Source: a virus | Reading direction: 5' to 3' (one strand) | Virus record (IMG/VR): IMGVR_UViG_3300047297_000301 | Location: 35,691 to 99,690 of that record | DNA length: 64,000 bases | In this document: positions 1 to 64,000 of the stretch, in pieces | Layout of the letters: every line of letters starts with the position of its first letter | Numbering within the stretch: position 1 is the first letter of the stretch | The notes under the pieces: model-generated | Database searches by the model: none | Told to the model about the DNA's origin: nothing | What the model saw: the letters and a program-made list of their open reading frames with translations, nothing else | Translations under genes and position numbers: made by a program

Positions 1-17
1 CTATTCAATTTTGGAAT

Positions 18-662
18 ATGTTAATGGGCGACGGGTATAGTAACGCTAGTGCTACCACTGAGCGTATGCAAGGAGCTGACTCAGAAAATGAGTTACCCCG
101 TAGATTACAATTTGCAAGCGGTAATCGTGTAGGGTATATGCGCGACGTATTTCACTATGATAATAGTCAAGGCGAACCAGGACATACTCTTAGATGTCTG
201 CCCATTCGTAATACTAATTCAGGTAGTGTTTCGGTAAGTGTAAGTGGTGTTGTATCTAATTATTGGAGTAGTGGCCAAGAGGGTGCTCAAATAGCTTACT
301 TTACTCCTAATGCTGGTAAATATAGTACAGTTACTGCTGTAACTGGAACAAGTGTGGCTAACTTAACTAGTAATAATATTAGAGCAAAAGAACTAACAGG
401 ATCAGTAACTATTCCTGGAAATACAACCGTACTAGTTACCTTAACTAGTACTGACTGGTATGAAACTACGTATCGATTTAAAGACTGCAACTATTTTTAT
501 AAGTTACACGAAACTTTTACGGGAACTAATGGAGTAATTTGTGATATGCGTATGTTATCACATTTAGCTCGCGGAAGACCTTATTTACCATATACAGGAA
601 GTTTAGCTACTGCTTTAGCTCCATTATGGACAACTTGCGCAACGCAGTATGGAGATAGATAA
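18..662 (+). CDS. virion/tail-associated protein (probably 5'-truncated)
   Basis: S/T/G-rich beta-type ORF at the end of the tail module; may extend upstream of the window. Confidence 0.45.
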   Translation: MLMGDGYSNASATTERMQGADSENELPRRLQFASGNRVGYMRDVFHYDNSQGEPGHTLRCLPIRNTNSGSVSVSVSGVVSNYWSSGQEGAQIAYFTPNAGKYSTVTAVTGTSVANLTSNNIRAKELTGSVTIPGNTTVLVTLTSTDWYETTYRFKDCNYFYKLHETFTGTNGVICDMRMLSHLARGRPYLPYTGSLATALAPLWTTCATQYGDR

Positions 663-1039
663 TGAGTGCAAATATAATTGAAAACTTAACAGTATGTGAA
701 ATAAAGGAGATCATTAGTACTCCTACATTTCAAACAAATACTTTTTCACTAACAGATTCTTGTACTTTTTACATAACTAGTAATCCTGGTAGTACTGTAA
801 ATCTAACTAATGTTAGCTTAACTTCAAATGGTGTAATAACAGTTACTTTTATTAGCCCTAATGGAAGTATGGTAATACCTAGTACACTAACTGTTAACGG
901 TACTGGAGTAAGTATTAAATGGCAAGGCGGCACCGCTCCTAGCCAAAGCAGTAATCAAATTCAACTAGTAGTATTTTCTATAATTACTTTGAATAATGCT
1001 GTAGCACATGTAATTGGTGCAAAATCAAACTATAATTAA
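662..1039 (+). CDS. tail-fibre-associated beta-rich protein
   Basis: coupled to previous ORF; 'IKWQGGTAPS' motif typical of phage tail-fibre C-terminal domains. Confidence 0.5.
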   Translation: MSANIIENLTVCEIKEIISTPTFQTNTFSLTDSCTFYITSNPGSTVNLTNVSLTSNGVITVTFISPNGSMVIPSTLTVNGTGVSIKWQGGTAPSQSSNQIQLVVFSIITLNNAVAHVIGAKSNYN

Positions 1040-1047
1040 GGTATAAC

Positions 1048-1983
1048 ATGACAATTCTAAACAGAGTTTCTTCTGGAGTTATACTAAGCTCTGCTGCTGG
1101 AGGGGCTGCTGCTGCTGAAGTAGTAGCAGCCCCTGGACAAGCCTTGTTTGGCACTAATGTTGGTCCTGGTACTTATAGCTGGACGGTTCCCGCTAATGTT
1201 AAAACAATTAGCGCAGTGGCCGTAGGCGGTGGAGGCGGTGGTCCATATATTTGGGACAATGGCGGTGGCGGTGGAGGGGGCTTAGGGTGGAAAAATAGTA
1301 TTCCAGTTCAACCTGGTCAATCAATTACCGTTGAAGTAGGTAGTGGAGGCGGCTGGTGGAGTTTTGGGGCTAGTCCAGGTACCTTAAGTTATGTACTAAG
1401 TAGTTCTGTCGTACGAGGCGGTCCTGGTCAGCCAGGGCGTAGCGGTGCAGGTGGTAGCTACACAGGCGATGGTGGTGGCAATGGCGGTGCTGGAGGCAAC
1501 TTTGGTGGAGACAATAGCGGTGGCGGCGCTGGTGGTTACACTGCTCAAGGCGGTAATTACAACCAACCTAGTTTTGGTTGGGGCGGCGGTGGTGGTGGTT
1601 ATTACTCAAGTTTTGGTGGTACAGCTGCAGGCGGAGGCGTTGGTTTACGTGGCACTCAAGTACTTCCTAATGGATTCGGCAGTGCTACTGTTTATTGTTA
1701 TAGCCCTTGGCAAGGATACAATACTACTTTTAGCTTTGGTGCTGGTGGTGGTGGTGGTGCTGGTGGTGGAGGCAATGGTGACTATGGTCAAACACCCTGG
1801 ACTAGTTTTGGACCATGGAATGGTATTAGTGCCAAAGGCGGTACTTATGGTGGTGGCGGAGGTGGTAGTGGTACTCACGGATTTAATGGTTATACTGGCG
1901 GCCCAGGTGCTCAAGGCGGTTGCCGTATTATTTGGGGCAAAGGCAGAGAATTTCCAGGTACCTTAACAGACGATGTATTATAA
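1048..1983 (+). CDS. glycine-rich tail fibre/adhesin-like protein
   Basis: SWTVPANV..AVAVGGGGGG and GAQGGCRIIWG motifs of phage glycine-rich domain proteins. Confidence 0.7.
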   Translation: MTILNRVSSGVILSSAAGGAAAAEVVAAPGQALFGTNVGPGTYSWTVPANVKTISAVAVGGGGGGPYIWDNGGGGGGGLGWKNSIPVQPGQSITVEVGSGGGWWSFGASPGTLSYVLSSSVVRGGPGQPGRSGAGGSYTGDGGGNGGAGGNFGGDNSGGGAGGYTAQGGNYNQPSFGWGGGGGGYYSSFGGTAAGGGVGLRGTQVLPNGFGSATVYCYSPWQGYNTTFSFGAGGGGGAGGGGNGDYGQTPWTSFGPWNGISAKGGTYGGGGGGSGTHGFNGYTGGPGAQGGCRIIWGKGREFPGTLTDDVL

Positions 1984-2003
1984 CATTGGTTAACTAATAA
2001 AAT

Positions 2004-2489
2004 ATGAAATTATATATAAAAATAGACGGACAAGGTGGCACTATAGATCACCCTATGCAATTTGATTCTGCGCAAGTTACTATAAGTTTTCTATTAAACA
2101 AAGAAGCTGAATCAGTTAGCGAACAAGAAATATTAGCAAATGGTTTTGCAATTTTTGAAAATTTTCAAGTTGGTATTGCTGAGCAGATTATATCTGATAA
2201 TGGGTATAAACAATTACCAAACGGTAATTGGACTAGAAATTATGTGCTAAAAGAATTAACTCAGGAAGAAAAATTAGATAAATGGATACGCGGACGCAGA
2301 GACAAAATGCTTTTTATGAGTGATTGGTCACAGTTAACAGATAATGAATTAACTGATGCAGAACGTGCAAAATGGTTAGAGCACAGGCGGTATTTAAGAA
2401 AAATGCCAGAAATATATGCAAATATAACACATCCTGAAGAAGCTGTGTGGCCCGAACCTCCATTGCGAAAACCGTTACCCAAAGTTTAA
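2004..2489 (+). CDS. tail fibre assembly chaperone-like protein
   Basis: C-terminal IRGRRDKML..SDWSQL..W..HRRYLR..P....WPEPP motif. Confidence 0.75.
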   Translation: MKLYIKIDGQGGTIDHPMQFDSAQVTISFLLNKEAESVSEQEILANGFAIFENFQVGIAEQIISDNGYKQLPNGNWTRNYVLKELTQEEKLDKWIRGRRDKMLFMSDWSQLTDNELTDAERAKWLEHRRYLRKMPEIYANITHPEEAVWPEPPLRKPLPKV

Positions 2490-2490
2490 A

Positions 2491-3027
2491 ATGACTACAT
2501 TAAAAGAGTTAACTCATGAAATTCATGAACAAGCAGAATTCCATCCATTTACTAAACTAGTTTTATCAAAAAATATTACTAATCAGATATACGGGGATTT
2601 TTTATATAATCAGCACGCAGTATACCATACACTGGAAACAGTAGCTGGTATACGTGGATTATTAACAGACTTGCCAGGATTATGTCGAGCTGACTTAATA
2701 CGTGAAGATTTAGACGACCTAAGTATAACAACCGTCAAACTATATACTAGCACTCACAAGTATACTCACTATGTGGCATGCAATCTAACAGATGATCAAT
2801 TACTAGCGCACCTATACGTACGACATATGGGCGATATGTATGGCGGTCAAATGATTAAAAAATGTGTTCCTGGCAATGGCCGTATGTATAAGTTTGAAAA
2901 TCGCAAAGAATTAATTCAAGCTTTGCGAAACAAATTAGATACCTCAATGGCTTCTGAAGCCATTCATTGTTTTGGTTATGCTATTCAACTATTTACAGAG
3001 TTAGCCAATGAGCACAATATTCAGTAA
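2491..3027 (+). CDS. hemO: heme oxygenase
   Basis: LKELTHEIHEQAE N-terminus with proximal His; AHLYVRHMGDMYGGQMI signature. Confidence 0.9.
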   Translation: MTTLKELTHEIHEQAEFHPFTKLVLSKNITNQIYGDFLYNQHAVYHTLETVAGIRGLLTDLPGLCRADLIREDLDDLSITTVKLYTSTHKYTHYVACNLTDDQLLAHLYVRHMGDMYGGQMIKKCVPGNGRMYKFENRKELIQALRNKLDTSMASEAIHCFGYAIQLFTELANEHNIQ

Positions 3028-3694
3028 ACTAAAAGCTCATGCAGCGGAATTGGAAACAATTCTTGCTGCACGAGCTTTTCCTTTGCCAACAGAGTACGAT
3101 TCTGGTTGGTACACTAAGAATTTTTCTAGTGCTTGGATCCGACGTGGTAACTTAGATGTTATTGACGTGTCAGAATCCAAAAAACTTTATATGATGCACT
3201 TGTGTATATTCCCGCACGTTTACGATGCAGCCCCTATTTACGGCTTTGACATTGTAGCAGGAACAAATAAAATCACAGGAGCGTTTTTAGATTTTTCACC
3301 TACAGGCGACCCTGAGCACCCAATGTGCAAATGGTTTCAAGAGTTTGTAGAACCTACTTCGTGGGCAAAACCACGAGAGCTGCCTGAATGGGCACGAAAT
3401 ATATTTTCAAACCGCATGGTTGCAGCAGGTAATATTAATACTGATTTTGAACTTGCAGTTATACTAGAGATTTCAAAGAAGTCGTTAATTTACTACTTGG
3501 ACAGTATATCAAAATATCGTCCAGCACTAAAATACGAAGATATGGTAGCACAACATAATTTTACTGAAAAGCAAAATTATTACTGTCAGCAACAAAAATG
3601 TAACCCACATACTCCACGAGTATTGAAAACACTAGGATTTAACGATGATCAAGTACATGAGTACATACATAAAGAACTATTTCCTGAAGTATGA
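3008..3694 (+). CDS. pcyX: ferredoxin-dependent bilin reductase (PcyA/PcyX family)
   Basis: MMHLCIFP..PIYGFDIVAG..GAFLDFSP, RELPEWA.IFS and QQK.NPHT.RVL motifs; adjacent to heme oxygenase. Confidence 0.8.
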   Translation: MSTIFSKLKAHAAELETILAARAFPLPTEYDSGWYTKNFSSAWIRRGNLDVIDVSESKKLYMMHLCIFPHVYDAAPIYGFDIVAGTNKITGAFLDFSPTGDPEHPMCKWFQEFVEPTSWAKPRELPEWARNIFSNRMVAAGNINTDFELAVILEISKKSLIYYLDSISKYRPALKYEDMVAQHNFTEKQNYYCQQQKCNPHTPRVLKTLGFNDDQVHEYIHKELFPEV

Positions 3695-3739
3695 ACAACA
3701 ATGGATAGATTATTGGTATCATTACGGAGGACCTAAATA

Positions 3740-4156
3740 ATGTGGATACTACAATTTTTACCCAACTGGATATTTTACTTAGCATTAATAGCAGGCATAG
3801 CCGCCCTTTTAATCACACATTTTGTTAAAGTATTACCTAACGCGCAGTTAATTAAATTAGCAAGCGTTGCAGTAGTTTTGTTTAGCATTTTTATGATAGG
3901 TGCTATATCAAATAATGATGCTTGGCTAGCCAAAATCAAAGACTTAGAAGTTAAGGTTGCACAAGCAGAAGCTAAGTCAGCTGCAACAAATACTGATATT
4001 GTAGAAAAAACTGTTGTAAAAACGCAAATTGTTAAACAACGTGGTCAAGACATTGTTAAGTATGTAGACCGCGAAGTTGTTAAGTATGACACAACTTGTG
4101 TTATTCCCAAAGAATTTGTACTTGTACACAACCGTGCAGCAGAGGCACCAAAATGA
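3740..4156 (+). CDS. Rz-like inner-membrane spanin
   Basis: N-terminal TM helices then coiled coil; overlaps a lipoprotein gene; upstream of endolysin. Confidence 0.65.
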   Translation: MWILQFLPNWIFYLALIAGIAALLITHFVKVLPNAQLIKLASVAVVLFSIFMIGAISNNDAWLAKIKDLEVKVAQAEAKSAATNTDIVEKTVVKTQIVKQRGQDIVKYVDREVVKYDTTCVIPKEFVLVHNRAAEAPK

Positions 4157-4416
4157 AATTGTTAATATTATCATTAGTTTTGTTACTTAGTGCCTGCACA
4201 ACTGTTCCAGTGGTCGCAAAGTTTCCACAAGCACCAGGTGCACTAGTACAAGAGCCTTGCCCTAACTTGCAAAAACTGCAAGACGAAGCCAAATTATCAG
4301 ATGTTGCAAAAATTGTAACGGTTAATTATACCGAATACTATATGTGCGCTGTGAAATTAGAAGCCTGGCAGCGTTGGTATCGTGAACAAAAAACCATTTA
4401 TGAAAGCGTGAAGTAA
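4153..4416 (+). CDS. Rz1-like outer-membrane lipoprotein spanin
   Basis: MKLLILSLVLLLSAC lipobox from ATG 4153; Pro/Cys-containing. Confidence 0.7.
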   Translation: MKLLILSLVLLLSACTTVPVVAKFPQAPGALVQEPCPNLQKLQDEAKLSDVAKIVTVNYTEYYMCAVKLEAWQRWYREQKTIYESVK

Positions 4417-5030
4417 TGGAATTAACACTTGCTCAACTAAAACAAATTGTTGATAAAAATCCACATATAGAGTACTGGCATCGTGCATTAGTACAACTAT
4501 TACCAGAATACGAAATTAACACTCCACAACGCATGGCAGCTTTTTTAGCGCAATGCGCACACGAGTCAGGCGGGTTTCGTGCAATCAAAGAAAACTTAAA
4601 CTATCGTGCAGTTACGCTCAGGAAGATTTTTGGCAAATACTTTCCCACTGATGAAATGGCTCAACAATATGCAAACAAACCAGAAAAAATTGCTAACTTA
4701 GTTTATGCTAATAGGATGGGTAATGGCGGACCTGAAACAGGCGATGGCTATCGTTATTCGGGTCGTGGACTGATTCAGCTAACTGGCAAAGACAATTACT
4801 TTTGGTTTGCCGCTTCAATAAACTTAACAGCTGAAGCTGCTAGTGAATATATGGAAACCTTTGAAGGTGCAGCACAATCGGCGTGCTGGTTCTGGGAAAC
4901 AAACAACTTAAATCAGTGGGCAGATAAAGACGATATCTTAACACTAACTAAACGTATCAATGGCGGTACTATTGGCCTAGAAGATCGTATAAAACATTAT
5001 GAACATGCCAAGCATGTACTAGGAGCCTAA
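4416..5030 (+). CDS. endolysin, glycoside hydrolase family 19
   Basis: AAFLAQCAHESGGF, YSGRGLIQLTGKDNY and TKRINGG motifs. Confidence 0.9.
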   Translation: MELTLAQLKQIVDKNPHIEYWHRALVQLLPEYEINTPQRMAAFLAQCAHESGGFRAIKENLNYRAVTLRKIFGKYFPTDEMAQQYANKPEKIANLVYANRMGNGGPETGDGYRYSGRGLIQLTGKDNYFWFAASINLTAEAASEYMETFEGAAQSACWFWETNNLNQWADKDDILTLTKRINGGTIGLEDRIKHYEHAKHVLGA

Positions 5031-5033
5031 GCG

Positions 5034-5171
5034 GTGCTTGCCGCTTGGTTAGTTTCATTAACATTAAGTTATGCCAAACCTGAAGAATATGAATGTGTTA
5101 GGTGGGCATGGACTGGAGACGTATATAATCGAAAAGTAATTTGTTTAGAATGGCGTAAAAAACGCCGATAG
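5034..5171 (+). CDS. small secreted hypothetical protein (45 aa)
   Basis: GTG start, MLAAWLVSLTLSYAKPEEYECVRWAWTGDVYNRKVICLEWRKKRR; below ORF-track cutoff. Confidence 0.55.
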   Translation: MLAAWLVSLTLSYAKPEEYECVRWAWTGDVYNRKVICLEWRKKRR

Positions 5172-5180
5172 GGGGTAAGT

Positions 5181-5678
5181 ATGATAGATCCAATGACCGC
5201 ACTAGCGGGGATACAAACGGCCATTTCTATGGTTAAAAAAGCCAGCGCAGTTGCTAACGATTTAGGGTCGTTAGCACCAATGATTGGCAAAATGTTTGAT
5301 GCTAAAAGCACGGCAACTAAAGCTTTAATGGAAGCAAAGAAGTCTGGCAAAGGCAACAACATGGGCACTGCCTTACAAATTGAGATGGCCCTAGAACAAG
5401 CCAGAGCATTTGAAGAAGAACTAAAAATGTTGTTTATGCAAACAGGCAAAATTGATGTTTGGAACAAGATTAAAGCACGTCAGGCTGAAATGGATGCCAA
5501 TGATGCTAATGAACTAAGACTTTTTAATGCTCAAGAACGAGCACGTAAACAAAAAGAAGAAGAATTAAACGAATGGGCTATGATACTTGGTGGAGCTGCT
5601 TTTGTTTTATTTATAATGTTTATTGGCGGATACGAACTAATGCAATACTGCCAAACAGGTAATAGGTGTGGCCGATGA
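5181..5678 (+). CDS. membrane-anchored coiled-coil hypothetical protein
   Basis: C-terminal TM helix; MIDPMTALA N-terminus. Confidence 0.6.
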   Translation: MIDPMTALAGIQTAISMVKKASAVANDLGSLAPMIGKMFDAKSTATKALMEAKKSGKGNNMGTALQIEMALEQARAFEEELKMLFMQTGKIDVWNKIKARQAEMDANDANELRLFNAQERARKQKEEELNEWAMILGGAAFVLFIMFIGGYELMQYCQTGNRCGR

Positions 5679-5824
5679 ATGAGTACCAAAAAACAGCGGA
5701 TTTGTGTTTTAAAATATTCACTTACGGATGTGTAGCACTTTATGCTTTAGGGTTTTTAAAATTTTTACCAGACGATCTATCAGATAAAATTGTTAATTTA
5801 TTATTAGGAAAAATAGGGCTATAA
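5675..5824 (+). CDS. small membrane protein (49 aa)
   Basis: ATGA overlap with previous gene; hydrophobic core. Confidence 0.5.
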   Translation: MNEYQKTADLCFKIFTYGCVALYALGFLKFLPDDLSDKIVNLLLGKIGL

Positions 5825-6130
5825 ATGCACAATGATTTAAAACTATTTAAATGGGCAATACTTTTGTTATCAATACCTTTAGCTTTAGCATTTTTTGGTA
5901 AAGACAGCTATCGCTACCCATGTCAAGACCCTGCAAACTGGGAAAAAGATTACTGTAAAGTACCTATCTGTGACGTTAACAGAACTTGCCCAGAGCATAT
6001 TTTCAAAGGCCAACGCGATCCAAGACTAGGACCTCCCAAAGATGGACAAACTCAAACAACTAATCAGTCATTTGCAGCAACAACTGCGTGCACACCTCAG
6101 CAAACACAAGGAGCTACCCGTGGAAAGTAA
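5825..6130 (+). CDS. exported Cys-containing hypothetical protein
   Basis: signal/TM segment, YRYPCQDPANW..C..P.C....TC motif. Confidence 0.6.
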   Translation: MHNDLKLFKWAILLLSIPLALAFFGKDSYRYPCQDPANWEKDYCKVPICDVNRTCPEHIFKGQRDPRLGPPKDGQTQTTNQSFAATTACTPQQTQGATRGK

Positions 6131-6578
6131 CCCAATTATTTATACTGAAGATCAGCTAATGGCGCGCCTAAAATTCTTTATTGGGATTTGTTTGGCCCTT
6201 ACATTAACTGGCATTGTGTTTGTAGTTTTGTACTCCATTATTTTTATTACTCAACCGCTAAACGCTATTAGCCCGATTGACCAAAAGTTCTTTGAGATGA
6301 TTATTCCTATTGCTACCTTTTTAACAGGTACATTATCAGGAATTATGTTAGCAGGTGGTAGCAAAGAAGAAATGGAAATGAAACGTGACATGATTAAACA
6401 AGCGCAAGAAAATTCAAATACTTATGCTAAAGCTAATCCTGTAAAGATTGAACCAACCTTTTCGCCAGGATTCTCAACAACTGCAGGGTTTAATGGAACT
6501 AGTGCTGCTCCTGTTACTAATATTACTTATATTAACGGAAAGCCCGCTCCACAACAAGCACCACATCCAGAGATTTAA
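6120..6578 (+). CDS. two-TM membrane protein, holin candidate
   Basis: two TM helices; likely GTG start at 6120 after GGAG (ORF open from 6042). Confidence 0.5.
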   Translation: MESNPIIYTEDQLMARLKFFIGICLALTLTGIVFVVLYSIIFITQPLNAISPIDQKFFEMIIPIATFLTGTLSGIMLAGGSKEEMEMKRDMIKQAQENSNTYAKANPVKIEPTFSPGFSTTAGFNGTSAAPVTNITYINGKPAPQQAPHPEI

Positions 6579-6797
6579 ATGGATAACGTAAAAATTATGT
6601 TATCAGAAGACTCAGCCGTTAGTAGTAAACGAGTAATTACTTTTTTAGCTTTTTTACTATGTGCTGGTGCTTTTATAGCTATGATACTTGGTTATCCCAT
6701 AGACGCAAAACTATTTGATTCTATGATGTTTATTGTAATTGCAGGATTAGGATTTACAGCAAGCGAAAAGTTTGCATCAACTAAGGAAAAGAAATGA
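6579..6797 (+). CDS. small two-TM protein, holin candidate
   Basis: SSKRV then 2 TM helices and charged C-terminus, in lysis region. Confidence 0.5.
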   Translation: MDNVKIMLSEDSAVSSKRVITFLAFLLCAGAFIAMILGYPIDAKLFDSMMFIVIAGLGFTASEKFASTKEKK

Positions 6798-7009
6798 AAA
6801 AATTTATTGTAGCTGTTATTGCTAGTTTCGCACTTGTGTCAGCATTAGCTTGCGAAGCCGCAGAAACCAAAAAAGTCTGTAAAGAAAAAACAGATAAAGC
6901 TGGAAAGCCTGTACTAGACAAAGCAGGCAAACCTCAAGAAGAATGCAAAACTATTAAAGTACACCAAAAACTTGAAGGTACTAAAGTTGAAGACGCTAAG
7001 AAGAAGTAA
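6794..7009 (+). CDS. secreted Lys-rich hypothetical protein
   Basis: signal peptide. Confidence 0.55.
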   Translation: MKKFIVAVIASFALVSALACEAAETKKVCKEKTDKAGKPVLDKAGKPQEECKTIKVHQKLEGTKVEDAKKK

Positions 7010-7017
7010 ATTTATAT

Positions 7018-7046
7018 TTGACAGACACATCTAGGTCTGCTATAAT
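7018..7046 (+). promoter_or_regulatory. sigma70 promoter for phoH
   Basis: TTGACA-N17-TATAAT. Confidence 0.8.
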
Positions 7047-7088
7047 ATAAATAGGCAGATCAATTTTATCAACCTTACAAGGAAGTTT

Positions 7089-7775
7089 ATGGCAAGTGGT
7101 AAAAGAGCAAGACGCGACAATGTAATTCAATTGGAACGTAACCCAGTAGAGTATGGATTTACAGATGTAAAACCTTTAAACTTTATACAAGCAGAATATC
7201 TAAGAGCAATTCAATCTAATCAAATAGTATTTGGTGTAGGAAGTGCTGGAACAGGTAAGACGTATGTAGCAGCAACATATGCTGCGGGAGAACTCTTTCA
7301 TAGACGTATTCAGAAGATAGTTCTGACTAGACCCAACGTAGAAACAGGTCGTGGGCTAGGATTTTTACCAGGTACACTAGAGGAGAAATACGCTCCCTAT
7401 CTAGAACCTTTTGATAATGTGTTTGCTCGTAGCCTTGGCAAAGGTTTTTATGAGTATGCACTAAAAGCAAAAACAATTGAGCCTAAACCACTGGGTTTTA
7501 TGCGGGGTGCAACTTTTGACAATTGCATCGTTCTCTTAGATGAAGCACAAAATGCTACAAAAGAAGAGATGAAAATGCTGTTATCACGTATTGGTAAAAA
7601 TTGTAAAATGATTATCTCAGGAGATGTAGATCAATCTGATATTCCTGATTCAGGACTATCAGACGCAATTCATCGTTTAGACTGTATTCCAGATATTGAA
7701 GTTGTCAGATTCATGGATGATGATATTGTACGATCTAAAATGTGTAAACAAATTATATTAGCTTATAGAGATTAA
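7089..7775 (+). CDS. phoH: PhoH-like ATPase
   Basis: GSAGTGKT, LGFLPGTLEEK, FMRGATF, DEAQN and SGDVDQSD motifs. Confidence 0.95.
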   Translation: MASGKRARRDNVIQLERNPVEYGFTDVKPLNFIQAEYLRAIQSNQIVFGVGSAGTGKTYVAATYAAGELFHRRIQKIVLTRPNVETGRGLGFLPGTLEEKYAPYLEPFDNVFARSLGKGFYEYALKAKTIEPKPLGFMRGATFDNCIVLLDEAQNATKEEMKMLLSRIGKNCKMIISGDVDQSDIPDSGLSDAIHRLDCIPDIEVVRFMDDDIVRSKMCKQIILAYRD

Positions 7776-7778
7776 ATT

Positions 7779-8417
7779 ATGGCAACAACTTATAAGCCTA
7801 CATCAGGCATGGCAAGCGCAGCCAAACGCGCACTAAAATGGCGAGCGGATGGTAAGCCGGGAGGTACACTGGTAGGATTAGCACGGGCAAATCAACTAAA
7901 AGATCGTGATCCTCTTACAGCTTCAACTGTGCTCAGAATGTTCTCCTTTTTTAGCCGACACGAAGTAGACAAACGTGCTACTGGATTTAACAGTGGTGAA
8001 GAAGGTTTTCCAAGCAAAGGTCGAGTAGCCTGGGACTTGTGGGGCGGAGATGGTGGATACTCTTGGAGTACTGCTAAACGCAATCAAATTATGCGTGCAC
8101 GAGAAGGCAAAGCACTTCACCTAGTAAAACTAAGTGAAAAAGGTATTGTACCTAAAATGGCACGTATGGTAGCTGCTCAGGTACTTGAAAACTACGCAAA
8201 TGAGTATATCAGCGAAGAGCTGGAAGCATTTGGTCAGTTTATGTATCACGCAGAACTCTTACGAAATGATCATTTAGACGTTTACCTAGTAGACTTACAC
8301 ATGGTAGACCAACCTTATCGTGATATGCTTGTTAACGTATTTGGTAATTTACACAGTATGCATGACGAAGATGAGACTGTTGATGACGAAGATTCAGACG
8401 AAGATACTCCCACTTAA
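7779..8417 (+). CDS. conserved phage hypothetical protein
   Basis: GGTLVGLARANQL..RMFSFFSRH..AWDLWGGD domain seen in phage head-related proteins; acidic tail. Confidence 0.55.
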   Translation: MATTYKPTSGMASAAKRALKWRADGKPGGTLVGLARANQLKDRDPLTASTVLRMFSFFSRHEVDKRATGFNSGEEGFPSKGRVAWDLWGGDGGYSWSTAKRNQIMRAREGKALHLVKLSEKGIVPKMARMVAAQVLENYANEYISEELEAFGQFMYHAELLRNDHLDVYLVDLHMVDQPYRDMLVNVFGNLHSMHDEDETVDDEDSDEDTPT

Positions 8418-8437
8418 CAATTATATAGAAAGCGATT

Positions 8438-8509
8438 ATGGCAACTAAACCCAAAACTCCTCCAAAAATGCCAAAAGTTCCTGGTAAGAAACCAAAACCT
8501 GCGTACTAA
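8438..8509 (+). CDS. 23-aa Lys/Pro-rich peptide
   Basis: MATKPKTPPKMPKVPGKKPKPAY just before terminator. Confidence 0.35.
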   Translation: MATKPKTPPKMPKVPGKKPKPAY

Positions 8510-8511
8510 AT

Positions 8512-8549
8512 AAAAAAGCCCCTATAGAGCAATCTATAGGGGCTTTTTT
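8512..8549. terminator. bidirectional intrinsic terminator
   Basis: AAAAAAGCCCCTATAGA-GCAA-TCTATAGGGGCTTTTTT between convergent genes. Confidence 0.85.
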
Positions 8550-8986
8550 CATTCTTGCAATGTCGAGTATAATTTCCAACCGTGTTCACGGTGTTCTTCT
8601 ATACGTTCACTTAAAAATGCACATAAGTCTGGCATTTTATACATTTCAGCTAATTGATATGCTGTTAGTAGTGTTTCATGTACTTTGACGTTATCTATAT
8701 ACAATGTGCGTACCATCTCTTTTGGAGGAAGAATTTCTAGTGTATCTTGTATATCGGACATTTCTTTTAAGTGTTGAAAACTTGCATGCACATAAATGTT
8801 TTGACCACGTAAAGTTTCAGCAAAGTCGTCTAACTCGTCTTGAACTTCGTCGTATATATCTCCAAACAACTTATGGTACTGTACAAAGTTAACACCAGTT
8901 ACATTCCAGTGAAAGTTTTCTGCTTTTACTAAAAACGCATAGGTTGTTGCAAAAGCCCGTTTAAGGGCCATGTGTAGTTCTTCCAT
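8549..8986 (-). CDS. dps: Dps/ferritin-like protein
   Basis: K..NFHWNV.G..F..YH.LF..IY......D..AE ferroxidase motif and H..H.W.L. Confidence 0.85.
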   Translation of the reverse strand: MEELHMALKRAFATTYAFLVKAENFHWNVTGVNFVQYHKLFGDIYDEVQDELDDFAETLRGQNIYVHASFQHLKEMSDIQDTLEILPPKEMVRTLYIDNVKVHETLLTAYQLAEMYKMPDLCAFLSERIEEHREHGWKLYSTLQE

Positions 8987-9390
8987 TATACAACATTCCA
9001 GTTAGTGCCGCTAAATATTAGTGTAACTGCACCATCTGTTGCGGCTAAAACGGTATAGCTTGCTGCATTTTCAACAGTTTCTGCTCCGTTTGGAGTAATT
9101 GTAAAATCACTGGTTTGACCAGCTTCTGATTTTACTACTACTACACGACCTTCTGTGCCTGCTGTTAATAATATACTAATTGCAGCACCTGTGCCAACTA
9201 CTCCAAGATAGTAGTTAGGTGTTGCGCCAGCGCTATCAAGAGTATAAGGACTTGCTGCATTGTTTACTAATTTAGTGTTAACTGTGCCGTTGCCAACAAC
9301 AGAAATAACGCCGTTGGTTACGTTTACACCGCTTCCAACTTTAACTACACCATAGTTGGTGGTTGAACTTAAGGGGCTATTAAATGCCAT
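8986..9390 (-). CDS. beta-sandwich structural-like protein
   Basis: shares N-terminal motif with 9403-9954 and C-terminal domain with 9951-10445. Confidence 0.55.
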   Translation of the reverse strand: MAFNSPLSSTTNYGVVKVGSGVNVTNGVISVVGNGTVNTKLVNNAASPYTLDSAGATPNYYLGVVGTGAAISILLTAGTEGRVVVVKSEAGQTSDFTITPNGAETVENAASYTVLAATDGAVTLIFSGTNWNVV

Positions 9391-9402
9391 GATTTTTCCT
9401 TT

Positions 9403-9954
9403 TTAACTAATTCTAGTCATTGTAACTTTTAAACTACTGCCTGTGGGTCGCGTAGGCGTAACTCCAGCAGGTAGTGCACTGAGATTTACTGTTGTGTCTG
9501 CACTAGACCAACAAAACTGTAGATCGCTGTTAGCAGCCATTGGCAGAGTAAAGTTGCCGCTGGTAAATATTATTGAAAGTGTGTTTATTAACTCTAAGTC
9601 TTGTCGTGAGCCAGGTACGTCAACACCATTATATCGCAACCAAATACTCATTGAGCTAGTACCTCCACTGGTTTTTGCCATTGTGGTAGTAAATAGCACT
9701 GTGTACACACCAGCATTGGTTACTCGCAAAATGTCACTACCTATTAGTGTAACACCATTGTTAGGCCCTGCAGTGCTAAATGTACCTATGTTAACTTGAT
9801 TTGCAACTGGATTGGTTTGTGTTCCGTTGCTGTAGAATCCGTAATTTAACAGACCACTTCCTGCACTAACTACTCCATCTGTAACACTTAAGCCACCTCC
9901 AACTTTCATTACTCCATAGTCTGCGGTAGAGGCTAGGGGTTGATTATAACTCAT
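9403..9954 (-). CDS. C1q/BclA-C-terminal-like beta-sandwich protein
   Basis: VTNAGVYTV.F...W.R.NG.DVPGS pattern; start MSYNQP at 9954. Confidence 0.55.
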   Translation of the reverse strand: MSYNQPLASTADYGVMKVGGGLSVTDGVVSAGSGLLNYGFYSNGTQTNPVANQVNIGTFSTAGPNNGVTLIGSDILRVTNAGVYTVLFTTTMAKTSGGTSSMSIWLRYNGVDVPGSRQDLELINTLSIIFTSGNFTLPMAANSDLQFCWSSADTTVNLSALPAGVTPTRPTGSSLKVTMTRIS

Positions 9955-10445
9955 ACTACATTCCATTCTATGCCGTTATAGATTAGGCTAATTGAGCCCC
10001 AGTCTGTGTTTAGTAGGTAGTTTGGTTGTGAGTCAATTGTTGACCCAGTAGTTACCACAGTAATCGGATTCGTGTTAGCGTCTCCAACAGCATCCTTGAT
10101 AACATAAACTTTGCCCACAGTACCCGCAGGTAAAGTAATCGTAACTGAGCCATCATAAATAACACCTAAAAAATATTCTGTTGTTGTTGCCGCATAAGCA
10201 GTTTCATCTATTAATGTAACAGGTACGTCCGCTAGGCTACCTGGCTCACCTTGTGGTCCTTGTGGACCAGGTGGACCTGGTGGACCAGGTGGACCTGGTG
10301 GACCTATAACATTACTGTTTATAACTAGGTCAAGATCGTCGAATTTAGGAGGACAAAAAGGTACTATAGGAGCAGGTAATATTGGTGGTATAAATCCAAC
10401 CATAGGCCAACCAAAAGGCATACTCTGCTTTTGTCGTTGATCCAT
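9951..10445 (-). CDS. collagen-like (GPP)n protein
   Basis: GPPGPPGPPGPPGPQGPQGEPG followed by beta domain. Confidence 0.75.
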   Translation of the reverse strand: MDQRQKQSMPFGWPMVGFIPPILPAPIVPFCPPKFDDLDLVINSNVIGPPGPPGPPGPPGPQGPQGEPGSLADVPVTLIDETAYAATTTEYFLGVIYDGSVTITLPAGTVGKVYVIKDAVGDANTNPITVVTTGSTIDSQPNYLLNTDWGSISLIYNGIEWNVV

Positions 10446-10458
10446 ATTTATTCCTTAT

Positions 10459-10491
10459 AAAAAAGCCCCACAACTTGTGGCTGCGGGGCTT
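10459..10491 (-). terminator. intrinsic terminator
   Basis: AGCCCC stem with T-tract on minus strand downstream of 10509 gene. Confidence 0.6.
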
Positions 10492-10508
10492 GTTAAACAC
10501 ATTAAATA

Positions 10509-11426
10509 TTAACGGATGCTAGTATTTGTGTTAGTTGGGTTAGCAGTCAATGTGCCGCTTCCAACATTAATTGCACCATTTGTGATGTTTTGGCCTAATC
10601 CATAGATTAAGTTTGCCAAGTGTGCATACTGAGCTTGTTGTTGTGATTGTTGTTGCATTTGATTGATGTTATTGGTATTTGTAAGAGTAATACCGCTAGT
10701 AGCACTATCTAAAGCTGCACGATTTTTTAGTGCAATAATTTCTGCATTTGCATCGCCAAGTTGACGATTTAATGTAGCTTCGTATTGTGCAACAATTAAA
10801 GCACGAGTCTTTTCACCATCAGCTGCAATGTCTTTGCTTAACTCATAGCGATTTTCCATGATGTTTTGGTTAATTGCAGCTTGCCCTTGCATTAAGGAAA
10901 CTGCATTTTGGTTAACCACATCTTTTAAACCACTAATGTTATTTGTAAGCGAACTAGCTACACTTGCTAATTGGGTTGTAATGCCCAATGATTGTGTAGC
11001 TTGTGATGCTTCAAATGCTGCTGTTGAAACAGCAACTGACTTATCAACAGCACCAATTGCTGCCATTAAACTCATATTAGCTTGAGTTTGTTCTGGAGGA
11101 CTACGAAGAACTGCACCTGCTGCTGCACCGCCACCATCTCCGCCTAAAAGGTTACCGTTGTTGCGAAGCAAACTTCCCAAGATCAATCCACCGATTAAAC
11201 CGCCACCGCCACCGCCGCCAAATAACCCATCACCACCGCTACCGCCGCCCATAATCATACCTGGAGTCATAATTTCTGCCATGTTTTTATCCTTTAGTTT
11301 TGTAATCTCACCCATAACTTTTGAATAGTAGTTATTAGCTTGATCAATTTTAGTTTGAAGCGCACTCATATCATATCCAACGTTATTTGTTGAATTTAAT
11401 TCTGGTACGCCAGTTTCATCCGCCAT
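10509..11426 (-). CDS. Gly-rich/coiled-coil hypothetical protein
   Basis: poly-Gly hydrophobic segment, DGEKTRALI coiled coil, Q/N-rich end; two in-frame starts with RBS (11426, 11282). Confidence 0.65.
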   Translation of the reverse strand: MADETGVPELNSTNNVGYDMSALQTKIDQANNYYSKVMGEITKLKDKNMAEIMTPGMIMGGGSGGDGLFGGGGGGGLIGGLILGSLLRNNGNLLGGDGGGAAAGAVLRSPPEQTQANMSLMAAIGAVDKSVAVSTAAFEASQATQSLGITTQLASVASSLTNNISGLKDVVNQNAVSLMQGQAAINQNIMENRYELSKDIAADGEKTRALIVAQYEATLNRQLGDANAEIIALKNRAALDSATSGITLTNTNNINQMQQQSQQQAQYAHLANLIYGLGQNITNGAINVGSGTLTANPTNTNTSIR

Positions 11427-11498
11427 AGAAATTCCTTTTAGAGCAGAAATGATACTGCGTATCACGCGCAGTTACCAAAACCTTGGCAACTGCAGTAA

Positions 11499-11581
11499 TT
11501 ATAACATGATTGATATATGAGAGCAACCTTAATTTTCTGGCTACAGGAGTAGAAATGCAAGTTACTAAGAAATTATGTTCC
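11499..11581 (-). promoter_or_regulatory. duplicated promoter block, copy 1
   Basis: minus TTGCTC-N17-TATAAT; ~80 bp near-identical to 11899-11980. Confidence 0.7.
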
Positions 11582-11609
11582 GCTAACAACAATCCACTAA
11601 ACCAAAAAA

Positions 11610-11864
11610 TCAATATAGCTCTTTTTTACTACGTTGTTTTGATTGCATATACTCTGATACACTAACCAGCATTGACTTAGTTACAGCAATTTTTTCTTGT
11701 ACCCATTCAGGCACATTGTCTTTGTCGTTGATTACCTCATCTATATTTTCTATAGCACGTCTCATGGTTCTTAGATTACTTTCAACCATAGTAGCTTCAT
11801 CATTGTATTCTTTACTATTACTATAAGGCGTTTCATTGTACTTATATACCCAGTATGTTCTCAT
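11610..11864 (-). CDS. hypothetical protein
   Basis: PEWVQEKIA motif; RBS AAGGAA. Confidence 0.6.
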   Translation of the reverse strand: MRTYWVYKYNETPYSNSKEYNDEATMVESNLRTMRRAIENIDEVINDKDNVPEWVQEKIAVTKSMLVSVSEYMQSKQRSKKELY

Positions 11865-11898
11865 AATTTATTCCTTTAAAGTTTATTAACCGTAAGTA

Positions 11899-11980
11899 TT
11901 ATAACATGATTGATATGTCACAACAACCTTAATTTTCTGGTTACAGGAGTCAAAATGCACGTTACTATAAAATTCTGTTC
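11899..11980 (-). promoter_or_regulatory. duplicated promoter block, copy 2
   Basis: minus TTGTTG-N17-TATAAT. Confidence 0.7.
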
Positions 11981-11986
11981 CAAAAG

Positions 11987-12023
11987 AAAAAGCCCCTATA
12001 GAGCAATCTATAGGGGCTTTTTT
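11987..12023. terminator. intrinsic terminator identical to 8512-8549
   Basis: same GCCCCTATAGAGCAATCTATAGGGGC hairpin. Confidence 0.85.
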
Positions 12024-12024
12024 G

Positions 12025-12753
12025 TTAGCTAAATAGTTTCTTTTTCAGAAGTCTATATCGGCCGTGAAATTTACTAGAATAAGCAAATTTATTGGCCATA
12101 TCCTTAAACTCTTTTGGGTCAATTAAATGAGTTTTTAATATAACTTTTCGCTCAGTTAAGGGTAAGATATTAAGCAAAGGTTCTCCTGCATATAAGTTAA
12201 TGTCTGCATTAACTTTTTTAGGTAGCCACATATTACAATTTGCACCACATTGGTATTTATAATTTAAAACACCACCAGGGATTCTAAACTTAAACATATC
12301 ACTAGGCTTGTTCCAGTCGGAATAAAATAATTGAAAATTTATTCCTGATTTTTCTTGTAATTGCCAAGGTACTGTAATTTTCATATGTATTAAATCATTA
12401 AACTCTTCGTGTTCAAACTGAGCAGAAGGATGATGACCAATCTTTGTGTCTTCAGCGGAACTTTTCCACGCAAAATTGCCGTGCTCATCATACTTTAGTA
12501 TTAAATCAGTCCACAGCGGTATAGTAAACATATTTTTATACATGTCTAATAAACCTTCGCATACTTTAGCAGTAGCCATTGGTGTAATGATTGGGCTATT
12601 TTCAGTAGCTACTTCGCAGTGAGATTTTAAAGATTTCCACCAGTTAGGGTATATTTCGGTAGCCTTTACAACAGGGTTATGATGATATACTCCTGCATGA
12701 TCAGTAAATGCATCTAAAGTAATAGGACGCAATCGTGAAATAATATCAAACAT
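12025..12753 (-). CDS. hypothetical protein
   Basis: long ORF, P.WWK..TAKVCEG pattern; start probably MFDIISR. Confidence 0.6.
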   Translation of the reverse strand: MFDIISRLRPITLDAFTDHAGVYHHNPVVKATEIYPNWWKSLKSHCEVATENSPIITPMATAKVCEGLLDMYKNMFTIPLWTDLILKYDEHGNFAWKSSAEDTKIGHHPSAQFEHEEFNDLIHMKITVPWQLQEKSGINFQLFYSDWNKPSDMFKFRIPGGVLNYKYQCGANCNMWLPKKVNADINLYAGEPLLNILPLTERKVILKTHLIDPKEFKDMANKFAYSSKFHGRYRLLKKKLFS

Positions 12754-12931
12754 TTTTAGTTTCTTCAACAGCGGGTTCTTTTATAGAAAGTTGCTCTTGG
12801 GCTTGTCTTACTAACTTATTAGTTAGTGGGTTAGAAACTTTAGCAGGTAATTCTTGTAGTCCTGCTAAAATTGTATTTGCTTCTTCCACCGTAAGTTTTA
12901 GTGTTATAAGTGTATCTTTTTCTTGTTCCAT
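12746..12931 (-). CDS. hypothetical protein
   Basis: LTVEEAN.IL.GL.ELP motif common in phage small proteins. Confidence 0.55.
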   Translation of the reverse strand: MEQEKDTLITLKLTVEEANTILAGLQELPAKVSNPLTNKLVRQAQEQLSIKEPAVEETKNV

Positions 12932-12934
12932 ATA

Positions 12935-14899
12935 TTACCTAATTGGGCAGGCTCCTGTAGCACAATCTTCGCCCATAATTTCATCAAAACTATTGGCATT
13001 TTCTAGCGATACTGGAGTAAGTTGTTGCACATAATTTCGGAATGTGTGCTCATCCACAACTTCTTGTGGTAAGTACAAATATCCTAAATCTTTTGCTGTT
13101 TTAGTTGGATCGGTGCGGTAGATGAATGAAACACCTACATAACAATCCCAGTTGTCTAACAACCAATCAATGATTGCTGGAACTTCTGTAGGATCATAAC
13201 TAATTGTTACTGAAGTATTTTGCTGCGTCCAACTGGTCTGAATTAATTTATATTTTTCGAGTTGTTCGATTGCTGTGTCAAGGTTAACTTCTTTTCCATT
13301 AGTTTTGTGGAAAGGTACATCAATCCACTCAACAGGGAATGTAATAAGTACACCACTATCATCAGTGGGGTGATTAACAACGTTATAATTAGCATCGCGC
13401 AGTACTTCAACAATAGGGTCAAATTTACTAAATTGAACATTATTAAATATATACTTTCCTAGAGGCTTATGAATTCCTTCTGTGGTATCCATAATTTTGG
13501 ATAGCGTTCCTGAAGGTTTAACACAAGTAATATTTTTAGGACTAGGTAAATCAAGTTCTTGAGCCATACCAATAGCAGCACCAGTTGCAGTACGCTTTAG
13601 ATACTCATAGTCATAACCATTCATATCAGGGCGTTTAGCAATACCTGTTAAACCAACTCCGCATAATCGCATAAAATAGTTGTTTAAATGCCAGGACTCT
13701 TGTAAAATACCGTCTTGTAAGTTTACACAAGTTTGGCGATAGTTAGCGCGAGCTGCAAGCCTAATGGCGTTGTGAAGTCCGGCGGTATCGCCTTTAAATT
13801 TAGCAATGTCTGTTTCGGTAAGATTACAAAATGATTTATTACCGAGTAAGATTTCCACGCAAGGGTTTGCACCTTTGAACCATGGAGCGCGACGGAGAGC
13901 TTCAACTTCATTGATAAATCCTGGTTCTGATCCACCAGCTTCTAGCATTAGATCAAAAATCTTTTGCAAGTCAGCTTTTAAGGGTTTTTCTTTAAATACT
14001 AGTGAATTGTTTGATTGTTGACGATGTGAATTGTTATACAACCACCAATCTTTCTTTGCTACGGCAAATTCTTCCCATTCGGGTTGCCCATAATCAAACA
14101 AAGCAATTTCTGCACTACGGCGGCTGCTAAGAATAGTGCCAAGATGATTAATAATGTCGAGAATATCCATCCTAGTAAGTAAACTATCAGCACGGCCATT
14201 GAGGATGTTTGCAATAGCCACATATGCAGTTGATATAGCGCTATCGCCACTTGAGATCCATCCATAGCCTTTTAACCTTTCCCCAGCAGGGCGTAACTGA
14301 CTAAAGTCGAGTACGAGAGTATCAGCAGCGTACTTACCAGCAATAAGCTTACCGATAGATTTTGCCCAGGCTTCCGCAGAATCCCCAACTTGAATAGTCC
14401 AAGTCTTAGTTTCTTGATCAAATGTTTCAACATTATGCTCCAATCCACCTTTAGCTGTACGGGTCGATCTTACTACTCGAATATTTTTAATTGGCTTTGA
14501 AAAGCCATTTAGTGTACCAACAATTGGTTTAAATCCTACTCCGCATCCTTGTAGTAAAAGCCATAAGCAGTCTACTACATCATATACAGTTTCTACGTGT
14601 GTAAATGAGCAGTTAAATTGTGAAGCCTCGCGAGTTTTAGCTACATCTGTACCGCCTAACCATAATGTACGACCACTCATGGCAACTTTACGATCCAGCA
14701 TTAGCTGTTCAAGATCATACAGTTCTCCGTATTCTACATCTGTTAGATCACGTTTAGCTGCACGTTGCCACAGCCATTCTTGGTGATCAATAACTCGGGC
14801 TACTGTTTCTTGCCACGTTTCAAATTGTTTTCCGTCGTCTGAAGTGGGCCTATTATATGTACGACGTGTTATTACTTGTGCTCTAGTGCTTACTGCCAT
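12935..14899 (-). CDS. nrdJ: class II (AdoCbl-dependent) ribonucleotide reductase
   Basis: RTY.R, SGRTLW, FNC, ANPCVEI, CNLTE, TCVKPSGT and C-terminal CATGACPIR. Confidence 0.9.
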   Translation of the reverse strand: MAVSTRAQVITRRTYNRPTSDDGKQFETWQETVARVIDHQEWLWQRAAKRDLTDVEYGELYDLEQLMLDRKVAMSGRTLWLGGTDVAKTREASQFNCSFTHVETVYDVVDCLWLLLQGCGVGFKPIVGTLNGFSKPIKNIRVVRSTRTAKGGLEHNVETFDQETKTWTIQVGDSAEAWAKSIGKLIAGKYAADTLVLDFSQLRPAGERLKGYGWISSGDSAISTAYVAIANILNGRADSLLTRMDILDIINHLGTILSSRRSAEIALFDYGQPEWEEFAVAKKDWWLYNNSHRQQSNNSLVFKEKPLKADLQKIFDLMLEAGGSEPGFINEVEALRRAPWFKGANPCVEILLGNKSFCNLTETDIAKFKGDTAGLHNAIRLAARANYRQTCVNLQDGILQESWHLNNYFMRLCGVGLTGIAKRPDMNGYDYEYLKRTATGAAIGMAQELDLPSPKNITCVKPSGTLSKIMDTTEGIHKPLGKYIFNNVQFSKFDPIVEVLRDANYNVVNHPTDDSGVLITFPVEWIDVPFHKTNGKEVNLDTAIEQLEKYKLIQTSWTQQNTSVTISYDPTEVPAIIDWLLDNWDCYVGVSFIYRTDPTKTAKDLGYLYLPQEVVDEHTFRNYVQQLTPVSLENANSFDEIMGEDCATGACPIR

Positions 14900-14907
14900 G
14901 ATTTCCT

Positions 14908-15384
14908 TTATGTTCCTGTTGAACCGAAGCCTCCTGTGCCTCGGGTAGAGTCGTTCCAAATATCTTTAAAGCCTACTAGTTCAACCTTCTGAATAACCAA
15001 CTGAGCAATTCTATCACCAGCCGTAATTTTATAAGGGTCATCACCGATATTTTTTAACAAAACTTTAATTGTGTCACGATAACCACTATCTATCACGCCT
15101 ACGCTGTGAGGGATAGTAATTCCCTTTTTTCCTTGAGAGCTTCTATTATACACAAAGCCTGCAAAGCCTTGTGAAATTTTAATTGCTATACCCGTATCAA
15201 CAAGTTTTTGCTCATTTGGATAAATTTCCAAACTTTCGTACGCAAATAAATCTGCTCCAGCATCGCTATGATGTGCACGTTCAGGAAGTTTAGCTCCTGG
15301 CTTTAACATACATTCTAATACTGAACCGTATGTCATAGTATTTGCATTATAAGCGCCTGCTGTAATAAGTGTTGTTCCGTTCAT
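14908..15384 (-). CDS. dut: dUTPase (trimeric)
   Basis: AGADL, RSS.G, GVIDSGYR, RIAQL and RGTGGFGSTG motifs. Confidence 0.95.
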   Translation of the reverse strand: MNGTTLITAGAYNANTMTYGSVLECMLKPGAKLPERAHHSDAGADLFAYESLEIYPNEQKLVDTGIAIKISQGFAGFVYNRSSQGKKGITIPHSVGVIDSGYRDTIKVLLKNIGDDPYKITAGDRIAQLVIQKVELVGFKDIWNDSTRGTGGFGSTGT

Positions 15385-16226
15385 TTTAAATATAACTCTA
15401 AGGTTTCATCAATTTGTTTACAATTTTCAGTACCAATTGCTTCTTCGCAAAAGGTAACTAAATCCATTAATTTATAGTTTAAAGCCAATGTATCTTTACA
15501 TTCGTTTAGGGCTTGGATGTATTTATATTTACCGCTAAGAGGGATGCTTGCAATAATGTCATAGGTACTGCCATATTCATTAACCAAGCCAACTGCTCTT
15601 TTAGGTCCAATGCCTGGCACACCAAAAACATTATCGCCAGTATCGCCAGTAAGACACTTAATACTAATGTAATCTTCGGGATTAAAGTCATAATGGTCAT
15701 TCCAGTTATCGACTGTAACTTCTTTGCGTGTAACATATGAGAATCTTGATACGTTAGGTTGAACTAATAAGTCCCAATCTTTATCTGAGCTAACAAGCCA
15801 AATATCATCAACTGGGAGTTTTGATTTTTTTGATACAATATATGCTGCAATATCGTCGGCTTCAACGCCTTGAAAACGTAAAATTGGAAATTCGGTATTT
15901 TCAGCAATATGTTCTAGTGTTTTTGTAAAATCTTCAAAGAACAATTCAAATGCTGCTTTTTCAGCGTCAGTTTGTTCAGCGAATTTATCTTTACGATTTT
16001 GTTTATACTCAGGATAAATAGCTTTACGATAAGAACTAGAGCCCATATCGCCAGCAATAATTACATGAGATGCTTTATATGATTTTTTAAGACTTTGAAC
16101 TGTGCGTAAGTAATCTTCGGCAAAATCTGTAGCACCGCTATGTTTATAGCGAAATGCAAGATTAAGTGAGTCAACAACTAACAGAGTATTGTTTGTTTCG
16201 GTAATTTTTGAGAATGTTTTTGACAT
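15381..16226 (-). CDS. D15: 5'-3' flap exonuclease (T5 D15-like)
   Basis: VDSLNLAFR, GVEADD, SSDKDW and GDTGDNV.GVPGIGPKRA motifs. Confidence 0.9.
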   Translation of the reverse strand: MSKTFSKITETNNTLLVVDSLNLAFRYKHSGATDFAEDYLRTVQSLKKSYKASHVIIAGDMGSSSYRKAIYPEYKQNRKDKFAEQTDAEKAAFELFFEDFTKTLEHIAENTEFPILRFQGVEADDIAAYIVSKKSKLPVDDIWLVSSDKDWDLLVQPNVSRFSYVTRKEVTVDNWNDHYDFNPEDYISIKCLTGDTGDNVFGVPGIGPKRAVGLVNEYGSTYDIIASIPLSGKYKYIQALNECKDTLALNYKLMDLVTFCEEAIGTENCKQIDETLELYLK

Positions 16227-16273
16227 ATTATTTGTGTGTTAATCTGTTATTATACCACTGTTAAGTTGTTTTG

Positions 16274-16732
16274 TCAAGTTACAAATACTGGCTGCTCCCA
16301 CTTTAACCAATCTTCTAGCAGTGCTGCATAGAATTCATGATCTTCGTGGTTATAGTAAAGGCAACGATAGTTTTGTGAATTAGGCATTTCATCAAAAGCA
16401 ACAAATACTTTGCTGCGATCAAATTTAAAAATCAGTAAAGGTTTTTTGCCTACTTGCTTACCCTGACGAGTAGTCTGTTGCCAGAATTCTACTAGTTGCG
16501 GAGTCTTGGATGTTAGTAAGTGTGAAGTAAGGTGGTCTTCCGCATAGCCTTTAACTTCTACACACCAAAGGTTGGTTCGCCCAGGAACGTATAAATCGCC
16601 CTTAAGCTGATGTTTAGGGTCAAGAGCACCTGATCCAGGTACTCTTTCCCAAGCTAGACCAGTGTGCTTTTTGAGTAGATCACGAACTGTGGTCTCTGTT
16701 CTAGCACCTTTGGCTCTAGGATCCACTGCCAT
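16274..16732 (-). CDS. D14: Holliday junction resolvase-like endonuclease (T5 D14-like)
   Basis: RAKGAR.E, RVPGSGA, GDL, EVK PD-(D/E)xK motifs; synteny. Confidence 0.8.
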   Translation of the reverse strand: MAVDPRAKGARTETTVRDLLKKHTGLAWERVPGSGALDPKHQLKGDLYVPGRTNLWCVEVKGYAEDHLTSHLLTSKTPQLVEFWQQTTRQGKQVGKKPLLIFKFDRSKVFVAFDEMPNSQNYRCLYYNHEDHEFYAALLEDWLKWEQPVFVT

Positions 16733-17058
16733 TAATTGGTAATCCAAGGTAGTGGAGTTGGTATTAACCCACCCTGAGCTATTTGTTTATCTAACATAAA
16801 CTCTACGTGTGTTTTTGTTCCTTCTAAATTATCATAGTTAGCAGTAATCCAATTAATAACGTCTGTTTCAACTACACTGGAAAGTGCTTTAAACGTATCT
16901 GGTGCAGGATTTGCTAAACTCACACTTTCTGGTATTTCATATACGTGATTTTCTTTTGTTCCACGAACTACAAAATCAACACGCTTTATTACTCCATCCA
17001 GTCCGTTAATTGTACTTGTAGCAATAGCTGTTACTTTTATTTCATATTCTGTTGTCAT
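16732..17058 (-). CDS. hypothetical protein
   Basis: ORF in operon. Confidence 0.55.
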   Translation of the reverse strand: MTTEYEIKVTAIATSTINGLDGVIKRVDFVVRGTKENHVYEIPESVSLANPAPDTFKALSSVVETDVINWITANYDNLEGTKTHVEFMLDKQIAQGGLIPTPLPWITN

Positions 17059-17059
17059 A

Positions 17060-17356
17060 TTATGCCTCTGGCGGAGTAGGCTCTTTTACAGCTTCTGGTG
17101 TTGGAGCTGGTGTTGGAGCTGGAGCTGGTGCAGGAATAGGTGCAGGAATAGGTGCAGGAATAGGTGCAGCTTCTGAATAACTCTCACCTTCTACGCCTTT
17201 AACTTCAAATGTAGAACTAGGGTCTACACGAAAAATTGCTTTACCCGCACCTACTACAAATACGCCCTTACTATAATCATCAGCAGAATCACCTACAGAC
17301 AATACTTTTCCAGCATACATAATACGTACACTACCTTCAATTTCTTCTAAAATCAT
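17060..17356 (-). CDS. hypothetical protein with Pro/Ala-rich tail
   Basis: (APIP)n tail from 12-bp tandem repeat. Confidence 0.55.
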   Translation of the reverse strand: MILEEIEGSVRIMYAGKVLSVGDSADDYSKGVFVVGAGKAIFRVDPSSTFEVKGVEGESYSEAAPIPAPIPAPIPAPAPAPTPAPTPEAVKEPTPPEA

Positions 17357-17357
17357 A

Positions 17358-19154
17358 TTATACCTCTATTTGGGATATGTTGTTACGTTTAATAACATTA
17401 ATCTTTTCTAGTAATGGGTGGCTAAAGCCATGGCTTACTAGAAAAGTATTTAAATGTTCTTCTTGCAGTAACACTTCTACTAATTTTTCTTTACCATCAG
17501 TATCAAGTGTTTCTACAGTTTCATCCAGTATTAATAGATTGATTCTAGAACTGGACAATGTTTGCATTAGTTTTCTAATAGCTAATAATGTAGCTACATT
17601 AACTCTTGCTTTCTCGCCACCACTAAGAGCCAGTATTTCAATATCTCTGCCATTATCAGTAATAACAACATTTAATTTGTCGCTAGCACTTATTTTAAAA
17701 CCGATTTGAAATCTGCCATCACTTAGATCAACCAAATATTTATTTGTAATCTCTTCTAAGTCTTTTACTAAACTCTCAATTTTATATGCTACTAAACCTG
17801 TTGTACTAAACGTTTTTGTTAAAACATTTAAAATACTCATTCTTTCGCTTAATTCATGTAATTTACCACTATAAGTTTCCAATTCTTGGTTCATTTCAAC
17901 CAATTGTTTAGATACTAAATCTACTTTAGTGTTGTGTGCAGTTACTTCTTTGTTGTGTTGCTCTGCTTCAACAATTTTACGTTTAGTGGCTGCAATTGAG
18001 TTTTGCAACTCTGTAAATTGTTGCTGTAATGTTTGTTTATCTAGTAAAGTTTCAGGTAATTCCGTATCAATTAAAGCATGATACTTTTCCCAGTCTTCTT
18101 GCGCTTTTTGAGCTTCTTGCCAAGCAGTTCTTTGCTGTTTAATTTGAACTATTTGTTGAGTATAACCCATAGTTTCTATAGCAGCTATTTCAGCTTCTTC
18201 AGTTTTTTGATTAATTAATTCAGATACTTTTTCTTCGTCAATATCACTTAAACAAGTAGGGCAAGTTCCATGTAACGCTTTCATTTTTAAAACAAAACTT
18301 TGAGCATCACTTACTGTTTTAGATAGTTTTGCTACTTCTGCTTGATACCCTTCTACACCTTCTTCAGGTTTTTCAGGAATCGGCAATAGTTTAATTTTGG
18401 ACTGTAGCTGCTTATAAGTATTATTTTGAAAAATCTTTTTATTAGTAGACTCAATAGTATTTATACTAGATTCAAGTGTAGACGCTGTAGTTATTAGATT
18501 TGTATCTAGCTCAGGAGTTGGGACAGCTTCTTTTAGTGTTAAATCAGTCTTTTCGTACTTGTTTAACCAACTAGAAACAGTATTTACTTGAGACTGTACT
18601 GCTGCAATGTCTTTGGTAAGCAGAGTACTTACTTCTTTGAATACTTCAGCAGCTTTGGTATATTTACCTAAATTAAGAATCTCAATAAGAAACTTTTTAC
18701 GAGCAGTATCAGGAGCTGTTAAAAACTCTAGGCTTGAAGCATTTGATTGGTAAACAATTTGAGCAAAACTTTTGTGATCAAAGCCTAATATATCTTCAAT
18801 CATTTTATAAGTTGCGGTAGCAGTATGAGCACTTATGTCTACACCCGACTTAAATAATTTAACAGTTTGAGCAGTACCACGACTAGATTTAATTGTATAA
18901 TCTACATCATCACGATTAAAGTCTAGTTCAATCGTATAAGTTTTATCTTTGATATGGCGATTAAGAATATCTGCTTTCTTAATACCTTTTGAGTTCTTAT
19001 TAAATAATACTTCTTCTAAGATAAGGGCAATAGAACTTTTACCATGCCCATTACGGCCTACTAATTGTGTAAGCGGAGCTGCTATAAAATCAATGCTGTT
19101 ATCTTTTCCGTAACTAAAGGCGTTAGCCCATCGTAGTTGTTTTATAGTTATCAT
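17358..19154 (-). CDS. D13: SbcC/Rad50-like recombination ATPase (T5 D13-like)
   Basis: GRNGHGKSS Walker A, CPTC zinc hook, LSGGE signature, ILDE. Confidence 0.9.
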   Translation of the reverse strand: MITIKQLRWANAFSYGKDNSIDFIAAPLTQLVGRNGHGKSSIALILEEVLFNKNSKGIKKADILNRHIKDKTYTIELDFNRDDVDYTIKSSRGTAQTVKLFKSGVDISAHTATATYKMIEDILGFDHKSFAQIVYQSNASSLEFLTAPDTARKKFLIEILNLGKYTKAAEVFKEVSTLLTKDIAAVQSQVNTVSSWLNKYEKTDLTLKEAVPTPELDTNLITTASTLESSINTIESTNKKIFQNNTYKQLQSKIKLLPIPEKPEEGVEGYQAEVAKLSKTVSDAQSFVLKMKALHGTCPTCLSDIDEEKVSELINQKTEEAEIAAIETMGYTQQIVQIKQQRTAWQEAQKAQEDWEKYHALIDTELPETLLDKQTLQQQFTELQNSIAATKRKIVEAEQHNKEVTAHNTKVDLVSKQLVEMNQELETYSGKLHELSERMSILNVLTKTFSTTGLVAYKIESLVKDLEEITNKYLVDLSDGRFQIGFKISASDKLNVVITDNGRDIEILALSGGEKARVNVATLLAIRKLMQTLSSSRINLLILDETVETLDTDGKEKLVEVLLQEEHLNTFLVSHGFSHPLLEKINVIKRNNISQIEV

Positions 19155-19401
19155 GTACGGCTAGTCTCTTTTTTAGTTCTTGTAAGCCACCAACATATTC
19201 ACCATCAAGGAAAATTTGTGGAACGCTGCGAGCGTTAGGCACTTTTTCAATTAAATCTTTTTTTGTATATGTACCAACACCAATCATACATTCTGTATAC
19301 TCAATAGCGTATGATGTTAGTAAACGTTTGGCTTCTTGGCAAGCAGGACAATTAGTTTGTGACCAAACTTCTGCTTTATTCCGATTCAATTTTGTCTGCA
19401 T
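19123..19401 (-). CDS. glutaredoxin
   Basis: CPAC active site, RSVPQIF, VGG. Confidence 0.9.
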   Translation of the reverse strand: MQTKLNRNKAEVWSQTNCPACQEAKRLLTSYAIEYTECMIGVGTYTKKDLIEKVPNARSVPQIFLDGEYVGGLQELKKRLAVHDNYKTTTMG

Positions 19402-20332
19402 GATTTTGAAATTCCTTTAATACGTTTTCAATAGTATCTTCTGGCAACTCTAGGATATATGCAAGATACTCACGAATTTCTTCACTCATAGACATTTCTT
19501 TGTCTAAGATTAGTGCGCTATCTGTATCACGCTTAATTACTTTGCGATCAATTAACTCTGAATCCTCGAGTTCGCCAAGTTCTTGCATATCGCCTTCAAC
19601 TTGATAGATTGTATGATCGTAGTCAGTTTGAGGTTTAGGGTCGTGTACAGCTACTGTCTTACGAATAAGTTGTGGTAATTGTAGTTTACGCCACTCGTGA
19701 GTTAAAGACTCGGTATCCAGTATAACTACACCAGTATCCACATTATGACGATGAAAACTAGTAGTAACGGGACTGCCAGGATAAATGATATTTTTCTGAC
19801 AGTTTTCATAGCTGTGTAAGTCACCTGCTAAAACAACATCATAACTAGCAAATAACTCTAGATCCATTTCAGGTTTTACGTGTGGAGGGATCTCTCCTCG
19901 AACGTGTGTAAAGCAAATGTTTCCACGAATTTGGAAAGGATTCTTTTCAAATTCTTTTAATTTATTATATGGTATAAAATCCATATTTTCCACTTTACAG
20001 TAGTCATCAATAATTTCTACTTGTGGATTTAGGCGATTGGTTACTTGTTTTAGGTTAGTAAGGAAAGTTGTATCCTTTTTAACTGCTTCATGATTTCCTG
20101 CATAAATAATAGTAGGAATCTTGCATGAATTAACCAAATCAAAATATGTTTCTAATTCTTCCATGTTAGGAAGCTTGTCAAAAACATCTCCGCCAATAAC
20201 AAAAAGATCACATTCTGTTTGCATATCTTCTAGTTGTTGCCAAAGCATATTAAACCTATTTTTAGCCCATTCAATAGGTACGTTCTTCTGACCCAATTTA
20301 ATATGGACGTCAGCTGTAAATAATACTTTCAT
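19376..20332 (-). CDS. D12: SbcD/Mre11-like nuclease (T5 D12-like)
   Basis: ADVH, GGDVFD, GNHE, GDLH and YPGSP metallophosphoesterase motifs. Confidence 0.9.
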   Translation of the reverse strand: MKVLFTADVHIKLGQKNVPIEWAKNRFNMLWQQLEDMQTECDLFVIGGDVFDKLPNMEELETYFDLVNSCKIPTIIYAGNHEAVKKDTTFLTNLKQVTNRLNPQVEIIDDYCKVENMDFIPYNKLKEFEKNPFQIRGNICFTHVRGEIPPHVKPEMDLELFASYDVVLAGDLHSYENCQKNIIYPGSPVTTSFHRHNVDTGVVILDTESLTHEWRKLQLPQLIRKTVAVHDPKPQTDYDHTIYQVEGDMQELGELEDSELIDRKVIKRDTDSALILDKEMSMSEEIREYLAYILELPEDTIENVLKEFQNHADKIESE

Positions 20333-20349
20333 AGTGCCTTATGAGACAG

Positions 20350-20382
20350 AAAAGCCCGCTAAGCATTTCGTTTAGCGGGCTT
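20350..20382 (-). terminator. intrinsic terminator
   Basis: AAGCCCGCTAA..TTAGCGGGCTT hairpin. Confidence 0.7.
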
Positions 20383-20389
20383 AAGTTTT

Positions 20390-21028
20390 TTAACCAAGTT
20401 CTTTGACTGCTTCTTGCTCAGAAGTTTCGGCTTCGCCGTCTTCTGCGTTGGTAGTAATTTTCTCCAACAAGGCTTTTACATCTGCTTCTGTAGGACGAGG
20501 AAATTTCTCATCAATGTTTTTAGCAGCATCTGCCAAGGCACGCTCTTCAGTAGTTAGTGGGCGGGCTTTGCAACGCAAAACTTGTAGGGTATATTCAACA
20601 TTAAAAGGCAGAGGGCCTGTCTTTACACGCTTGAATACAACATCCCAACCTGTATCATGGTCAGTGGGGTCTCCTAAATCTTCAGCCGCTGTAACAATTT
20701 GCTCAAACAACTTCTTTTTCAAGTTAAGTGCAACAACTTTTTGCGACTTAGGGTCAATACAATTTACAGAATAACTCCAAGAGCATTTTGCTTCTGGAAA
20801 GTATTCGTTAACATGATCTTTCTCAATGTTGTCAAACTTCTCCTTTTCACGACTAAACGCTAAACATTCAACTGGAATATCTTTGTTATTAGTGCCTTTC
20901 AGCCAATAAATGTATCGTGGAAGAACTCCGCCAATTAAGCGGACTGTATTTTCGCCGTCTTTGTATTCGTAAGATTCGACTTTGTTTGATTGTGCTTTAC
21001 CTTTGGTATTTTTAAAACTAAGTGCCAT
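20390..21028 (-). CDS. D11: single-stranded DNA-binding protein (T5 D11-like)
   Basis: synteny, OB-like pattern, acidic C-terminus. Confidence 0.75.
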   Translation of the reverse strand: MALSFKNTKGKAQSNKVESYEYKDGENTVRLIGGVLPRYIYWLKGTNNKDIPVECLAFSREKEKFDNIEKDHVNEYFPEAKCSWSYSVNCIDPKSQKVVALNLKKKLFEQIVTAAEDLGDPTDHDTGWDVVFKRVKTGPLPFNVEYTLQVLRCKARPLTTEERALADAAKNIDEKFPRPTEADVKALLEKITTNAEDGEAETSEQEAVKELG

Positions 21029-21032
21029 TTTT

Positions 21033-21416
21033 TTATTTTTCCTCGTATTTGAAGTGAATTTTGTTTTCTGTTATTTTTAGTAGCGGATTTGATTTTAGTG
21101 CGTTTAAGTCAATATCTGAATAAAAAGATAGGTCTAGATATGTGTAACCGTAATGCTTATATATGGCGTAATTTCTACGCCCCGCTAATCTTATGTATTG
21201 TGCTTTATGTACAATATCTGTGCTGGTATCAGTAAATAAACGAGCAGGGTTTATTAGAAAACTATTACCCTTTAAGTTAAAAATCGGTTTGATTTTACTG
21301 TATTGGTTTTTAGGAATAGATTTTCTAATAAAATGCAATCTTAAAATTTCAACTAATTTTGTAGAGTCACATTGTGTTTCGGACTCAAGCAATCCAAGGT
21401 TGAAGAAAAGGGTCAT
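21033..21416 (-). CDS. conserved T5-like hypothetical protein
   Basis: position between D10 and D11; NPLL motif. Confidence 0.55.
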   Translation of the reverse strand: MTLFFNLGLLESETQCDSTKLVEILRLHFIRKSIPKNQYSKIKPIFNLKGNSFLINPARLFTDTSTDIVHKAQYIRLAGRRNYAIYKHYGYTYLDLSFYSDIDLNALKSNPLLKITENKIHFKYEEK

Positions 21417-21476
21417 ATACTGAAACTTAATAAATATTATACCATTTTAGATATCATTTGACAAGTGAAATTTTAT

Positions 21477-22769
21477 CTACGCTAATACTTTCCAGCCTTT
21501 GCGGAGATAAAGCCCTAACCTATCTGTATTTTGCTTCTTATCAGCGTATCCAGCAAATTGAATGTCTACTATAATTGGGTCTAGTTTACCGTCATGCATT
21601 CGCATAATCCTACCAGCAATTTGTTCTAGTAAACTATCGTTTGACATAGGAACTGCTAAAATTACGCAACTTAGGATGTTGATTGAAATTCCCTCTGAAA
21701 ATATTTGCCTACTACCAGCAATGCACATTTTTTCTTTGGCAAGGATTTGCTCTTTTGCTCGTTGTCTATCTTCAAAACTGGTTCCCCCAGTAACCAACAA
21801 ACACGTTTCACCGACATACTCTTTTACCTTTTCTAAGAATTCTACTCGATCAGCAATAACTAATACACTATGCCCATCAGCAATGTGCATTTTAGCTATA
21901 TCTGAAATAAACTGTCTGTATTTGTCATCTTGAGTAAGATCAGTAATCTTATCTACCCAAGTAGCATTTGGTTTAAGTGTAATTCCACTTTTAACCATGT
22001 GTATAGTAGGTGGTATAGTATTAGAAGCAGGTGGCTTTAGTACTGTTGTACCAAAATAATCTTTGAATAAGATATGTTTACCGTCTTTTCTGATCATAGT
22101 ACCACTAAGAGCTATTCTATAACGTGCATGAAAAGCATCAATTGTTGCTGCAAATGTAGTCGCAGGACAGTGATGTGCTTCGTCTAAGATAACTGTTCCA
22201 AACTCTTTGGAAAGTTCAACAGTATGCTTAACTAAAGTCTGTATATTTGCAACTGTAATAAAATGATCTTCATAGTCTAAATCACCGCCGCCTATAATCC
22301 CGCACTCACAACCAAATAGAGTTTCAACTTCCTCAACCCACTGATCTCGTAAGGCAGCAGTGTGAGTAATAACCAAGGTCTTCTGTCCAAACTTTCTAGC
22401 AAGATGTAATGCCGTAAAAGTCTTTCCCCAACCTGGTAAAGCATTAATAAAACAAGTACCCTCTACTTCATTGTAGATTGTTTGTTGATCTTCATATAAC
22501 TCAAATTTAGGGACAGGAAAAGGAGCAGGAACTAAAACTCGTTTATCTATTACTTCGTAATCTTTAGGAATTAAATCTAATCGACCTTGTGGAATAGAAA
22601 GAATACCCTTGATTAGCGACTTATAATTTTTTATTGTTTCGATACTAGCAAATTTCTTTGAGCCAGTATCTTTGTGTATTTTGTAGGTAAGAGACTTAAT
22701 TACGTGTTTTGTATGTTCTACGCCTGGATTATCTAAGTATATTCTATTTGATATAACTGCTTTTGCCAC
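21477..22769 (-). CDS. D10: SF2 helicase (T5 D10-like)
   Basis: PGWGKT, DEAHH, LSGT and QIAGRIMR motifs. Confidence 0.9.
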   Translation of the reverse strand: MAKAVISNRIYLDNPGVEHTKHVIKSLTYKIHKDTGSKKFASIETIKNYKSLIKGILSIPQGRLDLIPKDYEVIDKRVLVPAPFPVPKFELYEDQQTIYNEVEGTCFINALPGWGKTFTALHLARKFGQKTLVITHTAALRDQWVEEVETLFGCECGIIGGGDLDYEDHFITVANIQTLVKHTVELSKEFGTVILDEAHHCPATTFAATIDAFHARYRIALSGTMIRKDGKHILFKDYFGTTVLKPPASNTIPPTIHMVKSGITLKPNATWVDKITDLTQDDKYRQFISDIAKMHIADGHSVLVIADRVEFLEKVKEYVGETCLLVTGGTSFEDRQRAKEQILAKEKMCIAGSRQIFSEGISINILSCVILAVPMSNDSLLEQIAGRIMRMHDGKLDPIIVDIQFAGYADKKQNTDRLGLYLRKGWKVLA

Positions 22770-23299
22770 TATACTAATCTCCAAGTATCTTTTTGTGGAT
22801 ACTCATAGTATCCGTAGAATAGATAGCTATTATCCATATATAAAACTCCTGCATATTGATGGTAGCTTTCAGGCTGTATCATAGTTTTGAATCGGTGACT
22901 TACACCTTCTAATTCTAATACACACCCTATGCCATCCGCAGGTAAAACTTTAATAATCTTCTTTGTTGTTAGTTTGGCGCGCGTAGATTTTTTATGTTGA
23001 AAAACCTGTCCGTGGCTATCAATAAACCATGTTGTTGATTTTGCTAACTTAATAATATCTACAAGAAAGTATACTGCTGAACTTATAGGAAACAACGTTG
23101 CTTTACCTTGTAAAGCGAGTCTTCGTAAACCTAATGTGGGCTTATTGATGGACTTATCGTCTACAAACCTATAGTTTGTTGTGTGTTCAGCAGTATCCTT
23201 ATCACTATATTCTGATTTATAGTATACTATGCCATTATCTTGTTCAGGTTGTTTCTCACCCAGCCTGAACACGGGAAATACGATCTCCTGCAACTTCAT
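22769..23299 (-). CDS. conserved T5-like hypothetical protein
   Basis: between pol and D10 as in T5; start MKLQEIV. Confidence 0.6.
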   Translation of the reverse strand: MKLQEIVFPVFRLGEKQPEQDNGIVYYKSEYSDKDTAEHTTNYRFVDDKSINKPTLGLRRLALQGKATLFPISSAVYFLVDIIKLAKSTTWFIDSHGQVFQHKKSTRAKLTTKKIIKVLPADGIGCVLELEGVSHRFKTMIQPESYHQYAGVLYMDNSYLFYGYYEYPQKDTWRLV

Positions 23300-25547
23300 A
23301 GTAATCTTCCCAATCGCCAAAACTATAATCACTACCAATATCTTGGTCAACGCCAATAGGGAATCCAGGTATACCGCAACCCCAATCGTGCTGAGTATTA
23401 CGCTTTAGTATTTCACAATATTGATCTACGTGCTCTTCTTTAACCAATGCCACGATTGAGTCGTGGACAAGCATGAAGATTTTTGCGTCAATGTTTTTTG
23501 TTGCAATTTCGTTTGCAGTTCGCATAGCTCCAAGTAAGTTAACGTCACTTGCAAGCGACTGCACTTCTGCATTAATACCACTTCGTACTTCGTGGGCGGC
23601 AATTCCTTTGTCGCTGGAAAATACATTAGGAAGGCGTCTTTTTCTTCCAAAAAAGCTGTAAGTATATCCATTTTGTTCAATAAATGATTTTCTGGTATCT
23701 AACCACTGCTTTAGTTTGCTAAATTTCTTAAAGTATTGCTTAATATCTTCTCTGGCTCTGTCAACTGGATATTCTTCACCAGTAGCTTTAGATACAGTCT
23801 GAGATACTTTGTTAGCGCCTGAACCATACAAGATACCGAATGAAATAGCTTTAGCACTTTGACGCTTGCCGCCATACTTCTTTTTAACTTCTTCTACAGG
23901 ACAGGTCAAATCAAACACCATTTTAGCAATAGTTGAGTGAAAATCTCCGCCACTAGAGAATACTTCTTGTAAGTTCTTGTCGCCTGACAACACAGCTGCA
24001 TAATACATTTCAGCTGTGGTCAAGTCTTGCGAAACGATCTTAAAACCCTCTGGAGCCTTGATGCAACCTTTGATAATAGGATTGTCGCGAGGTATTTGCT
24101 GAGCGTTGAACTTCCCAGAACTACTAAGCCTACCGCTAGTAGTAAATATAAGATTAAAATTTGTACGTATGCGACCATCACGGTCAAGCTCTGGTAAAAT
24201 CTTTGAAATATAGGTGTTTTGGATTTTTCCAAGTTGTCGAACCTTTAAAATCGCCGCAGGGAGTGGGTGCTCTTCTGACAACTGGTCGAGTACCTCAGCA
24301 TCTGTTGAGATTGCACCTGTAGCAGTTTTCTTTCCAGTGGGGGATAAACCAAGATAGTCAAAAAGAACAACGCGTAACTGCATAACACTGTTGGGATTAA
24401 ATATCTTTCCTGTATCCTGTTCAAAACGCTTAACAGCTTCAAAACCATATACCACCTGCTTAGCTTTCTCAATTTCTTCGTCAAGATACAAATTAGCTGC
24501 TGCCATTCGTTCTTGACTAATAGGGATTCCTACTTCTTCCATGTCCATTAAGAACAGTGTACCAGGAACAAGTATAGTTTCGTATACAAAACGTAATTTA
24601 TCATTAGCCTGTACTATAGGCCAAAATTTCATAAATAAGTCGTATGTTACGGCAGTATCAATACTAGCATAACGACTAATAGTGTTAAAAGGAATAAGGT
24701 CATAAGTAAAGTCATCTTGCAAGACGCCATTCTTAGCACAGTATTCTTTTTTGAAGTCGTCTAACTCTGAGTCATAGTCACCATAGTCTGTATATTTAAG
24801 TGCAAGTGACTTTAGACCATGTGAGTCAGTTTCGTCTAATACATAATGCATAACCATTGTATCATGTACTCGGCTACGATTAAATGTTAAACCTAAGTGA
24901 TAGGCTAGCATTTTATAGTCAAATTTCATGTTATGGAATACAATATAAAAAGTATTACAAATCTTTTGCAGTAATTCTATGCACTCTTCATCCATAGCAT
25001 CACATAAAATGTATCTGCCATGTTTAGATTTATAACTAATGGAAACACCAAGCACATATCCATCACGAGGATAAAGCCCAGTTGTTTCTGTGTCTAGTGC
25101 AACATAGCCTTGAGCATTTTCAAGAACTTCCAATAAGAACTCACGGGCTTCTTGAGTATTATCAATACCTTTGAAGTCACCTTCAGTTGCTGGACGTAGT
25201 GTGCCTTCCATATATTTATGGATACGATCACAAGCACGTTGAAAGTCTGGTTTACCTTCTGGCTTAAAAGCTAACATTGCAGGATTTGAAATAGCAATAA
25301 ACTTATCTGCAACTAATTGGCCAGCCATATTAGTTACTGATGTAATTTTAGCATATTCTTTAGCAGCTTCTGCACCTACAAGAATAACGTAGTCATAAGG
25401 CTCTAAGTCTACTTCTAAGTCTACATCTTTTTTAAGTAGTTTAGTAATAGGAACTGAACTCATGTGGTAATGGTCAAAATCAAAGTTAAAGTATTCACGA
25501 TACTTTGTACGATTTGGGGCTTTGTCAATTAATGCAATTTTTTTCAT
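23256..25547 (-). CDS. pol: DNA polymerase family A with 3'-5' exonuclease
   Basis: LDTETTGL, HNMKFD, TTSGRLSS, RQSAKAISFGILYG and LVHDS motifs. Confidence 0.95.
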   Translation of the reverse strand: MKKIALIDKAPNRTKYREYFNFDFDHYHMSSVPITKLLKKDVDLEVDLEPYDYVILVGAEAAKEYAKITSVTNMAGQLVADKFIAISNPAMLAFKPEGKPDFQRACDRIHKYMEGTLRPATEGDFKGIDNTQEAREFLLEVLENAQGYVALDTETTGLYPRDGYVLGVSISYKSKHGRYILCDAMDEECIELLQKICNTFYIVFHNMKFDYKMLAYHLGLTFNRSRVHDTMVMHYVLDETDSHGLKSLALKYTDYGDYDSELDDFKKEYCAKNGVLQDDFTYDLIPFNTISRYASIDTAVTYDLFMKFWPIVQANDKLRFVYETILVPGTLFLMDMEEVGIPISQERMAAANLYLDEEIEKAKQVVYGFEAVKRFEQDTGKIFNPNSVMQLRVVLFDYLGLSPTGKKTATGAISTDAEVLDQLSEEHPLPAAILKVRQLGKIQNTYISKILPELDRDGRIRTNFNLIFTTSGRLSSSGKFNAQQIPRDNPIIKGCIKAPEGFKIVSQDLTTAEMYYAAVLSGDKNLQEVFSSGGDFHSTIAKMVFDLTCPVEEVKKKYGGKRQSAKAISFGILYGSGANKVSQTVSKATGEEYPVDRAREDIKQYFKKFSKLKQWLDTRKSFIEQNGYTYSFFGRKRRLPNVFSSDKGIAAHEVRSGINAEVQSLASDVNLLGAMRTANEIATKNIDAKIFMLVHDSIVALVKEEHVDQYCEILKRNTQHDWGCGIPGFPIGVDQDIGSDYSFGDWEDYYEVAGDRISRVQAG

Positions 25548-25575
25548 TTTAATACTTTCTTATAGCGTATTGTGG

Positions 25576-26430
25576 CTATTTGGTTATATATTCGGCAATC
25601 GAACGAACTTTAAATACATCAAGCTCACCTGGATCTTTGTCATCAGGTAGTTTGATAATTTCTACAATAAAGTTCTCTGCTTCAATTAGAGGTTTTAGGG
25701 CTTTGGCAGCTTTATCGCCTGCCTCGTCACCATCAAATAAAAGATATATATGAGTAATACCTTGTGCTTTAAACGGCAAAAGTTTTTGTTTTGTGTCATT
25801 TTGTAATGTGTTTGTGCCAAAAGCACATACTACGTTTTCTAAACCTTTATCATAAAGATTTAGCATATCAAACACCCCTTCTACAATTACCATTGATTGA
25901 TAACCGCTTGGAAGATGTGCAGGAAATACTGGCATACGAACACCGCTAGGGTAGTTAATATATCTTGGATTTCCGTTTGACAGAGTATGTCTACCAACAA
26001 ACACTACTATTTTACCAGTAATGTCTTTAACAGGAAATATAATTCTGTCTTGTAGTTTTTCAACTACGTTTGTGTAAAATGCTCCAAAGTATTTTAAAGT
26101 TTGGGGACTCACTCCACGGAACTGCTTTAGGTAAGGAGTGTGCCCGTTAGGTAACTCTAGTCCTAAGTGGCTTGTTTTTAGCTCATTTAATTTTTCCTTG
26201 AGAGCCGCAATCTTCATAGGTACAGGATTAGTAAAAACCCCATAATATTTAAATAAGTTTGTTTTAAAGCCACAACTAAAGCAATGAGCAACACCAGTAA
26301 CTCGATCAACACGAAAACTAGGATTGGAATCCTCGTGATCTGGGTTTAAGCATTTAATAAGGTAGTCGCGGCCCGACACGCTAAATGTTAAACTGTTTTT
26401 ATTAATTAGTTCTAGTACTGGATCGCTCAT
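25576..26430 (-). CDS. DNA primase
   Basis: CLNPDHED.NPS..CFSC zinc finger, VEGVFD, FDGDEAG TOPRIM. Confidence 0.9.
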   Translation of the reverse strand: MSDPVLELINKNSLTFSVSGRDYLIKCLNPDHEDSNPSFRVDRVTGVAHCFSCGFKTNLFKYYGVFTNPVPMKIAALKEKLNELKTSHLGLELPNGHTPYLKQFRGVSPQTLKYFGAFYTNVVEKLQDRIIFPVKDITGKIVVFVGRHTLSNGNPRYINYPSGVRMPVFPAHLPSGYQSMVIVEGVFDMLNLYDKGLENVVCAFGTNTLQNDTKQKLLPFKAQGITHIYLLFDGDEAGDKAAKALKPLIEAENFIVEIIKLPDDKDPGELDVFKVRSIAEYITK

Positions 26431-26431
26431 T

Positions 26432-27820
26432 TTAATTCCATGGTAAGTCAGCGTTTGTGTCGTCTTGTTTTAGATCTTGAGATTGTGTTTTCTTGCCAGC
26501 TTTTTTAACAACTTCCTTAGCGGCAGGTTTATCCACTGACTGTGGGCTAATGCGTAAGGTATCCCAGTCGATCGGGCACGTAAATGCCATTTCCTTGCCC
26601 CCGCGAATCTTAGTGGTCTCAAACGAGATTGCATTAGTTTCTTTGTCATGCGCTTCCATTGTAAGGGCGATATCTGCTGCGTCCAAGATGCCCTTGGCAA
26701 ATCGCGCCTCACCACTTGCGTCGATTTGGTACGGAGATACAAGGACGATCTCGTACTTTCGCGCAAGGTTTTTGAGCTTTTTGGATATTTCAATTTGAGG
26801 TTTCCAGTCATATTGATCCGTGCCTTCTAGTACAATTTGGTTAATGTAATCTACAACTACAACTTTTAGTTTATCGCCAAACTTTGCTTTGGCTTTACCA
26901 ATATGCAGGTCAATACTGCTTAGGGTAAGATCACGATCGTCAACAATAATCATTTGATTATCTACTTTAAGTGTATGATTTCGTACTAGATGTTCTTCAA
27001 ATTTAAATCTATCTCTGTGACGCATAAATTCTGTAATAGTAGGATCAGCATCTTGGAACATTCCTGCTCGGGCTTTTACTACTCGAAGAACTTCATCGTC
27101 AGTTAGTTTGTGTTGTTTGAGATTCTGCAGGTTCACATTGGCTAAAATAGCCATGTTACGCTCCATTGTCTCTTGAGCCGTCATTTCTATTGAGAAGTAA
27201 ATGCTGCTATTACCAGATTCATACTGATTAACAAAGATATTACTACTAGTAATAGATTTGCCAGATCCACGCTTTCCTCCGACGAGGATGAGTTCCTGGC
27301 GAGCCACTCCGCCAAGCACAGCGTCAAAAGTATTATTAAGACCCAAATAAACACGTTCTTTCTCCAAATCATCAGGATGACGAAACATCATCATGTCAGC
27401 CATTGTAAATACTTTCTCACTGGTGTGAGTCTTTTCTTCGATTGTTAATGCTAGGCTTGCTAAGTTATCTTTTATTTCGTTTGAATCGTAAAGCGGTAGT
27501 TTGTCTACAAATTTGTCTAATAATTTTACTGTTTCATTTTGTGTATACTGATCTATTAGCGCATCTAGCGCTACTTCAGCTGAAACGTCAGGCACCTCGG
27601 TTAACCGAAGGGTTGCTAACGTCTTGGACGCTGGACCCTCCCTTAAGGTTAGCTCAAGATCGTCAAATGACGGAACGGCACTGTATTTCTCGTAATACTT
27701 ATTTATAGCACCGTACAAGGAAGAGTACGCAGCGTCCAAAAATACTAACTTAAGTTTAGCCCAGATATCTAGGTTTCGCTCAGTTAGCAATTTATTTAAG
27801 ACTACTGCTGATGTATCCAA
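26432..27820 (-). CDS. DnaB-like replicative helicase
   Basis: GGKRGSGKS, FSIEM and VVDYIN motifs; TTG start. Confidence 0.9.
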   Translation of the reverse strand: MDTSAVVLNKLLTERNLDIWAKLKLVFLDAAYSSLYGAINKYYEKYSAVPSFDDLELTLREGPASKTLATLRLTEVPDVSAEVALDALIDQYTQNETVKLLDKFVDKLPLYDSNEIKDNLASLALTIEEKTHTSEKVFTMADMMMFRHPDDLEKERVYLGLNNTFDAVLGGVARQELILVGGKRGSGKSITSSNIFVNQYESGNSSIYFSIEMTAQETMERNMAILANVNLQNLKQHKLTDDEVLRVVKARAGMFQDADPTITEFMRHRDRFKFEEHLVRNHTLKVDNQMIIVDDRDLTLSSIDLHIGKAKAKFGDKLKVVVVDYINQIVLEGTDQYDWKPQIEISKKLKNLARKYEIVLVSPYQIDASGEARFAKGILDAADIALTMEAHDKETNAISFETTKIRGGKEMAFTCPIDWDTLRISPQSVDKPAAKEVVKKAGKKTQSQDLKQDDTNADLPWN

Positions 27821-27822
27821 GA

Positions 27823-28122
27823 TTACCCTACTTTCGATTCGTTATCAATAATAACTTGGTCAATAATTTCTGTGACTTTATAGAGAACAGACTCTCTTAA
27901 TTTTTTAATATCTTGTTGATAAGCAGTATCTTTGTCATATAGTAGACTCAACTGCTCATGCGTAATTAGTTGTTGTAATCCAAAATAGATATGGTCATAT
28001 GCCATAGTCGATTCAGGCATAATTTCTATTTGTACAGCTTTGCCATAGTTGTGAACGGCTTGTTTGACAACTTCTTCTATTGTAAAGGAGTCGTTGTCAT
28101 GATATGTAAGTTTAACTTTCAT
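27823..28122 (-). CDS. hypothetical protein
   Basis: start MKVKLTY. Confidence 0.55.
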   Translation of the reverse strand: MKVKLTYHDNDSFTIEEVVKQAVHNYGKAVQIEIMPESTMAYDHIYFGLQQLITHEQLSLLYDKDTAYQQDIKKLRESVLYKVTEIIDQVIIDNESKVG

Positions 28123-28194
28123 ACTCGACTCTCTAAAGTAAAAAAGGTCGGGAGCTCTTTGAAAACTCCCGACCAATCGTTTTATAAAACTAGA

Positions 28195-28941
28195 TTAAGC
28201 AGCAGCTTTGGCTTCTGCTTTGGCTTTCTTAGCAGCACCATCATAGTCAGCAACTTTGATGCCACGACGTGTCAACAATGTACGAAGACCACGTTCTGTT
28301 TTGTCAACAGCTTTAGCAATGTCAGCAACAGTCATACCAGTAATGCGATCACCTAAAGCGGTAACAGGATCAACTGTCTCTTTTGCATGAGAAACACGCT
28401 GTGCGGGAATCTTAGCAATTTGACCTTTGCGTGTCAGACTCAAAGCCTTACCACGGACAGAAGCAACTGTCTTGTTCAATGCACTAGCGATATCTTCGAT
28501 GAAGCTACCTGCATCAGCCATAGCGATAAACTTAGCTTCTTCAGCTTCAGTATATGTACGAGCCACTTCAACTTTTTCAGCAGGCTTAACAGAACCTGTC
28601 AATTCCAAAGCCAAGAGTTTACCTTGAATTTGTTTTGCGGAAAAAGAGCCACCAGCAAATGCTTCGGCGATTTCTTTGTAAGTCAGATTACCAGCGTTGT
28701 TAACAACGAAGTCTGACAAGTCAGCGCTTTGTTCAGGTGTAAATGCGCTAGTCTTTTCTTTAGCCATAGAAGCTACTTCAAAATCCATTTGACGGAGTTT
28801 AGAAGCAACAGAACGAGTTGTGAAACCAAGGGCTTCAGCGGCTTGTTCAACAGTGTTAACGCTAACGGGGGATTGTCCACCAACCATGTTGGTTAATTGA
28901 GCAACGGCTTCGTCAGACCACTTTTTTGTTTTTTCAGTCAT
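28195..28941 (-). CDS. D5: T5 D5-like DNA-binding regulator
   Basis: repeated HTH-like units (RSVASKLR, SVRGKALSL, GLRTLLTRRG); synteny. Confidence 0.8.
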   Translation of the reverse strand: MTEKTKKWSDEAVAQLTNMVGGQSPVSVNTVEQAAEALGFTTRSVASKLRQMDFEVASMAKEKTSAFTPEQSADLSDFVVNNAGNLTYKEIAEAFAGGSFSAKQIQGKLLALELTGSVKPAEKVEVARTYTEAEEAKFIAMADAGSFIEDIASALNKTVASVRGKALSLTRKGQIAKIPAQRVSHAKETVDPVTALGDRITGMTVADIAKAVDKTERGLRTLLTRRGIKVADYDGAAKKAKAEAKAAA

Positions 28942-29695
28942 TTTTTATTTCTTTCAAGAAATTATTTAAGTTTGTGATAATTGTAATACCGAGAGACTCG
29001 GCTTTTTTGCGTTTTGAACTACCTTTATCTTCTTCATCAACTAAATAATCTGTGGCTTTCGTCACAGACTCTACTGGTGTGTAGCCTGCCTCTTCTAATG
29101 CTTTGTAGGCTTCTGCTTTAGTTTTATAAGAAGATAATTTTCCTGTGATACAAATAGTTTTTTGATTAGTATTTGTACTGGAATTCTTTTGAGATTTAAA
29201 CGAGAAAGGCAAAAACTCTCTCATCTCTTGGAAATCAGTTTCAAGCCAAGCAACTAAGTTTTGTGTAACTTTGTCGCCAAGTCCAGCTTGCTTGCAAGTA
29301 GTGTAACTGATCTCGTCTACAGATGTAACTACTTCACACAATTTCTTACTTGCGGTCGAACCAACTAATGGAATAGAAAAACTTGCAATAACTGTTGCTA
29401 GGTCAGCAGATTTACTGCGTTCAATTTCGTCTAACAGTTTTAGTGCTACTTTTTCACTTCCGAGTGATTCAACAACTTGTTCTGAATCAAGATAAAACAA
29501 TTCAGTAATATCTGACAAGCCAAGTTTTTCAACTGTGCGAGAACCCATACCTTTAATACCAAGAGTCTTACAGAAGTGTTCGACCTTTTTATTTAACTGA
29601 GCACCACAAGCCGTGTTTCTACAAAAGAGCTGATCGTTGACCAGTTCTAAAGGATAATTACAGCAGGGGCATTCGGTTGGTATTTCGATTCTCAT
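28934..29695 (-). CDS. NAD-dependent DNA ligase, subunit B (Zn finger, HhH, BRCT)
   Basis: CPCC..C.N..C, HhH, ICITGKL..SSKRKKA BRCT. Confidence 0.9.
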   Translation of the reverse strand: MRIEIPTECPCCNYPLELVNDQLFCRNTACGAQLNKKVEHFCKTLGIKGMGSRTVEKLGLSDITELFYLDSEQVVESLGSEKVALKLLDEIERSKSADLATVIASFSIPLVGSTASKKLCEVVTSVDEISYTTCKQAGLGDKVTQNLVAWLETDFQEMREFLPFSFKSQKNSSTNTNQKTICITGKLSSYKTKAEAYKALEEAGYTPVESVTKATDYLVDEEDKGSSKRKKAESLGITIITNLNNFLKEIKND

Positions 29696-29781
29696 AGTTT
29701 ATTTATCAATTTAAGTATCTATTATACTAGATTAAGTCGCCTAGGACAAGTGAAAATTTCTTTTGCCCTAAGCCAAAAATT

Positions 29782-30738
29782 TTAAGCATCTACTTTGTGT
29801 AGTATGCAAGGGATAATTTCACCCGATCTAATTATGGCTACGGTGTCTCCTATTTGGAGATCCAGCATTTCAATAAAACCAGGATTATTAAGAGTAGCCC
29901 TACTGACTAGAGCATCACCAATATAAACAGGCTCAAGAATAGCAACTGGAGTAACCTTACCACTTTTGCCAACTTGCCATTCAACATCAAGGAGTTTTGT
30001 TTCAACATGAGCCTGTCGTTCTTTTTTAGCATATGCACCACGGGGATGTTTGCTAGTATACCCTAAGTCTTGGAATACTTGTGTGTCGTTTACACGAAAC
30101 ACAACACCATCGCAAGGGTATACTTTGTCTAAGTCAGGCTCACTGATTACATTGAAACCATACTGTTTTAATATGTTCAGCTCTGCTCGATACGTTGTTG
30201 TAATACTAGGCTGAGCACCATATGCAAAGAAACTTACTGCACGGGTACTAAACTCTGTTGAATCTTTTAAGTTAAGAGAACCTGCTGCATAATTACGAGC
30301 ATTTTCAATATAACTTGGAGCAACAATCTCACCAGTAACTTGATAGATTCCTGTTAGTGGAATTGTGTGCGGTACTAAACCAGTATGACTAAGAATCTTG
30401 TCAGTAATAATTTGACCTTCAACACCATCACCACGAGTTAACGCACGTACAAGGTTGCCATCCACATACAATAAGCTAATAGCAGCACCATCGAGCTTGG
30501 CAGTAGTAACAATATCGCTGATACCATCCAAAGGACGCTTTTGATTTTCATCTTCATAATACTTTTGCAGTGAATACATTTGATAAACATGACGCTCGAC
30601 ATTGCCGTGTTGCTTAGCACCTATGGCATTATATCCGATAGACTCTGCAAGTCTATCGAACTGGTCGTCAGTAATGATCGGAGCACCACTATAGTAGGCT
30701 CGTGAAGCTAGATTTAAATATTGTTCAAGTTTGTTCAT
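29782..30738 (-). CDS. NAD-dependent DNA ligase, subunit A
   Basis: KLDG adenylation motif, TRGDG, DGVV, RSGEIIP. Confidence 0.9.
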   Translation of the reverse strand: MNKLEQYLNLASRAYYSGAPIITDDQFDRLAESIGYNAIGAKQHGNVERHVYQMYSLQKYYEDENQKRPLDGISDIVTTAKLDGAAISLLYVDGNLVRALTRGDGVEGQIITDKILSHTGLVPHTIPLTGIYQVTGEIVAPSYIENARNYAAGSLNLKDSTEFSTRAVSFFAYGAQPSITTTYRAELNILKQYGFNVISEPDLDKVYPCDGVVFRVNDTQVFQDLGYTSKHPRGAYAKKERQAHVETKLLDVEWQVGKSGKVTPVAILEPVYIGDALVSRATLNNPGFIEMLDLQIGDTVAIIRSGEIIPCILHKVDA

Positions 30739-30776
30739 AAGTATTATTATAACATTTTAAACTAAGCGTTTCAAGT

Positions 30777-31058
30777 TTATTTTTCTTTTATCTTGTCTGA
30801 GAAGTATTCAATAACTTCTTTGCCTTCGGCTTGAGCACAAATGTCAAACAGTCCGTAAAGTAGCGAATGAATATTTTCAATAGATGCTGGAATTGAAATA
30901 CCTTCGCGTGAAGGAACCCAGTCACCTTCATAACTTAAAAAGTACTTGCGTAGCTGAACATAAATTACATCTCGGAACTCATTGACTACTAACTTTACCT
31001 GAAAGCCTTTTTCCATGTTTTCTTCGATTAATCGTTCATATAGGATATTAGCATCCAT
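30777..31058 (-). CDS. PC4/p15-like ssDNA-binding protein
   Basis: VNEFR..YVQLRKY..W.P..EGISI pattern. Confidence 0.7.
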   Translation of the reverse strand: MDANILYERLIEENMEKGFQVKLVVNEFRDVIYVQLRKYFLSYEGDWVPSREGISIPASIENIHSLLYGLFDICAQAEGKEVIEYFSDKIKEK

Positions 31059-31684
31059 TATATTCTAACTCCCATTTGTCGTAAATGCTCAAGACTGGCT
31101 AGTTCAGCTGCTTCTTGATATGCGTTTTGTTGCCAACGTTCAGCAAGCAACCAAATTCTGTAAACAAAACCATGCTTGTCTGTTTTTTGTTCTGCATCAA
31201 TGCGTGCAGTAGAGTCATAGCGCGAACTATAAACTACTTCACCAACTTTAAACCTGTCACGAACTGCGCCGTCTGGAATCATTTCAGGAGTAAAATAGCT
31301 TGATCCAGGTACACGAATTGGTACTGAATTACCTTCTAGGATATCTTTAATAAAACGGCTACTGCGATATGTCATTTTTGAAATAGCATCCACAGTTTCG
31401 CCATTTAAGTATTCTGAAATAATATAAACTTTTTCTTCTTGCGTTGCAGGTTTACCACGCAGTTGTGACTTGCGTTCTGAAATACGAGATTGTTTTTGTT
31501 TATATTCATCAATAATAGTACCTAGTCTGGTAGTATTATAAGCCATGCCTAAAATAGCACACGCGTCTTTTTTGGTAATTGGTTTCTTACCTTCTTCAAC
31601 AGGATCAAGTAGTTTAATGACTCGTGCAATATTTACATCAGTCATCAATTCTGTTTCTAGTTGGGGACGTTTACGTGTTGCCAT
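31058..31684 (-). CDS. T5-like HTH DNA-binding protein
   Basis: TKKDAC.ILG.AYNTTRL motif. Confidence 0.6.
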   Translation of the reverse strand: MATRKRPQLETELMTDVNIARVIKLLDPVEEGKKPITKKDACAILGMAYNTTRLGTIIDEYKQKQSRISERKSQLRGKPATQEEKVYIISEYLNGETVDAISKMTYRSSRFIKDILEGNSVPIRVPGSSYFTPEMIPDGAVRDRFKVGEVVYSSRYDSTARIDAEQKTDKHGFVYRIWLLAERWQQNAYQEAAELASLEHLRQMGVRI

Positions 31685-31710
31685 TTTATTCCTTTGTTAT
31701 TAAAACGAAA

Positions 31711-31732
31711 AAAGGCGGCACAGAGCCGCCTT
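31711..31732 (-). terminator. intrinsic terminator
   Basis: AAGGCGGC-ACAGA-GCCGCCTT with T-tract on minus. Confidence 0.75.
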
Positions 31733-31735
31733 GAA

Positions 31736-32092
31736 TTACTTCAATATTGATAAGAAGTACACTGCTGCTTTACCAGTCAGTTTGCTAAGAATGTCTTCGT
31801 CAACTTCTTTGCCTGCTGCCTCAATAGCTGTGCGAAGTTCAGCGATTGAAGAATCTTTTGACACACGTTTTGTGCCTTCACCGCTAGGTGCTTTTGTTTT
31901 TGTTGTGGAAGCACCCGCTTCTTTTTTCACATAAACACCAGCTTGTACTAGTACCATGCGAACGCCATTAGGCGACATTTCAATTTCTTCTGCAATATCT
32001 TTGATAATTTCAGTAGAGGATTCAGGTGTTGGGCCTGCACCTTCGTATTTAGCAATTACTTCTGCTTTGAGTTCTTCTGTCCAAGTTGCCAT
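31736..32092 (-). CDS. D3: T5 D3-like DNA-binding protein
   Basis: WTEELK..SPNGVRMVL.QAGVYVKK..KLTGKAA pattern; synteny. Confidence 0.65.
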   Translation of the reverse strand: MATWTEELKAEVIAKYEGAGPTPESSTEIIKDIAEEIEMSPNGVRMVLVQAGVYVKKEAGASTTKTKAPSGEGTKRVSKDSSIAELRTAIEAAGKEVDEDILSKLTGKAAVYFLSILK

Positions 32093-32104
32093 TGTTTTCT
32101 TTCT

Positions 32105-32353
32105 TTAGTGTATATTTTTATCTGTTTTTAGATTACCTGTTTTAATCAGGTCGTTTTCAATTAACGCATTATAAGCTGCTTCATACGCACAAACTAAACT
32201 GTACAAATTGTCTGTTGGGATTAGACTATTTGGTAAGCCGTCAGGAGAAGTATGTGTGGCTACACACATTTCTTCAATTTTAGTACGAATCTGTAAACTT
32301 ATTTTAACTGCATCTGTTAATATTTCGCTATCCCATGTTCTAAACTTAGACAT
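32105..32353 (-). CDS. hypothetical protein
   Basis: start MSKFRTW. Confidence 0.5.
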   Translation of the reverse strand: MSKFRTWDSEILTDAVKISLQIRTKIEEMCVATHTSPDGLPNSLIPTDNLYSLVCAYEAAYNALIENDLIKTGNLKTDKNIH

Positions 32354-32618
32354 AATCTGTGGTAATGTCTGACATTTGCTCAGGGTTAAACTTACGATAG
32401 TTATGCTTAAGATCAAACTGTTCAAGCATTGTCATAGTTTGCTCATGCTGTGCTGACTTCAATGCCGAGAATTCACGACAAAAAACTGCAAACTCATCTT
32501 CAGGCATTTGTGAAACATCAATGGCTTCAACAAATTTAGTTGGACCAAACAAAGGAATTGCAGCACGCTTTGATTCTGTGCCGTCTGCTTTTGTATAAGT
32601 GAATTCTAAAAAGTTCAT
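32346..32618 (-). CDS. hypothetical protein
   Basis: FTYTKADG..S.R WYL/SH3-like start. Confidence 0.55.
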   Translation of the reverse strand: MNFLEFTYTKADGTESKRAAIPLFGPTKFVEAIDVSQMPEDEFAVFCREFSALKSAQHEQTMTMLEQFDLKHNYRKFNPEQMSDITTDYV

Positions 32619-32688
32619 AGTATGCGTTTCTTTCGTAAATTAAGTATATATTATACCCGTTTTGCAGTTTAGGGTCAAATGTAAAATT

Positions 32689-32952
32689 TTAAGTTTGACT
32701 TTCCATTACCGAGCGTTCCAGACCAGCTTTGAAACGTTCAGCAAAACTTGGTATAAGAATCGGTAAAACACTAAAAGGGGCGGTAATAGTAGTTATAGTT
32801 ATGTAGATTAAGTAGCTTAGCCAAGTACTTTCTGTAAAACTGTTGCGTATCCCTTGATCTCTAGCAAGTGATACAGCAGGAGATAAGAAAACATAACAGC
32901 TTGTAATACCTGTTGTTAGTGCAAATAAAAGATAGATTTCAATTACTTCCAT
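32689..32952 (-). CDS. membrane protein
   Basis: two hydrophobic segments. Confidence 0.55.
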   Translation of the reverse strand: MEVIEIYLLFALTTGITSCYVFLSPAVSLARDQGIRNSFTESTWLSYLIYITITTITAPFSVLPILIPSFAERFKAGLERSVMESQT

Positions 32953-33338
32953 ATTAAGTTACCTTTAGAATCGTGTGCTCTAGCACCCAAACTAAAGTTA
33001 ACTCTGCCTTCGATAACCTTTACTTTATCCCAATCACGTCGGTAAGCAAGTGCTCCTGACTGAACTTTAGGATTACTGCTAAATAAATCTGCACTAGCAC
33101 GACCTGTAAACTCTTTGAATAGTTTTGCAATCCTAATATTATCATGTGACCATACTGTTTTAGTAGTAGGTGTATGACGACGATATTTAATATTTGCTAA
33201 TGCGTCTTTAATCTGTTCGTTATTAGGTTGTTGTTTTAATAGTCGTGTTAACTTAATTTTGCGATTGGTAGCCCAACGTGTGCTGGATTTATACAATGCT
33301 GCGTATGCTTGTTTAGCTTTACTTCCTGAAGATGCCAT
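32943..33338 (-). CDS. basic hypothetical protein
   Basis: ORF in operon. Confidence 0.55.
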   Translation of the reverse strand: MASSGSKAKQAYAALYKSSTRWATNRKIKLTRLLKQQPNNEQIKDALANIKYRRHTPTTKTVWSHDNIRIAKLFKEFTGRASADLFSSNPKVQSGALAYRRDWDKVKVIEGRVNFSLGARAHDSKGNLIWK

Positions 33339-33341
33339 TAA

Positions 33342-33668
33342 TTACTCCGTGTCAAAATCTACTTCAAATTCATCGTTCCAAGAACTGTATACATAACCTT
33401 CAATGTCAGTTTCAGCACGCTCTGTCATTTCTTGCGCTTGCTTAACTGCTTGTTGAATTTTTTGAATTTCTTGCAAAGCTGCAATCAACTCAGGAATGGC
33501 TTCAACATGAACAGGTAAATAGCGATTGCAACCATCAAACAAACGAACTTCGTCTAAACCACCAGGACCTGTGCCGTGTTCTACGCCATAATAGTACTGG
33601 TTATCGTTTACTTCAAATAGACCATCGCCAAACATATCGTCGTTGGCATTACCAAAATAAATTTTCAT
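33342..33668 (-). CDS. acidic hypothetical protein
   Basis: start MKIYFGN after AAGGAA and promoter. Confidence 0.6.
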   Translation of the reverse strand: MKIYFGNANDDMFGDGLFEVNDNQYYYGVEHGTGPGGLDEVRLFDGCNRYLPVHVEAIPELIAALQEIQKIQQAVKQAQEMTERAETDIEGYVYSSWNDEFEVDFDTE

Positions 33669-33927
33669 TGTGTTTCCTTGTGTTAAAGTTTTCTTCAGAA
33701 CTTGTATTATAACAAAAATAGTACAATAGTTCAAGTATGTTTTTTACAAACAAAAAACCCAGCTTAGCGCTGGGTTAGTTGTTTTGAGTTTAATAGTTTA
33801 TCAGAAATAAACTTAGGTCTATTTTCTGGAGGGTAGTCTGGAACAAATTTTGTAATTGTTCCACTATGTTTCTGTTCAGGCTTTAAACCTTTGTGTTTTA
33901 AAAACCAATCAGAATAATCATATTTCA

Positions 33928-34003
<76 letters not shown>

Positions 34004-34013
34004 GACTCGTTTG

Positions 34014-34087
34014 TGGAGCGGGATATCAGGCTCGAACTGATCTCTCTAGTTTGGAAGACTAGGGCACAACCCCTATACCAATCCCGC
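34014..34087 (-). tRNA. tRNA-Gly(TCC)
   Basis: cloverleaf, anticodon loop CT-TCC-AA, U73, CCA encoded. Confidence 0.9.
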
Positions 34088-34178
34088 TTATACTTCTAGT
34101 GGTAGTACTTTTACTTGTACAAACCCGTATTCATCAATTTTCCATACTAATACTTCATAAATATTAGCTGTGGAATAT

Positions 34179-34445
34179 TTAAAAGGGGACATCTTTGCTC
34201 TCCCAAGGTTCGACTTCGTTTTTGTAATGTTCTTCGACTTCTTTAAATCCTGCACGAGATAATAAATCAGTCATAACAGGAGTTGTAAAATTTACAAACC
34301 CTTGTTTGTTAAGCCAAATAAGATATTCAAAATCATCTGCTATAATATCACATACTCTACAACCAGCAAATTTGCCCATTGTTAGCTTATCTAACATATC
34401 TAGCTTATTAGATTTTAAATTACCAAATGTTTTTGCCATTACCAA
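34179..34445 (-). CDS. small protein with ExoX-C-terminal-like domain and DVPF tail
   Basis: LTMGKF.G....I...D.EYL.W pattern. Confidence 0.55.
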   Translation of the reverse strand: MVMAKTFGNLKSNKLDMLDKLTMGKFAGCRVCDIIADDFEYLIWLNKQGFVNFTTPVMTDLLSRAGFKEVEEHYKNEVEPWESKDVPF

Positions 34446-34597
34446 TGCCTTATAACGCCTGCTACAATAAACAAGTTTGTTACTATGTAAGTAAGTACAA
34501 TTATAGTACGAACTATGGCTACTTTATCTGCTTCACAGTCCGTGTTACCAGATTTTTCGCCTAGTGCTTTACTCCACAACCGCCACAGATTCTTCAT
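34439..34597 (-). CDS. small membrane protein (52 aa)
   Basis: LWRLWSKALGEKSG..D.EADK..IVRT..TN..IVAGVIRHW; below track cutoff. Confidence 0.55.
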   Translation of the reverse strand: MKNLWRLWSKALGEKSGNTDCEADKVAIVRTIIVLTYIVTNLFIVAGVIRHW

Positions 34598-35159
34598 CTA
34601 ATTCCTGCTGTGCAGCCGCTTTAGCTAATAGTAAATCAATTCGTGCCATAACTTGTTCTGAAGTCATCCAAATATCTTTGTTGTGCAACATAGATTGAAT
34701 TTCATCTGGTGTTAAAAAGTCTTTGTATACTTCGCTTAAGAAGTTCTCACTCCAAGCACGTTCGAACTGAAGTTGGTCAAACATTTCTCCGCCTTTGCCG
34801 AACACACCTGCTGAATAATTGTGAAACATAAATAGTGAATGAGGGGTTACTTCAAACTCATCTCCGTGTAAAAATACCATTGTTGCAGCACTCATACAAG
34901 CACCCTCTACCGAAGTAATTACATGAGCATCTGTTTCTGACATAACGCGTAAAAATTGTAGTGCAGTATATAAATCACCGCCACTACTATTAATATAGAT
35001 TTTAACTGTGTCTGTGCTACGAGCATTACGAATAGTGTCAAACCACTCTGTATACTCACTAGCTTCTTCAATTTCGCCAGACAGATAGAATTCATAAATG
35101 TTACCAGTATTTTTAGTAAAATACTGTTTACCTAATGTAATTTTTGCTTCATCTATCAT
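34569..35159 (-). CDS. clpP: ClpP-like protease
   Basis: YINSSGG, CMSAA (catalytic Ser), FMFH, D.WM motifs. Confidence 0.85.
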   Translation of the reverse strand: MIDEAKITLGKQYFTKNTGNIYEFYLSGEIEEASEYTEWFDTIRNARSTDTVKIYINSSGGDLYTALQFLRVMSETDAHVITSVEGACMSAATMVFLHGDEFEVTPHSLFMFHNYSAGVFGKGGEMFDQLQFERAWSENFLSEVYKDFLTPDEIQSMLHNKDIWMTSEQVMARIDLLLAKAAAQQELDEESVAVVE

Positions 35160-35170
35160 TTATATTCTCT

Positions 35171-35710
35171 TTAATTTGTTGTAACAGTATTAAATACTAT
35201 TACTGTTTTTCTATTATCACTAATATTTAGTGGTGACCTATGCCATAATATTGAAGGCATAGTAAGTATTGATCCTTCATAAATGTCTGGTATCAGTATT
35301 GAATTGTCTTCATTTAATATTTCGGTTTTAGTATCGTTATTAGGTAGTTCTAGATAATATATATTAGTCCAATTTACTTCACCATGAATATGCCAGGTAT
35401 GGTAGTCATTTTTATAATATTGCTGAAACCATGAATTATGGTACTTGAATTCAGTAATATTTAATTTCTTATAAACCTTAGACATAGTTTTTGTTAAACT
35501 AGGCTCTAATATTGACCAGTACTTTCTTGCAATATGTCTTGGTAAGTTCCAATCAGTTTTAGATATTACTTCACTACCATTATTATTTTGGTGACTATTA
35601 GGCATTTTGTCGATACTGTCTAATAAAGAACCTTTAATACTGCTGTGCTGTTCAAATCTAGTAACAGCATAAGGGCAATAAATATAACTAACTTTAATGT
35701 CTTCTATCAT
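35171..35710 (-). CDS. putative 2OG-Fe(II) oxygenase
   Basis: SWFQQY..H.WH.H, IYYL, PS.LWHRS..N....RK.VI.FN. Confidence 0.7.
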   Translation of the reverse strand: MIEDIKVSYIYCPYAVTRFEQHSSIKGSLLDSIDKMPNSHQNNNGSEVISKTDWNLPRHIARKYWSILEPSLTKTMSKVYKKLNITEFKYHNSWFQQYYKNDYHTWHIHGEVNWTNIYYLELPNNDTKTEILNEDNSILIPDIYEGSILTMPSILWHRSPLNISDNRKTVIVFNTVTTN

Positions 35711-35871
35711 ATATTTTTAGTTAAGTGATTTTAGATATTCTTGGCAAGCTGCGACCCAAGCGACAACAGTCATGTTGTCTGTAACTTGTTCGTAGTTTTG
35801 GATAACCCAATGGCAAATATCTGTAGTTTTGGCATGATAGCCAGGAATTAAGTCCATAGTTACCTTTATAT

Positions 35872-35949
35872 TGGAAGTGCGAGTCAGATTTGAACTGACG
35901 ACTTTCAGGATTTGCAATCCCGTGCATTTGACCACTCTGCCATCGCACT
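35872..35949 (-). tRNA. tRNA-Cys(GCA)
   Basis: cloverleaf, loop TT-GCA-AA, U73, CCA. Confidence 0.9.
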
Positions 35950-35955
35950 ATAATT

Positions 35956-36031
35956 TGGGCAGAAGTATGGGAATCGAACCCATATTAACGGAATCACAAT
36001 CCGTGGTGTTAACCGTTACACTAACAACTGC
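35956..36031 (-). tRNA. tRNA-His(GTG)
   Basis: G-1:C73, loop TT-GTG-AT; two U:U mismatches in acceptor stem. Confidence 0.85.
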
Positions 36032-36036
36032 GTAAT

Positions 36037-36111
36037 TGGCGGTCTTATGGGGTAACGATCCCCATCTACAGCAGTGACAGTGCTGTGTGCGTCCGTGAAC
36101 ACTTTAAGACC
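36037..36111 (-). tRNA. tRNA-Asp(GTC)
   Basis: cloverleaf, loop CT-GTC-AC, G73; atypical T-loop ATCGTTA. Confidence 0.85.
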
Positions 36112-36211
36112 ATTTTTTAGTAGCGCCTGGTCGCTAATTCCAGGTCGCCTCAGCGTCAGGGAGGAGAATAACGCTTACATGCAATAGCCAATGAATTCGC
36201 TACTAAAAAAT
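36112..36211 (-). ncRNA. candidate ~100 nt structured RNA between tRNA-Glu and tRNA-Asp
   Basis: 14-bp perfect closing stem, two internal hairpins, loop UUCUCCUCCC. Confidence 0.6.
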
Positions 36212-36286
36212 GGTGTCCCGTACCAGATTCGAACTGGTGTGCTCGCCGTGAAAGGGCGGTATCCTAGGCCTCTAGATGAACGGGAC
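36211..36286 (-). tRNA. tRNA-Glu(TTC)
   Basis: cloverleaf, loop CT-TTC-AC, CCA. Confidence 0.9.
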
Positions 36287-36292
36287 TTGTTT

Positions 36293-36376
36293 TGGTACGA
36301 GTAATCGGAGTCGAACCGATACGCTTTACACGGCAGATTTTAAGTCTGCTGGGTCTACCAATTCCCCCATACTCGC
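36293..36376 (-). tRNA. tRNA-Leu(TAA)
   Basis: long variable arm, loop CT-TAA-AA, A73, CCA. Confidence 0.9.
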
Positions 36377-36381
36377 GTGTT

Positions 36382-36585
36382 TTATACTAATCTAACTACG
36401 ACTGTGATTAAGTCAAGCCATACTGAACTGTGATTGTCTTTAAGATAATCTATGTTTCGGATTGAAAGGTATGGTCCACATACAACTTTAAAATCTTTTC
36501 CAGCGTTCCAGTCTGCTTTAGCTTCTTCAGTAGTTTTATATTGTCTGCCGTAAGCAGGCATAATCATTAACGGATTAGCTTTCAT
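36382..36585 (-). CDS. hypothetical protein
   Basis: PAYGR.YK......DW.AGKDF motif. Confidence 0.6.
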   Translation of the reverse strand: MKANPLMIMPAYGRQYKTTEEAKADWNAGKDFKVVCGPYLSIRNIDYLKDNHSSVWLDLITVVVRLV

Positions 36586-36611
36586 AGATTATCCTTGTCG
36601 TTAAAGAATAA

Positions 36612-36794
36612 TTATAACAAACTTTTACCAGAATTGTCAACTTTGAATTCTTGCACTTGTTGAGTTTCTTGATTGTTGCGAGTAGGCTTATCAGTTTCGC
36701 TATCGGTAGCAAATATTGCATCCCAGCGAGTTGCGTACTCTTGGTCACTTACACTTAAGGGTCTTGGTTTAGAACCTTTTCCACCATCTGACAT
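36612..36794 (-). CDS. hypothetical protein
   Basis: MSDGGKGS.PRP...W..IF motif common in aquatic phages; RBS GGAG. Confidence 0.6.
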   Translation of the reverse strand: MSDGGKGSKPRPLSVSDQEYATRWDAIFATDSETDKPTRNNQETQQVQEFKVDNSGKSLL

Positions 36795-36897
36795 TTGTTT
36801 CTCCAATTAAATAAGGTTTAGGTTTGCATATGTTTGTACACAAACCTAAACCTTAGTTTAGGACAGGCTTCTCACCTGTTTGGGACGGAGTCCTGTT

Positions 36898-36968
36898 TGG
36901 TTGCGGCGGAAGGACTCGAACCTTCTAAGCGGAGCTTATGAGACTTGCTTTTACCCTGACTCACCGCG
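36898..36968 (-). tRNA. atypical initiator-like tRNA(CAT) lacking a D-stem
   Basis: C1:A72 mismatch acceptor stem, perfect T-arm, CT-CAT-AA loop, CCA; 71 nt. Confidence 0.65.
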
Positions 36969-36972
36969 GTTT

Positions 36973-37134
36973 TTAATAACAAGTATTAAACAATTTCTTG
37001 CTTTGATAATCTTCCCAGATGCGCTCTAATCGTTGAACATCGGCGTGATCTTGTGGATTACCATCAGCAATAAATTCATCTAGCGTATAAGGCTTGAATA
37101 TGTCCTGTAAACGCTGCATTAGATTACTTAACAT
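36973..37134 (-). CDS. small DUF3563-like protein
   Basis: LDEFIA..NPQD.ADV.RLER.W pattern. Confidence 0.45.
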   Translation of the reverse strand: MLSNLMQRLQDIFKPYTLDEFIADGNPQDHADVQRLERIWEDYQSKKLFNTCY

Positions 37135-37351
37135 CTTTAACAAAGCCATATAACTTGTTGGCTTCTTTAACTACATCTTCTAATGAGTGCATTTTAGGAG
37201 CATAACTCTGCCAGTCTTCAGCAACTTTTTTACCTTCTTTGACAAGTTGTTCAAAAGTATACTGAGCAAATTCCAAGTTAATCTCTTGTTGTTTTGTCAA
37301 ATAGTCTTGTGCCATTTTCAGCATTTCTGCACGAATTTCAAAAGGATTCAT
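37124..37351 (-). CDS. hypothetical protein
   Basis: NPFEIR.E.LKMA.DYL...A..LY.FV family common in aquatic phages. Confidence 0.6.
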   Translation of the reverse strand: MNPFEIRAEMLKMAQDYLTKQQEINLEFAQYTFEQLVKEGKKVAEDWQSYAPKMHSLEDVVKEANKLYGFVKDVK

Positions 37352-37566
37352 TTTGAATCCTTTGTACTCTGCAAAATGTTTGATTGTTTGTCAAAGTAGT
37401 GTTTTGCAACAGTTGTTGTGTTATCTACTACCATTTTAGCCCAGGCTGTTTGAGCATCAATAAAGTCATTGGCTGCTTTATTTAAAATTGGATCAGTAAT
37501 GACTTTATTAGTAAAGTCGTGTTTAAGACTCTGAAAAGAGTTAATATAAAATTGAGGTGTAAACAT
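37348..37566 (-). CDS. phasin-like amphipathic protein
   Basis: I..FQ..K..F......L......FIDAQT..AK helical pattern; RBS AAGGAA. Confidence 0.4.
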   Translation of the reverse strand: MFTPQFYINSFQSLKHDFTNKVITDPILNKAANDFIDAQTAWAKMVVDNTTTVAKHYFDKQSNILQSTKDSK

Positions 37567-37670
37567 AAAGTTCCTTGTGTTGTGTGTGAAAAGTCCGAGA
37601 AATATTTACACAGCCTTGCTCGGACTGCTGTAAGGATAGTTTTCTTGGTTTCCTTAAACCTGAGGGGTTA

Positions 37671-38003
37671 TTAGAGTGCTGGAATCTTAGTTAAAGTGCT
37701 AACTTTATGTCCAACAATAGTATCTGTTGCTTCGTATTTGCCGTCTGCATCGGGTCGGTAAACTCTGATAAGTGCGCCTGGGTCTTCGGGCGTACCAGTA
37801 ATTTTAAAACTACTACCAGGAACTTGTTCACTGCCATTAGTAATTACTTTAGTTACTTTTCCACGAGCAGTGCCGCCACTGCTGCCCCAGCTAACTGAGT
37901 CTCCAGTTTTGACTTGTTTGGCTTTTTCTACTTGTTGCTGTATGTTATCTACATACGTATCTAATAGCTTGATAACTCTGCTATTAAAATCTGCTGTAGT
38001 CAT
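37671..38003 (-). CDS. DUF2945/Tudor-like domain protein
   Basis: KTGDSVSW.SSGG.ARGKV.K..VGHK.STL.K. Confidence 0.55.
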   Translation of the reverse strand: MTTADFNSRVIKLLDTYVDNIQQQVEKAKQVKTGDSVSWGSSGGTARGKVTKVITNGSEQVPGSSFKITGTPEDPGALIRVYRPDADGKYEATDTIVGHKVSTLTKIPAL

Positions 38004-38194
38004 TCTGACTTGCCAAGACGACCCATGTCGCCTTCATGTGTAGTTCCAGGGGCAACAGTGATATTTACTGGCATTAGCTCAACGCTTCCCATAGCTAAAC
38101 CACTAGTGTCTACACCAGTTTTAGGGTTTTTTACTTCGGCGTAACCTTCGGTATAGGGTAAACCTTCGGGTGTTTGCATAGATTTGATTTTCAT
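38000..38194 (-). CDS. hypothetical protein
   Basis: ORF with RBS. Confidence 0.5.
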   Translation of the reverse strand: MKIKSMQTPEGLPYTEGYAEVKNPKTGVDTSGLAMGSVELMPVNITVAPGTTHEGDMGRLGKSE

Positions 38195-38202
38195 AAGATT
38201 CC

Positions 38203-38412
38203 TTACTTATATTTAGGGTACATACTTTTGCAGCTTGCACATTCGCAAGTAGCACAATGATATGGGTTTGTAGGTTGTACTGGATACATATCTTTTCCTT
38301 CTTGAATATGTATAGCTGCTTCAGCAGCGTGGCAAGCTTCTAAGGTGTCAAACTGGCAATTACCGTTTGCGCCATACTTCCACTTACCATTTGAACACTT
38401 CATACATGGCAT
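38203..38412 (-). CDS. Cys-rich hypothetical protein
   Basis: MPC.KCSNGKWKYG and CxxCxCxxC motifs. Confidence 0.55.
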   Translation of the reverse strand: MPCMKCSNGKWKYGANGNCQFDTLEACHAAEAAIHIQEGKDMYPVQPTNPYHCATCECASCKSMYPKYK

Positions 38413-38413
38413 A

Positions 38414-38542
38414 CTAATCCTCTAGTTTGCGATTTAATACGCCACGAAGTTGTTTGTGAGTCTTTGTATGCGCCCCACATTTACGCTTAATCATATGCAC
38501 AACCACTAGGTTACGCATTTTTGGTAATTTTTTCTTTTTCAT
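38414..38542 (-). CDS. 42-aa basic peptide
   Basis: MKKKKLPKMRNLVVVHMIKRKCGAHTKTHKQLRGVLNRKLED. Confidence 0.45.
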   Translation of the reverse strand: MKKKKLPKMRNLVVVHMIKRKCGAHTKTHKQLRGVLNRKLED

Positions 38543-38545
38543 AAA

Positions 38546-38737
38546 AATCCATTATTGTGTTTATTGTTTACTGCCACCCCCGCTAAGGGATCGATTCTGT
38601 TTTACAAAGATTAATTACTTCCCGCTATATACAGAACACAAACTATAGACTAAACCGAGCACGTGATGCTTAGCCACTTTGGTTTACAAAGCTCCAACGG
38701 TGAAGCTGGACGCGAGCAATAAACACAGCAATGGATT
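38546..38737 (-). ncRNA. candidate ~190 nt structured RNA
   Basis: ~21-bp terminal inverted repeat enclosing four hairpins; no ORF. Confidence 0.6.
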
Positions 38738-38966
38738 ATGATATCATCACTGCTTGTGTTTTAGTGTAGCTTCTGAGTTCTTCTTTTTGAAGATCATGTA
38801 CTACGAGTTCATGTTTGCCGTACCACCAGTCTAAATTGACGTCTAGTGCTACTTCATAACATCTAATAGCTGAAACAAAATCTACGCCGCCTTCGTATCC
38901 AGCACGTACAACTTGCATTTCAGGATCGTGTTGTTGTAATTCTTTGATTAAGTCTTTTATTTTCAT
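38736..38966 (-). CDS. hypothetical protein
   Basis: MKIKDLIKELQ..DP...V...GYEGG family. Confidence 0.6.
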   Translation of the reverse strand: MKIKDLIKELQQHDPEMQVVRAGYEGGVDFVSAIRCYEVALDVNLDWWYGKHELVVHDLQKEELRSYTKTQAVMIS

Positions 38967-39166
38967 ACTGTTAGTTTATTTTTATATTCACGAATAGCTT
39001 CTGCATCTAAGCAAGCGTACACACGGAAAGAGTCACGACCAACACGATCATAAAGATCGTTAGCCATGTTTTCTAATCGCTCTAATTTTTCTATTGGTAA
39101 ATGGTCGCAATTAATGTAACGACTCATAAAAGCATCAATTAAAAATTCTTTTGTATACCCAGCCAT
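38963..39166 (-). CDS. hypothetical protein
   Basis: RBS GGAG and upstream promoter. Confidence 0.6.
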   Translation of the reverse strand: MAGYTKEFLIDAFMSRYINCDHLPIEKLERLENMANDLYDRVGRDSFRVYACLDAEAIREYKNKLTV

Positions 39167-39223
39167 GTTTTCTCCAAAGTAGTCTATATTATACTCTAAA
39201 AAGCAAACAAAGTCAAGTCTAAA

Positions 39224-39664
39224 TTAATAGTAGGTTTTGCCACCAAATGCGCGAACCCAGTCGATCTGCTTTTCAAACTCTATAACCAGGTCAGGGTCGT
39301 TGTAGTTGTATTGGTCAGGTATATCAAGTACTAGTGATCTCAGTGTTAGTAGATTGTGTAACATTTGCTGGTCTTTAAACAGCTCAAGTGATTCGTGATA
39401 ATTTTCTTCGCTTACAAACACAATTTTTTCAGCCCACATAATTAAGTTAGCACTAATAGGAATTAAAGCATAGTCAACAGCACTACCACAACTGCGGGCA
39501 TTTAATCCTTTGCGAATTGCTAATGCAGCACCTGTTGGGCTACGCAATAACCCAGCGCTGCACACAAAAAGCCAGCGAGGAGCACTACCTTGATAAGGAT
39601 TACGATAAGGAGCTGTTGTTTTAAAGATTTCTGCATTTTTAGTTCCAGATTCAAATCTGTTCAT
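39224..39664 (-). CDS. low-molecular-weight protein-tyrosine-phosphatase-like protein
   Basis: LFVCSAGLLRSPT (CX5RS) P-loop, IPD. Confidence 0.75.
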   Translation of the reverse strand: MNRFESGTKNAEIFKTTAPYRNPYQGSAPRWLFVCSAGLLRSPTGAALAIRKGLNARSCGSAVDYALIPISANLIMWAEKIVFVSEENYHESLELFKDQQMLHNLLTLRSLVLDIPDQYNYNDPDLVIEFEKQIDWVRAFGGKTYY

Positions 39665-40649
39665 ATAGTTCCTGTGATGCTGTATTTTTTTGTTTTGATT
39701 CGCACATAATATCTGCATGAGGCTGAAAACTTAGAGCCCATTGATTTACTGCTTTGTTCCAGTAAAATTCTGAGTGAGCACGAAGTTTAGAACTAGTAAA
39801 GCCACTTGCTTTAAGCGATGCTAAATCTGGTCTAATATAAGGATCATGATCTACTAGTACATCTTCTCGTGATACTGAGTAGTGCATTGTAGGTCTTACA
39901 CCACGCCATGAATCTACTACACGTTTAAACTTGTCATCACAAGGAGTAATATACTCGCCTGAATGAATCCAATGGTGGTGAATATCTAAGACTAGTGCAC
40001 AATGGTCTACAAGTTCTAGTGAACTGTCAAGACCCCATGTAAACTCTGCATTTTCTATGGTTAAACAATTCCGTGCTTCGGGACTAAGACGTTTAAGTGC
40101 TGCAACAATACCTTTAGGACCTTGCTTGCCGCCGATGTGTACATTGCATTTAAAGTCTTGAAACTTTTTGCCATAACCCATGTAGCGGATTAAGTCGCAA
40201 TGGTACTCAAACTCTGTAATTGAGTTTTCAACTACATGAGGTTGTTCTGACGCTAAAACGCAAAACTGACCTGGATGGAATGAGAGACGAATATCCAATT
40301 CCCTAGCACGATCACCTATTTTGCTGAGGTTAGACTCTAGGAATTGGACTACGTCAGGTTGAAAGTAAAATGCCATATAATCGTCATGAGTATATGCAGT
40401 TAGCAAGTCTGATGTAATACGAAACATACGCAGCTCGTGTGGCTGCTTACCAAGCCATTCAATCTGTGCAGCAAGAGCTGCTACGTTTGAACGCATCAAA
40501 TCCCATAGCCGTTCACGAGCACGAGTAGGTGTTTGTGAGCTAAGCCATTTAATAGTTGTGCCGCTTTGATTCAGTTTAGGGTCAGCTTTTGACTCTGAAA
40601 TCTGAACTTTGCAGGCAAAGCCAATGCGTTTAATATTTTGATTGAACAT
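39651..40649 (-). CDS. uvsE: UV-damage endonuclease
   Basis: RIGFAC, FRITS, RLSFHPGQF, TIEN, LDIHHH, HYS, AHS and MCESK motifs. Confidence 0.9.
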   Translation of the reverse strand: MFNQNIKRIGFACKVQISESKADPKLNQSGTTIKWLSSQTPTRARERLWDLMRSNVAALAAQIEWLGKQPHELRMFRITSDLLTAYTHDDYMAFYFQPDVVQFLESNLSKIGDRARELDIRLSFHPGQFCVLASEQPHVVENSITEFEYHCDLIRYMGYGKKFQDFKCNVHIGGKQGPKGIVAALKRLSPEARNCLTIENAEFTWGLDSSLELVDHCALVLDIHHHWIHSGEYITPCDDKFKRVVDSWRGVRPTMHYSVSREDVLVDHDPYIRPDLASLKASGFTSSKLRAHSEFYWNKAVNQWALSFQPHADIMCESKQKNTASQELYEQI

Positions 40650-40708
40650 TTTGTGTATATTTTGTCAGTAATTGTTTATTATAGCGGTTTTAAACTGTTT
40701 TGTCAAGT

Positions 40709-41332
40709 CTATACTTTAAAAGGTATATAGTGATATAAATGCAAGTCATACATGTGCCTATTTTCATTAGGATTTGCTGATTTTATCGGTAAAATATCAA
40801 ATGCTAATGTAATACGAGGCTTTTCGCCTTGCCACTCTGTGCTAGAGTGTCTGTCGTCATCACTTTTTCCTGCTACTAATAGTCCATTAACACTAGGAAC
40901 TTCAACAATTCCTTCAATTCCTGGTATTTTATAGTTAGTAGCGCTTTCATTTTCCCCTACATTAACACAATAAAACCCGTGCCAAACTTTATATTCGGGA
41001 GCCCAATGTGCGTGCCATTTAACTTTATCGCCTTTGCGAAAAACATTCATCCAGCTTTTTAATACATAAGGCGTATCTTTGTCTAGCAGTGGTGAAATAT
41101 TTTTTACCATTTCGTGGTAAAGTTGATTTAGTTCTTTTACTGGAAAAGTAAATAAATTGTATTCTTGATTTTTAGCACTTGTAAGGTTACCGTGCCAACC
41201 TTTTTCAGTTGGAGAAGTAGTCTTAATAATTATATCTTCTATAACTAAACATTTATTAAAAAGTGCTTCATTATCAATGTTATCTAATTGAAATCCATAT
41301 AGATAGTTATCTACTATCGTTTGCATTTGCAT
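40709..41332 (-). CDS. putative 2OG-Fe(II) oxygenase
   Basis: SWMNV..WHAH, HGFYCV, H......PRITLAFD. Confidence 0.65.
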   Translation of the reverse strand: MQMQTIVDNYLYGFQLDNIDNEALFNKCLVIEDIIIKTTSPTEKGWHGNLTSAKNQEYNLFTFPVKELNQLYHEMVKNISPLLDKDTPYVLKSWMNVFRKGDKVKWHAHWAPEYKVWHGFYCVNVGENESATNYKIPGIEGIVEVPSVNGLLVAGKSDDDRHSSTEWQGEKPRITLAFDILPIKSANPNENRHMYDLHLYHYIPFKV

Positions 41333-41345
41333 TTGTTTTCCTAAG

Positions 41346-41579
41346 TTACAATCCTGTTAATCTAACACAAACAGGACATACGGGGTTGTCATCTAAGTCT
41401 TTTACTAATTGTTGCGACCATATATTACAATGAGAACATTGATCAATTACTTCTACAAGTACGTGGTCTTCTATATCGTCTATATCTATTCCCAGCTCGT
41501 AGCAAGTTTGGGTCAGAGACTTGCGCGTTTTATTTAATACTTTAGCAAGTCGCTTGTAATTAGGGCTTATATCTGTCAT
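41346..41579 (-). CDS. zinc-ribbon hypothetical protein
   Basis: CSHC..CPVC. Confidence 0.55.
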   Translation of the reverse strand: MTDISPNYKRLAKVLNKTRKSLTQTCYELGIDIDDIEDHVLVEVIDQCSHCNIWSQQLVKDLDDNPVCPVCVRLTGL

Positions 41580-42081
41580 CTAGCTCTTTATGAGTCTTTT
41601 CAAATTCAAGCAAGAACATAATGCAACAAGCTGCGTGAGCTAAGTGCGACAGTCCTGACTCAGGGTCTTTGTCTTCTCCAGCGTTGAACGCTGTAATATG
41701 ACGCATTGCTGCGCTTAAAGGTCTACTCCACACAAATCCTTTACGCCAATTGTGTTCTGCGTATTTTTCTGCACCAAATGCTAAGACTGCTGCAGTTTGG
41801 TTCATTGCTTCAGTACTTAGTAAGTGTAGTGGTAGTTTACCATCATCAAATTTTAGTGCTGTGCCAGTAGGTGCAAGCTCTTTCATAGCATCATTAAAAA
41901 CATCTTGATTAAGCTTTTTTAATGAGTCAAGTATTTTGGCAGCTTCTTGTTCAGTAGGTTTTCGTGTATTAGAAGGTTCTCCTACAACTGCTTTTAATTC
42001 AATTTGTTCTTTGGCATGTACATACATGGTATCGCCCGTGTCAGGGTCTACTAGGGTAATTATTTCTTCTTGTTTAGGCAT
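41560..42081 (-). CDS. dATP/dGTP diphosphohydrolase-domain protein (DUF5664-like)
   Basis: KFDDGK....LL, FGAEKY..HNWRKG, AAMRH, DPESGLSHLAHA. Confidence 0.8.
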   Translation of the reverse strand: MPKQEEIITLVDPDTGDTMYVHAKEQIELKAVVGEPSNTRKPTEQEAAKILDSLKKLNQDVFNDAMKELAPTGTALKFDDGKLPLHLLSTEAMNQTAAVLAFGAEKYAEHNWRKGFVWSRPLSAAMRHITAFNAGEDKDPESGLSHLAHAACCIMFLLEFEKTHKELDDRYKP

Positions 42082-42085
42082 GGTT

Positions 42086-42283
42086 TTAAAAATTATCGTT
42101 GATTTTAGGCATAAATAGTCGGGGAACACTCTTTTTCTTGCGTAACTGCTTTAACAATTCTGGATTTATTTCGCTTCGTAGTGAGGCTATACCACGTTGA
42201 CGGCAATGTTGTTCATAAACGGGTAACAGCACATCTAAGATTAGCGCTTCTAGTTCTGCTGTATAATTTGGTTGAGTTGACAT
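42086..42283 (-). CDS. hypothetical protein
   Basis: RBS GGAG, first gene after divergent promoter. Confidence 0.5.
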   Translation of the reverse strand: MSTQPNYTAELEALILDVLLPVYEQHCRQRGIASLRSEINPELLKQLRKKKSVPRLFMPKINDNF

Positions 42284-42432
42284 TAAAATTCTCCGAGTCT
42301 GTCTATTATAACACTGTGGCAAATATTTTTCAAGACAATTTCATTTCGTGGTTGGCGCAGACCTTAAAAACACACTTGTGCAATGCTTGGTCTTGTGATA
42401 TAATTAAAAATTCCTTTACACAATTCACACGC

Positions 42433-42750
42433 ATGAGCTACGATATATTAATAAACAACTTGGTTAATGGAGAGTCAGTTACAATAACCAAACCTGATGG
42501 GACTACTTACACAGAACCTAGACCACCAAATCGCACAGCATTAGCAGCAGCTAAAGCTCTTCAAAATCTACAAAATCAACTTAATTTTGGTACTAGTGCT
42601 ATTGCTCAGCTTACCAAAGAACGTAATGATTTAATGGATTCTATAAGTCGTCTTCAGGAACAGAATAAAAGGTTACAAGATGAAATTAACATTAAAACAA
42701 GCAGTAATACCAGTGCTAATGGGGGTATTGATAGCTCTACCTCTGGGTAA
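42433..42750 (+). CDS. coiled-coil hypothetical protein
   Basis: start MSYDIL downstream of promoter. Confidence 0.55.
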   Translation: MSYDILINNLVNGESVTITKPDGTTYTEPRPPNRTALAAAKALQNLQNQLNFGTSAIAQLTKERNDLMDSISRLQEQNKRLQDEINIKTSSNTSANGGIDSSTSG

Positions 42751-43159
42751 AGCTGAAAGAGCTATAAATAAAGCATACCAAACAGTAAAAGCTACTAATG
42801 CTGAACTTTTATGCTTAGCTAAAAATATTTACTATGAGGCTCGTGGCGAGCCTATGCAGGGTAAAATAGCCGTTGCACAAGTTACACTTAATCGGGTAAC
42901 ACATCGCACCGAATTTCAATCAAATATTTGTGGAGTCGTATATGCAAAACATCAATTTTCGTGGACTATGGAAAAACATCGTGAACCTGGTGGAGAAGCT
43001 TGGCGTGAAGCTCAAGCAATTGCTAAAGCCGTCGTCATAGGTACAGCACACTTACCAAACTTCAAGGCACTATACTTTCATAATTTGACAGTACAACCGC
43101 AATGGAACAAGACTAAAGAATTAGTTGCCAGAATAGGTAATCATACTTTCTACAATTAA
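42680..43159 (+). CDS. SleB-like cell wall hydrolase
   Basis: CLAKNIYYEARGE, AVAQVTLNR, QFSW and IGNHTFY motifs. Confidence 0.9.
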   Translation: MKLTLKQAVIPVLMGVLIALPLGKAERAINKAYQTVKATNAELLCLAKNIYYEARGEPMQGKIAVAQVTLNRVTHRTEFQSNICGVVYAKHQFSWTMEKHREPGGEAWREAQAIAKAVVIGTAHLPNFKALYFHNLTVQPQWNKTKELVARIGNHTFYN

Positions 43160-43243
43160 GCAAAAGGGCAGACAGGCTAAATATTTTTGGCTTGCTGCCC
43201 TTTTTGTTTTCTGTTATAATAGTGCATTAACAGAGAAAATTTT

Positions 43244-43999
43244 ATGAAAATCAGACTGCTCAGCGACTTACACACCGAATTCCGTTTACCTTACAAAACT
43301 CATCCCATGAGTGAGTATCGTGGCGAAGATGTGCTTGTGCTTGCTGGTGATATTGCGTCAGGTGCTACAAATACTGCCGACGTGATTCAGCACTTTTTAG
43401 ATCAAGGTTTTCCTAAAGTTGTTTATGTACCTGGCAACCACGAATATTATGGAAGCACTTTAAAACACTTTGACGATAAATTACTAGACTTTTGTGAGCG
43501 TACTCGTGGGGCACACTTTTTACGTCCTGGTACAATTACAATTGATGGCGTAATGTTTACAGGTGCTACTTTATGGACTAACTTTGCAGATAATCCTATT
43601 TCACAAAGTGTTTGCGGTCGTATGATAAATGACTTTCGTCAGATCAAAAACTTCAAAACTCGTGATGCTTATGACCTGTACTACAAGCATTTGGACTATA
43701 TCAAACAAAGCTATGAACAGCGTGGAGATAAACCAGTTGTCGTCGTCACACACTTTTTACCTGCTCGTGAGTGTATTGCGCCACGTTGGCAAGGTACTGA
43801 ATTAATCAATGACTACTTTGCTAACGATTTAGGGTCAATGATTGCTGATATGCAAAACACTACTTGGTTGTTTGGACATACACACGATGCCGTAGACCTT
43901 ACGCTTGGCAATACTCGTTTAGTATGCAACCCACACGGCTACTACAATGCCTTAAATGATGGTGTTGGATTTGATCCATTTAAAACTATTGTGGTATGA
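43244..43999 (+). CDS. calcineurin-like metallophosphoesterase
   Basis: SDLH, AGDI, GNHE, THF and GHTH motifs. Confidence 0.9.
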   Translation: MKIRLLSDLHTEFRLPYKTHPMSEYRGEDVLVLAGDIASGATNTADVIQHFLDQGFPKVVYVPGNHEYYGSTLKHFDDKLLDFCERTRGAHFLRPGTITIDGVMFTGATLWTNFADNPISQSVCGRMINDFRQIKNFKTRDAYDLYYKHLDYIKQSYEQRGDKPVVVVTHFLPARECIAPRWQGTELINDYFANDLGSMIADMQNTTWLFGHTHDAVDLTLGNTRLVCNPHGYYNALNDGVGFDPFKTIVV

Positions 44000-44126
44000 T
44001 TGACAAACTACTAGACGCACTTATTGCAGCAGCTGTTTGGTTTTTCTATGTAGCTGTAGGATTACTATGGTTAATGTTAATACTTCCAATCTTTTACCAC
44101 ATAGTAAAATTTATTATGAAAGTAAT

Positions 44127-44339
44127 ATGAAAAAATTAGAATACTACGAAATACGTAAAACCTGCAAACTAATTGAATATGATCTGAAACTTGCTGGCAA
44201 AGGTAAGTTATGGGTTGAAGTTTACAGAGACGATCAATACGAATATCGTGCACTGTTTCCAGACGTAGCAGACTGGTCTCAAGTGCCAATGACAATTTTA
44301 ACACACCCAATACATGAAACACAAATTAATCACAGCTAA
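44127..44339 (+). CDS. hypothetical protein
   Basis: start MKKLEYY. Confidence 0.45.
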   Translation: MKKLEYYEIRKTCKLIEYDLKLAGKGKLWVEVYRDDQYEYRALFPDVADWSQVPMTILTHPIHETQINHS

Positions 44340-45237
44340 AGTTATTGCCGATAGCGTATGTCCTGAAGGTGTACGTATGACTACTATGGAAATTGAGTAT
44401 CCAAGGTTTATCCTAGCAGAACTTAACACACATCGTATGTTGTCAAAGAATTCAGCGTCTAGCCGTGCTATTCCTGTTAAGGCTATGCACGAGTTTATTC
44501 GTGAAAACCCCGCCATGCCAGTTAGTTGGGGTAAGAACCAACCAGGCATGAAAGCCAGTGAAGAATTAACTGGTTCGGAATCTAAAAACGCCATCCATAT
44601 CTGGAATCAAGCCAAAGACGATGCCTTACACTGGGCAGACGCCCTAGCGCACAAGCTAGCAGTACACAAACAAATTGCCAATCGCATCACAGAGCCTTGG
44701 ATGACTATGAAAACAGTTATCTCTGGCACTGAGTGGAAGAACTTCTTTCACTTACGCAATCATGCAGACGCACAGCCCGAAATCAAGGCACTAGCAGAAG
44801 CAATGACAGTAGCTTACACAACACACCTACCTGTCCCACTAAAGCCAGGCGAGTGGCATCTTCCCTATATTACAACTGCTCAATATGTACCCACTGGTGA
44901 ATTACAGTATTTTGATGAAAACTTTAACCGACTCAGCCTTGAAGATGCTAAGATCATTAGCGCTAGTTGTTGCGCTCAGGTTTCATATCGCAAGAATGAC
45001 CCTGGGTTTACCAAAGCGTTTCGTATCTGGGAACAACTAATTGAGAACGATCCTGTTCATGCTTCGCCAATCGAGCATCAAGCAACGCCTATGAACATTG
45101 ACTCAATGTCTAGGTTTGAACCTGAAACTTGGGAAGCAGGCGTCTCACACGTATCAGCTAATTCAGACCTATGGTCAGGCAACTTGCGTGGTTGGATTCA
45201 GCACCGCAAATTGATTGAAAAGGAGGCAGTATGGTAG
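44314..45237 (+). CDS. thyX: flavin-dependent thymidylate synthase (ThyX/Thy1-like)
   Basis: ELNTHR.LSKNSASSR, HKQIANR, NFFHLR, AQPEI, HASPIEH. Confidence 0.85.
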   Translation: MKHKLITAKVIADSVCPEGVRMTTMEIEYPRFILAELNTHRMLSKNSASSRAIPVKAMHEFIRENPAMPVSWGKNQPGMKASEELTGSESKNAIHIWNQAKDDALHWADALAHKLAVHKQIANRITEPWMTMKTVISGTEWKNFFHLRNHADAQPEIKALAEAMTVAYTTHLPVPLKPGEWHLPYITTAQYVPTGELQYFDENFNRLSLEDAKIISASCCAQVSYRKNDPGFTKAFRIWEQLIENDPVHASPIEHQATPMNIDSMSRFEPETWEAGVSHVSANSDLWSGNLRGWIQHRKLIEKEAVW

Positions 45238-45419
45238 AATATCATTATGAAAGTTTTGAGGGTTGGTTTGATGAAATTGAAAACTACAGCTTTCGTTCAG
45301 AACGATTTTTTCAACACCTAGAACTACTCACCAACGAACTAGAGCGCACTGAGTTTATACAAAACTGGATGCGTGCAGCGTTTGAGTGTGGAAGATTAGA
45401 AAAGGGCAAGTACATATGA
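45231..45419 (+). CDS. hypothetical protein
   Basis: coupled ORF. Confidence 0.55.
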   Translation: MVEYHYESFEGWFDEIENYSFRSERFFQHLELLTNELERTEFIQNWMRAAFECGRLEKGKYI

Positions 45420-45598
45420 TAGAACCCAGCAACAACTCCTTACAACAATCTTGGATTGTTGATGTACAGGAAGACGCAGAAGGTTACTTTATTCAGTTCA
45501 CAGACGAGATGCTGGCTAAGACTGGTTGGCAAGTTGGAGACACCTTACTCTGGGAGCCAAAAGCAGGCAATGCCTGGACATTAAGGAAAAAACCATGA
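45416..45598 (+). CDS. AbrB/MazE-like small protein
   Basis: I.F.DEML...GW..GD.L.W pattern. Confidence 0.55.
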   Translation: MIEPSNNSLQQSWIVDVQEDAEGYFIQFTDEMLAKTGWQVGDTLLWEPKAGNAWTLRKKP

Positions 45599-45966
45599 TT
45601 GTAATCTTATACACTGCGGACTTTGAACCAATCATTCCAATTGACCTGCCCTTATGGTTACTGGAGAGACTTGAGATTGAGGGTCAGATACGAGTAGCTG
45701 TTAATCGCCCCTCACAGTTTGTTGATGAGAAGATTCCTGTGGGTAACCTAGAGCCTAGCATGCCTACTGTACGCATACGCTGTGAGAAGTTACGGTGGCG
45801 TGACGGAACACTAAAAACCATCCTAGTTACCGAAGACGAAGAACTTGCGCTTAGCCTAAGCCCTGAGTGGCTGCCTGGTCAGCGTGCACCTATCTTACAG
45901 TACATTGGTGTTATGCGTAAGATGCACAGTGAATTAATCAAACAAATTCGAAAAAATCAGAGTTGA
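45595..45966 (+). CDS. hypothetical protein
   Basis: RBS AAGGA, start MIVILYT. Confidence 0.55.
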   Translation: MIVILYTADFEPIIPIDLPLWLLERLEIEGQIRVAVNRPSQFVDEKIPVGNLEPSMPTVRIRCEKLRWRDGTLKTILVTEDEELALSLSPEWLPGQRAPILQYIGVMRKMHSELIKQIRKNQS

Positions 45967-46016
45967 CTTGTGTTTTAATCTTTAGTATAATATATATTAC
46001 TGATTAGGAGAAAACT

Positions 46017-46217
46017 ATGTTTTATTGCGTGTGTTGTTCGGATACTGTTAACCCACTACGCTGGCGTTTAGGCAGGCATACCTGTTTGCCTTGTGGCGAG
46101 CGTGTAGCCAAGCAGCACAAGCACTGCATTGTGCCAATGCCTAAGTCAAACTATATTGTAGTTACTGATAAAAGTTTACTACTAAACTTAAACTCATCGC
46201 ATAAAGGCGGTCGCTAA
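46017..46217 (+). CDS. zinc-finger protein (DksA/TraR C4-like)
   Basis: CVCC...R......CLPC; own promoter TTGACT-N17-TATAAT and RBS AGGAG. Confidence 0.55.
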   Translation: MFYCVCCSDTVNPLRWRLGRHTCLPCGERVAKQHKHCIVPMPKSNYIVVTDKSLLLNLNSSHKGGR

Positions 46218-46218
46218 T

Positions 46219-46407
46219 ATGATTGAAATTGGAACACGAGTAACTGGTAGCACTATTGCTGGCACATTTACTGGCACAGTATACGACTATAAAACTTTGC
46301 CTAATAGTAGTAAACTTTATATAGTACTACTTGATGGCTATCCAGAAAATGCACCAGTATATGTTGCAGTAGACTCAGTAACACCTATTACGGAAGCACA
46401 ACAATGA
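46219..46407 (+). CDS. hypothetical protein
   Basis: SH3/KOW-like small ORF. Confidence 0.5.
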   Translation: MIEIGTRVTGSTIAGTFTGTVYDYKTLPNSSKLYIVLLDGYPENAPVYVAVDSVTPITEAQQ

Positions 46408-46631
46408 ACACAGACCGCGAATTTATCAAATGGTTTTATGAGGAAGCATATCCTGAGCAGGGCTCAAACCGCCGTCAGGTATACTCAACCACTCAAAACT
46501 CACAAAACATCAACATTATTGACTACTGGATGCGTGAAGCCTTTAAGGCAGGTGCAGCCAGTCAACACTATCAAATTGGCACACTAACAGAACAACAAGC
46601 GTTTGACAAGAAAAGAGAATACAAACTATGA
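46404..46631 (+). CDS. hypothetical protein
   Basis: coupled ORF. Confidence 0.5.
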   Translation: MNTDREFIKWFYEEAYPEQGSNRRQVYSTTQNSQNINIIDYWMREAFKAGAASQHYQIGTLTEQQAFDKKREYKL

Positions 46632-47314
46632 AAGTCGTAATCGGCAAATACACAACTTGGATCGGACCTTACCAGATTGCTGAAGCACTCTGTTTTTGGG
46701 CTCGTAAAGTGCCTGATGAAATCGGCATGAAGCGTAAGCCTGACTGGGTTCATGAGTTTGGCACTTGGTTGGCTGAACGCAAAGATGGTACAGATACTTG
46801 GCTTAACAAGTTCTGTCACTGGATTGAGTCTAAGCGTCATCGTCAAATCTATGTACGCATTGACAAGTACGATACCTGGGGCATGGATCATACTCTTGCA
46901 CTTATCATCCACCCAATGCTTGTACAACTTCAAGCTAGCAAGCATGGTGCACCATTTGTAGATGACGGTGATGTGCCTGAAGAACTCAAAAGCACTAGTG
47001 CTCCTGATAAAGTCAACGAGTGGGACACTGATGCCAACCACTTCTTACGTTGGGACTGGGTACTTGAAGAAATGATCTTTGCGTTTGAAGCAAAGCGTCT
47101 AGGAACATGGCAGGACAAGTACTCTAGTGGAGTACATGACTGGACTAGTGAGCCTTGCGAGTGGGATAGCAATGGCAAGCCCACTATGCACAAGATGAAA
47201 GACGGACCAAACAACACTTATAAGTGTGATTACGACGCTATGGCAGTTGAGCAAGCACGTATCTCTAACGGCTTCCGACTTTTTGGTAGATATTACGAAA
47301 ACTTATGGGATTAA
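46628..47314 (+). CDS. conserved phage hypothetical protein
   Basis: DTWGMDHTLA.II.PML..L, RWDWVL.EMIFAF and GFRLFGRYY.NLWD motifs. Confidence 0.7.
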   Translation: MKVVIGKYTTWIGPYQIAEALCFWARKVPDEIGMKRKPDWVHEFGTWLAERKDGTDTWLNKFCHWIESKRHRQIYVRIDKYDTWGMDHTLALIIHPMLVQLQASKHGAPFVDDGDVPEELKSTSAPDKVNEWDTDANHFLRWDWVLEEMIFAFEAKRLGTWQDKYSSGVHDWTSEPCEWDSNGKPTMHKMKDGPNNTYKCDYDAMAVEQARISNGFRLFGRYYENLWD

Positions 47315-47317
47315 ACT

Positions 47318-47545
47318 ATGACAGTTGAAACAACGCTTATTATTGTAGGGTTTTGCTTATTTTGTTGCTGGCTTGTATATCGTTGGCAGGAGGCAGTGGT
47401 AGACAAGGCTATTCCACCAGCACCTGAACCTTATCCAGTACCAATGGATATGGCAGAACAGTGGGTTCAGGCAACTCAAGCTGAACCAGAGCCAACACCA
47501 CTAAACCCACAGGCAGCTTGGCCTTTTCCTCACTCAAAACCTTAA
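47318..47545 (+). CDS. membrane-anchored Pro-rich protein
   Basis: N-terminal TM, AAWPFP end. Confidence 0.5.
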   Translation: MTVETTLIIVGFCLFCCWLVYRWQEAVVDKAIPPAPEPYPVPMDMAEQWVQATQAEPEPTPLNPQAAWPFPHSKP

Positions 47546-47556
47546 CCACGAGACCT

Positions 47557-47600
47557 CAAGGGGACTTAGGCTGATAATTATCGGCTTGAGTCCCCTTTTG
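47557..47600 (+). terminator. intrinsic terminator
   Basis: AAGGGGACT..AGTCCCCTT hairpin then T-tract. Confidence 0.7.
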
Positions 47601-47637
47601 TTTTGTGCTATAATATTATATTAAAACAAGGAACACT

Positions 47638-47796
47638 ATGACAAAACATTGCAAAGGCTGTGTGCACCACCACTCAGCAGGACGTCGCAGCCCCACCCTG
47701 CCGCTTCGCAAATACAACGACTGGTGTTGCAAGCAGGGTAGTGTGGTTAACGTAGGCTGGTGTAAAACTCACCAAGCAAAGGAAGTTAAACCATGA
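47638..47796 (+). CDS. Cys/His-rich small protein
   Basis: MTKHCKGCVHHH..WCC..WC; RBS AAGGAA. Confidence 0.5.
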   Translation: MTKHCKGCVHHHSAGRRSPTLPLRKYNDWCCKQGSVVNVGWCKTHQAKEVKP

Positions 47797-47984
47797 AAAT
47801 AACCATTGAAGACAGACTCTTAGCCAACTATCATGCCCAAAAGCTACGGCTTAGGGACAGAGAAGACGAAGAGTATCGTGCTCGTGTAGAAATCAAAAAA
47901 TTTGAGCAGATTATCCTTGACAGAGTACAACGCAACTTACGCCTTGGGTTAGACAAAGGCACTAACATAGACTTGAAAGTATAA
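47793..47984 (+). CDS. hypothetical protein
   Basis: KG.NID..V C-terminus. Confidence 0.5.
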   Translation: MKITIEDRLLANYHAQKLRLRDREDEEYRARVEIKKFEQIILDRVQRNLRLGLDKGTNIDLKV

Positions 47985-47985
47985 C

Positions 47986-48216
47986 ATGATTACACTAGCA
48001 GACAACAGAACAGAATCAATTGAACTTGATTTAACAGATCAAGAACTCCTAGTGCTATTTAAAATGGCACATGAACAAGACTTAACCTTCAACGAGTTTG
48101 TTGAAGTAGCCTTACTAGACTTTTTAGAAAAACATCAAAATGATAACTTACTCAACAAACTGGATGGGACCAGTGTCGATGCAATGGTACCGAGACCGTG
48201 GCCTTACCCAAGTTGA
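47986..48216 (+). CDS. ribbon-helix-helix-like small protein
   Basis: MAHEQDLTFNEFV motif. Confidence 0.5.
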   Translation: MITLADNRTESIELDLTDQELLVLFKMAHEQDLTFNEFVEVALLDFLEKHQNDNLLNKLDGTSVDAMVPRPWPYPS

Positions 48217-48496
48217 ACATAAGACAGCAACAGAAGACTCAATGCTGTACAATCACAGCGAGCGTTATACCTCAGAAACCATTACCCAAAGTTACTCTTG
48301 TGGTCGCATAGATGTTCGTGGCATACCCGACCAGCCTTATGGTGATGAAATTGGAGTACCCCCTATGCTGTCAGAAGACTGGCGAAGATTTGGCGATTGG
48401 CTAGACGATGTGCAGACCATGAGTGTATGGACATTACAAGACTTGGTTGCTGCATACCAACAACACAACCCCAAAATAACATGGGAAACTCAATGA
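48140..48496 (+). CDS. hypothetical protein
   Basis: ORF in operon. Confidence 0.5.
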   Translation: MITYSTNWMGPVSMQWYRDRGLTQVEHKTATEDSMLYNHSERYTSETITQSYSCGRIDVRGIPDQPYGDEIGVPPMLSEDWRRFGDWLDDVQTMSVWTLQDLVAAYQQHNPKITWETQ

Positions 48497-48693
48497 ACCA
48501 ACTACACTTAAACAAAACAGAACTCAAGGAAATCCTAGAATTTGCTAGCAAGTACTCGGATGTACACATGGTTACCCTCCATTGGGATAGTTCCAGTGGC
48601 ATTGGCAAAACACTTCAAGCTGAGTTGCGAACATACATCCACGACGACTATGTAACCATCACTAAAACAATCACGGATTACACATCATGGTAG
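48493..48693 (+). CDS. hypothetical protein
   Basis: DSSSGIG..ITDYTSW motif. Confidence 0.55.
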   Translation: MNQLHLNKTELKEILEFASKYSDVHMVTLHWDSSSGIGKTLQAELRTYIHDDYVTITKTITDYTSW

Positions 48694-48917
48694 ACATTAA
48701 ACTGTTGGTTACTCAAGCAACCACAAGCACAGGCAGGCTAGACCTACAACTTTACACAAACCTAGTATTACTAGAAGCCTGCAGGCTCGTCAAGGAGACG
48801 CCAACGACTGCAGCATTTACAACCTTTGATGAAGCGGTTGCCATATCACAACGAGCCGATTGCTTCAAGCAAATATACAATCAAATCACAGAAAGCTTTG
48901 AACATGGAAATTCCTAA
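48687..48917 (+). CDS. hypothetical protein
   Basis: coupled ORF. Confidence 0.5.
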   Translation: MVDIKLLVTQATTSTGRLDLQLYTNLVLLEACRLVKETPTTAAFTTFDEAVAISQRADCFKQIYNQITESFEHGNS

Positions 48918-49257
48918 GTATACCCTGCCGCAATATGCAGCACTCAAATCCCCAACTCAAGAGGTACAGGCAGCAACGCCAAACCTACCACCTACAAGCC
49001 TCCGTCAAGCACAAACCAACTATCTCTTAGATAAACTGCAGGAGGAAGCAGCTGAGGTAATTCAAGCGGTTTCTAAAATCCGCAGGTTTGGTGAGAACTC
49101 CAGTCATCCTGACAGGACTACCTCCAACAAACAGGAGCTGGTTACCGAATTGGAAGATTTTCTTGCAATTCTCGCAGCCTTAGAATACTCAAAGTACCTA
49201 GACCTTAAACCGCAGCAATCAAATATCTTGGCCAAGACACAACAGCTCTTACGCTAA
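48904..49257 (+). CDS. MazG-like NTP pyrophosphohydrolase-fold protein
   Basis: LQEEAAEVIQAVSKI.RFG..ELEDF. Confidence 0.7.
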   Translation: MEIPKYTLPQYAALKSPTQEVQAATPNLPPTSLRQAQTNYLLDKLQEEAAEVIQAVSKIRRFGENSSHPDRTTSNKQELVTELEDFLAILAALEYSKYLDLKPQQSNILAKTQQLLR

Positions 49258-49532
49258 ATTGCCCTTACAACTAGACCAGACCCTGATCTCCACTGTGTGC
49301 TACAAAGCAAAATCTAGTTTCCCACAACTGTGCAGCAAGATATTGAAAAAGCTTGCACTATTGTGCTGGAAGTAGTATAATTAACACATACCACAAACTG
49401 TTATAATTATTATAACAAAAACACTAAAAGAAAAAAATTTTACACTCCAGAACATGAGCATTGATAAAAATACCACTTGCTTTTTAAAATTTTTGTGTTA
49501 TAATATATGTATAGATTCTAGAGAAGAGATAA

Positions 49533-49641
49533 ATCTGGTGTGCTTGCACTGACCCAACCCCATGAGGAGTTATAGTGAAACCTTACACTATTACGACGAA
49601 TTGATGCGGTTTAGGGTCATAGTTCAAGTGCACACATGGAT
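49533..49641 (+). ncRNA. candidate rod-shaped RNA / structured leader
   Basis: long interrupted hairpin with central bubble downstream of TTGCTT-N16-TATAAT promoter. Confidence 0.45.
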
Positions 49642-49725
49642 AACACTGTTCAATGAGGACTACTATTTTTTGTTGCATGTGCAACATTTCTTTTTTTAAA
49701 CACTTATAAAGTGAGGTTTTTACCT

Positions 49726-50739
49726 ATGCGATATCAAACAAGAACAATTACCCGGGAACTGAAATCTGTGCCATTTGACAAGGCTTTCCGACTCTGTGAG
49801 GATGCAGCGGCCTTGGCGGTTGCAACCCAACAGCAAATCCTAGACGACCAATTTAATGCTGAAGTAGCCAGACTAGAGCAGGAGTATGCAGACTCCCACG
49901 AAGCCCCTAGTGAAACAAGCTTTGCAGATCAAGTTGCTGACCCTAAATTGGACAGACCAAAAGTAGCTAAGCAGGCACGACAAAGGGCTCTTGTAGAAGA
50001 GTTTATTCCACAGTATGGATTGGATACTACCTTGCAATTATATACCATGCCTGAAATTATTCGCTGGATTGCCAGAAACTACTCAGAACAGTGGCTATCG
50101 GAGATTTTAACAGCTGAGGGTCAGATAGATGGTAAGAAAGCAGCTAATGCTATTTTTGACTTCTCTCAAGACTGGGATAAAGGACTCTACTTCTTTTTAA
50201 TGCTAGATGCTAGAAGCAGCTACATTAAAACACAGTACAAAGGCGATGGTAGGAATTACTGTAGTTTAGTTCCCTTAATTCCTTATGCTTTTAAATTACT
50301 ACACTCTATTCCATACTCGAAGTGGGATAAGTCTACTCTTCACATGGTAGTTAATGAAAGTTTATGCAACTCTATGTTATGTGAAGTACCTGAAACAACA
50401 CGAGAAGAGTTACTTGAAATTCGAGAGTTGGGACTAGTATTTAAGACTGGTGAAAAAGCAGGCACAACAAGAAACGCAGCTTCAACATACCGACTAACTG
50501 GTGTTAATTCTACAAAAATCGGTGGATTACCTGAATTAGCACAGACTATGCTCACACAAATCTGGTGTGCTCACCCAACCAATAGAACCAAGTACATGGT
50601 TCTAGACCCACATAACTGGGACGCAATCCCATCCCCTTTAGTTGCAGAGCAGTTGTTTGCACCTATTGTAAAAGAAAAGTCAAGTCGTAAAAAGCCTGGT
50701 TCAGATGATAATAGCTACGACTTACCCTGGAATTTATAA
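49726..50739 (+). CDS. hypothetical protein
   Basis: 337-aa ORF, RBS GAGG, acidic DLPW tail. Confidence 0.65.
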   Translation: MRYQTRTITRELKSVPFDKAFRLCEDAAALAVATQQQILDDQFNAEVARLEQEYADSHEAPSETSFADQVADPKLDRPKVAKQARQRALVEEFIPQYGLDTTLQLYTMPEIIRWIARNYSEQWLSEILTAEGQIDGKKAANAIFDFSQDWDKGLYFFLMLDARSSYIKTQYKGDGRNYCSLVPLIPYAFKLLHSIPYSKWDKSTLHMVVNESLCNSMLCEVPETTREELLEIRELGLVFKTGEKAGTTRNAASTYRLTGVNSTKIGGLPELAQTMLTQIWCAHPTNRTKYMVLDPHNWDAIPSPLVAEQLFAPIVKEKSSRKKPGSDDNSYDLPWNL

Positions 50740-50740
50740 C

Positions 50741-51103
50741 ATGAAGTATACTAAAGAAATCACAGATAAATTGATCACAGACTATAGACTAGGTGTACCT
50801 GTAGCCACAATTGCTACAGAATTAGATGTACCCGAACGTAGTGTTATTGCTAAATTGAGCTCTCTGGGCGTCTACCTCAAAAAATCGTATGTCAACAAGC
50901 GTGGTGAGGTCCCAGTAAAAAAATCCGAGCACATCGAACGCATTGCACAATTGCTGGAGGTAGATGAGGAGACCTTGGAGTCCTTGGAGAAGGTCAACAA
51001 GCAGGTGCTTAAATTAATCGAGCACCGTTTGCAACACTCTGACCCTAAACCGCCCAAATCAGCACAAGCTCGCACAGAATCAGACTTATTTGCACTTAAT
51101 TGA
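50741..51103 (+). CDS. T5 A2-like DNA-binding protein (paralog 1)
   Basis: YT.E.T..L..DY..G..V..IA..L....RSVIAKLS..GVY.KK..KK..I...L.....ESLEK. Confidence 0.65.
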   Translation: MKYTKEITDKLITDYRLGVPVATIATELDVPERSVIAKLSSLGVYLKKSYVNKRGEVPVKKSEHIERIAQLLEVDEETLESLEKVNKQVLKLIEHRLQHSDPKPPKSAQARTESDLFALN

Positions 51104-51135
51104 CCCAGAACTGCGCTAAATCGGCCTAATCGAAG

Positions 51136-51171
51136 AAAAGCCCACTTAAATTGCTTTAAGTGGGCTTTTTT
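51136..51171 (+). terminator. intrinsic terminator
   Basis: AAAAGCCCACTTAAA-TTGC-TTTAAGTGGGCTTTTTT. Confidence 0.85.
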
Positions 51172-51244
51172 GCGTGTGTTTCTCAGGGTGCTGAAACTGT
51201 GTGCATTTGCTGCAGCTTAGGGTCAGAGAGCTGAGAATTCACAC

Positions 51245-51345
51245 TTGACAAGTTTTTGCACTCTAGAGTATAATGGCGCCAGCAGCAACCGCAAAAAATT
51301 TTAAGCAAAACAAAAGCCCCTACAACTTTCGCTGTAGGGGCTTTT
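51245..51345 (+). promoter_or_regulatory. orphan sigma70 promoter followed ~35 nt later by a terminator
   Basis: TTGACA-N18-TATAAT-GGCGCC then GCCCCTACA..TGTAGGGGC-TTTT. Confidence 0.7.
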
Positions 51346-51689
51346 GAAATATCCTTCGAAGTATAGGGAACACCGATATTTTTTAACTCTAGCAGGACTA
51401 TTAAGGTAATCAACCAGCCTGACCCTAAACTGTGGCAGTTGCCACATGCAGCCTTGGGTGATGAATCCCGCGCGAAGCTGTCTAGGTGAGTGTTGCACGT
51501 TTCAGTTTTCAACTGGGAACTCCCTGTCGAAAATATCCGTGGCTAACATAGTTTTGTGTGGTTGCGCACAACTGTTTTTTCAATTATTTTTACGACCCGC
51601 CACAGTTTAGGGTCAGTGATTTCGTGCAGTTGTCTCTGACTGGATATATTTTATGCACCCTCCGCAGTTTAGGGTCATTTCGCACCATT

Positions 51690-52185
51690 ATTTAAGCACC
51701 CGTAGCTAGGTCTTGTGCGCCTTTACAGAATGGTTTGCGCAACACCACTCAGTCGCTAGCGGGATTAGCCCGCATTACAGGATAAGTGTCCTGCTCTTTG
51801 GTTTAGATGATAGCTGTATTTATTTAAGGAGTTCTTTCTCCCCGAGTTCCTATAATATATGTTACTCTGAACCATTTCCTAGTTTAAGTAACGTACTCAT
51901 AGAGGAGTCGGCATGGGATAGAGGCGGGACATGCTGCCTAGTACTACTACTTTCCTAACACCAGCAAGTGGTACACGCTAGGGGTTTCGTCCTGACCCTA
52001 AGGTACAGCAGGTTGGGAGTTGGGAACTCTCCGTGACCGTGCTGTGAAGTCTTGGGTTTCGCCGAAATTACATCGGCTCATCAGAGGATTATAAAGGGCT
52101 GCAACTTAAGACCTTCAGTCGCAATTAAAAACTTATCCAGTTCTAGGAGAGCTGGTCTTGGTTTACCCATATTCTGCAATTTATA
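51690..52185 (-). ncRNA. large structured non-coding transcript containing a hammerhead ribozyme
   Basis: promoter at 52190-52218, no credible ORF, more than 10 hairpins. Confidence 0.65.
51990..52088 (-). ncRNA. hammerhead ribozyme (type I topology)
   Basis: UCCU-CUGAUGA-GCCGA/UCGGC-GAAA-CCC...GGG-UC^AGGA; all core nucleotides and three stems. Confidence 0.8.
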
Positions 52186-52189
52186 AGTA

Positions 52190-52218
52190 ATTATACACGA
52201 TTTGCACAACTACTTCAA
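52190..52218 (-). promoter_or_regulatory. sigma70 promoter driving ncRNA
   Basis: minus TTGAAG-N17-TATAAT. Confidence 0.7.
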
Positions 52219-52360
52219 GTAAGAAATTAGACACTCGTTGCAATCAGACTACTCACAAAACAGACTATTGATAAGTTGAAGATTTGAGGTGAGATTCATT
52301 TGCAGACGGACACCAACTTGCATTGGTATTCATTAAGCCCTTCCCGACTGTCTAATATAT

Positions 52361-52389
52361 ATTATACTTGAAAAACAGTTGAAGATCAA
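52361..52389 (-). promoter_or_regulatory. sigma70 promoter
   Basis: minus TTGATC-N17-TATAAT. Confidence 0.65.
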
Positions 52390-52420
52390 GTCAATATTTT
52401 TTGACCCTCAACTGCTGCAA

Positions 52421-52729
52421 TCAACGCAGGTTTTGGAGGATTGCTTCCAGTACTTCGTGGTTGGCTTTCTCTAGTGAGTCGAAAGTCTCTGGAGCAACAC
52501 CAACTCGGTTGGCGATTGCGTCAACAAGGTCAGCCTTCTTGACACGAGCAACACCAGAGGCTTTGTTCTTGGCTTGGTAAACTCCTTCTCTGGAGAGTTT
52601 TGCTACCACTGAGCGAGTGGTCTTGCCAAACATTGTTGCCAATGTTTCGACAGTAGCGCCAGCTTTGTAGTTGGCAACGAGCTGAGCGGTTTGCTCAGGG
52701 GTATAGTTTACGGGTTGGTTAGTCATCAT
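52421..52729 (-). CDS. T5 A2-like DNA-binding protein (paralog 2)
   Basis: NYTPEQT..KTTRSVVAKLSREGVY..KKAD..DSLEKAN. Confidence 0.7.
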   Translation of the reverse strand: MMTNQPVNYTPEQTAQLVANYKAGATVETLATMFGKTTRSVVAKLSREGVYQAKNKASGVARVKKADLVDAIANRVGVAPETFDSLEKANHEVLEAILQNLR

Positions 52730-52776
52730 ATGTCCTTTCAAATGGTTTCTGCGCTGTTTAAGATATAATTATACTA

Positions 52777-52911
52777 TTAAAAGGGAACATCGTCAAATTC
52801 AAAAAATTCGGGGTGTGTGTTGGTATCTACAAAAACTTCCAATAGTTCCGTGCCAGCAAATTCGCGGAAGTAGTCTTCCTGAATTTGTGCGTAAAATTCA
52901 TGTTCTGTCAT
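52777..52911 (-). CDS. 44-aa acidic peptide ending FDDVPF
   Basis: RBS AAAGGA, own promoter TTGTCC-N17-TATAAT; below track cutoff. Confidence 0.6.
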   Translation of the reverse strand: MTEHEFYAQIQEDYFREFAGTELLEVFVDTNTHPEFFEFDDVPF

Positions 52912-53009
52912 CTCAGAGTCCTTTCTGTCTAATATGTATTATTATACAAAATTTCAAAAAATTGGACAAGTGCGAAGTTTTTGATGTGAGCTGGCCGCCG
53001 CTGAAAATA

Positions 53010-53240
53010 CACTTGACAACACAAGGTTTACCACTGTATAATCGGCGCACACGTACCACCGCGGAAAATTCCTCAAGTTTTTGCACTGGCGCAGAATTTT
53101 TCTGCGCCCAAGTAGTACGAAAGTAGTAGTCGCTTCAAGCAACCGTTGTTTTTATGCCACACCAATTTTGGCGCCGCGAAGTGAGTGCTCACTTCGCTTT
53201 GAGATAATAAAAAGCCGATTATAAATAATCGGCTTATAAT
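53010..53240. repeat. modular palindrome cassette 1
   Basis: orphan promoter and motifs F, A, B, C (see findings). Confidence 0.75.
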
Positions 53241-53250
53241 CATTATCTGA

Positions 53251-53571
53251 TTATATTGGCTTTGAATTAGCCAATGCTTCGAAAATCACTTTTAAAGCAT
53301 TTTTATTTGCTTTAGTTAATGATTCAATATCATTTTCGGGTAATCTCAAAATCGCCCCAATAGCGTCTGCGTGAATATCTTTTTTAACCGCAGATTCTCC
53401 GTTTTTGGTTTTATATTCTTTTTTAATATAAACCTTTTCTCGAGATAATTTAGCAACAATACTCCGAACAGTTTTTCCGAGATTATCTGCGATAATCTCG
53501 ACAGATAATCCGCTCTGATAATCAGAGATAATCTGAGCAGTTTGCTCAGGGGTGTAATTAATCGTTTTCAT
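53251..53571 (-). CDS. T5 A2-like DNA-binding protein (paralog 3)
   Basis: NYTPEQT..GKTVRSIVAKLSREKVY. Confidence 0.7.
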   Translation of the reverse strand: MKTINYTPEQTAQIISDYQSGLSVEIIADNLGKTVRSIVAKLSREKVYIKKEYKTKNGESAVKKDIHADAIGAILRLPENDIESLTKANKNALKVIFEALANSKPI

Positions 53572-53582
53572 TTATTTTCTCC

Positions 53583-53816
53583 TTAAAATGAATTATATAA
53601 ACCAAGGATATTAGCCAAAAAGAATGTGCCATTAAGGGTAACTAATGATTTATCTTTTCGATAATATCCAACCATTAACCAAGATAATGATCCTATAATA
53701 AAGAAACAATATCCTAGAAAAAATAATTTACTGGCAACAATAAATGCGCCAATAATGCTTGATATAGTCCCAATCCATGAAACTATATTTAGTAATTGAA
53801 TAATATTAAAAATCAT
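53583..53816 (-). CDS. small multi-pass membrane protein
   Basis: three hydrophobic helices. Confidence 0.6.
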   Translation of the reverse strand: MIFNIIQLLNIVSWIGTISSIIGAFIVASKLFFLGYCFFIIGSLSWLMVGYYRKDKSLVTLNGTFFLANILGLYNSF

Positions 53817-54190
53817 GGTTTTACTTTCATATAATGATATGGATTATCTTCTAAACCATAGTTAATCATTATCTCACGCCATTTATTACCATGACCGCAT
53901 TTTGCTTCTGATAATCCAAACAGATTATAATCGGCTTGGTGGATTATCTCATGGGGCAAGATAATATTAGTCATAGTTTTTGCATAATCGGGAGAATATG
54001 TAAAAAACAAATAACCTAATTCAACTAGATTATCTTCCTGATGGCATCTGCCAGCAGTCCGATATAATCTAGCATTAACTTTGATAATCGGAGGATTATA
54101 TTTAGTTAATCGGGGATATAATTCGCACAGATTATCCCAAATAATCAAGGTCTGATTATTTAGTTGTTTTGTAAGCTGTTTTCTGTCCAT
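53813..54190 (-). CDS. SprT-like zinc metalloprotease
   Basis: N.RL..TAG, HEIIH, GHG..W..IM motifs. Confidence 0.8.
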   Translation of the reverse strand: MDRKQLTKQLNNQTLIIWDNLCELYPRLTKYNPPIIKVNARLYRTAGRCHQEDNLVELGYLFFTYSPDYAKTMTNIILPHEIIHQADYNLFGLSEAKCGHGNKWREIMINYGLEDNPYHYMKVKP

Positions 54191-54217
54191 AGCCAAATTT
54201 TACACGATTTTTAGGGC

Positions 54218-54329
54218 AAAAACATAGGGGTTTACCCTTGTGGTTTTTTTACAACGGTCGCTTTAAGCGACCGTTGTTTTTTAACAACATACTTTGGTTT
54301 TCAATTTGACTTGAAAACCAAAGTATTCA
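54218..54329. repeat. modular palindrome cassette 2
   Basis: motifs E, B, A (27-bp palindrome), paired D. Confidence 0.75.
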
Positions 54330-54572
54330 TTTTGATTTTATTTTATAATAAATAATAACTGATAAAAATAATAAATTAGCAGAATAATTAAATAATAAAG
54401 GTAAATCCATTTTAGGGAATACATATATTATTGTGAATATCTCGCCAATAAACCACATTGAAATAAATCCCCAAGTTAATCCCTCGGAGGATTTTGTTTT
54501 ATATGATTCTATTGCTTGCGGTAATCCGCAAAATGCTAATAATATTGAACCAATCCAACCTATATTTTCCAT
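54327..54572 (-). CDS. PQ-loop/SemiSWEET-like 3-TM protein
   Basis: IGWIG..LLA...LPQA...YKTKSSEGL..F..W..G and P...NY..N. Confidence 0.75.
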   Translation of the reverse strand: MENIGWIGSILLAFCGLPQAIESYKTKSSEGLTWGFISMWFIGEIFTIIYVFPKMDLPLLFNYSANLLFLSVIIYYKIKSK

Positions 54573-54577
54573 TTTGA

Positions 54578-55273
54578 TTATGCCTTAAAATTATCTCTTA
54601 CTTGAAACTTATTCCAATCATAAGGAATAATATTATCTTGCCAATTACGTTTTTTGATTATGTGCGTGAGAATAGGTAATTCAAAATCTCGGGCATCTTC
54701 TAATGCGGTATGAGGCTCGATAATCAAATTATTATTAATATAACCGCAAACCATTTCAGCATTAGTTTTAAATGTCATATTGCCATGCTTAGTAACATTA
54801 TTAAAACCGTGATTATCTAAACAGAATTGTTTATATTTTTTGGTTTTGCAGATATTACCAACTGAGGCTTGCCATAAGCAGAATTTATTATTAAACCCTG
54901 ATAAATCAATTCCAGTATTAGCGCATTTATTAATATCAAAAGCGAGATTATATGCAGTAAGTGTAGGATTATATTTGCCGATTGCCTGATTAATCCATTT
55001 ATTAATAGCAGAAACTGACGCAATCATTCTAATACCATTTTCTAACATGGCAATATAACCCATTTTGCGCTTAGTTAATCCCTGATAACCCCAAATATCA
55101 TTTGCATTTTTATCATGGAATAATTCCATAGTATTATAATGCCCATTAACTAATACCGCACATTGATTATATATATTACCCTCACGATCACAGATAATCA
55201 TGGCAAAATCTGCCACAGTATCGCCCATTGTAGTTTCGGTGTCTAGAATACAAAAGTATTGCTTTTTTGCCAT
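54578..55273 (-). CDS. DEDDh 3'-5' exonuclease
   Basis: LDTETT, AYNLAFD and HTALEDA motifs. Confidence 0.8.
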   Translation of the reverse strand: MAKKQYFCILDTETTMGDTVADFAMIICDREGNIYNQCAVLVNGHYNTMELFHDKNANDIWGYQGLTKRKMGYIAMLENGIRMIASVSAINKWINQAIGKYNPTLTAYNLAFDINKCANTGIDLSGFNNKFCLWQASVGNICKTKKYKQFCLDNHGFNNVTKHGNMTFKTNAEMVCGYINNNLIIEPHTALEDARDFELPILTHIIKKRNWQDNIIPYDWNKFQVRDNFKA

Positions 55274-55324
55274 ATAGCCCTTTATTGGTAGAATCCGATT
55301 ATAGCAGAAAAAATTAATAGCCCA

Positions 55325-55495
55325 TGTTGTATTTTAATCACACACAAAAAATAAGTTATTAAAAAAACTTGACACGCCCCAATTTTATGTGATAAAATTG
55401 GCGCCGACTGTGGTTTAAAAACAACAGTCGCTTTAAGCGACCAGTTAAAATTGAAAACCTGAGTATTCAATTTTTGCTGGAAACAAAAGTATTCA
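55325..55495. repeat. modular palindrome cassette 3
   Basis: B, orphan promoter, B, A, paired D. Confidence 0.75.
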
Positions 55496-55645
55496 TTTGT
55501 CCATAATGAATCTTTTATATTCTTGCATATTATTGTGATAATCCCAAGTACCCAGCATTAATAATGGCAAGATAATAGTTACTAAAATCTTATCAGGTCT
55601 AGCAAATATAAAATGCCAGATTATCTGCGAAAATGTTTTAATCAT
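55493..55645 (-). CDS. small membrane protein (50 aa)
   Basis: RBS GGAG; TAATG coupling. Confidence 0.5.
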   Translation of the reverse strand: MIKTFSQIIWHFIFARPDKILVTIILPLLMLGTWDYHNNMQEYKRFIMDK

Positions 55646-55797
55646 TAATGTGTTCTCCGAGTTAATATATCTAAAATCTGTCTTAATGGTATTTGCATTA
55701 TATCTACAATATCATAAAGATTATAGCCTTCGGCTAAAAAATCTTTAATTAATGTTTCGGCATAATCAATATTAATGCCCTTGTTTACTTGGTACAT
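55645..55797 (-). CDS. small HTH-like protein (50 aa)
   Basis: MYQVNKGINIDYAETLIKDFLAEGYNLYDIVDIMQIPLRQILDILTRRTH. Confidence 0.45.
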   Translation of the reverse strand: MYQVNKGINIDYAETLIKDFLAEGYNLYDIVDIMQIPLRQILDILTRRTH

Positions 55798-56248
55798 ATA
55801 CACCCCTTATATTAAATCTGTCACAAACCGCTTTTAGATAATCTGTATTATCTTCGTAAAATGTAAATTCAGCATCTTTAAATGTAATCAAATTAAAGAA
55901 TTTAGCCAAACCATTAATTTTTAATAAACCACCAGAGATATTAGAATTCTCAGGTCTTGAAATAATATAATCAGGTTCACCCAATATCTGATTAATAAAT
56001 GTATAATCAGGGGTATTAAGAACACGGGCAGTAGCAATAATGACATAACACGATTCATCTTTTAAATCCATTTTATATTGTTCGGCTAATGGTAACAGAG
56101 AATCATTTAATGCTAAATCCTGATTTTCTCTCCAGTAATTTAAATCTATTCTCTCGCCATTTTCATCTACGATTGTGCGGTATCTGTGCAAACTGCAAAC
56201 AATAGTTCCATCCATATCATAAATTGAAACCTTTTTAATTTTAGCCAT
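55772..56248 (-). CDS. HAD-superfamily phosphatase
   Basis: IYDMDGT motif I, TAR, K and YEDN. Confidence 0.8.
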   Translation of the reverse strand: MAKIKKVSIYDMDGTIVCSLHRYRTIVDENGERIDLNYWRENQDLALNDSLLPLAEQYKMDLKDESCYVIIATARVLNTPDYTFINQILGEPDYIISRPENSNISGGLLKINGLAKFFNLITFKDAEFTFYEDNTDYLKAVCDRFNIRGVYVPSKQGH

Positions 56249-56305
56249 TCTGTAATCCTTTTCTGTATTCTGTGATTATACACAAAAAACCGCCCAAAAA
56301 CCCTG

Positions 56306-56498
56306 CGTGCAAAAATACAACATAGGGGTTTATCCCTATTGACACGGGCTCAATTATACTAGTATAATTGGCGCAAACTGTTGCTAAAAAGCAACAGTCG
56401 CTTGAAGCGACCACATTTAGCGAAGTGAGTACTTACTTCGCTGCGGCGCAGACTTGAATACCTGAGTATTCAATTTTTTCTGCAAACCTTGGTATTCA
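56306..56498. repeat. modular palindrome cassette 4
   Basis: B, E, orphan promoter, B, A, C, paired D. Confidence 0.8.
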
Positions 56499-56846
56499 AA
56501 ACGAAACCAAATCAATTTGATAATTTTTGTGAAAATATTCTCGCCATTGCGTGAAACCCGATTTTTTATCGTGCGCTAAGTCTTGATTATTTTCCATTTG
56601 CCATGCGTGAACATATTCATGTGCTAGTGTGGAAAATAATTGTCTATCTGATTTTATTTCACTAGTGGAAAGCCTGATTTTGTGGTTTATCTTTTTTTCT
56701 GAAAATTTTGTTCCTTCATACATTCCCATGCACAAGTCACCATCAAAACGAATAACTTTGTTTTTTGCAAAGTTAACCCTATATTTTAGTTTAAAGGTAT
56801 CTTGCAAAATTAATTGAAACAAGCGGGTTTTATCTGATCTGATCAT
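56496..56846 (-). CDS. HExxH zinc metallopeptidase-like protein
   Basis: TLAHEYVHAWQ..H....F..W. Confidence 0.75.
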   Translation of the reverse strand: MIRSDKTRLFQLILQDTFKLKYRVNFAKNKVIRFDGDLCMGMYEGTKFSEKKINHKIRLSTSEIKSDRQLFSTLAHEYVHAWQMENNQDLAHDKKSGFTQWREYFHKNYQIDLVSF

Positions 56847-56926
56847 TTTGTGAACCAGTTTAATAGTACAATTTTAATTGCAACAAACGCAACAAAAGCA
56901 GATAGGTATAAAATAAATTCAAGCAT
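56843..56926 (-). CDS. 27-aa hydrophobic peptide
   Basis: MLEFILYLSAFVAFVAIKIVLLNWFTK, ATGA-coupled. Confidence 0.4.
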   Translation of the reverse strand: MLEFILYLSAFVAFVAIKIVLLNWFTK

Positions 56927-57032
56927 GGTAAAACAGACTAATGGTTTAAAAACAGACTAATGGTTTTTTGGTTTTCAAAATGAAATTATAACACAATTTC
57001 ATTTTGAAAAACAAGGGGCAAAGCCCCATTGT

Positions 57033-57359
57033 TTACAAGGTTTTTTCAGCCTTGATAAAATCAGCAATTTTCATTAAAGCAATTTTGTTTGCTTTAGTGA
57101 GTGATTCTGTATCAGCTTCAGTCAAGCCTAATGCGTCACCGATAAAATCAGCGTGAACGTCCTTTTTAATAGGTGTTTCGCCTGATTTCGTTTTGTATGC
57201 TTTAGCAACATAAACCTTTTCACGGCTCAATTTTGCAACAACAGAACGAACAGTTTTGCCGAATGTTTCAGCAATGGTTTCAACGCTAGTGCCAGCTTGA
57301 TAGTCGGCAACCATTCGAGCAGTTTGCTCGGGCGTGTAGTTTACAGTTTTGGTAGTCAT
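57033..57359 (-). CDS. T5 A2-like DNA-binding protein (paralog 4)
   Basis: NYTPEQT..GKTVRSVVAKLSREKVY; RBS AGGAG. Confidence 0.7.
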   Translation of the reverse strand: MTTKTVNYTPEQTARMVADYQAGTSVETIAETFGKTVRSVVAKLSREKVYVAKAYKTKSGETPIKKDVHADFIGDALGLTEADTESLTKANKIALMKIADFIKAEKTL

Positions 57360-57392
57360 CTTATTTTCTCCTAGTAAGAATGAATTTTAACA

Positions 57393-57506
57393 TCATGGCT
57401 TCATTAATGCAAGCCATATCCACAATGGCAAAAAGGCTATAGCAACAAATAAAATAGCGCATAAAATATCTTGAATTAATTTGTTTGCATATTTAGTCAT
57501 TGTCAT
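57393..57506 (-). CDS. small membrane peptide
   Basis: single TM; RBS AAGGG. Confidence 0.45.
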   Translation of the reverse strand: MTMTKYANKLIQDILCAILFVAIAFLPLWIWLALMKP

Positions 57507-57557
57507 TTTCCCTTTCATCATGTGTTTATTATAGCAGAAAAAACCAAAAAAGTTCAA

Positions 57558-57909
57558 GTGTGCTAAAATACAACATAGGGGTTTATCCCTATTGACAAGC
57601 CGTGGGCAGTGTGGTATAATTTTGGCGCCCCAAAACTGAGTACCTTGGTTTCTAAAAAATCCTGCAAACAAAGGTATTCATTTTTTGTAACAAAAACTGT
57701 GGCAAAAAAACAACAGTCGCTTAAAGCGACTGGTTGCGGAAACGCCCGCACGGAAAGAATTCTAACTACCACACTGGCGCACGAAATTCGTGCGCCCAAA
57801 TCGCAGAAGTGAGCGCTCACTTCGCCCAATGTTAGTGGGTACTCACTTCGCAAAGCGGATAACCCTACTGGGATCAGGGTCTTTCCCTGATTATAAGGGT
57901 TTACCCTTA
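57558..57909. repeat. modular palindrome cassette 5
   Basis: B, E, orphan promoter, paired D, B, A, F, C, C, E, E. Confidence 0.8.
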
Positions 57910-58065
57910 ATCAATATCTATCCTGATTATCTTATTATTTTTGACAATAAAATACATATTCAAGTTATTAATCATAACCCAAATGCAATCATTACCCTTT
58001 GCCATACTATATAATGCAGAAGGGTATTTTCTCATCATATATTCACGAACGATTTGATAATCCAT
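57907..58065 (-). CDS. hypothetical protein
   Basis: RBS GGAG, start MDYQIV. Confidence 0.5.
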   Translation of the reverse strand: MDYQIVREYMMRKYPSALYSMAKGNDCIWVMINNLNMYFIVKNNKIIRIDID

Positions 58066-58066
58066 T

Positions 58067-58234
58067 TTATTCTCCATTATAATATTGTGCAATAGCAGAA
58101 CGATACTCAGATATAGTATTAAAGCCAATATCATGCTTATCGCAAAATGCTTTAAATTCTATTACCTGATCGTTATTATATTTTGCATATAATACGTCAC
58201 CTAATACAAAGTTATTTAATTCGTCTTTGGTCAT
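58067..58234 (-). CDS. hypothetical protein
   Basis: RBS GGAG, start MTKDEL. Confidence 0.5.
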   Translation of the reverse strand: MTKDELNNFVLGDVLYAKYNNDQVIEFKAFCDKHDIGFNTISEYRSAIAQYYNGE

Positions 58235-58281
58235 TTTATTATCTCCGATTATATTATCTATTAAGGGAAAACCCTTTCGGG

Positions 58282-58683
58282 TTAACCCTGCCAACCTTGC
58301 TTGCTCAATAATTGCAGAGTGCTATGTGTTGCGCCCATGCGACACAGGGTAAACCATTGATCTAGGCTCATGTCACCTTTCAGCGTATTCCACTTAGTGC
58401 AAGCAAGGTGAATATTATCTAGGGTATACCCTAATGAAGGGTCGATTCTATCAATAGAAGCTACCATTGGGTTTTTATCACCATACCAATCACCGCCTCG
58501 CACCAATTCCATTTGTTGCCCAGTTAACCCACACAAACCATTTTGACCCTTGAACATACCCTCTAAAAATGTAGGGGTAATTCTAAGATCAAAACCCCGA
58601 CCATCTTTTTTTGATCTAGATTTCGCCCATTTAATAGAATCAGAAAAGAACTTTTCCATTGGGGTTTTAATAGATTTTGCCAT
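58282..58683 (-). CDS. HNH-like endonuclease
   Basis: Q.G.C.LTG, SIDRIDPS.GY..DNI...C...N..K. Confidence 0.75.
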   Translation of the reverse strand: MAKSIKTPMEKFFSDSIKWAKSRSKKDGRGFDLRITPTFLEGMFKGQNGLCGLTGQQMELVRGGDWYGDKNPMVASIDRIDPSLGYTLDNIHLACTKWNTLKGDMSLDQWFTLCRMGATHSTLQLLSKQGWQG

Positions 58684-58817
58684 TTTGAGTACCTTTGTTT
58701 GCAGTTTGGGGGGGTTGCCCTTTGCTTCCCTCTTGAATGTATTTTACACGTGTTTTTTGTGAGGTCAACCCCTTTATGCAAATTTTGCATAACTATTTAC
58801 TCTATGCTATCCCGACT

Positions 58818-58834
58818 AGCAAGAATCGTGCCAG
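58818..58834 (-). promoter_or_regulatory. sigma54 -24/-12 promoter consensus
   Basis: minus strand CTGGCACG-ATTC-TTGCT. Confidence 0.55.
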
Positions 58835-59013
58835 CTTAAATGAATACTTTTGTTTGCAGACTGGGGCGGTTATCGGACACGTATACCCCCTAGGGTATAT
58901 GGGCCCCCCGACACGGCCTATTTAAGGAAAATTTGCAAACACCCTAAGGTGCCAAAATCCAGACTTGCCTAAATCTCCCTAAACTGGTATAATCACTACA
59001 AAAGGACATAATT

Positions 59014-59487
59014 ATGACTACTCATTTACCTGCAGAAACAGTACGCATCTCACCCGAAGCCTTAGAAGTTGCCAATGCCTACCTGCAACTTAATGATGCC
59101 AGAGCCGTTGCCCAAGAACTAGACCTAGATCCAGAAATCGTCACCAACCTTTTAGCCCGACGCGAAGTAAAATCATATATTGATTCAGTATTCTTTGACT
59201 CAGGCTACAACAATCGTTTTTTGATGCGACGTGCTATGGATGCACTAATCAAGCAAAAGTTTTCAGAACTAGAAGAATCGCAAACAGGGTCTACCAAAGA
59301 CATTGCAGAATTGCTGCAAATGTCCCATAAAATGTCAATGGACTTGTTAGATCGCGAGATTCAGCTAGCCAAAGCGCAACAAGCTACCGGGCCACAAAAG
59401 CAAGTCAACGTTCAAATCAACGAAGGTTTAGACGGATCAAAATACTCACAGTTAGTACAAAAGCTGATCTCTGGTGAAGGCGTCTAA
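59014..59487 (+). CDS. terS: terminase small subunit (T5-like)
   Basis: ISPE.LEVA.AYL HTH, QVNVQIN..Y..L; upstream of terL; promoter at 58965-58993. Confidence 0.8.
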   Translation: MTTHLPAETVRISPEALEVANAYLQLNDARAVAQELDLDPEIVTNLLARREVKSYIDSVFFDSGYNNRFLMRRAMDALIKQKFSELEESQTGSTKDIAELLQMSHKMSMDLLDREIQLAKAQQATGPQKQVNVQINEGLDGSKYSQLVQKLISGEGV

Positions 59488-59494
59488 GCACACA

Positions 59495-59797
59495 ATGAAA
59501 TATATTTTACTTTTAGCTTTACTAATACCCGCTCTAGGATCAGCACAACCAATCATCGTACAAAAGCCTGTAAGTTGTGTGGACACTAAAATGTTGCTGC
59601 AGGGACTAGCGGGCAATGATTATAAGGAAACACCTATGTGGCTAGGTATTGAGCCTGGTGCGGAAGTACCAAAGTACAGCGTGTTTGTTAACCCACAAAC
59701 TCGTACGTGGACAATTATTCAATTTAATGACCAACTAGCTTGTGTACTCGGTACAGGCACAGACAGCACTCAAATATTTAGCGGACCTAAGGTATAA
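59495..59797 (+). CDS. exported hypothetical protein
   Basis: signal peptide, KPV.C, N..T.TWTI and C...G motifs. Confidence 0.55.
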   Translation: MKYILLLALLIPALGSAQPIIVQKPVSCVDTKMLLQGLAGNDYKETPMWLGIEPGAEVPKYSVFVNPQTRTWTIIQFNDQLACVLGTGTDSTQIFSGPKV

Positions 59798-59799
59798 CA

Positions 59800-60426
59800 A
59801 TGTTAGAAACAATTTGTGAAGTAATAACAGATGCTTATAAGCGCAACTGGATTACAAGTCGAGACGGCAACGCCTCAATACGTCACCAAGATCGTGACCA
59901 CTTTTACGTTACGCCTACGGGAACACGTAAACAGACCTTACAGCCTGATCAGTTTAAAAAGATGGGTCTTAGATCCACTGGCTACGGTTTATACGCAACC
60001 CCACTAAAGTATACAGACATTAGCGAAAATTTAAAGCCTTCAGGCGAGTTGCCAATGCACTTTGGACTTCAGCAGAAGATTGATACTGAAGTCAGAGTAA
60101 TTTTACACTTTCACCCAACATATACTGTAGCCGCAATGTATGCAGGTATTCAACTACCTGAACTCTTAAAAGAATTCCCAGAACTCAGCCGATATACTAG
60201 TGTAGCACCAAATGTTCCGATGCTGCCACCTATATCACAAGAACTAGCAGATTCTTGTATTAATGCACTAGGCTACAACAAAACTAGTGGTAGCGTTGAG
60301 TACAACATAGTAGGAATGGACAGACACGGAGTAATTGCTGTTGACACATCACCTTGGCGTGCTTATGAACATATTGAGCGACTAGAACACATCTGCAAGA
60401 TTGTACTTGCCTCAGGAAAATATTAA
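59800..60426 (+). CDS. class II aldolase/adducin-family protein
   Basis: DGNAS.R, TPTG..K, PSGE..MH, H.HP.Y, HGV..V and E.LE motifs. Confidence 0.85.
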   Translation: MLETICEVITDAYKRNWITSRDGNASIRHQDRDHFYVTPTGTRKQTLQPDQFKKMGLRSTGYGLYATPLKYTDISENLKPSGELPMHFGLQQKIDTEVRVILHFHPTYTVAAMYAGIQLPELLKEFPELSRYTSVAPNVPMLPPISQELADSCINALGYNKTSGSVEYNIVGMDRHGVIAVDTSPWRAYEHIERLEHICKIVLASGKY

Positions 60427-61712
60427 TGTTAGTAGTCTCACGACCAGATATCAATGTTGATGTTATACAAGAGTTTGATCCTCAACAGAGGTTTATTAAG
60501 CTACCCATAACAAACTACTTAAAGTTACTAGATGTATACGATACGATCAATCGTCCACAGATTGCTTTAATTAACGCAGTCAACGATCCCAAGTACAGGT
60601 TTATCTGTGCTGCCCTTGCCAGGCGTTTAGGCAAAACTTATATTGCCAATATTATTGGGCAACTTGTTACCTTAGTCCCAGGGTCAAATGTCTTAATCAT
60701 TTCACCAAACTATAACTTATCATCAATATCCTTTGAACTCCAACGCAAACTTATCAAGCACTTCGACCTCGAAGTCGCACGTGACAACCTCAAAGACAAA
60801 ATTATCGAACTCAGCAACGGTTCTACCATTCGTATGGGTTCTCTTAGTACCGTTGATAGTACTGTTGGTCGATCATATGACCTAATTATATTTGACGAGG
60901 CTGCCCTAGGCGAAGGCGGTGAAGCCGCCTTTAATGTTGCCCTGCGACCTACCTTAGACAAGCCTCAAGCCAAAGCCATTTTTATCTCCACACCTCGTGG
61001 TCGTAACAACTGGTTTTCACAATTTTGGAATCGTGGCTTTGATCCAGGTTTCCCCGAGTGGATTAGCTTGCAAGCTGATTACACAGAAAATACTCGCATG
61101 GCTGAGTCAGACGTTGCTGAAGCACGTCGATCAATGTCAAAGTCCGAGTTCGAACAAGAATACTTAGCCTCATTTTCCGTATTTGAGGGTCAGATTTACA
61201 CATTACAGGATACAGATGTTATTGAAATTCCAGAAGATATTAAAGGCGAAGCATTTGCTGGATGCGACCCTGGTTACCGAGACGCTACTGCTTATTGCGC
61301 TATCGTGTACGATTGGAACCGTGATTGCTTTTATATTGTCGACGAATACCTAATGTCAGAAAAGACTACTGCAGAGCATGCTCAAGCGTTTACTGAAATG
61401 AATGAGCGTCATGGTGTTGAAGTTACATTTATTGACTCGGCAGCTGCACAGTTTGCCGGTGACCTTGCCTATCTCTACAACATTTCAACTACCAAAGCCA
61501 AAAAAGATGTACTACCAGGCATCGCGTATGTGCAGACATTGTTACAGCAAGGTCGATTAAAAGTTGCCCCACATTGCACTAACGTACGGGCTATGTTTGA
61601 CCAGTACCGCTGGGATCAACGTGAGGGGCTCCAACGTGAACGACCTATGCACGACGATTATAGTCACATGGCTGATGCAGTTCGTTATGCACTGTATACC
61701 TATACTGTATAA
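60426..61712 (+). CDS. terL: terminase large subunit
   Basis: ARRLGKT, IFDEAA, ISTPRG, FEQEY.A, GCDPG and H..DA.RY. Confidence 0.95.
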   Translation: MLVVSRPDINVDVIQEFDPQQRFIKLPITNYLKLLDVYDTINRPQIALINAVNDPKYRFICAALARRLGKTYIANIIGQLVTLVPGSNVLIISPNYNLSSISFELQRKLIKHFDLEVARDNLKDKIIELSNGSTIRMGSLSTVDSTVGRSYDLIIFDEAALGEGGEAAFNVALRPTLDKPQAKAIFISTPRGRNNWFSQFWNRGFDPGFPEWISLQADYTENTRMAESDVAEARRSMSKSEFEQEYLASFSVFEGQIYTLQDTDVIEIPEDIKGEAFAGCDPGYRDATAYCAIVYDWNRDCFYIVDEYLMSEKTTAEHAQAFTEMNERHGVEVTFIDSAAAQFAGDLAYLYNISTTKAKKDVLPGIAYVQTLLQQGRLKVAPHCTNVRAMFDQYRWDQREGLQRERPMHDDYSHMADAVRYALYTYTV

Positions 61713-61819
61713 TAGCAGCAGAAATTTGTGCATTGACTTTTTGTTGCTTTTAGGCTATAATACTAGGTAATTGTGGTGCATTTTGTTCCACTTAGATGTT
61801 ATCCAGCACATTAAAAACA

Positions 61820-62260
61820 ATGGCAAAGAATACAAATAAGCGAATACCTGTAAAATGGGTTCGCGACAGGGCTAAAGCAGCCTATGAAAAGAAAGATCGG
61901 TGTTTTATATGTTCGGGTTCACAAGACTTAGAACTGCACCACCTACACTCAGTTACTATACTCCTAGATAAATGGGCCGAAGCCAAGGGCTATGATATTT
62001 CAACAGACGCAGGTATTTTAGCTGTGCGAGACGAGTTTATTCAAGAGCATAATACAGAGTTATATGAGCAAGTTTACACCCTTTGTAATCGTCATCATGT
62101 AGCGCTGCATAGTGTTTACGGTAAAGCTCCTCGTCCTGGTTCGGAACCGAAACAGGCTCATTGGATTGAGACACAGCGATCAAAACACACAGGCGAAGTT
62201 GTTGAAACAGTTGTAATACCTAAAAAGAGCTTTGGTAGTTTTTTCAGTGAGTTTACTTAA
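61820..62260 (+). CDS. HNH (nicking) endonuclease
   Basis: CFIC..LELHH..TLC..HH..LH; between terL and portal as in T5. Confidence 0.8.
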   Translation: MAKNTNKRIPVKWVRDRAKAAYEKKDRCFICSGSQDLELHHLHSVTILLDKWAEAKGYDISTDAGILAVRDEFIQEHNTELYEQVYTLCNRHHVALHSVYGKAPRPGSEPKQAHWIETQRSKHTGEVVETVVIPKKSFGSFFSEFT

Positions 62261-62269
62261 GGGAAAACT

Positions 62270-63445
62270 ATGTCAAGATTTACAGACTGGATTGTTGAAA
62301 AACTTAATCCAGCACAAACACGTATTGCTCAAGAAGCAGGTACACAAATTGGTTCAGAAGCTAAGGTAACATACCGTCAAGCTTTCCAAAAATTAGAGTC
62401 GGTTAATCGTTCGGTAAGTATGCTTGTTAATGCAGCTGCTTCACTTGATTACGACGTAAAAGATAAGATTTCAGAAGGCGTAGTTGCTGGAGTTCGTCAA
62501 AAGTCGCTGAACACACTTTTAAACTTTAGACCTAATCCTTATCAAAGCACGCAAGAATTTCGCCAAGCAATTTTTACAGACCTAATCCTAGAAGGTAATG
62601 TGTTCGTACACTTTGATGGTGTATTTATGTATCACTTGCCTGCAGGTTCGGTAGAAATCTTAACTGATACCAAAACGTTTATTCGTGGCTATCGTTACAA
62701 CGGCATGGTTGATTTTAAAGAATCAGAAGTATTTCACTTCCGTGATTTGAATTCACAATCGATATATCGAGGCGCTTCGCGCTTAGAAGCAGCACAACGA
62801 TCAATGGCTACCTTATACGCAATGAAAGAGTTTCAAGAGAACTTTTTCGATAATGGAGCTGTATTTGGTTTAGTTTTAACTTCAGAAAATACACTTTCAC
62901 AAGTTGCAAAAGAAAAAACAATACAATACTGGTTACAGAAATATTCAACTAAACAAGGCGGCAAGCGTCCTGTAATTTTGGATTCAGGACTGAAACCTGC
63001 TAATGTATCAAACCAAAACTTCAAAGACATGGACTTTGATCAGTCTATTAAAACACACAACGAACTAATTATGCAATGTATTGGGATACCGCCTATTTTA
63101 TTAGCTGGTGGAAACAATGCTAATATTTCGCCTAATTTACGACTATTCTATTTAGAAACAGTAATGCCAGTAGTTCGTAAGTTCGTGTCTGCACTAGAAC
63201 GATATTACGGTTATGATGTTGACGCAATTACTGCTTCGGTATCTGCACTGCAACCAGAATTAAAAGACCAAGCCGCTTACTATCAAGCATTAGTAAATGG
63301 TGGAATAATTACAGCTAATGAAGCAAGAAAAGAATTACGTTATGAACCAAAAGATGGTAGTGACGAAATAAGAATACCAGCTAATATTGCTGGTTCGGCT
63401 GCTGATCCGTCAACAGGTGGTAGGCCAACAGATAATCAGCAATAA
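62270..63445 (+). CDS. portal protein (HK97-like)
   Basis: PNPYQ, GN.F, FF.NGA, GIPP.LL and T.NEAR motifs. Confidence 0.9.
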   Translation: MSRFTDWIVEKLNPAQTRIAQEAGTQIGSEAKVTYRQAFQKLESVNRSVSMLVNAAASLDYDVKDKISEGVVAGVRQKSLNTLLNFRPNPYQSTQEFRQAIFTDLILEGNVFVHFDGVFMYHLPAGSVEILTDTKTFIRGYRYNGMVDFKESEVFHFRDLNSQSIYRGASRLEAAQRSMATLYAMKEFQENFFDNGAVFGLVLTSENTLSQVAKEKTIQYWLQKYSTKQGGKRPVILDSGLKPANVSNQNFKDMDFDQSIKTHNELIMQCIGIPPILLAGGNNANISPNLRLFYLETVMPVVRKFVSALERYYGYDVDAITASVSALQPELKDQAAYYQALVNGGIITANEARKELRYEPKDGSDEIRIPANIAGSAADPSTGGRPTDNQQ

Positions 63446-63456
63446 AAGGGGTATTT

Positions 63457-64000
63457 ATGGTAGATAAAAATAAAGTGCTGTATGTAAACAGTTCTTTTAC
63501 TAAGAGTGAACCTACTACCACAGACGAAAGCGTTGAAATGTTAACCATCAAAGGTTATGCTTCAACTACTGACGTTGATAGACAGGGCGACATTGTTCCT
63601 GTAAGCGTTTGGGAAAAAGGTATTCAAAATTATTTGAAAAATCCAGTAATTTTGGCATACCATAATCACAGCGCTCCTATCGGTAGAATGGTAGAACACA
63701 AAGTTGACGAAAGAGGACTGCTTGTAAAAGCAAGAATTTCTTCTGCAGCTGGTGATGTTTATAAACTTGTAAAAGACGGCGTATTAACAGCTTTTAGTAT
63801 CGGATTTCGCATTGTAGATGCGGAGTACAATTCAGCTGCAGAGCTGTTTGTGGTAAAGGAGTTGGAACTGCACGAAATTTCAGTAGTGTCAGTACCCGCA
63901 AATCAAAACACATTATTTAGTCTCTCTAAGTCGTTTGAAAACGACGAAGAATTTAAATCTTTCAAAATGCAGTTTGCACCCAAAAGCGAATCAGCTAAAG
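63457..64000 (+). CDS. prohead protease (partial, runs off window)
   Basis: IKGYAST..VDRQGD, NPVILAYH, AFSIGF, LHEISVVSVPAN. Confidence 0.9.
   Translation, partial: MVDKNKVLYVNSSFTKSEPTTTDESVEMLTIKGYASTTDVDRQGDIVPVSVWEKGIQNYLKNPVILAYHNHSAPIGRMVEHKVDERGLLVKARISSAAGDVYKLVKDGVLTAFSIGFRIVDAEYNSAAELFVVKELELHEISVVSVPANQNTLFSLSKSFENDEEFKSFKMQFAPKSESAK

Follow-up and report, generated by a model that had tools for sequence, protein, structure and literature searches.

The window analysed here, a stretch of 64,000 nucleotides forming the final 64 kb of a 99,690-bp IMG/VR virus record in which terminal repeats are present, has on its minus strand a predicted hammerhead ribozyme that most likely cuts the leader off a very abundant non-coding RNA of ~0.66 kb. 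The reading we prefer, to which we give a probability of about 0.75, is that of a cis-acting type I hammerhead lying within a non-coding RNA unit driven by the host RNA polymerase and freeing a 0.66-kb RNA that accumulates. Comparison with its relatives shows the self-cutting hammerhead RNA to be genuine, and about 50 uncultured T5-like phages related to this one have kept it; that it cuts in vivo and that the 3′ product accumulates are supported indirectly.

Genes for DNA polymerase, helicases, ribonucleotide reductase, terminase and portal are present in the window. Its polymerase shares 49% identity with the enzymes of the Vibrio phages pVp-1, Ceto and PVo5 (Demerecviridae, the T5 family), so that "T5-like" is a fair description of a distant relationship. 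The ribozyme occupies a region of 1.3 kb that has no credible gene and lies downstream of a convergent gene pair, which agrees with an earlier note on this DNA that had placed it in an ORF-free region of a T5-like phage. Among cultured phages, blastn found no match to the ribozyme region or to the 7 kb around it.

Structure of the predicted ribozyme

Read from 52088 to 51990, the minus strand runs UCCU, CUGAUGA, GCCGA-UGUAAUU-UCGGC, GAAA, CCC, a 55-nt insert, GGG, UC and AGGA, as quoted in the earlier note, which had called the hammerhead complete. This strand has all the nucleotides by which a hammerhead is defined: both core strands are present, G10.1:C11.1 closes stem II, A15.1 (A52057) pairs with U16.1 (U51995), and the cleavage triplet is GUC. 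The parts are as follows.

51990..52094, minus strand: type I hammerhead ribozyme including the candidate pseudoknot flank (from fold, conservation, covariation, descriptor and model R1)
U52088-U52085 with A51993-A51990, minus strand: stem I, 4 bp
52084-52078, minus strand: core strand C3-A9, CUGAUGA (CUGA-GA invariant in 50 homologues)
52077-52073 (GCCGA) with 52065-52061 (UCGGC), minus strand: stem II, 5 bp
52072-52066, minus strand: loop II, UGUAAUU
52060-52057, minus strand: G12 A13 A14 A15.1, GAAA (invariant in 50 homologues)
52057-52054 (ACCC) with 51998-51995 (GGGU), minus strand: base of stem III
52053-51999, minus strand: elongated distal arm of stem III, with AAG/CUU, ACAGCA/UGCUGU, GGU/ACC and a GGAG/CUCC hairpin
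C17 (51994) / A1.1 (51993), minus strand: predicted cut, positioned from the hammerhead fold; triplet GUC at 51996-51994

The topology is that of type I, with both ends leaving through stem I and with stems II and III closed by loops, and by all testable criteria of sequence and structure the RNA is a type I hammerhead. The fold gives the same cut position that had been proposed, between 51994 and 51993; the predicted products, positioned in the same way, would be an upstream RNA ending in a 2′,3′-cyclic phosphate and a downstream RNA beginning with a 5′-OH. What had been described as a long hairpin inserted into stem III is a continuous stem III arm with covarying helices.

Homologues and covariation

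Relatives were collected by three routes. Contigs coding for homologues of a neighbouring 342-aa protein (38-78% identical) have the same hammerhead core, equally far away; scanning for that core while leaving stem II free added further loci; and a metagenome scan with a 17-nt word located 3′ of the ribozyme gave 45 related loci, 33 of them distinct, with CUGAUGA, GAAA and GUC intact in all. Because the 17-nt word lies outside the ribozyme, conservation of the ribozyme in the metagenome loci was not forced by the search. Alignment A3 holds 50 distinct homologous sites on viral and metagenome contigs from uncultured T5-like relatives.

Only N7 of the core varies among the 50 homologues (U or C). 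The cleavage triplet is GUC in 47 and GUA in the other 3, with position 17 never G; A15.1:U16.1 is A-U in every sequence and G10.1:C11.1 is G-C in 49. One extra U follows A9 in two relatives (L006 and L004); a naturally occurring extra base is known at this position from a chrysanthemum viroid hammerhead.

The helices of the hammerhead covary. In A3, 85.6% of cells pair under the hammerhead fold, against 76.1% in shuffles, and the covariation score of 0.243 compares with 0.106 in shuffles (reached by 0 of 500) and with 0.06-0.075 when the partners are slid. Pairing in stem II reaches 98%, and four of its five pairs have changes on both sides (GCCGA/UCGGC, GCACA/UGUGC, GCUGA/UCAGC, GCUUG/CAAGC, GCCUA/UAGGC, GCUAG/CUAGC and GCUC/GAGC). 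Both-side changes occur in 13 of the 20 pairs of the stem III base and arm together and in 11 of the 13 of the distal arm in A3, whose apical loop is conserved as UUCCCAA or the ACUUCAAUA type. Stem I has 3-5 bp in the family, three invariant pairs and one or two variable ones; one search pattern fixed its three inner pairs and two stem III pairs, so that their invariance means little in the loci found with it, a bias from which the metagenome loci are free. Distant relatives carry compensatory stem I changes (CCCU/AGGG in L006, CCUU/AAGG in L004). The check that the earlier note had proposed, covariation and core conservation across related phages, was thereby run, with an invariant core and with covariation in stem II and the stem III arm as its outcome.

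Comparison with RNA family models

At Rfam gathering thresholds the whole window yields six tRNAs and nothing else, and the hammerhead families (RF00163, RF00008, RF02275 and RF03152) score it below their curated thresholds. The sole hammerhead match in the window in a permissive search is to Hammerhead_3, at 20.1 bits against a threshold of 48.5. The Rfam search suggested in the earlier note thus misses the gathering scores, and the stem III of the sub-threshold match differs from that described above. The Hammerhead_3 alignment implies a type III fold (stem III CUUAAGU/ACCCAAG, triplet GUU) that has two mismatches, overlaps a covarying leader hairpin and is absent from relatives L121 and L021; since the relatives do not keep its stem III pairing, this fold was rejected.

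Other members and related RNAs behave alike. Relative L033 reaches 20.2 bits with HH9 (threshold 52), in a local alignment of type I topology, and the compact hammerhead of a phage, L087, gets 18 bits where 34 are required. Since even compact hammerheads of textbook appearance fall short, the miss reflects the thresholds and not the RNA of the window, and for type I hammerheads of phages the Rfam threshold test has no discriminating power. R1, a covariance model made from the ribozyme family, gives the window 123 bits, as the only match in its genome, and cross-detects compact, textbook-like type I hammerheads on unrelated phage contigs with E values of 1e-5 to 1e-10; it finds no match in T5 or in three cultured T5-like vibriophages (pVp-1, Ceto and PVo5).

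Pseudoknot and competing hairpin

A pseudoknot between loop II and the flank 5′ of stem I had been proposed. The two strands (52094-52090 and 52072-52068) pair in 74.8% of cells, against 66.5% in shuffles, with covariation of 0.187 against 0.081 (0 of 500 shuffles reach it), and at the middle pair 17 sequences have A-U where 10 have U-A. The same pair is unpaired in 19 of the 50 sequences, L009 is among those with an uncompensated change, and distant subfamilies, in which the flank ends in CCAAC or CUAAC or is a tRNA, cannot form the pseudoknot. The proposal thus has partial support from covariation and is narrowed in range: the pseudoknot is a plausible candidate for a tertiary contact in the subfamily of the window. 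Stem I is short throughout the family (3-5 bp) and this tertiary contact is supported in part of it, two observations that, with the missed Rfam gathering scores, weigh against the reading preferred here.

No support was found for the suggestion that a hairpin competing with the ribozyme acts as a switch. The hairpin (GGGU/ACCC as suggested, or better UUAGGG/CCCUAG) can form in the close subfamily only, where both strands are invariant and show no covariation; L133, L165 and L142 have changes that weaken it and are not compensated, and L005, L006 and L033 lack it.

The transcription unit and the downstream RNA

The ribozyme sits within a putative transcription unit, whose features and neighbouring sites are as follows.

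52389-52361, minus strand: further promoter-like site, followed by a conserved start (CAGUCGGGAAGGGCUUAAUGAAU)
52190..52218, minus strand: sigma70-like promoter of the ribozyme transcript, TTGAAG-17-TATAAT, with a probable start at ~52183
52096..52183, minus strand: leader "module 2", in which GGG (52168-52166) and CCC (52098-52096) close two hairpins
52155-52137 and 52124-52099, minus strand: the leader hairpins, CCAG/CUGG and UUGCGAC/GUUGCAG respectively
51338..51993, minus strand: predicted 3′ cleavage product, a folded non-coding RNA of ~0.66 kb (~0.69 kb if taken to the terminator U tract)
51311..51346, minus strand: strong intrinsic terminator hairpin, 16 bp followed by UUUUG, which ends the unit
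51245-51274, plus strand: consensus promoter (12/12) pointing into the region

In three relatives (L009, L007 and L002) the -10 hexamer of the promoter at 52190..52218 is invariant and the -35 hexamer nearly so. The second leader hairpin changes in a compensatory manner among relatives (UGCGAC/GUUGCA, UGUGAC/GUUACA and UGGUGU/ACACCA). Relatives have two similar leader modules in tandem, the upstream one of ~85 nt; the window copy is without this first module, deleted between two AUGGGU repeats. The ~85-nt module is the part most widely shared across subfamilies. The leader matches no family among the Rfam 15 covariance models, and a tRNA/tmRNA search of the window's leader found none. The distance from cut to terminator is 650-790 nt in most relatives.

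The sequence downstream of the cut has the properties of a structural RNA. Conservation over its first 360 nt is 0.7-0.96, above that of the flanking proteins, and its local helices covary and include G-U pairs (for example, U-G in 21 sequences where 9 have U-A). Such pairs would be mismatches on the other strand, so the helices fit a minus-strand RNA only. A coding test found no conserved frame, no third-position excess and indels that are not in threes; a sense ORF that recurs near +480 was rejected as a gene for want of third-position bias and because its indels are likewise not in threes. Searches with the Rfam 15 models found no family for the 3′ RNA, giving terminator-like or chance matches below threshold only, and a global fold of the whole molecule added nothing informative to the local helices. 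Taken together, the comparative evidence identifies 51338..51993 as a folded non-coding RNA of the minus strand; its first 60 nt are nearly invariant, which suggests a sequence-specific partner.

Metatranscriptome depth

Part of this stretch occurs in nineteen runs recorded as RNA, and the 24 runs listed represent 14 studies. Depth was taken from the contigs of the best four, all of them freshwater samples from a single study; contig depth is one figure per contig, and contigs give neither strand nor true ends. Summed contig depth over the region was:

50900-51143: 0-40
51144-51326: 0
51327-51997: 2e4-4e5
51998-52700: about 1e2-2e3

The upper step falls between the bins 51937-51997 and 51998-52058 and so coincides with the predicted cut at the 60-nt resolution of the bins. 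At the other end, depth drops at the terminator, and contigs from two of the runs are joined to Illumina adapter at 51338/9. Depth exceeds 1e5 in 51571-51631, a segment specific to the window genotype (column identity 0.03-0.14), so the step is not merely cross-mapping of relatives. Contigs of low depth (60-184) span the cut, as expected for precursor or DNA. A circular RNA was considered and set aside: the contigs show only "skip" joints that derive from a 62-nt tandem repeat, and no back-joint, which does not prove its absence. The pattern suggests that the 3′ product accumulates; coming from one study and from contigs only, the step is suggestive and not proof of cleavage. Together with the promoter, the terminator and the conserved folded RNA, the step at the predicted cut makes it most likely that the ribozyme processes a phage non-coding RNA, as the earlier note had inferred.

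Processing and its product

In the mechanism that we propose, host RNA polymerase would start at ~52183 on the minus strand. Stem II would form first, perhaps with the pseudoknot in the subfamily of the window. Once ~190 nt had been transcribed, the extended arm of stem III would close, as would stem I with its 4 bp, and the RNA would cut itself between C51994 and A51993. The detached leader of ~190 nt would keep the ribozyme and end in the 2′,3′-cyclic phosphate. Because stem I has only 4 bp, the 3′ product would depart at once and the cut would be effectively irreversible. The freed RNA of ~0.66 kb would start 5′-OH-AGGACGAAAC, run to the terminator at 51346-51311 and be the species that accumulates. 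In bacterial RNA decay a 5′-hydroxyl end is a poor entry site for 5′-end-dependent RNase E, which would fit accumulation of the 3′ RNA; in Firmicutes, RNase J1 degrades 5′-hydroxyl ends. The ribozyme would then serve to give the 3′ RNA a defined 5′-hydroxyl end, free of the leader.

The active ribozyme might instead serve an upstream product, namely the leader modules and, in some lineages, a tRNA-Glu, which the cut would free of the downstream RNA or terminator and leave with a 2′,3′-cyclic phosphate end; or the cut might tune decay of the downstream RNA and not stabilise it. Relatives L033, L041 and L074 lend this some weight: their terminator lies 8-160 nt past the ribozyme and the 3′ end of the unit is trimmed, leaving only a terminator or a short tail past the cut, so making a 5′ end is not a universal role of the ribozyme. 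A tRNA-Glu(UUC) or a degenerate tRNA-like copy stands between leader and ribozyme in L006, L038, L118 and L122, its CCA 2-6 nt from stem I, and the leader module is the element shared most widely. Against an upstream product, the contig depth of the leader in the lineage of the window is 100-1000 times below that of the 3′ RNA, the window copy has lost one of its two modules, and the cut falls ~100 nt past the tRNA CCA, so that it does not make the 3′ end of the tRNA. We regard this alternative as unlikely.

These relatives also show what is constant in the unit. L003 has the leader modules, a tRNA-Glu in the place of the ribozyme and the core of the downstream RNA, and is without the ribozyme; the ribozyme of L004 carries a large insert in stem II in addition to its extra U. 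Replacement of the ribozyme by tRNA-Glu in one relative and the presence of both in four others fit a transcript site that never goes without a processing mark. What stays constant is this mark, be it ribozyme, tRNA or both, set between the conserved leader and the downstream part, and the side that serves as product may differ between lineages.

Release of the 0.66-kb RNA by the ribozyme, the reading preferred here, also has to be weighed against an origin of the abundant RNA in which the ribozyme is irrelevant, its 5′ end coming from a promoter of its own or from a host RNase, or the RNA being transcribed from the plus strand. Contigs that lack strand and true ends leave room for this, as does the 12/12 consensus promoter at 51245-51274 that points inward on the plus strand. 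Yet the minus strand has no promoter-like site from the ribozyme to 51993, a plus-strand transcript from 51245 would begin within 51144-51326, a range of zero depth, and the G-U pairs fit the minus strand alone; the depth boundary, moreover, falls within one bin of a cut that had been predicted beforehand. We consider an origin of this kind improbable.

A dispersed motif and the possibility of a DNA role

A 14-nt motif, CTGACCCTAARCTG (also written CTGACCCTAAACTG), occurs 26 times against 7.4 expected, counting copies with up to three mismatches. About 11 of these are found in 49.6-52.4 kb, where either orientation occurs and some copies are inside genes, and one (51992-52005) forms the 3′ strand of stem III together with the cut site. 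Since the cut-site strand is itself a motif copy, part of its conservation may have a cause at the level of DNA. In L003 and L004 two copies flank a promoter in the manner of an operator. The motif is read as a candidate DNA site for a phage protein, with a cut site that would serve in both roles; a DNA role and a ribozyme role can coexist. Cleavage of other copies in trans was considered and rejected: AGG follows GUC only at 51432-51419, and the arm stays paired in cis after self-cleavage.

On these grounds the region might be thought mainly a DNA element, an injection-stop or regulator-binding array like the iss region of T5, where a 15-nt repeat (TGTGCAAATCCGACA) is present in 10 copies in a 1.66-kb untranslated region, with the hammerhead fold as a conserved but catalytically idle by-product. 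The excess of motif copies, the one at the cut site and the operator-like pairs speak for this view. An array of this kind, however, leaves unexplained the invariant unpaired core with its compensatory changes in stems II and III, the strand-specific G-U pairs and the huge RNA depth, and we give it very little credence. A chance match to the hammerhead consensus has next to no probability left: the bare core, expected 0.06 times per window, does occur once here and very many windows were read, but the full descriptor (core, stem II closed by G-C and no shorter than 4 bp, stems III and I of 4 bp each, and UH) matches the window once and none of 300 dinucleotide shuffles, and ~50 homologues keep the fold with covariation, comparative data by which this reading is already refuted.

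Comparison with known systems

To our knowledge, hammerheads are common in phage DNA and the product is known for almost none. The ribozyme described here is tied to a defined transcript, in the apparent removal of a leader from a long and strongly conserved RNA, whose contig depth in the four freshwater runs far exceeds that of the neighbouring genes. This gives a phage hammerhead a testable job, that of setting the ends of a stable non-coding RNA; in one relative a tRNA stands at the corresponding place. The interest lies more in the released RNA than in the ribozyme.

Phage hammerheads have been described before (PMC3088659), and for about 40% of hammerheads Perreault et al. (2011) report a pseudoknot linking stems I and II, a type of contact to which the candidate in the window's subfamily would belong. 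The type I hammerheads of phages and prophages (PMC3088659; RF00163 and RF02275 HH9, clan CL00010) have the same core, the same three-helix junction and an open stem I; an intergenic phage setting is common to both, and loop II of the compact phage hammerheads L017, L087 and L012 has the consensus UGNAA(A)U, like that of the window's family. Unlike them, the ribozyme of the window extends stem III by a conserved arm of ~55 nt, of which the helices covary and the apical loop is conserved, and it lies inside a long non-coding RNA, whereas theirs lie between protein genes. In the literature searched, there is no description of a conserved long stem III arm, nor of a hammerhead in a long, abundant non-coding RNA of a T5-like phage.

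Theta ribozymes, which are HDV-like, have been tied to phage tRNAs and recoding (PMC10879173). They too are small self-cleaving ribozymes beside a phage tRNA, as is the hammerhead in L006, L038 and L118. They belong to a different ribozyme class; the hammerhead cuts ~100 nt past the CCA, and the window copy is without a tRNA.

The untranslated iss region of T5 and its relatives (Davison, bioRxiv 10.1101/866236) likewise is gene-free over more than 1 kb, is better conserved than the neighbouring genes and contains a short repeat; it is read there as a DNA signal, with no RNA product in that paper. No sequence similarity was found between iss and the region of the window, nor was a hammerhead core found in iss, and the small DNA-binding proteins encoded nearby (at 50705-51103, 52421-52741 and 53251-53571) gave only weak "transcription factor" matches, by which homology to T5 A2 is not shown. 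Tentatively, and at less than even odds, the region may be an RNA gene (serving, for example, host take-over or counter-defence) beside an early small-gene cluster, yielding the abundant RNA of ~0.66 kb and not only a DNA array. If this is true, a cut site that is also a motif copy would couple the action of the ribozyme to the reader of the motif. The results also point to an uncatalogued and widespread RNA, located at the puzzling gene-free region of T5-like phages, which, if functional, would add a player to the early programme of this group.

Promoters, Leader, and Ends of the Transcription Unit

Two further promoter-like sites, one on each strand, were identified around the noncoding RNA locus of the window:
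52389-52361, minus strand, second promoter-like site (TTGATC-17-TATAAT) in the region 52230-52389
51245-51274, plus strand, perfect sigma70 consensus promoter (12/12)

The first is followed by the start CAGUCGGGAAGGGCUUAAUGAAU, which is conserved as far as a distant ribozyme-free relative (L003). A small RNA of its own may begin here, or a longer precursor may have its true 5' end at this point. The plus-strand promoter points at the bidirectional terminator (51311-51346), and the depth of the metatranscriptome contigs is zero across 51144-51326, the stretch that holds this promoter. Illumina adapter sequence is joined to contigs at 51338-51339 in two metatranscriptome runs; this joint lies within the terminator hairpin, in its 5' arm, and may mark a processed 3' end of the abundant RNA.

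A leader module of about 85 nt (GGGUGACAGC ... UUAAUUGUGG ... CCACAGCCC), present in nearly all relatives, is missing from the window copy, as judged by comparison of window 52171-52180 with three relatives' contigs (L009 837-915, L007 7956-8059, and L002 8418-8538). The deletion falls between two AUGGGU repeats of tandem modules of similar structure.

tRNA-Glu Genes at the Ribozyme Site

Several lineages carry a tRNA-Glu(UUC) directly 5' of the ribozyme, and in L003 it stands alone at the place expected for the ribozyme:
L006 1559-1634, directly 5' of the ribozyme
L038 2375-2449, directly 5' of the ribozyme; degenerate, under the Rfam tRNA threshold
L118 10812-10886, directly 5' of the ribozyme
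L122 415-489, directly 5' of the ribozyme
L003 8246-8320, alone

Compact Hammerheads in Unrelated Phages

Genes with compact type I hammerheads just upstream were found in five unrelated phage contigs (L008, L017, L087, L012, and L016), including:
L008 1601-1666, one hammerhead
L017 14359-14421, one hammerhead
L087 4001-4063 and 6399-6461, two hammerheads

A hammerhead of L087, the only compact one tested against Rfam in E-value mode, scored 18 bits versus a threshold of 34, and a scan of L017, L087, L012, and L016 at the Rfam gathering threshold reported no hammerheads; these compact hammerheads thus escape Rfam-based annotation.

A Repeated 14-Nucleotide Motif

The 14-nt motif CTGACCCTAARCTG has 26 matches in the window (7.4 expected), concentrated in both orientations near the noncoding RNA locus (49607-52414), with further copies at 32665 and 40572. 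The ribozyme cut-site strand is itself one copy (51992-52005), and each unit of a tandem duplication inside the 3' RNA contains another:
51585-51677, tandem duplication, 62-nt unit

Some metatranscriptome contig variants skip one such unit (joints 51615/51682 and 51616/51679).

Among relatives, one contig encodes a variant ribozyme:
L004 7949-8097, minus strand, hammerhead with stem I CCUU/AAGG and an additional U after A9

Its stem II carries an insert of about 40 nt that holds the motif CUGACCCUAAACUG and is complementary to the cut-site strand of the same ribozyme. In a subfamily with a terminator 8-160 nt downstream of the ribozyme (L033, L074, and L041), a complement of the cut-site strand lies about 45 nt upstream of the ribozyme (CCUGACCCUAAACC in L033, about 1700-1740), matching perfectly in L033 (14/14); in L074 and L041 it has one or two mismatches. 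This segment could pair alternatively with the cut-site strand, or it could just be one more motif copy.

Two copies of CTGACCCTAARCTG flank a promoter in L003 and L004, in an operator-like arrangement. The motif is analogous to the 15-nt repeat present in ten copies in the iss region of phage T5.

Follow-up and report, generated by a model that had tools for sequence, protein, structure and literature searches.

To our knowledge, few large structured phage RNAs are on record, and none of them has an established function. Domains that resemble tRNAs occur in transcripts that are not tRNAs themselves, as in the tRNA-like domain of tmRNA and the tRNA-like structures of viruses. Two further systems bear on the locus described here. 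Prophages are known to contain hammerhead ribozymes that flank genes (Perreault 2011, PMC3088659), and the hallmark of the injection-stop region (iss) of phage T5 is the presence of conserved, paired DnaA boxes (Davison 2020, doi 10.1101/866236).

The locus analyzed in this work shares traits with each of these systems. It is very probably the gene of a large, stable phage noncoding RNA that is predicted to process itself, rather than a coding leader or primarily a DNA signal; the strength of this statement applies to the identity and processing of the RNA, not to its function.

Genomic setting of the RNA locus

The studied DNA (the window, i.e., the whole analyzed stretch of 64,000 nucleotides) corresponds to bases 35691–99690 of a 99,690-bp IMG/VR virus record and derives from an uncultured freshwater T5-like phage. 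The large terminase is approximately 49% identical to the terminases of T5-like Vibrio phages and has more than 1000 weaker matches in T5-like Salmonella and Escherichia phages. The runs containing the phage sequence are labeled as freshwater or aquatic metagenomes. The "direct terminal repeat" of the record is a mere 105-bp assembly overlap.

The plus-strand genes stop at 51103 and are followed by a bidirectional terminator (51134–51171), and the small genes of the minus strand extend from 58790 down to 52421. Approximately 1.3 kb without a credible gene separates the two blocks. The synteny around the RNA locus is kept in about 20 relatives, and in the present phage the locus lies 15 kb away from the tRNA cluster. 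Nine related contigs end 0.36–1.6 kb downstream of the hammerhead and have no end sequence in common; their ends are better explained by assembly breaks at the edge of a strain-conserved block than by physical DNA termini. The annotation of 55772–56248 as a polynucleotide kinase was also discarded, its sole basis being a PHROG match, with Pfam empty.

Comparison of 51000–52800 with 50,697 phage records via blastn gave no match. Apart from a weak Hammerhead_3 signal, the Rfam models returned nothing for the RNA locus, whether at the gathering score or with E relaxed to 10. This RNA was not described in any paper retrieved by a literature search; parts of it could be among the 10,006 unnamed viral RNA candidates catalogued in PMC10690425.

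Transcript, ribozyme and abundance in lakes

The transcription unit comprises the following elements, all on the minus strand:
52361–52389, second promoter-like site TTGATC-N17-TATAAT, located upstream, which would feed the same transcript (consensus scan; also in L030)
52190–52218, sigma-70-type promoter TTGAAG-N17-TATAAT, with a probable start near 52183 (consensus scan)
51990–52088, type I hammerhead recognized by sequence, cut predicted between 51994 and 51993
52088–52085 with 51993–51990, hammerhead stem I, UCCU/AGGA, 3–4 bp, mostly invariant
52084–52078, hammerhead core CUGAUGA (by sequence)
52077–52061, hammerhead stem II, 5 bp (by sequence and covariation)
52060–52057, hammerhead core GAAA (by sequence)
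52056–51995, long hammerhead stem III with a structured insert of about 50 nt
51996–51994, cut-site triplet GUC directly after stem III, followed by AGGA
51305–51993, putative 3' cleavage product of about 690 nt with a presumed 5'-OH end, the abundant RNA (contig depth 10^2–10^5)
51311–51346, intrinsic terminator found by scan, 16 pairs by scan count, with 14-nt perfectly complementary arms and then a U-tract

An earlier note on this DNA had placed a minus-strand promoter at 52190–52218 and had seen no credible ORF behind it. Both statements held. The promoter was recovered by the scan and its two hexamers are kept in 13 homologous loci, with a drifting spacer; it is this conservation that makes it credible, as promoter-like sites were not enriched region-wide (six found versus 5.3 expected in the consensus scan). 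The window has ORFs of 32–109 aa at the RNA locus, and none of the small ORFs in 52209–51301 survives in the homologs, where stops or frameshifts break all of them. The extent of the RNA, previously drawn to 51690 (approximately 500 nt) with a self-cleaved product of about 300 nt, had to be corrected. Beyond 51690, the conserved sequence takes in two repeat units of 31 nt each, another conserved domain and the cut-site motif in a second copy before it reaches the terminator at 51346–51311, which is itself conserved in the homologs, its stem sequences differing yet staying complementary. Hence the primary transcript measures approximately 880 nt and the mature 3' product approximately 690 nt. 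The data strongly indicate that the transcript of about 880 nt starts at one or more host-type sigma-70 promoters.

Judging from sequence and covariation, the transcript holds a genuine type I hammerhead, which lies approximately 100–190 nt into the RNA and is predicted to cleave itself between 51994 and 51993. It contains the C3-U4-G5-A6-N7-G8-A9 and G12-A13-A14 core, the A15.1-U16.1 pair and a cleavable N-U-H triplet, and the three helices around the core are kept by covariation. A pattern search in which CUGAUGA and GAAA were fixed retrieved the same architecture from 40 viral contigs. Stem II has at least eight sequences among them, complementary in every case, and the stem III insert likewise takes several forms. 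Cut-site variants such as AGUC and GGUC were present in loci retrieved independently of the motif. In the unfitted MAFFT alignment of 14 loci, stem II displayed two compensatory pairs (in eight and six sequences, respectively), and stem III was 86% paired with a covarying extension. The Rfam gathering score was not reached (Hammerhead_3, 20.1 bits versus 48.5, in a different register; 22.9 bits for L016), a shortfall best explained by the insert of about 50 nt in stem III.

Two additional candidate ribozymes were rejected. The CAGUUUAGGGUCAGG copy at 51432–51418, tried in the registers of both type I and type III, has neither a CUGANGA core nor a matching GAAA–stem III strand, and the "two tandem hammerheads" in contig 3300043436_004120 represent a 127-bp assembly overlap and a 90%-identical strain variant.

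The expression of the locus was assessed with the assembled contigs of four metatranscriptome runs (X15, X16, X18 and X19) from three studies, placed on positions 49001–59000. The depths are those of contigs, not reads, given in 334-nt bins with relatives of at least 90% identity summed, and neither the strand nor the exact ends are visible in them. The following values were obtained (X15 / X16 / X18 / X19):
51339–51672, summed depth 42045 / 96633 / 305 / 6223
51673–52006, summed depth 28078 / 83482 / 507 / 13865
52007–52340, the next bin upstream of the cut, summed depth 582 / 615 / 47 / 286
49.0–51.3 kb, summed depth at most 40 in all four runs
53–59 kb, summed depth mostly below 150, with a few bins up to 429
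position 51704, depth 74689 / 240794 / 1828 / 60855

The depth changed 50–150 fold between the bins on either side of approximately 52006, and the contigs bridging the cut had depths of only 184 and 35. At the resolution of 334-nt bins, the high-depth block coincides with the segment between the predicted cut and the terminator, and the low depth of the flanks rules out DNA carry-over. The part from the GUC triplet to the terminator accumulates in lakes to 100–1000 times the level of the neighboring phage RNA. The promoter, ribozyme and terminator suggest that the abundant RNA comes from the minus strand. Altogether, the very high expression in lakes and the depth step at the bin boundary beside the predicted cut support the earlier idea of a promoter-driven, structured ncRNA with predicted self-cleavage.

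Conserved stems, the tRNA-Glu-like core and the 3' domain

The stems were analyzed on a MAFFT alignment of 14 loci, fitted to no structure. In the combined structure, 87% of cells pair, versus 34–43% with slid partners, and 29 pairs are compensatory, a number reached in none of 500 shuffles. The folding energy was discarded as evidence of structure, being unremarkable and not significant (z = −0.85), so the case for the structure is built on covariation, not stability. The stems outside the core are listed below (all minus strand):
52137–52155, leader hairpin CCAG/CUGG, invariant in 14 loci (L035 has CCUGC/GCGGG there)
52100–52123, leader hairpin UGCGACU/AGUUGCA with the conserved loop UGAAGGUCUUAA, 100% paired, three compensatory pairs
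51954–51982, 5' domain hairpin CCUAGC/GUUAGG with inner ACCA/UGGU, invariant in 14 loci and present in the minimum-energy fold
51895–51934, hairpins GCAUG/CAUGC and ACUC/GAGU with CUCUAU-type loops, 92% and 100% paired, respectively, one compensatory pair each
51844–51867, GAG/CUC helix (51867–51865 with 51846–51844), 100% paired, three compensatory pairs
51728–51750, variable hairpin GAGUGGU/ACCAUUC, with different hairpins at the same spot in the homologs

Most of the stems proposed in the earlier note found support in this alignment of homologous loci. Besides UGCGACU/AGUUGCA, GCAUG/CAUGC and ACUC/GAGU, for which the values are listed above, covariation also supported GGAG/CUCC, CAGGA/UCCUG and GCGGG/CCCGC. 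CCAG/CUGG, CCUAGC/GUUAGG and ACCA/UGGU never vary in the 14 loci and could give no covariation signal. In the possible AAGACC/GGUCUU pseudoknot, one pair changes from G:C to C:G in two sequences (as judged by eye). GUUACU/AGUAAC, paired in just 39% of cells, was abandoned and the GAG/CUC helix takes its place. GAGUGGU/ACCAUUC was not confirmed as a conserved stem and survives as the form that a variable hairpin takes in the window, the homologs bearing different ones.

The best conserved part of the RNA, for which the covariance model R1 was built, consists of the following (all minus strand):
51828–51841, hairpin P0, GGAG-AAAGAA-CUCC, with a conserved loop, four of four pairs compensatory in 33 loci
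51755–51814, tRNA-Glu-like cloverleaf with a four-way junction, the most conserved core (covariance model R1)
within the cloverleaf, P1 GCUA/UAGC closing the junction, P2 UCU/AGA (3 bp) and P3 at 51793–51778, variable
within the cloverleaf, linker UAAUG after P3, then P4 at 51773–51759, 5 bp, with the loop UAUGGAAU

A 19-nt string (51821–51803), most of which lies in the cloverleaf, is invariant in 35 viral contigs, and these include phages without detectable protein similarity to the present phage. The same string had 13 exact matches in 185,579 bacterial genomes, versus approximately 17 expected by chance; given this chance number and R1 scores of at most 24 bits for all of them, they represent no cellular or prophage copy. 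The T5 genome has no copy of the core, as R1 found no match in it. In a consensus of 30 loci, 11 of the 19 core pairs were compensatory on an unfitted MAFFT alignment. R1 retrieved 33 viral loci (59–112 bits); in the R1 alignment of these loci, in which the fit to the model inflates pairing somewhat, 99% of cells were paired and 12 of the 19 pairs were compensatory (0 of 500 shuffles, slid controls 30–48%).

Apart from these loci, R1 matched only one sequence, the gene of a phage tRNA-Glu(UUC) located in L066 (25 bits, E 0.002 over 648 kb). When the two are compared, P1 corresponds to the inner acceptor stem, P2 to the D arm, P3 to the anticodon arm, UAAUG to the variable loop and P4 to the T arm. 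Local alignments of the core with phage tRNA-Glu genes scored up to 8.6 SD above shuffled controls (4.4 for the window), and the highest ranks among 48 distinct tRNAs were mostly taken by tRNA-Glu genes. The average core score over all tRNA-Glu genes was not above that of other tRNA types. Six loci from another phage lineage have a same-strand tRNA-Glu gene 0.36–1.6 kb upstream, as part of a tRNA cluster. In L021 and L010, the hammerhead lies immediately next to a tRNA that ends in CCA.

The core has the four-way junction of a tRNA cloverleaf with acceptor, D, anticodon and T arms, and its P1–P4 covary and align to phage tRNA-Glu. It departs from tRNAs in having a P1 of 4 bp followed by GA, no CCA, and P3 loops of 3–7 nt and more with no anticodon pattern. 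The Rfam tRNA models had no match at 51.7–51.9 kb up to E 10, and ARAGORN, run on the whole genome, made no call there. We read the core domain as a degenerate tRNA-Glu kept for another purpose, and not as a tRNA.

The remaining part of the RNA contains (all minus strand):
51585–51677, tandem pair of 31-nt units, in which a hairpin that starts at GACCCUAAAC precedes UAAAA; one to four such units in all subfamilies
51496–51541, 3' domain CACG-GAUAU-(hairpin)-CUGAAA-CGUG with invariant flanks
51418–51432, second CAGUUUAGGGUCAGG copy, an 18-nt perfect complement of 51616–51599, present in all subfamilies, with no hammerhead core around it

The inner hairpin of the 3' domain has a different self-complementary stem in each of the window, L016, L021, L028, L034 and L043 (by eye). 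A canonical hammerhead core is situated 180–290 nt upstream of the cloverleaf core in 20 of the 33 loci; L004, L028, L056 and L051 have variant hammerheads with a large or bulged stem II, and no hammerhead could be recognized in L048, L052, L057, L059, L065 and L066. Many hammerhead-bearing relatives lack the cloverleaf core but have the 5' start, repeat units, 3' domain and terminator in common. Such a distribution of parts marks the RNA family as modular. For the abundant part, folding into conserved modules is strongly indicated, the most conserved being the four-way junction related to phage tRNA-Glu.

Readings of the locus and its known counterparts

The life of the RNA may be envisaged as follows. 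Host polymerase would make it at once on infection, and the hammerhead would cut the transcript co-transcriptionally between 51994 and 51993. The 3' piece, held by a stem I of only 3–4 bp, would then be released, and its 5'-OH end and terminator hairpin may protect it from end-dependent decay, a shielding proposed as the cause of its high abundance. With regard to function, the most likely role, put forward with low confidence, is that of an abundant decoy or scaffold, with the tRNA-like module and the repeated hairpins binding and occupying a factor of the host or the phage. Possible targets are tRNA-directed defence nucleases, tRNA-processing enzymes and proteins that recognize GACCCUAA. In a wider sense, the locus might, as a tentative proposal, represent a new class of large phage RNAs, freed by a hammerhead, built around a degenerate tRNA-Glu core, abundant from the first minutes of infection and acting as an RNA-only device. 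As a tRNA mimic, such a device would soak up a tRNA-directed host defence or a processing enzyme; as a self-assembling particle, it would resemble GOLLD and ROOL in its assembly, the complementary GACCCUAAAC and GUUUAGGGUC segments pairing between molecules.

The repeated motif raises the question of an additional role of the DNA itself. TTAGGGTCA occurs in 13 exact copies in the 64-kb window versus approximately 0.5 expected; eight of them are clustered in 49.6–52.0 kb in both orientations, and one forms the hammerhead cut site. The presence of the GACCCTAAAC motif also outside the RNA gene, in both orientations, fits a DNA-level reading too. Four paralogous small HTH proteins are encoded at 50705, 52421, 53251 and 57033, near the locus, and in about 20 relatives two of these proteins are encoded on either side of the RNA. 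Their similarity is to the HTH repeats of T5 D5 (E 4e-7); the label "A2-like" was dropped, the similarity to T5 A2 being marginal (E 0.016). It is possible, albeit doubtful, that the GACCCTAAAC copies are operators for these four D5-like proteins, in which case DNA regulation would be layered on the RNA gene, compatibly with the explanation preferred here. The motif is invariant and does not covary, as an operator might be, and, for example, one copy overlaps the −35 element and the spacer at 32670, where a promoter-like site lies on the minus strand, and another lies in a promoter spacer in L052; such overlaps with promoter elements outside the RNA gene argue for a DNA-level role there. Inside the RNA, however, every GACCCUAAAC has a partner close by with which it forms a hairpin, and the register of this pairing varies among the homologs; a site in duplex DNA would have no need of such partners, and their presence argues for an RNA-level role. 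Moreover, nine of the 11 copies outside the locus carry TGACCCTA on the coding strand, whereas an orientation-blind site would be unbiased, although the sample is small.

The earlier note had also proposed that the locus is the equivalent of the T5 injection stop. On the T5 map, the iss (9140–10149) comes after a rightward operon of small genes and a terminator and faces convergent early genes, with terS and terL 3–5 kb from the other side of the repeat. The present locus is likewise a noncoding convergent junction beyond a small-gene block that adjoins the packaging genes. The T5-like position, with its synteny in about 20 relatives, thus stands, but the DnaA boxes (TTWTNCACA), which in the T5 iss are paired within inverted repeats, gave five matches in 64 kb versus 12 by chance, none of them in 51–53 kb, and T5 lacks the RNA core. 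The injection-stop idea is an analogy drawn solely from synteny with the T5 map. We regard it as unlikely that the region acts chiefly as DNA, i.e., as an injection stop and inner boundary of a terminal repeat marked by inverted GTTTAGGGTCAG repeats, with the RNA being secondary or a part of the entry process. The position near terS and terL would suit such a function, and so would the eight motif copies in both orientations in 49.6–52.0 kb (versus approximately 0.5 per 64 kb for a 9-mer) and their inverted pairs, a perfect one of 18 nt and an imperfect one of 22 nt, approximately 160 nt apart. Against it, the covariation and extreme RNA abundance show selection at the RNA level, and the same RNA is found inside tRNA clusters in another lineage.

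Somewhat less probable still is a base-pairing regulator, whose GUUUAGGGUC segment or segments would pair with CUGACCCUAAAC sites in phage mRNAs or whose GACCCUAAAC units would sponge a partner. The RNA contains both motif orientations and is in great excess, and most copies elsewhere are sense-strand GACCCUAA; yet the copies inside the RNA can pair mutually (the 18-nt perfect complement), the targets are few, and covariation is absent, as the motif never varies. Finally, the view that the hammerhead merely trims an mRNA or leader, encoding a small protein or regulating a downstream gene, is hardly tenable despite the known gene-flanking hammerheads of prophages (PMC3088659) and the ORFs of 32–109 aa, since it is contradicted by the breakage of all these ORFs in the homologs and by a terminator that ends the transcript before any gene, the next genes being convergent.

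The preferred reading, a self-processed noncoding RNA, offers a tractable object for biochemistry and structural work, with clear boundaries, a built-in ribozyme, strong covariation and a core of probable tRNA-Glu origin. The RNA is spread widely among freshwater phages and is extremely abundant in environmental RNA. Should the RNA turn out to be a decoy that mimics tRNA, or an RNA assembly, an RNA-based strategy would be added to the early host takeover in T5-like phages, and phage hammerheads would gain a concrete job, the making of stable noncoding RNAs with a 5'-OH end.

How the locus relates to the described systems can be summarized feature by feature. With the tRNA-like domains of tmRNA and viruses, the core shares the cloverleaf topology, the tRNA-like junction spacing and the likeness to a particular tRNA, and in some phages the RNA is placed beside tRNA genes. 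Unlike these domains, it has an acceptor stem of 4 bp, lacks both a CCA end and an anticodon loop, and shows an altered T loop of 8 nt and a D loop without GG; it is missed by ARAGORN and the Rfam tRNA model.

Like the T5 iss (Wang 2005; Davison 2020, doi 10.1101/866236), the locus is a noncoding, repeat-rich stretch of 1–2 kb at a convergent junction beyond a small-gene block. Paired DnaA boxes and the major nick define the T5 iss, which has no annotated RNA product, whereas the present locus is free of DnaA boxes, carries a repeat of another kind and encodes a structured RNA that is highly expressed.

The ribozyme has the CUGAUGA and GAAA cores, the A15.1-U16.1 pair and the GUC site of type I hammerheads (Rfam clan CL00010; those of phages and prophages, PMC3088659), with stems II and III closed, stem I open, and a phage context. 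It differs from the known ones in the structured stem III insert of about 50 nt, the stem I of 3–4 bp and the sub-threshold Rfam score, and, in contrast to those described in PMC3088659, it would release a noncoding RNA instead of separating genes.

The RNA as a whole may be compared with GOLLD and ROOL (Weinberg 2009/2017; cryo-EM preprint doi 10.1101/2024.12.08.627333), which are likewise large (0.6–0.9 kb), multi-domain and phage-borne. They often lie beside tRNA genes; the present RNA lies near tRNA-Glu in the six loci of another lineage and 15 kb from the tRNA cluster in the present phage. The GOLLD and ROOL Rfam models had no match at the gathering score in the window, nor up to E 10 in 51000–52800. 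What sets the present RNA apart from both is the hammerhead at its 5' end and the tRNA-Glu-like cloverleaf embedded in it.

Elements next to the promoters

Between the TTGAAG-N17-TATAAT promoter of the large self-cleaved RNA and the promoter-like site upstream of it lies one stretch of the window that was more strongly conserved than the large RNA itself, with identities of 94–97% in several homologs.

52240-52351 (-), inter-promoter stretch

It contains an ACCAA-UGCAAG-UUGGU hairpin, for which compensatory changes were found in the related locus L030, and a 22-codon ORF, which is frameshifted in the loci L007 and L035. The inter-promoter stretch may represent a leader element or a small RNA in its own right.

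Most of the close homologs carry an additional structured segment of approximately 90 nt immediately 3' of the promoter (L016:~840-930 (-), and at the equivalent position in L032, L040, L037, L013, L023, L045, L008, L007, and L002). The segment is missing from the window, L030, and L062, and had no match in Rfam at E values up to 1.

Dispersed motif copies and the small-gene block

The repeated motif TGACCCTA, one copy of which forms the hammerhead cut site, was also found outside the RNA gene.

window 13414, 16615, 20749, 32670, 40577, 43830, 49612, 49938, and 51040, motif copies
whole record 11641 and 33023, motif copies beyond the window

In nine of these 11 copies, it is the coding strand that carries TGACCCTA. 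At 32670, the motif copy supplies both the -35 element and the spacer for a promoter-like site on the minus strand, whose final hexamer is TATAAT.

Three proteins of the small-gene block are noted here.

55772-56248 (-), 158-aa protein
53813-54196 (-), small SprT-like metalloprotease-domain protein
56496-56846 (-), small SprT-like metalloprotease-domain protein

Among PHROGs, the 158-aa protein, kept in most relatives of the block, matched one annotated as polynucleotide kinase with an E value of 3e-8; it matched no Pfam family. The pairing of a candidate 5'-kinase with a neighboring RNA whose 5' end is predicted to be a 5'-OH would be of interest. The two SprT-like proteins, encoded in the putative early block, matched Pfam PF10263 with E values of 1e-9 and 1e-6, respectively.

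Contig ends and tRNA context in related phages

Nine independent contigs (L009, L016, L017, L020, L023, L030, L032, L034, and L041) end 0.36–1.6 kb downstream of the hammerhead; none ends within 1.6 kb upstream of it, and no end sequence common to the nine was found. These ends probably represent an assembly break where the block conserved between strains stops.

In the phages L021 and L010, the order is tRNA, ribozyme, large RNA: hammerhead stem I begins within a few bases of a tRNA gene with encoded CCA (L021:10815-10886 (-), and likewise in L010). Upstream of the tRNA-Glu-like RNA core, two other loci, L048 (~10200-10400 (-)) and L052 (~4250-4450 (+)), carry GGUGGUUCGAAUCCACC, which resembles a T arm, and after it a strand similar to that of an acceptor stem; ARAGORN called no tRNA from these pieces. 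A tRNA, either broken or split, may take the place of the hammerhead here. L055, a phage contig with the RNA core, encodes eight tRNAs as well as a two-piece (permuted) tmRNA (7630-8007 (+), 137 bits) of the Betaproteobacteria type, which hints at the host group of the L055 lineage.
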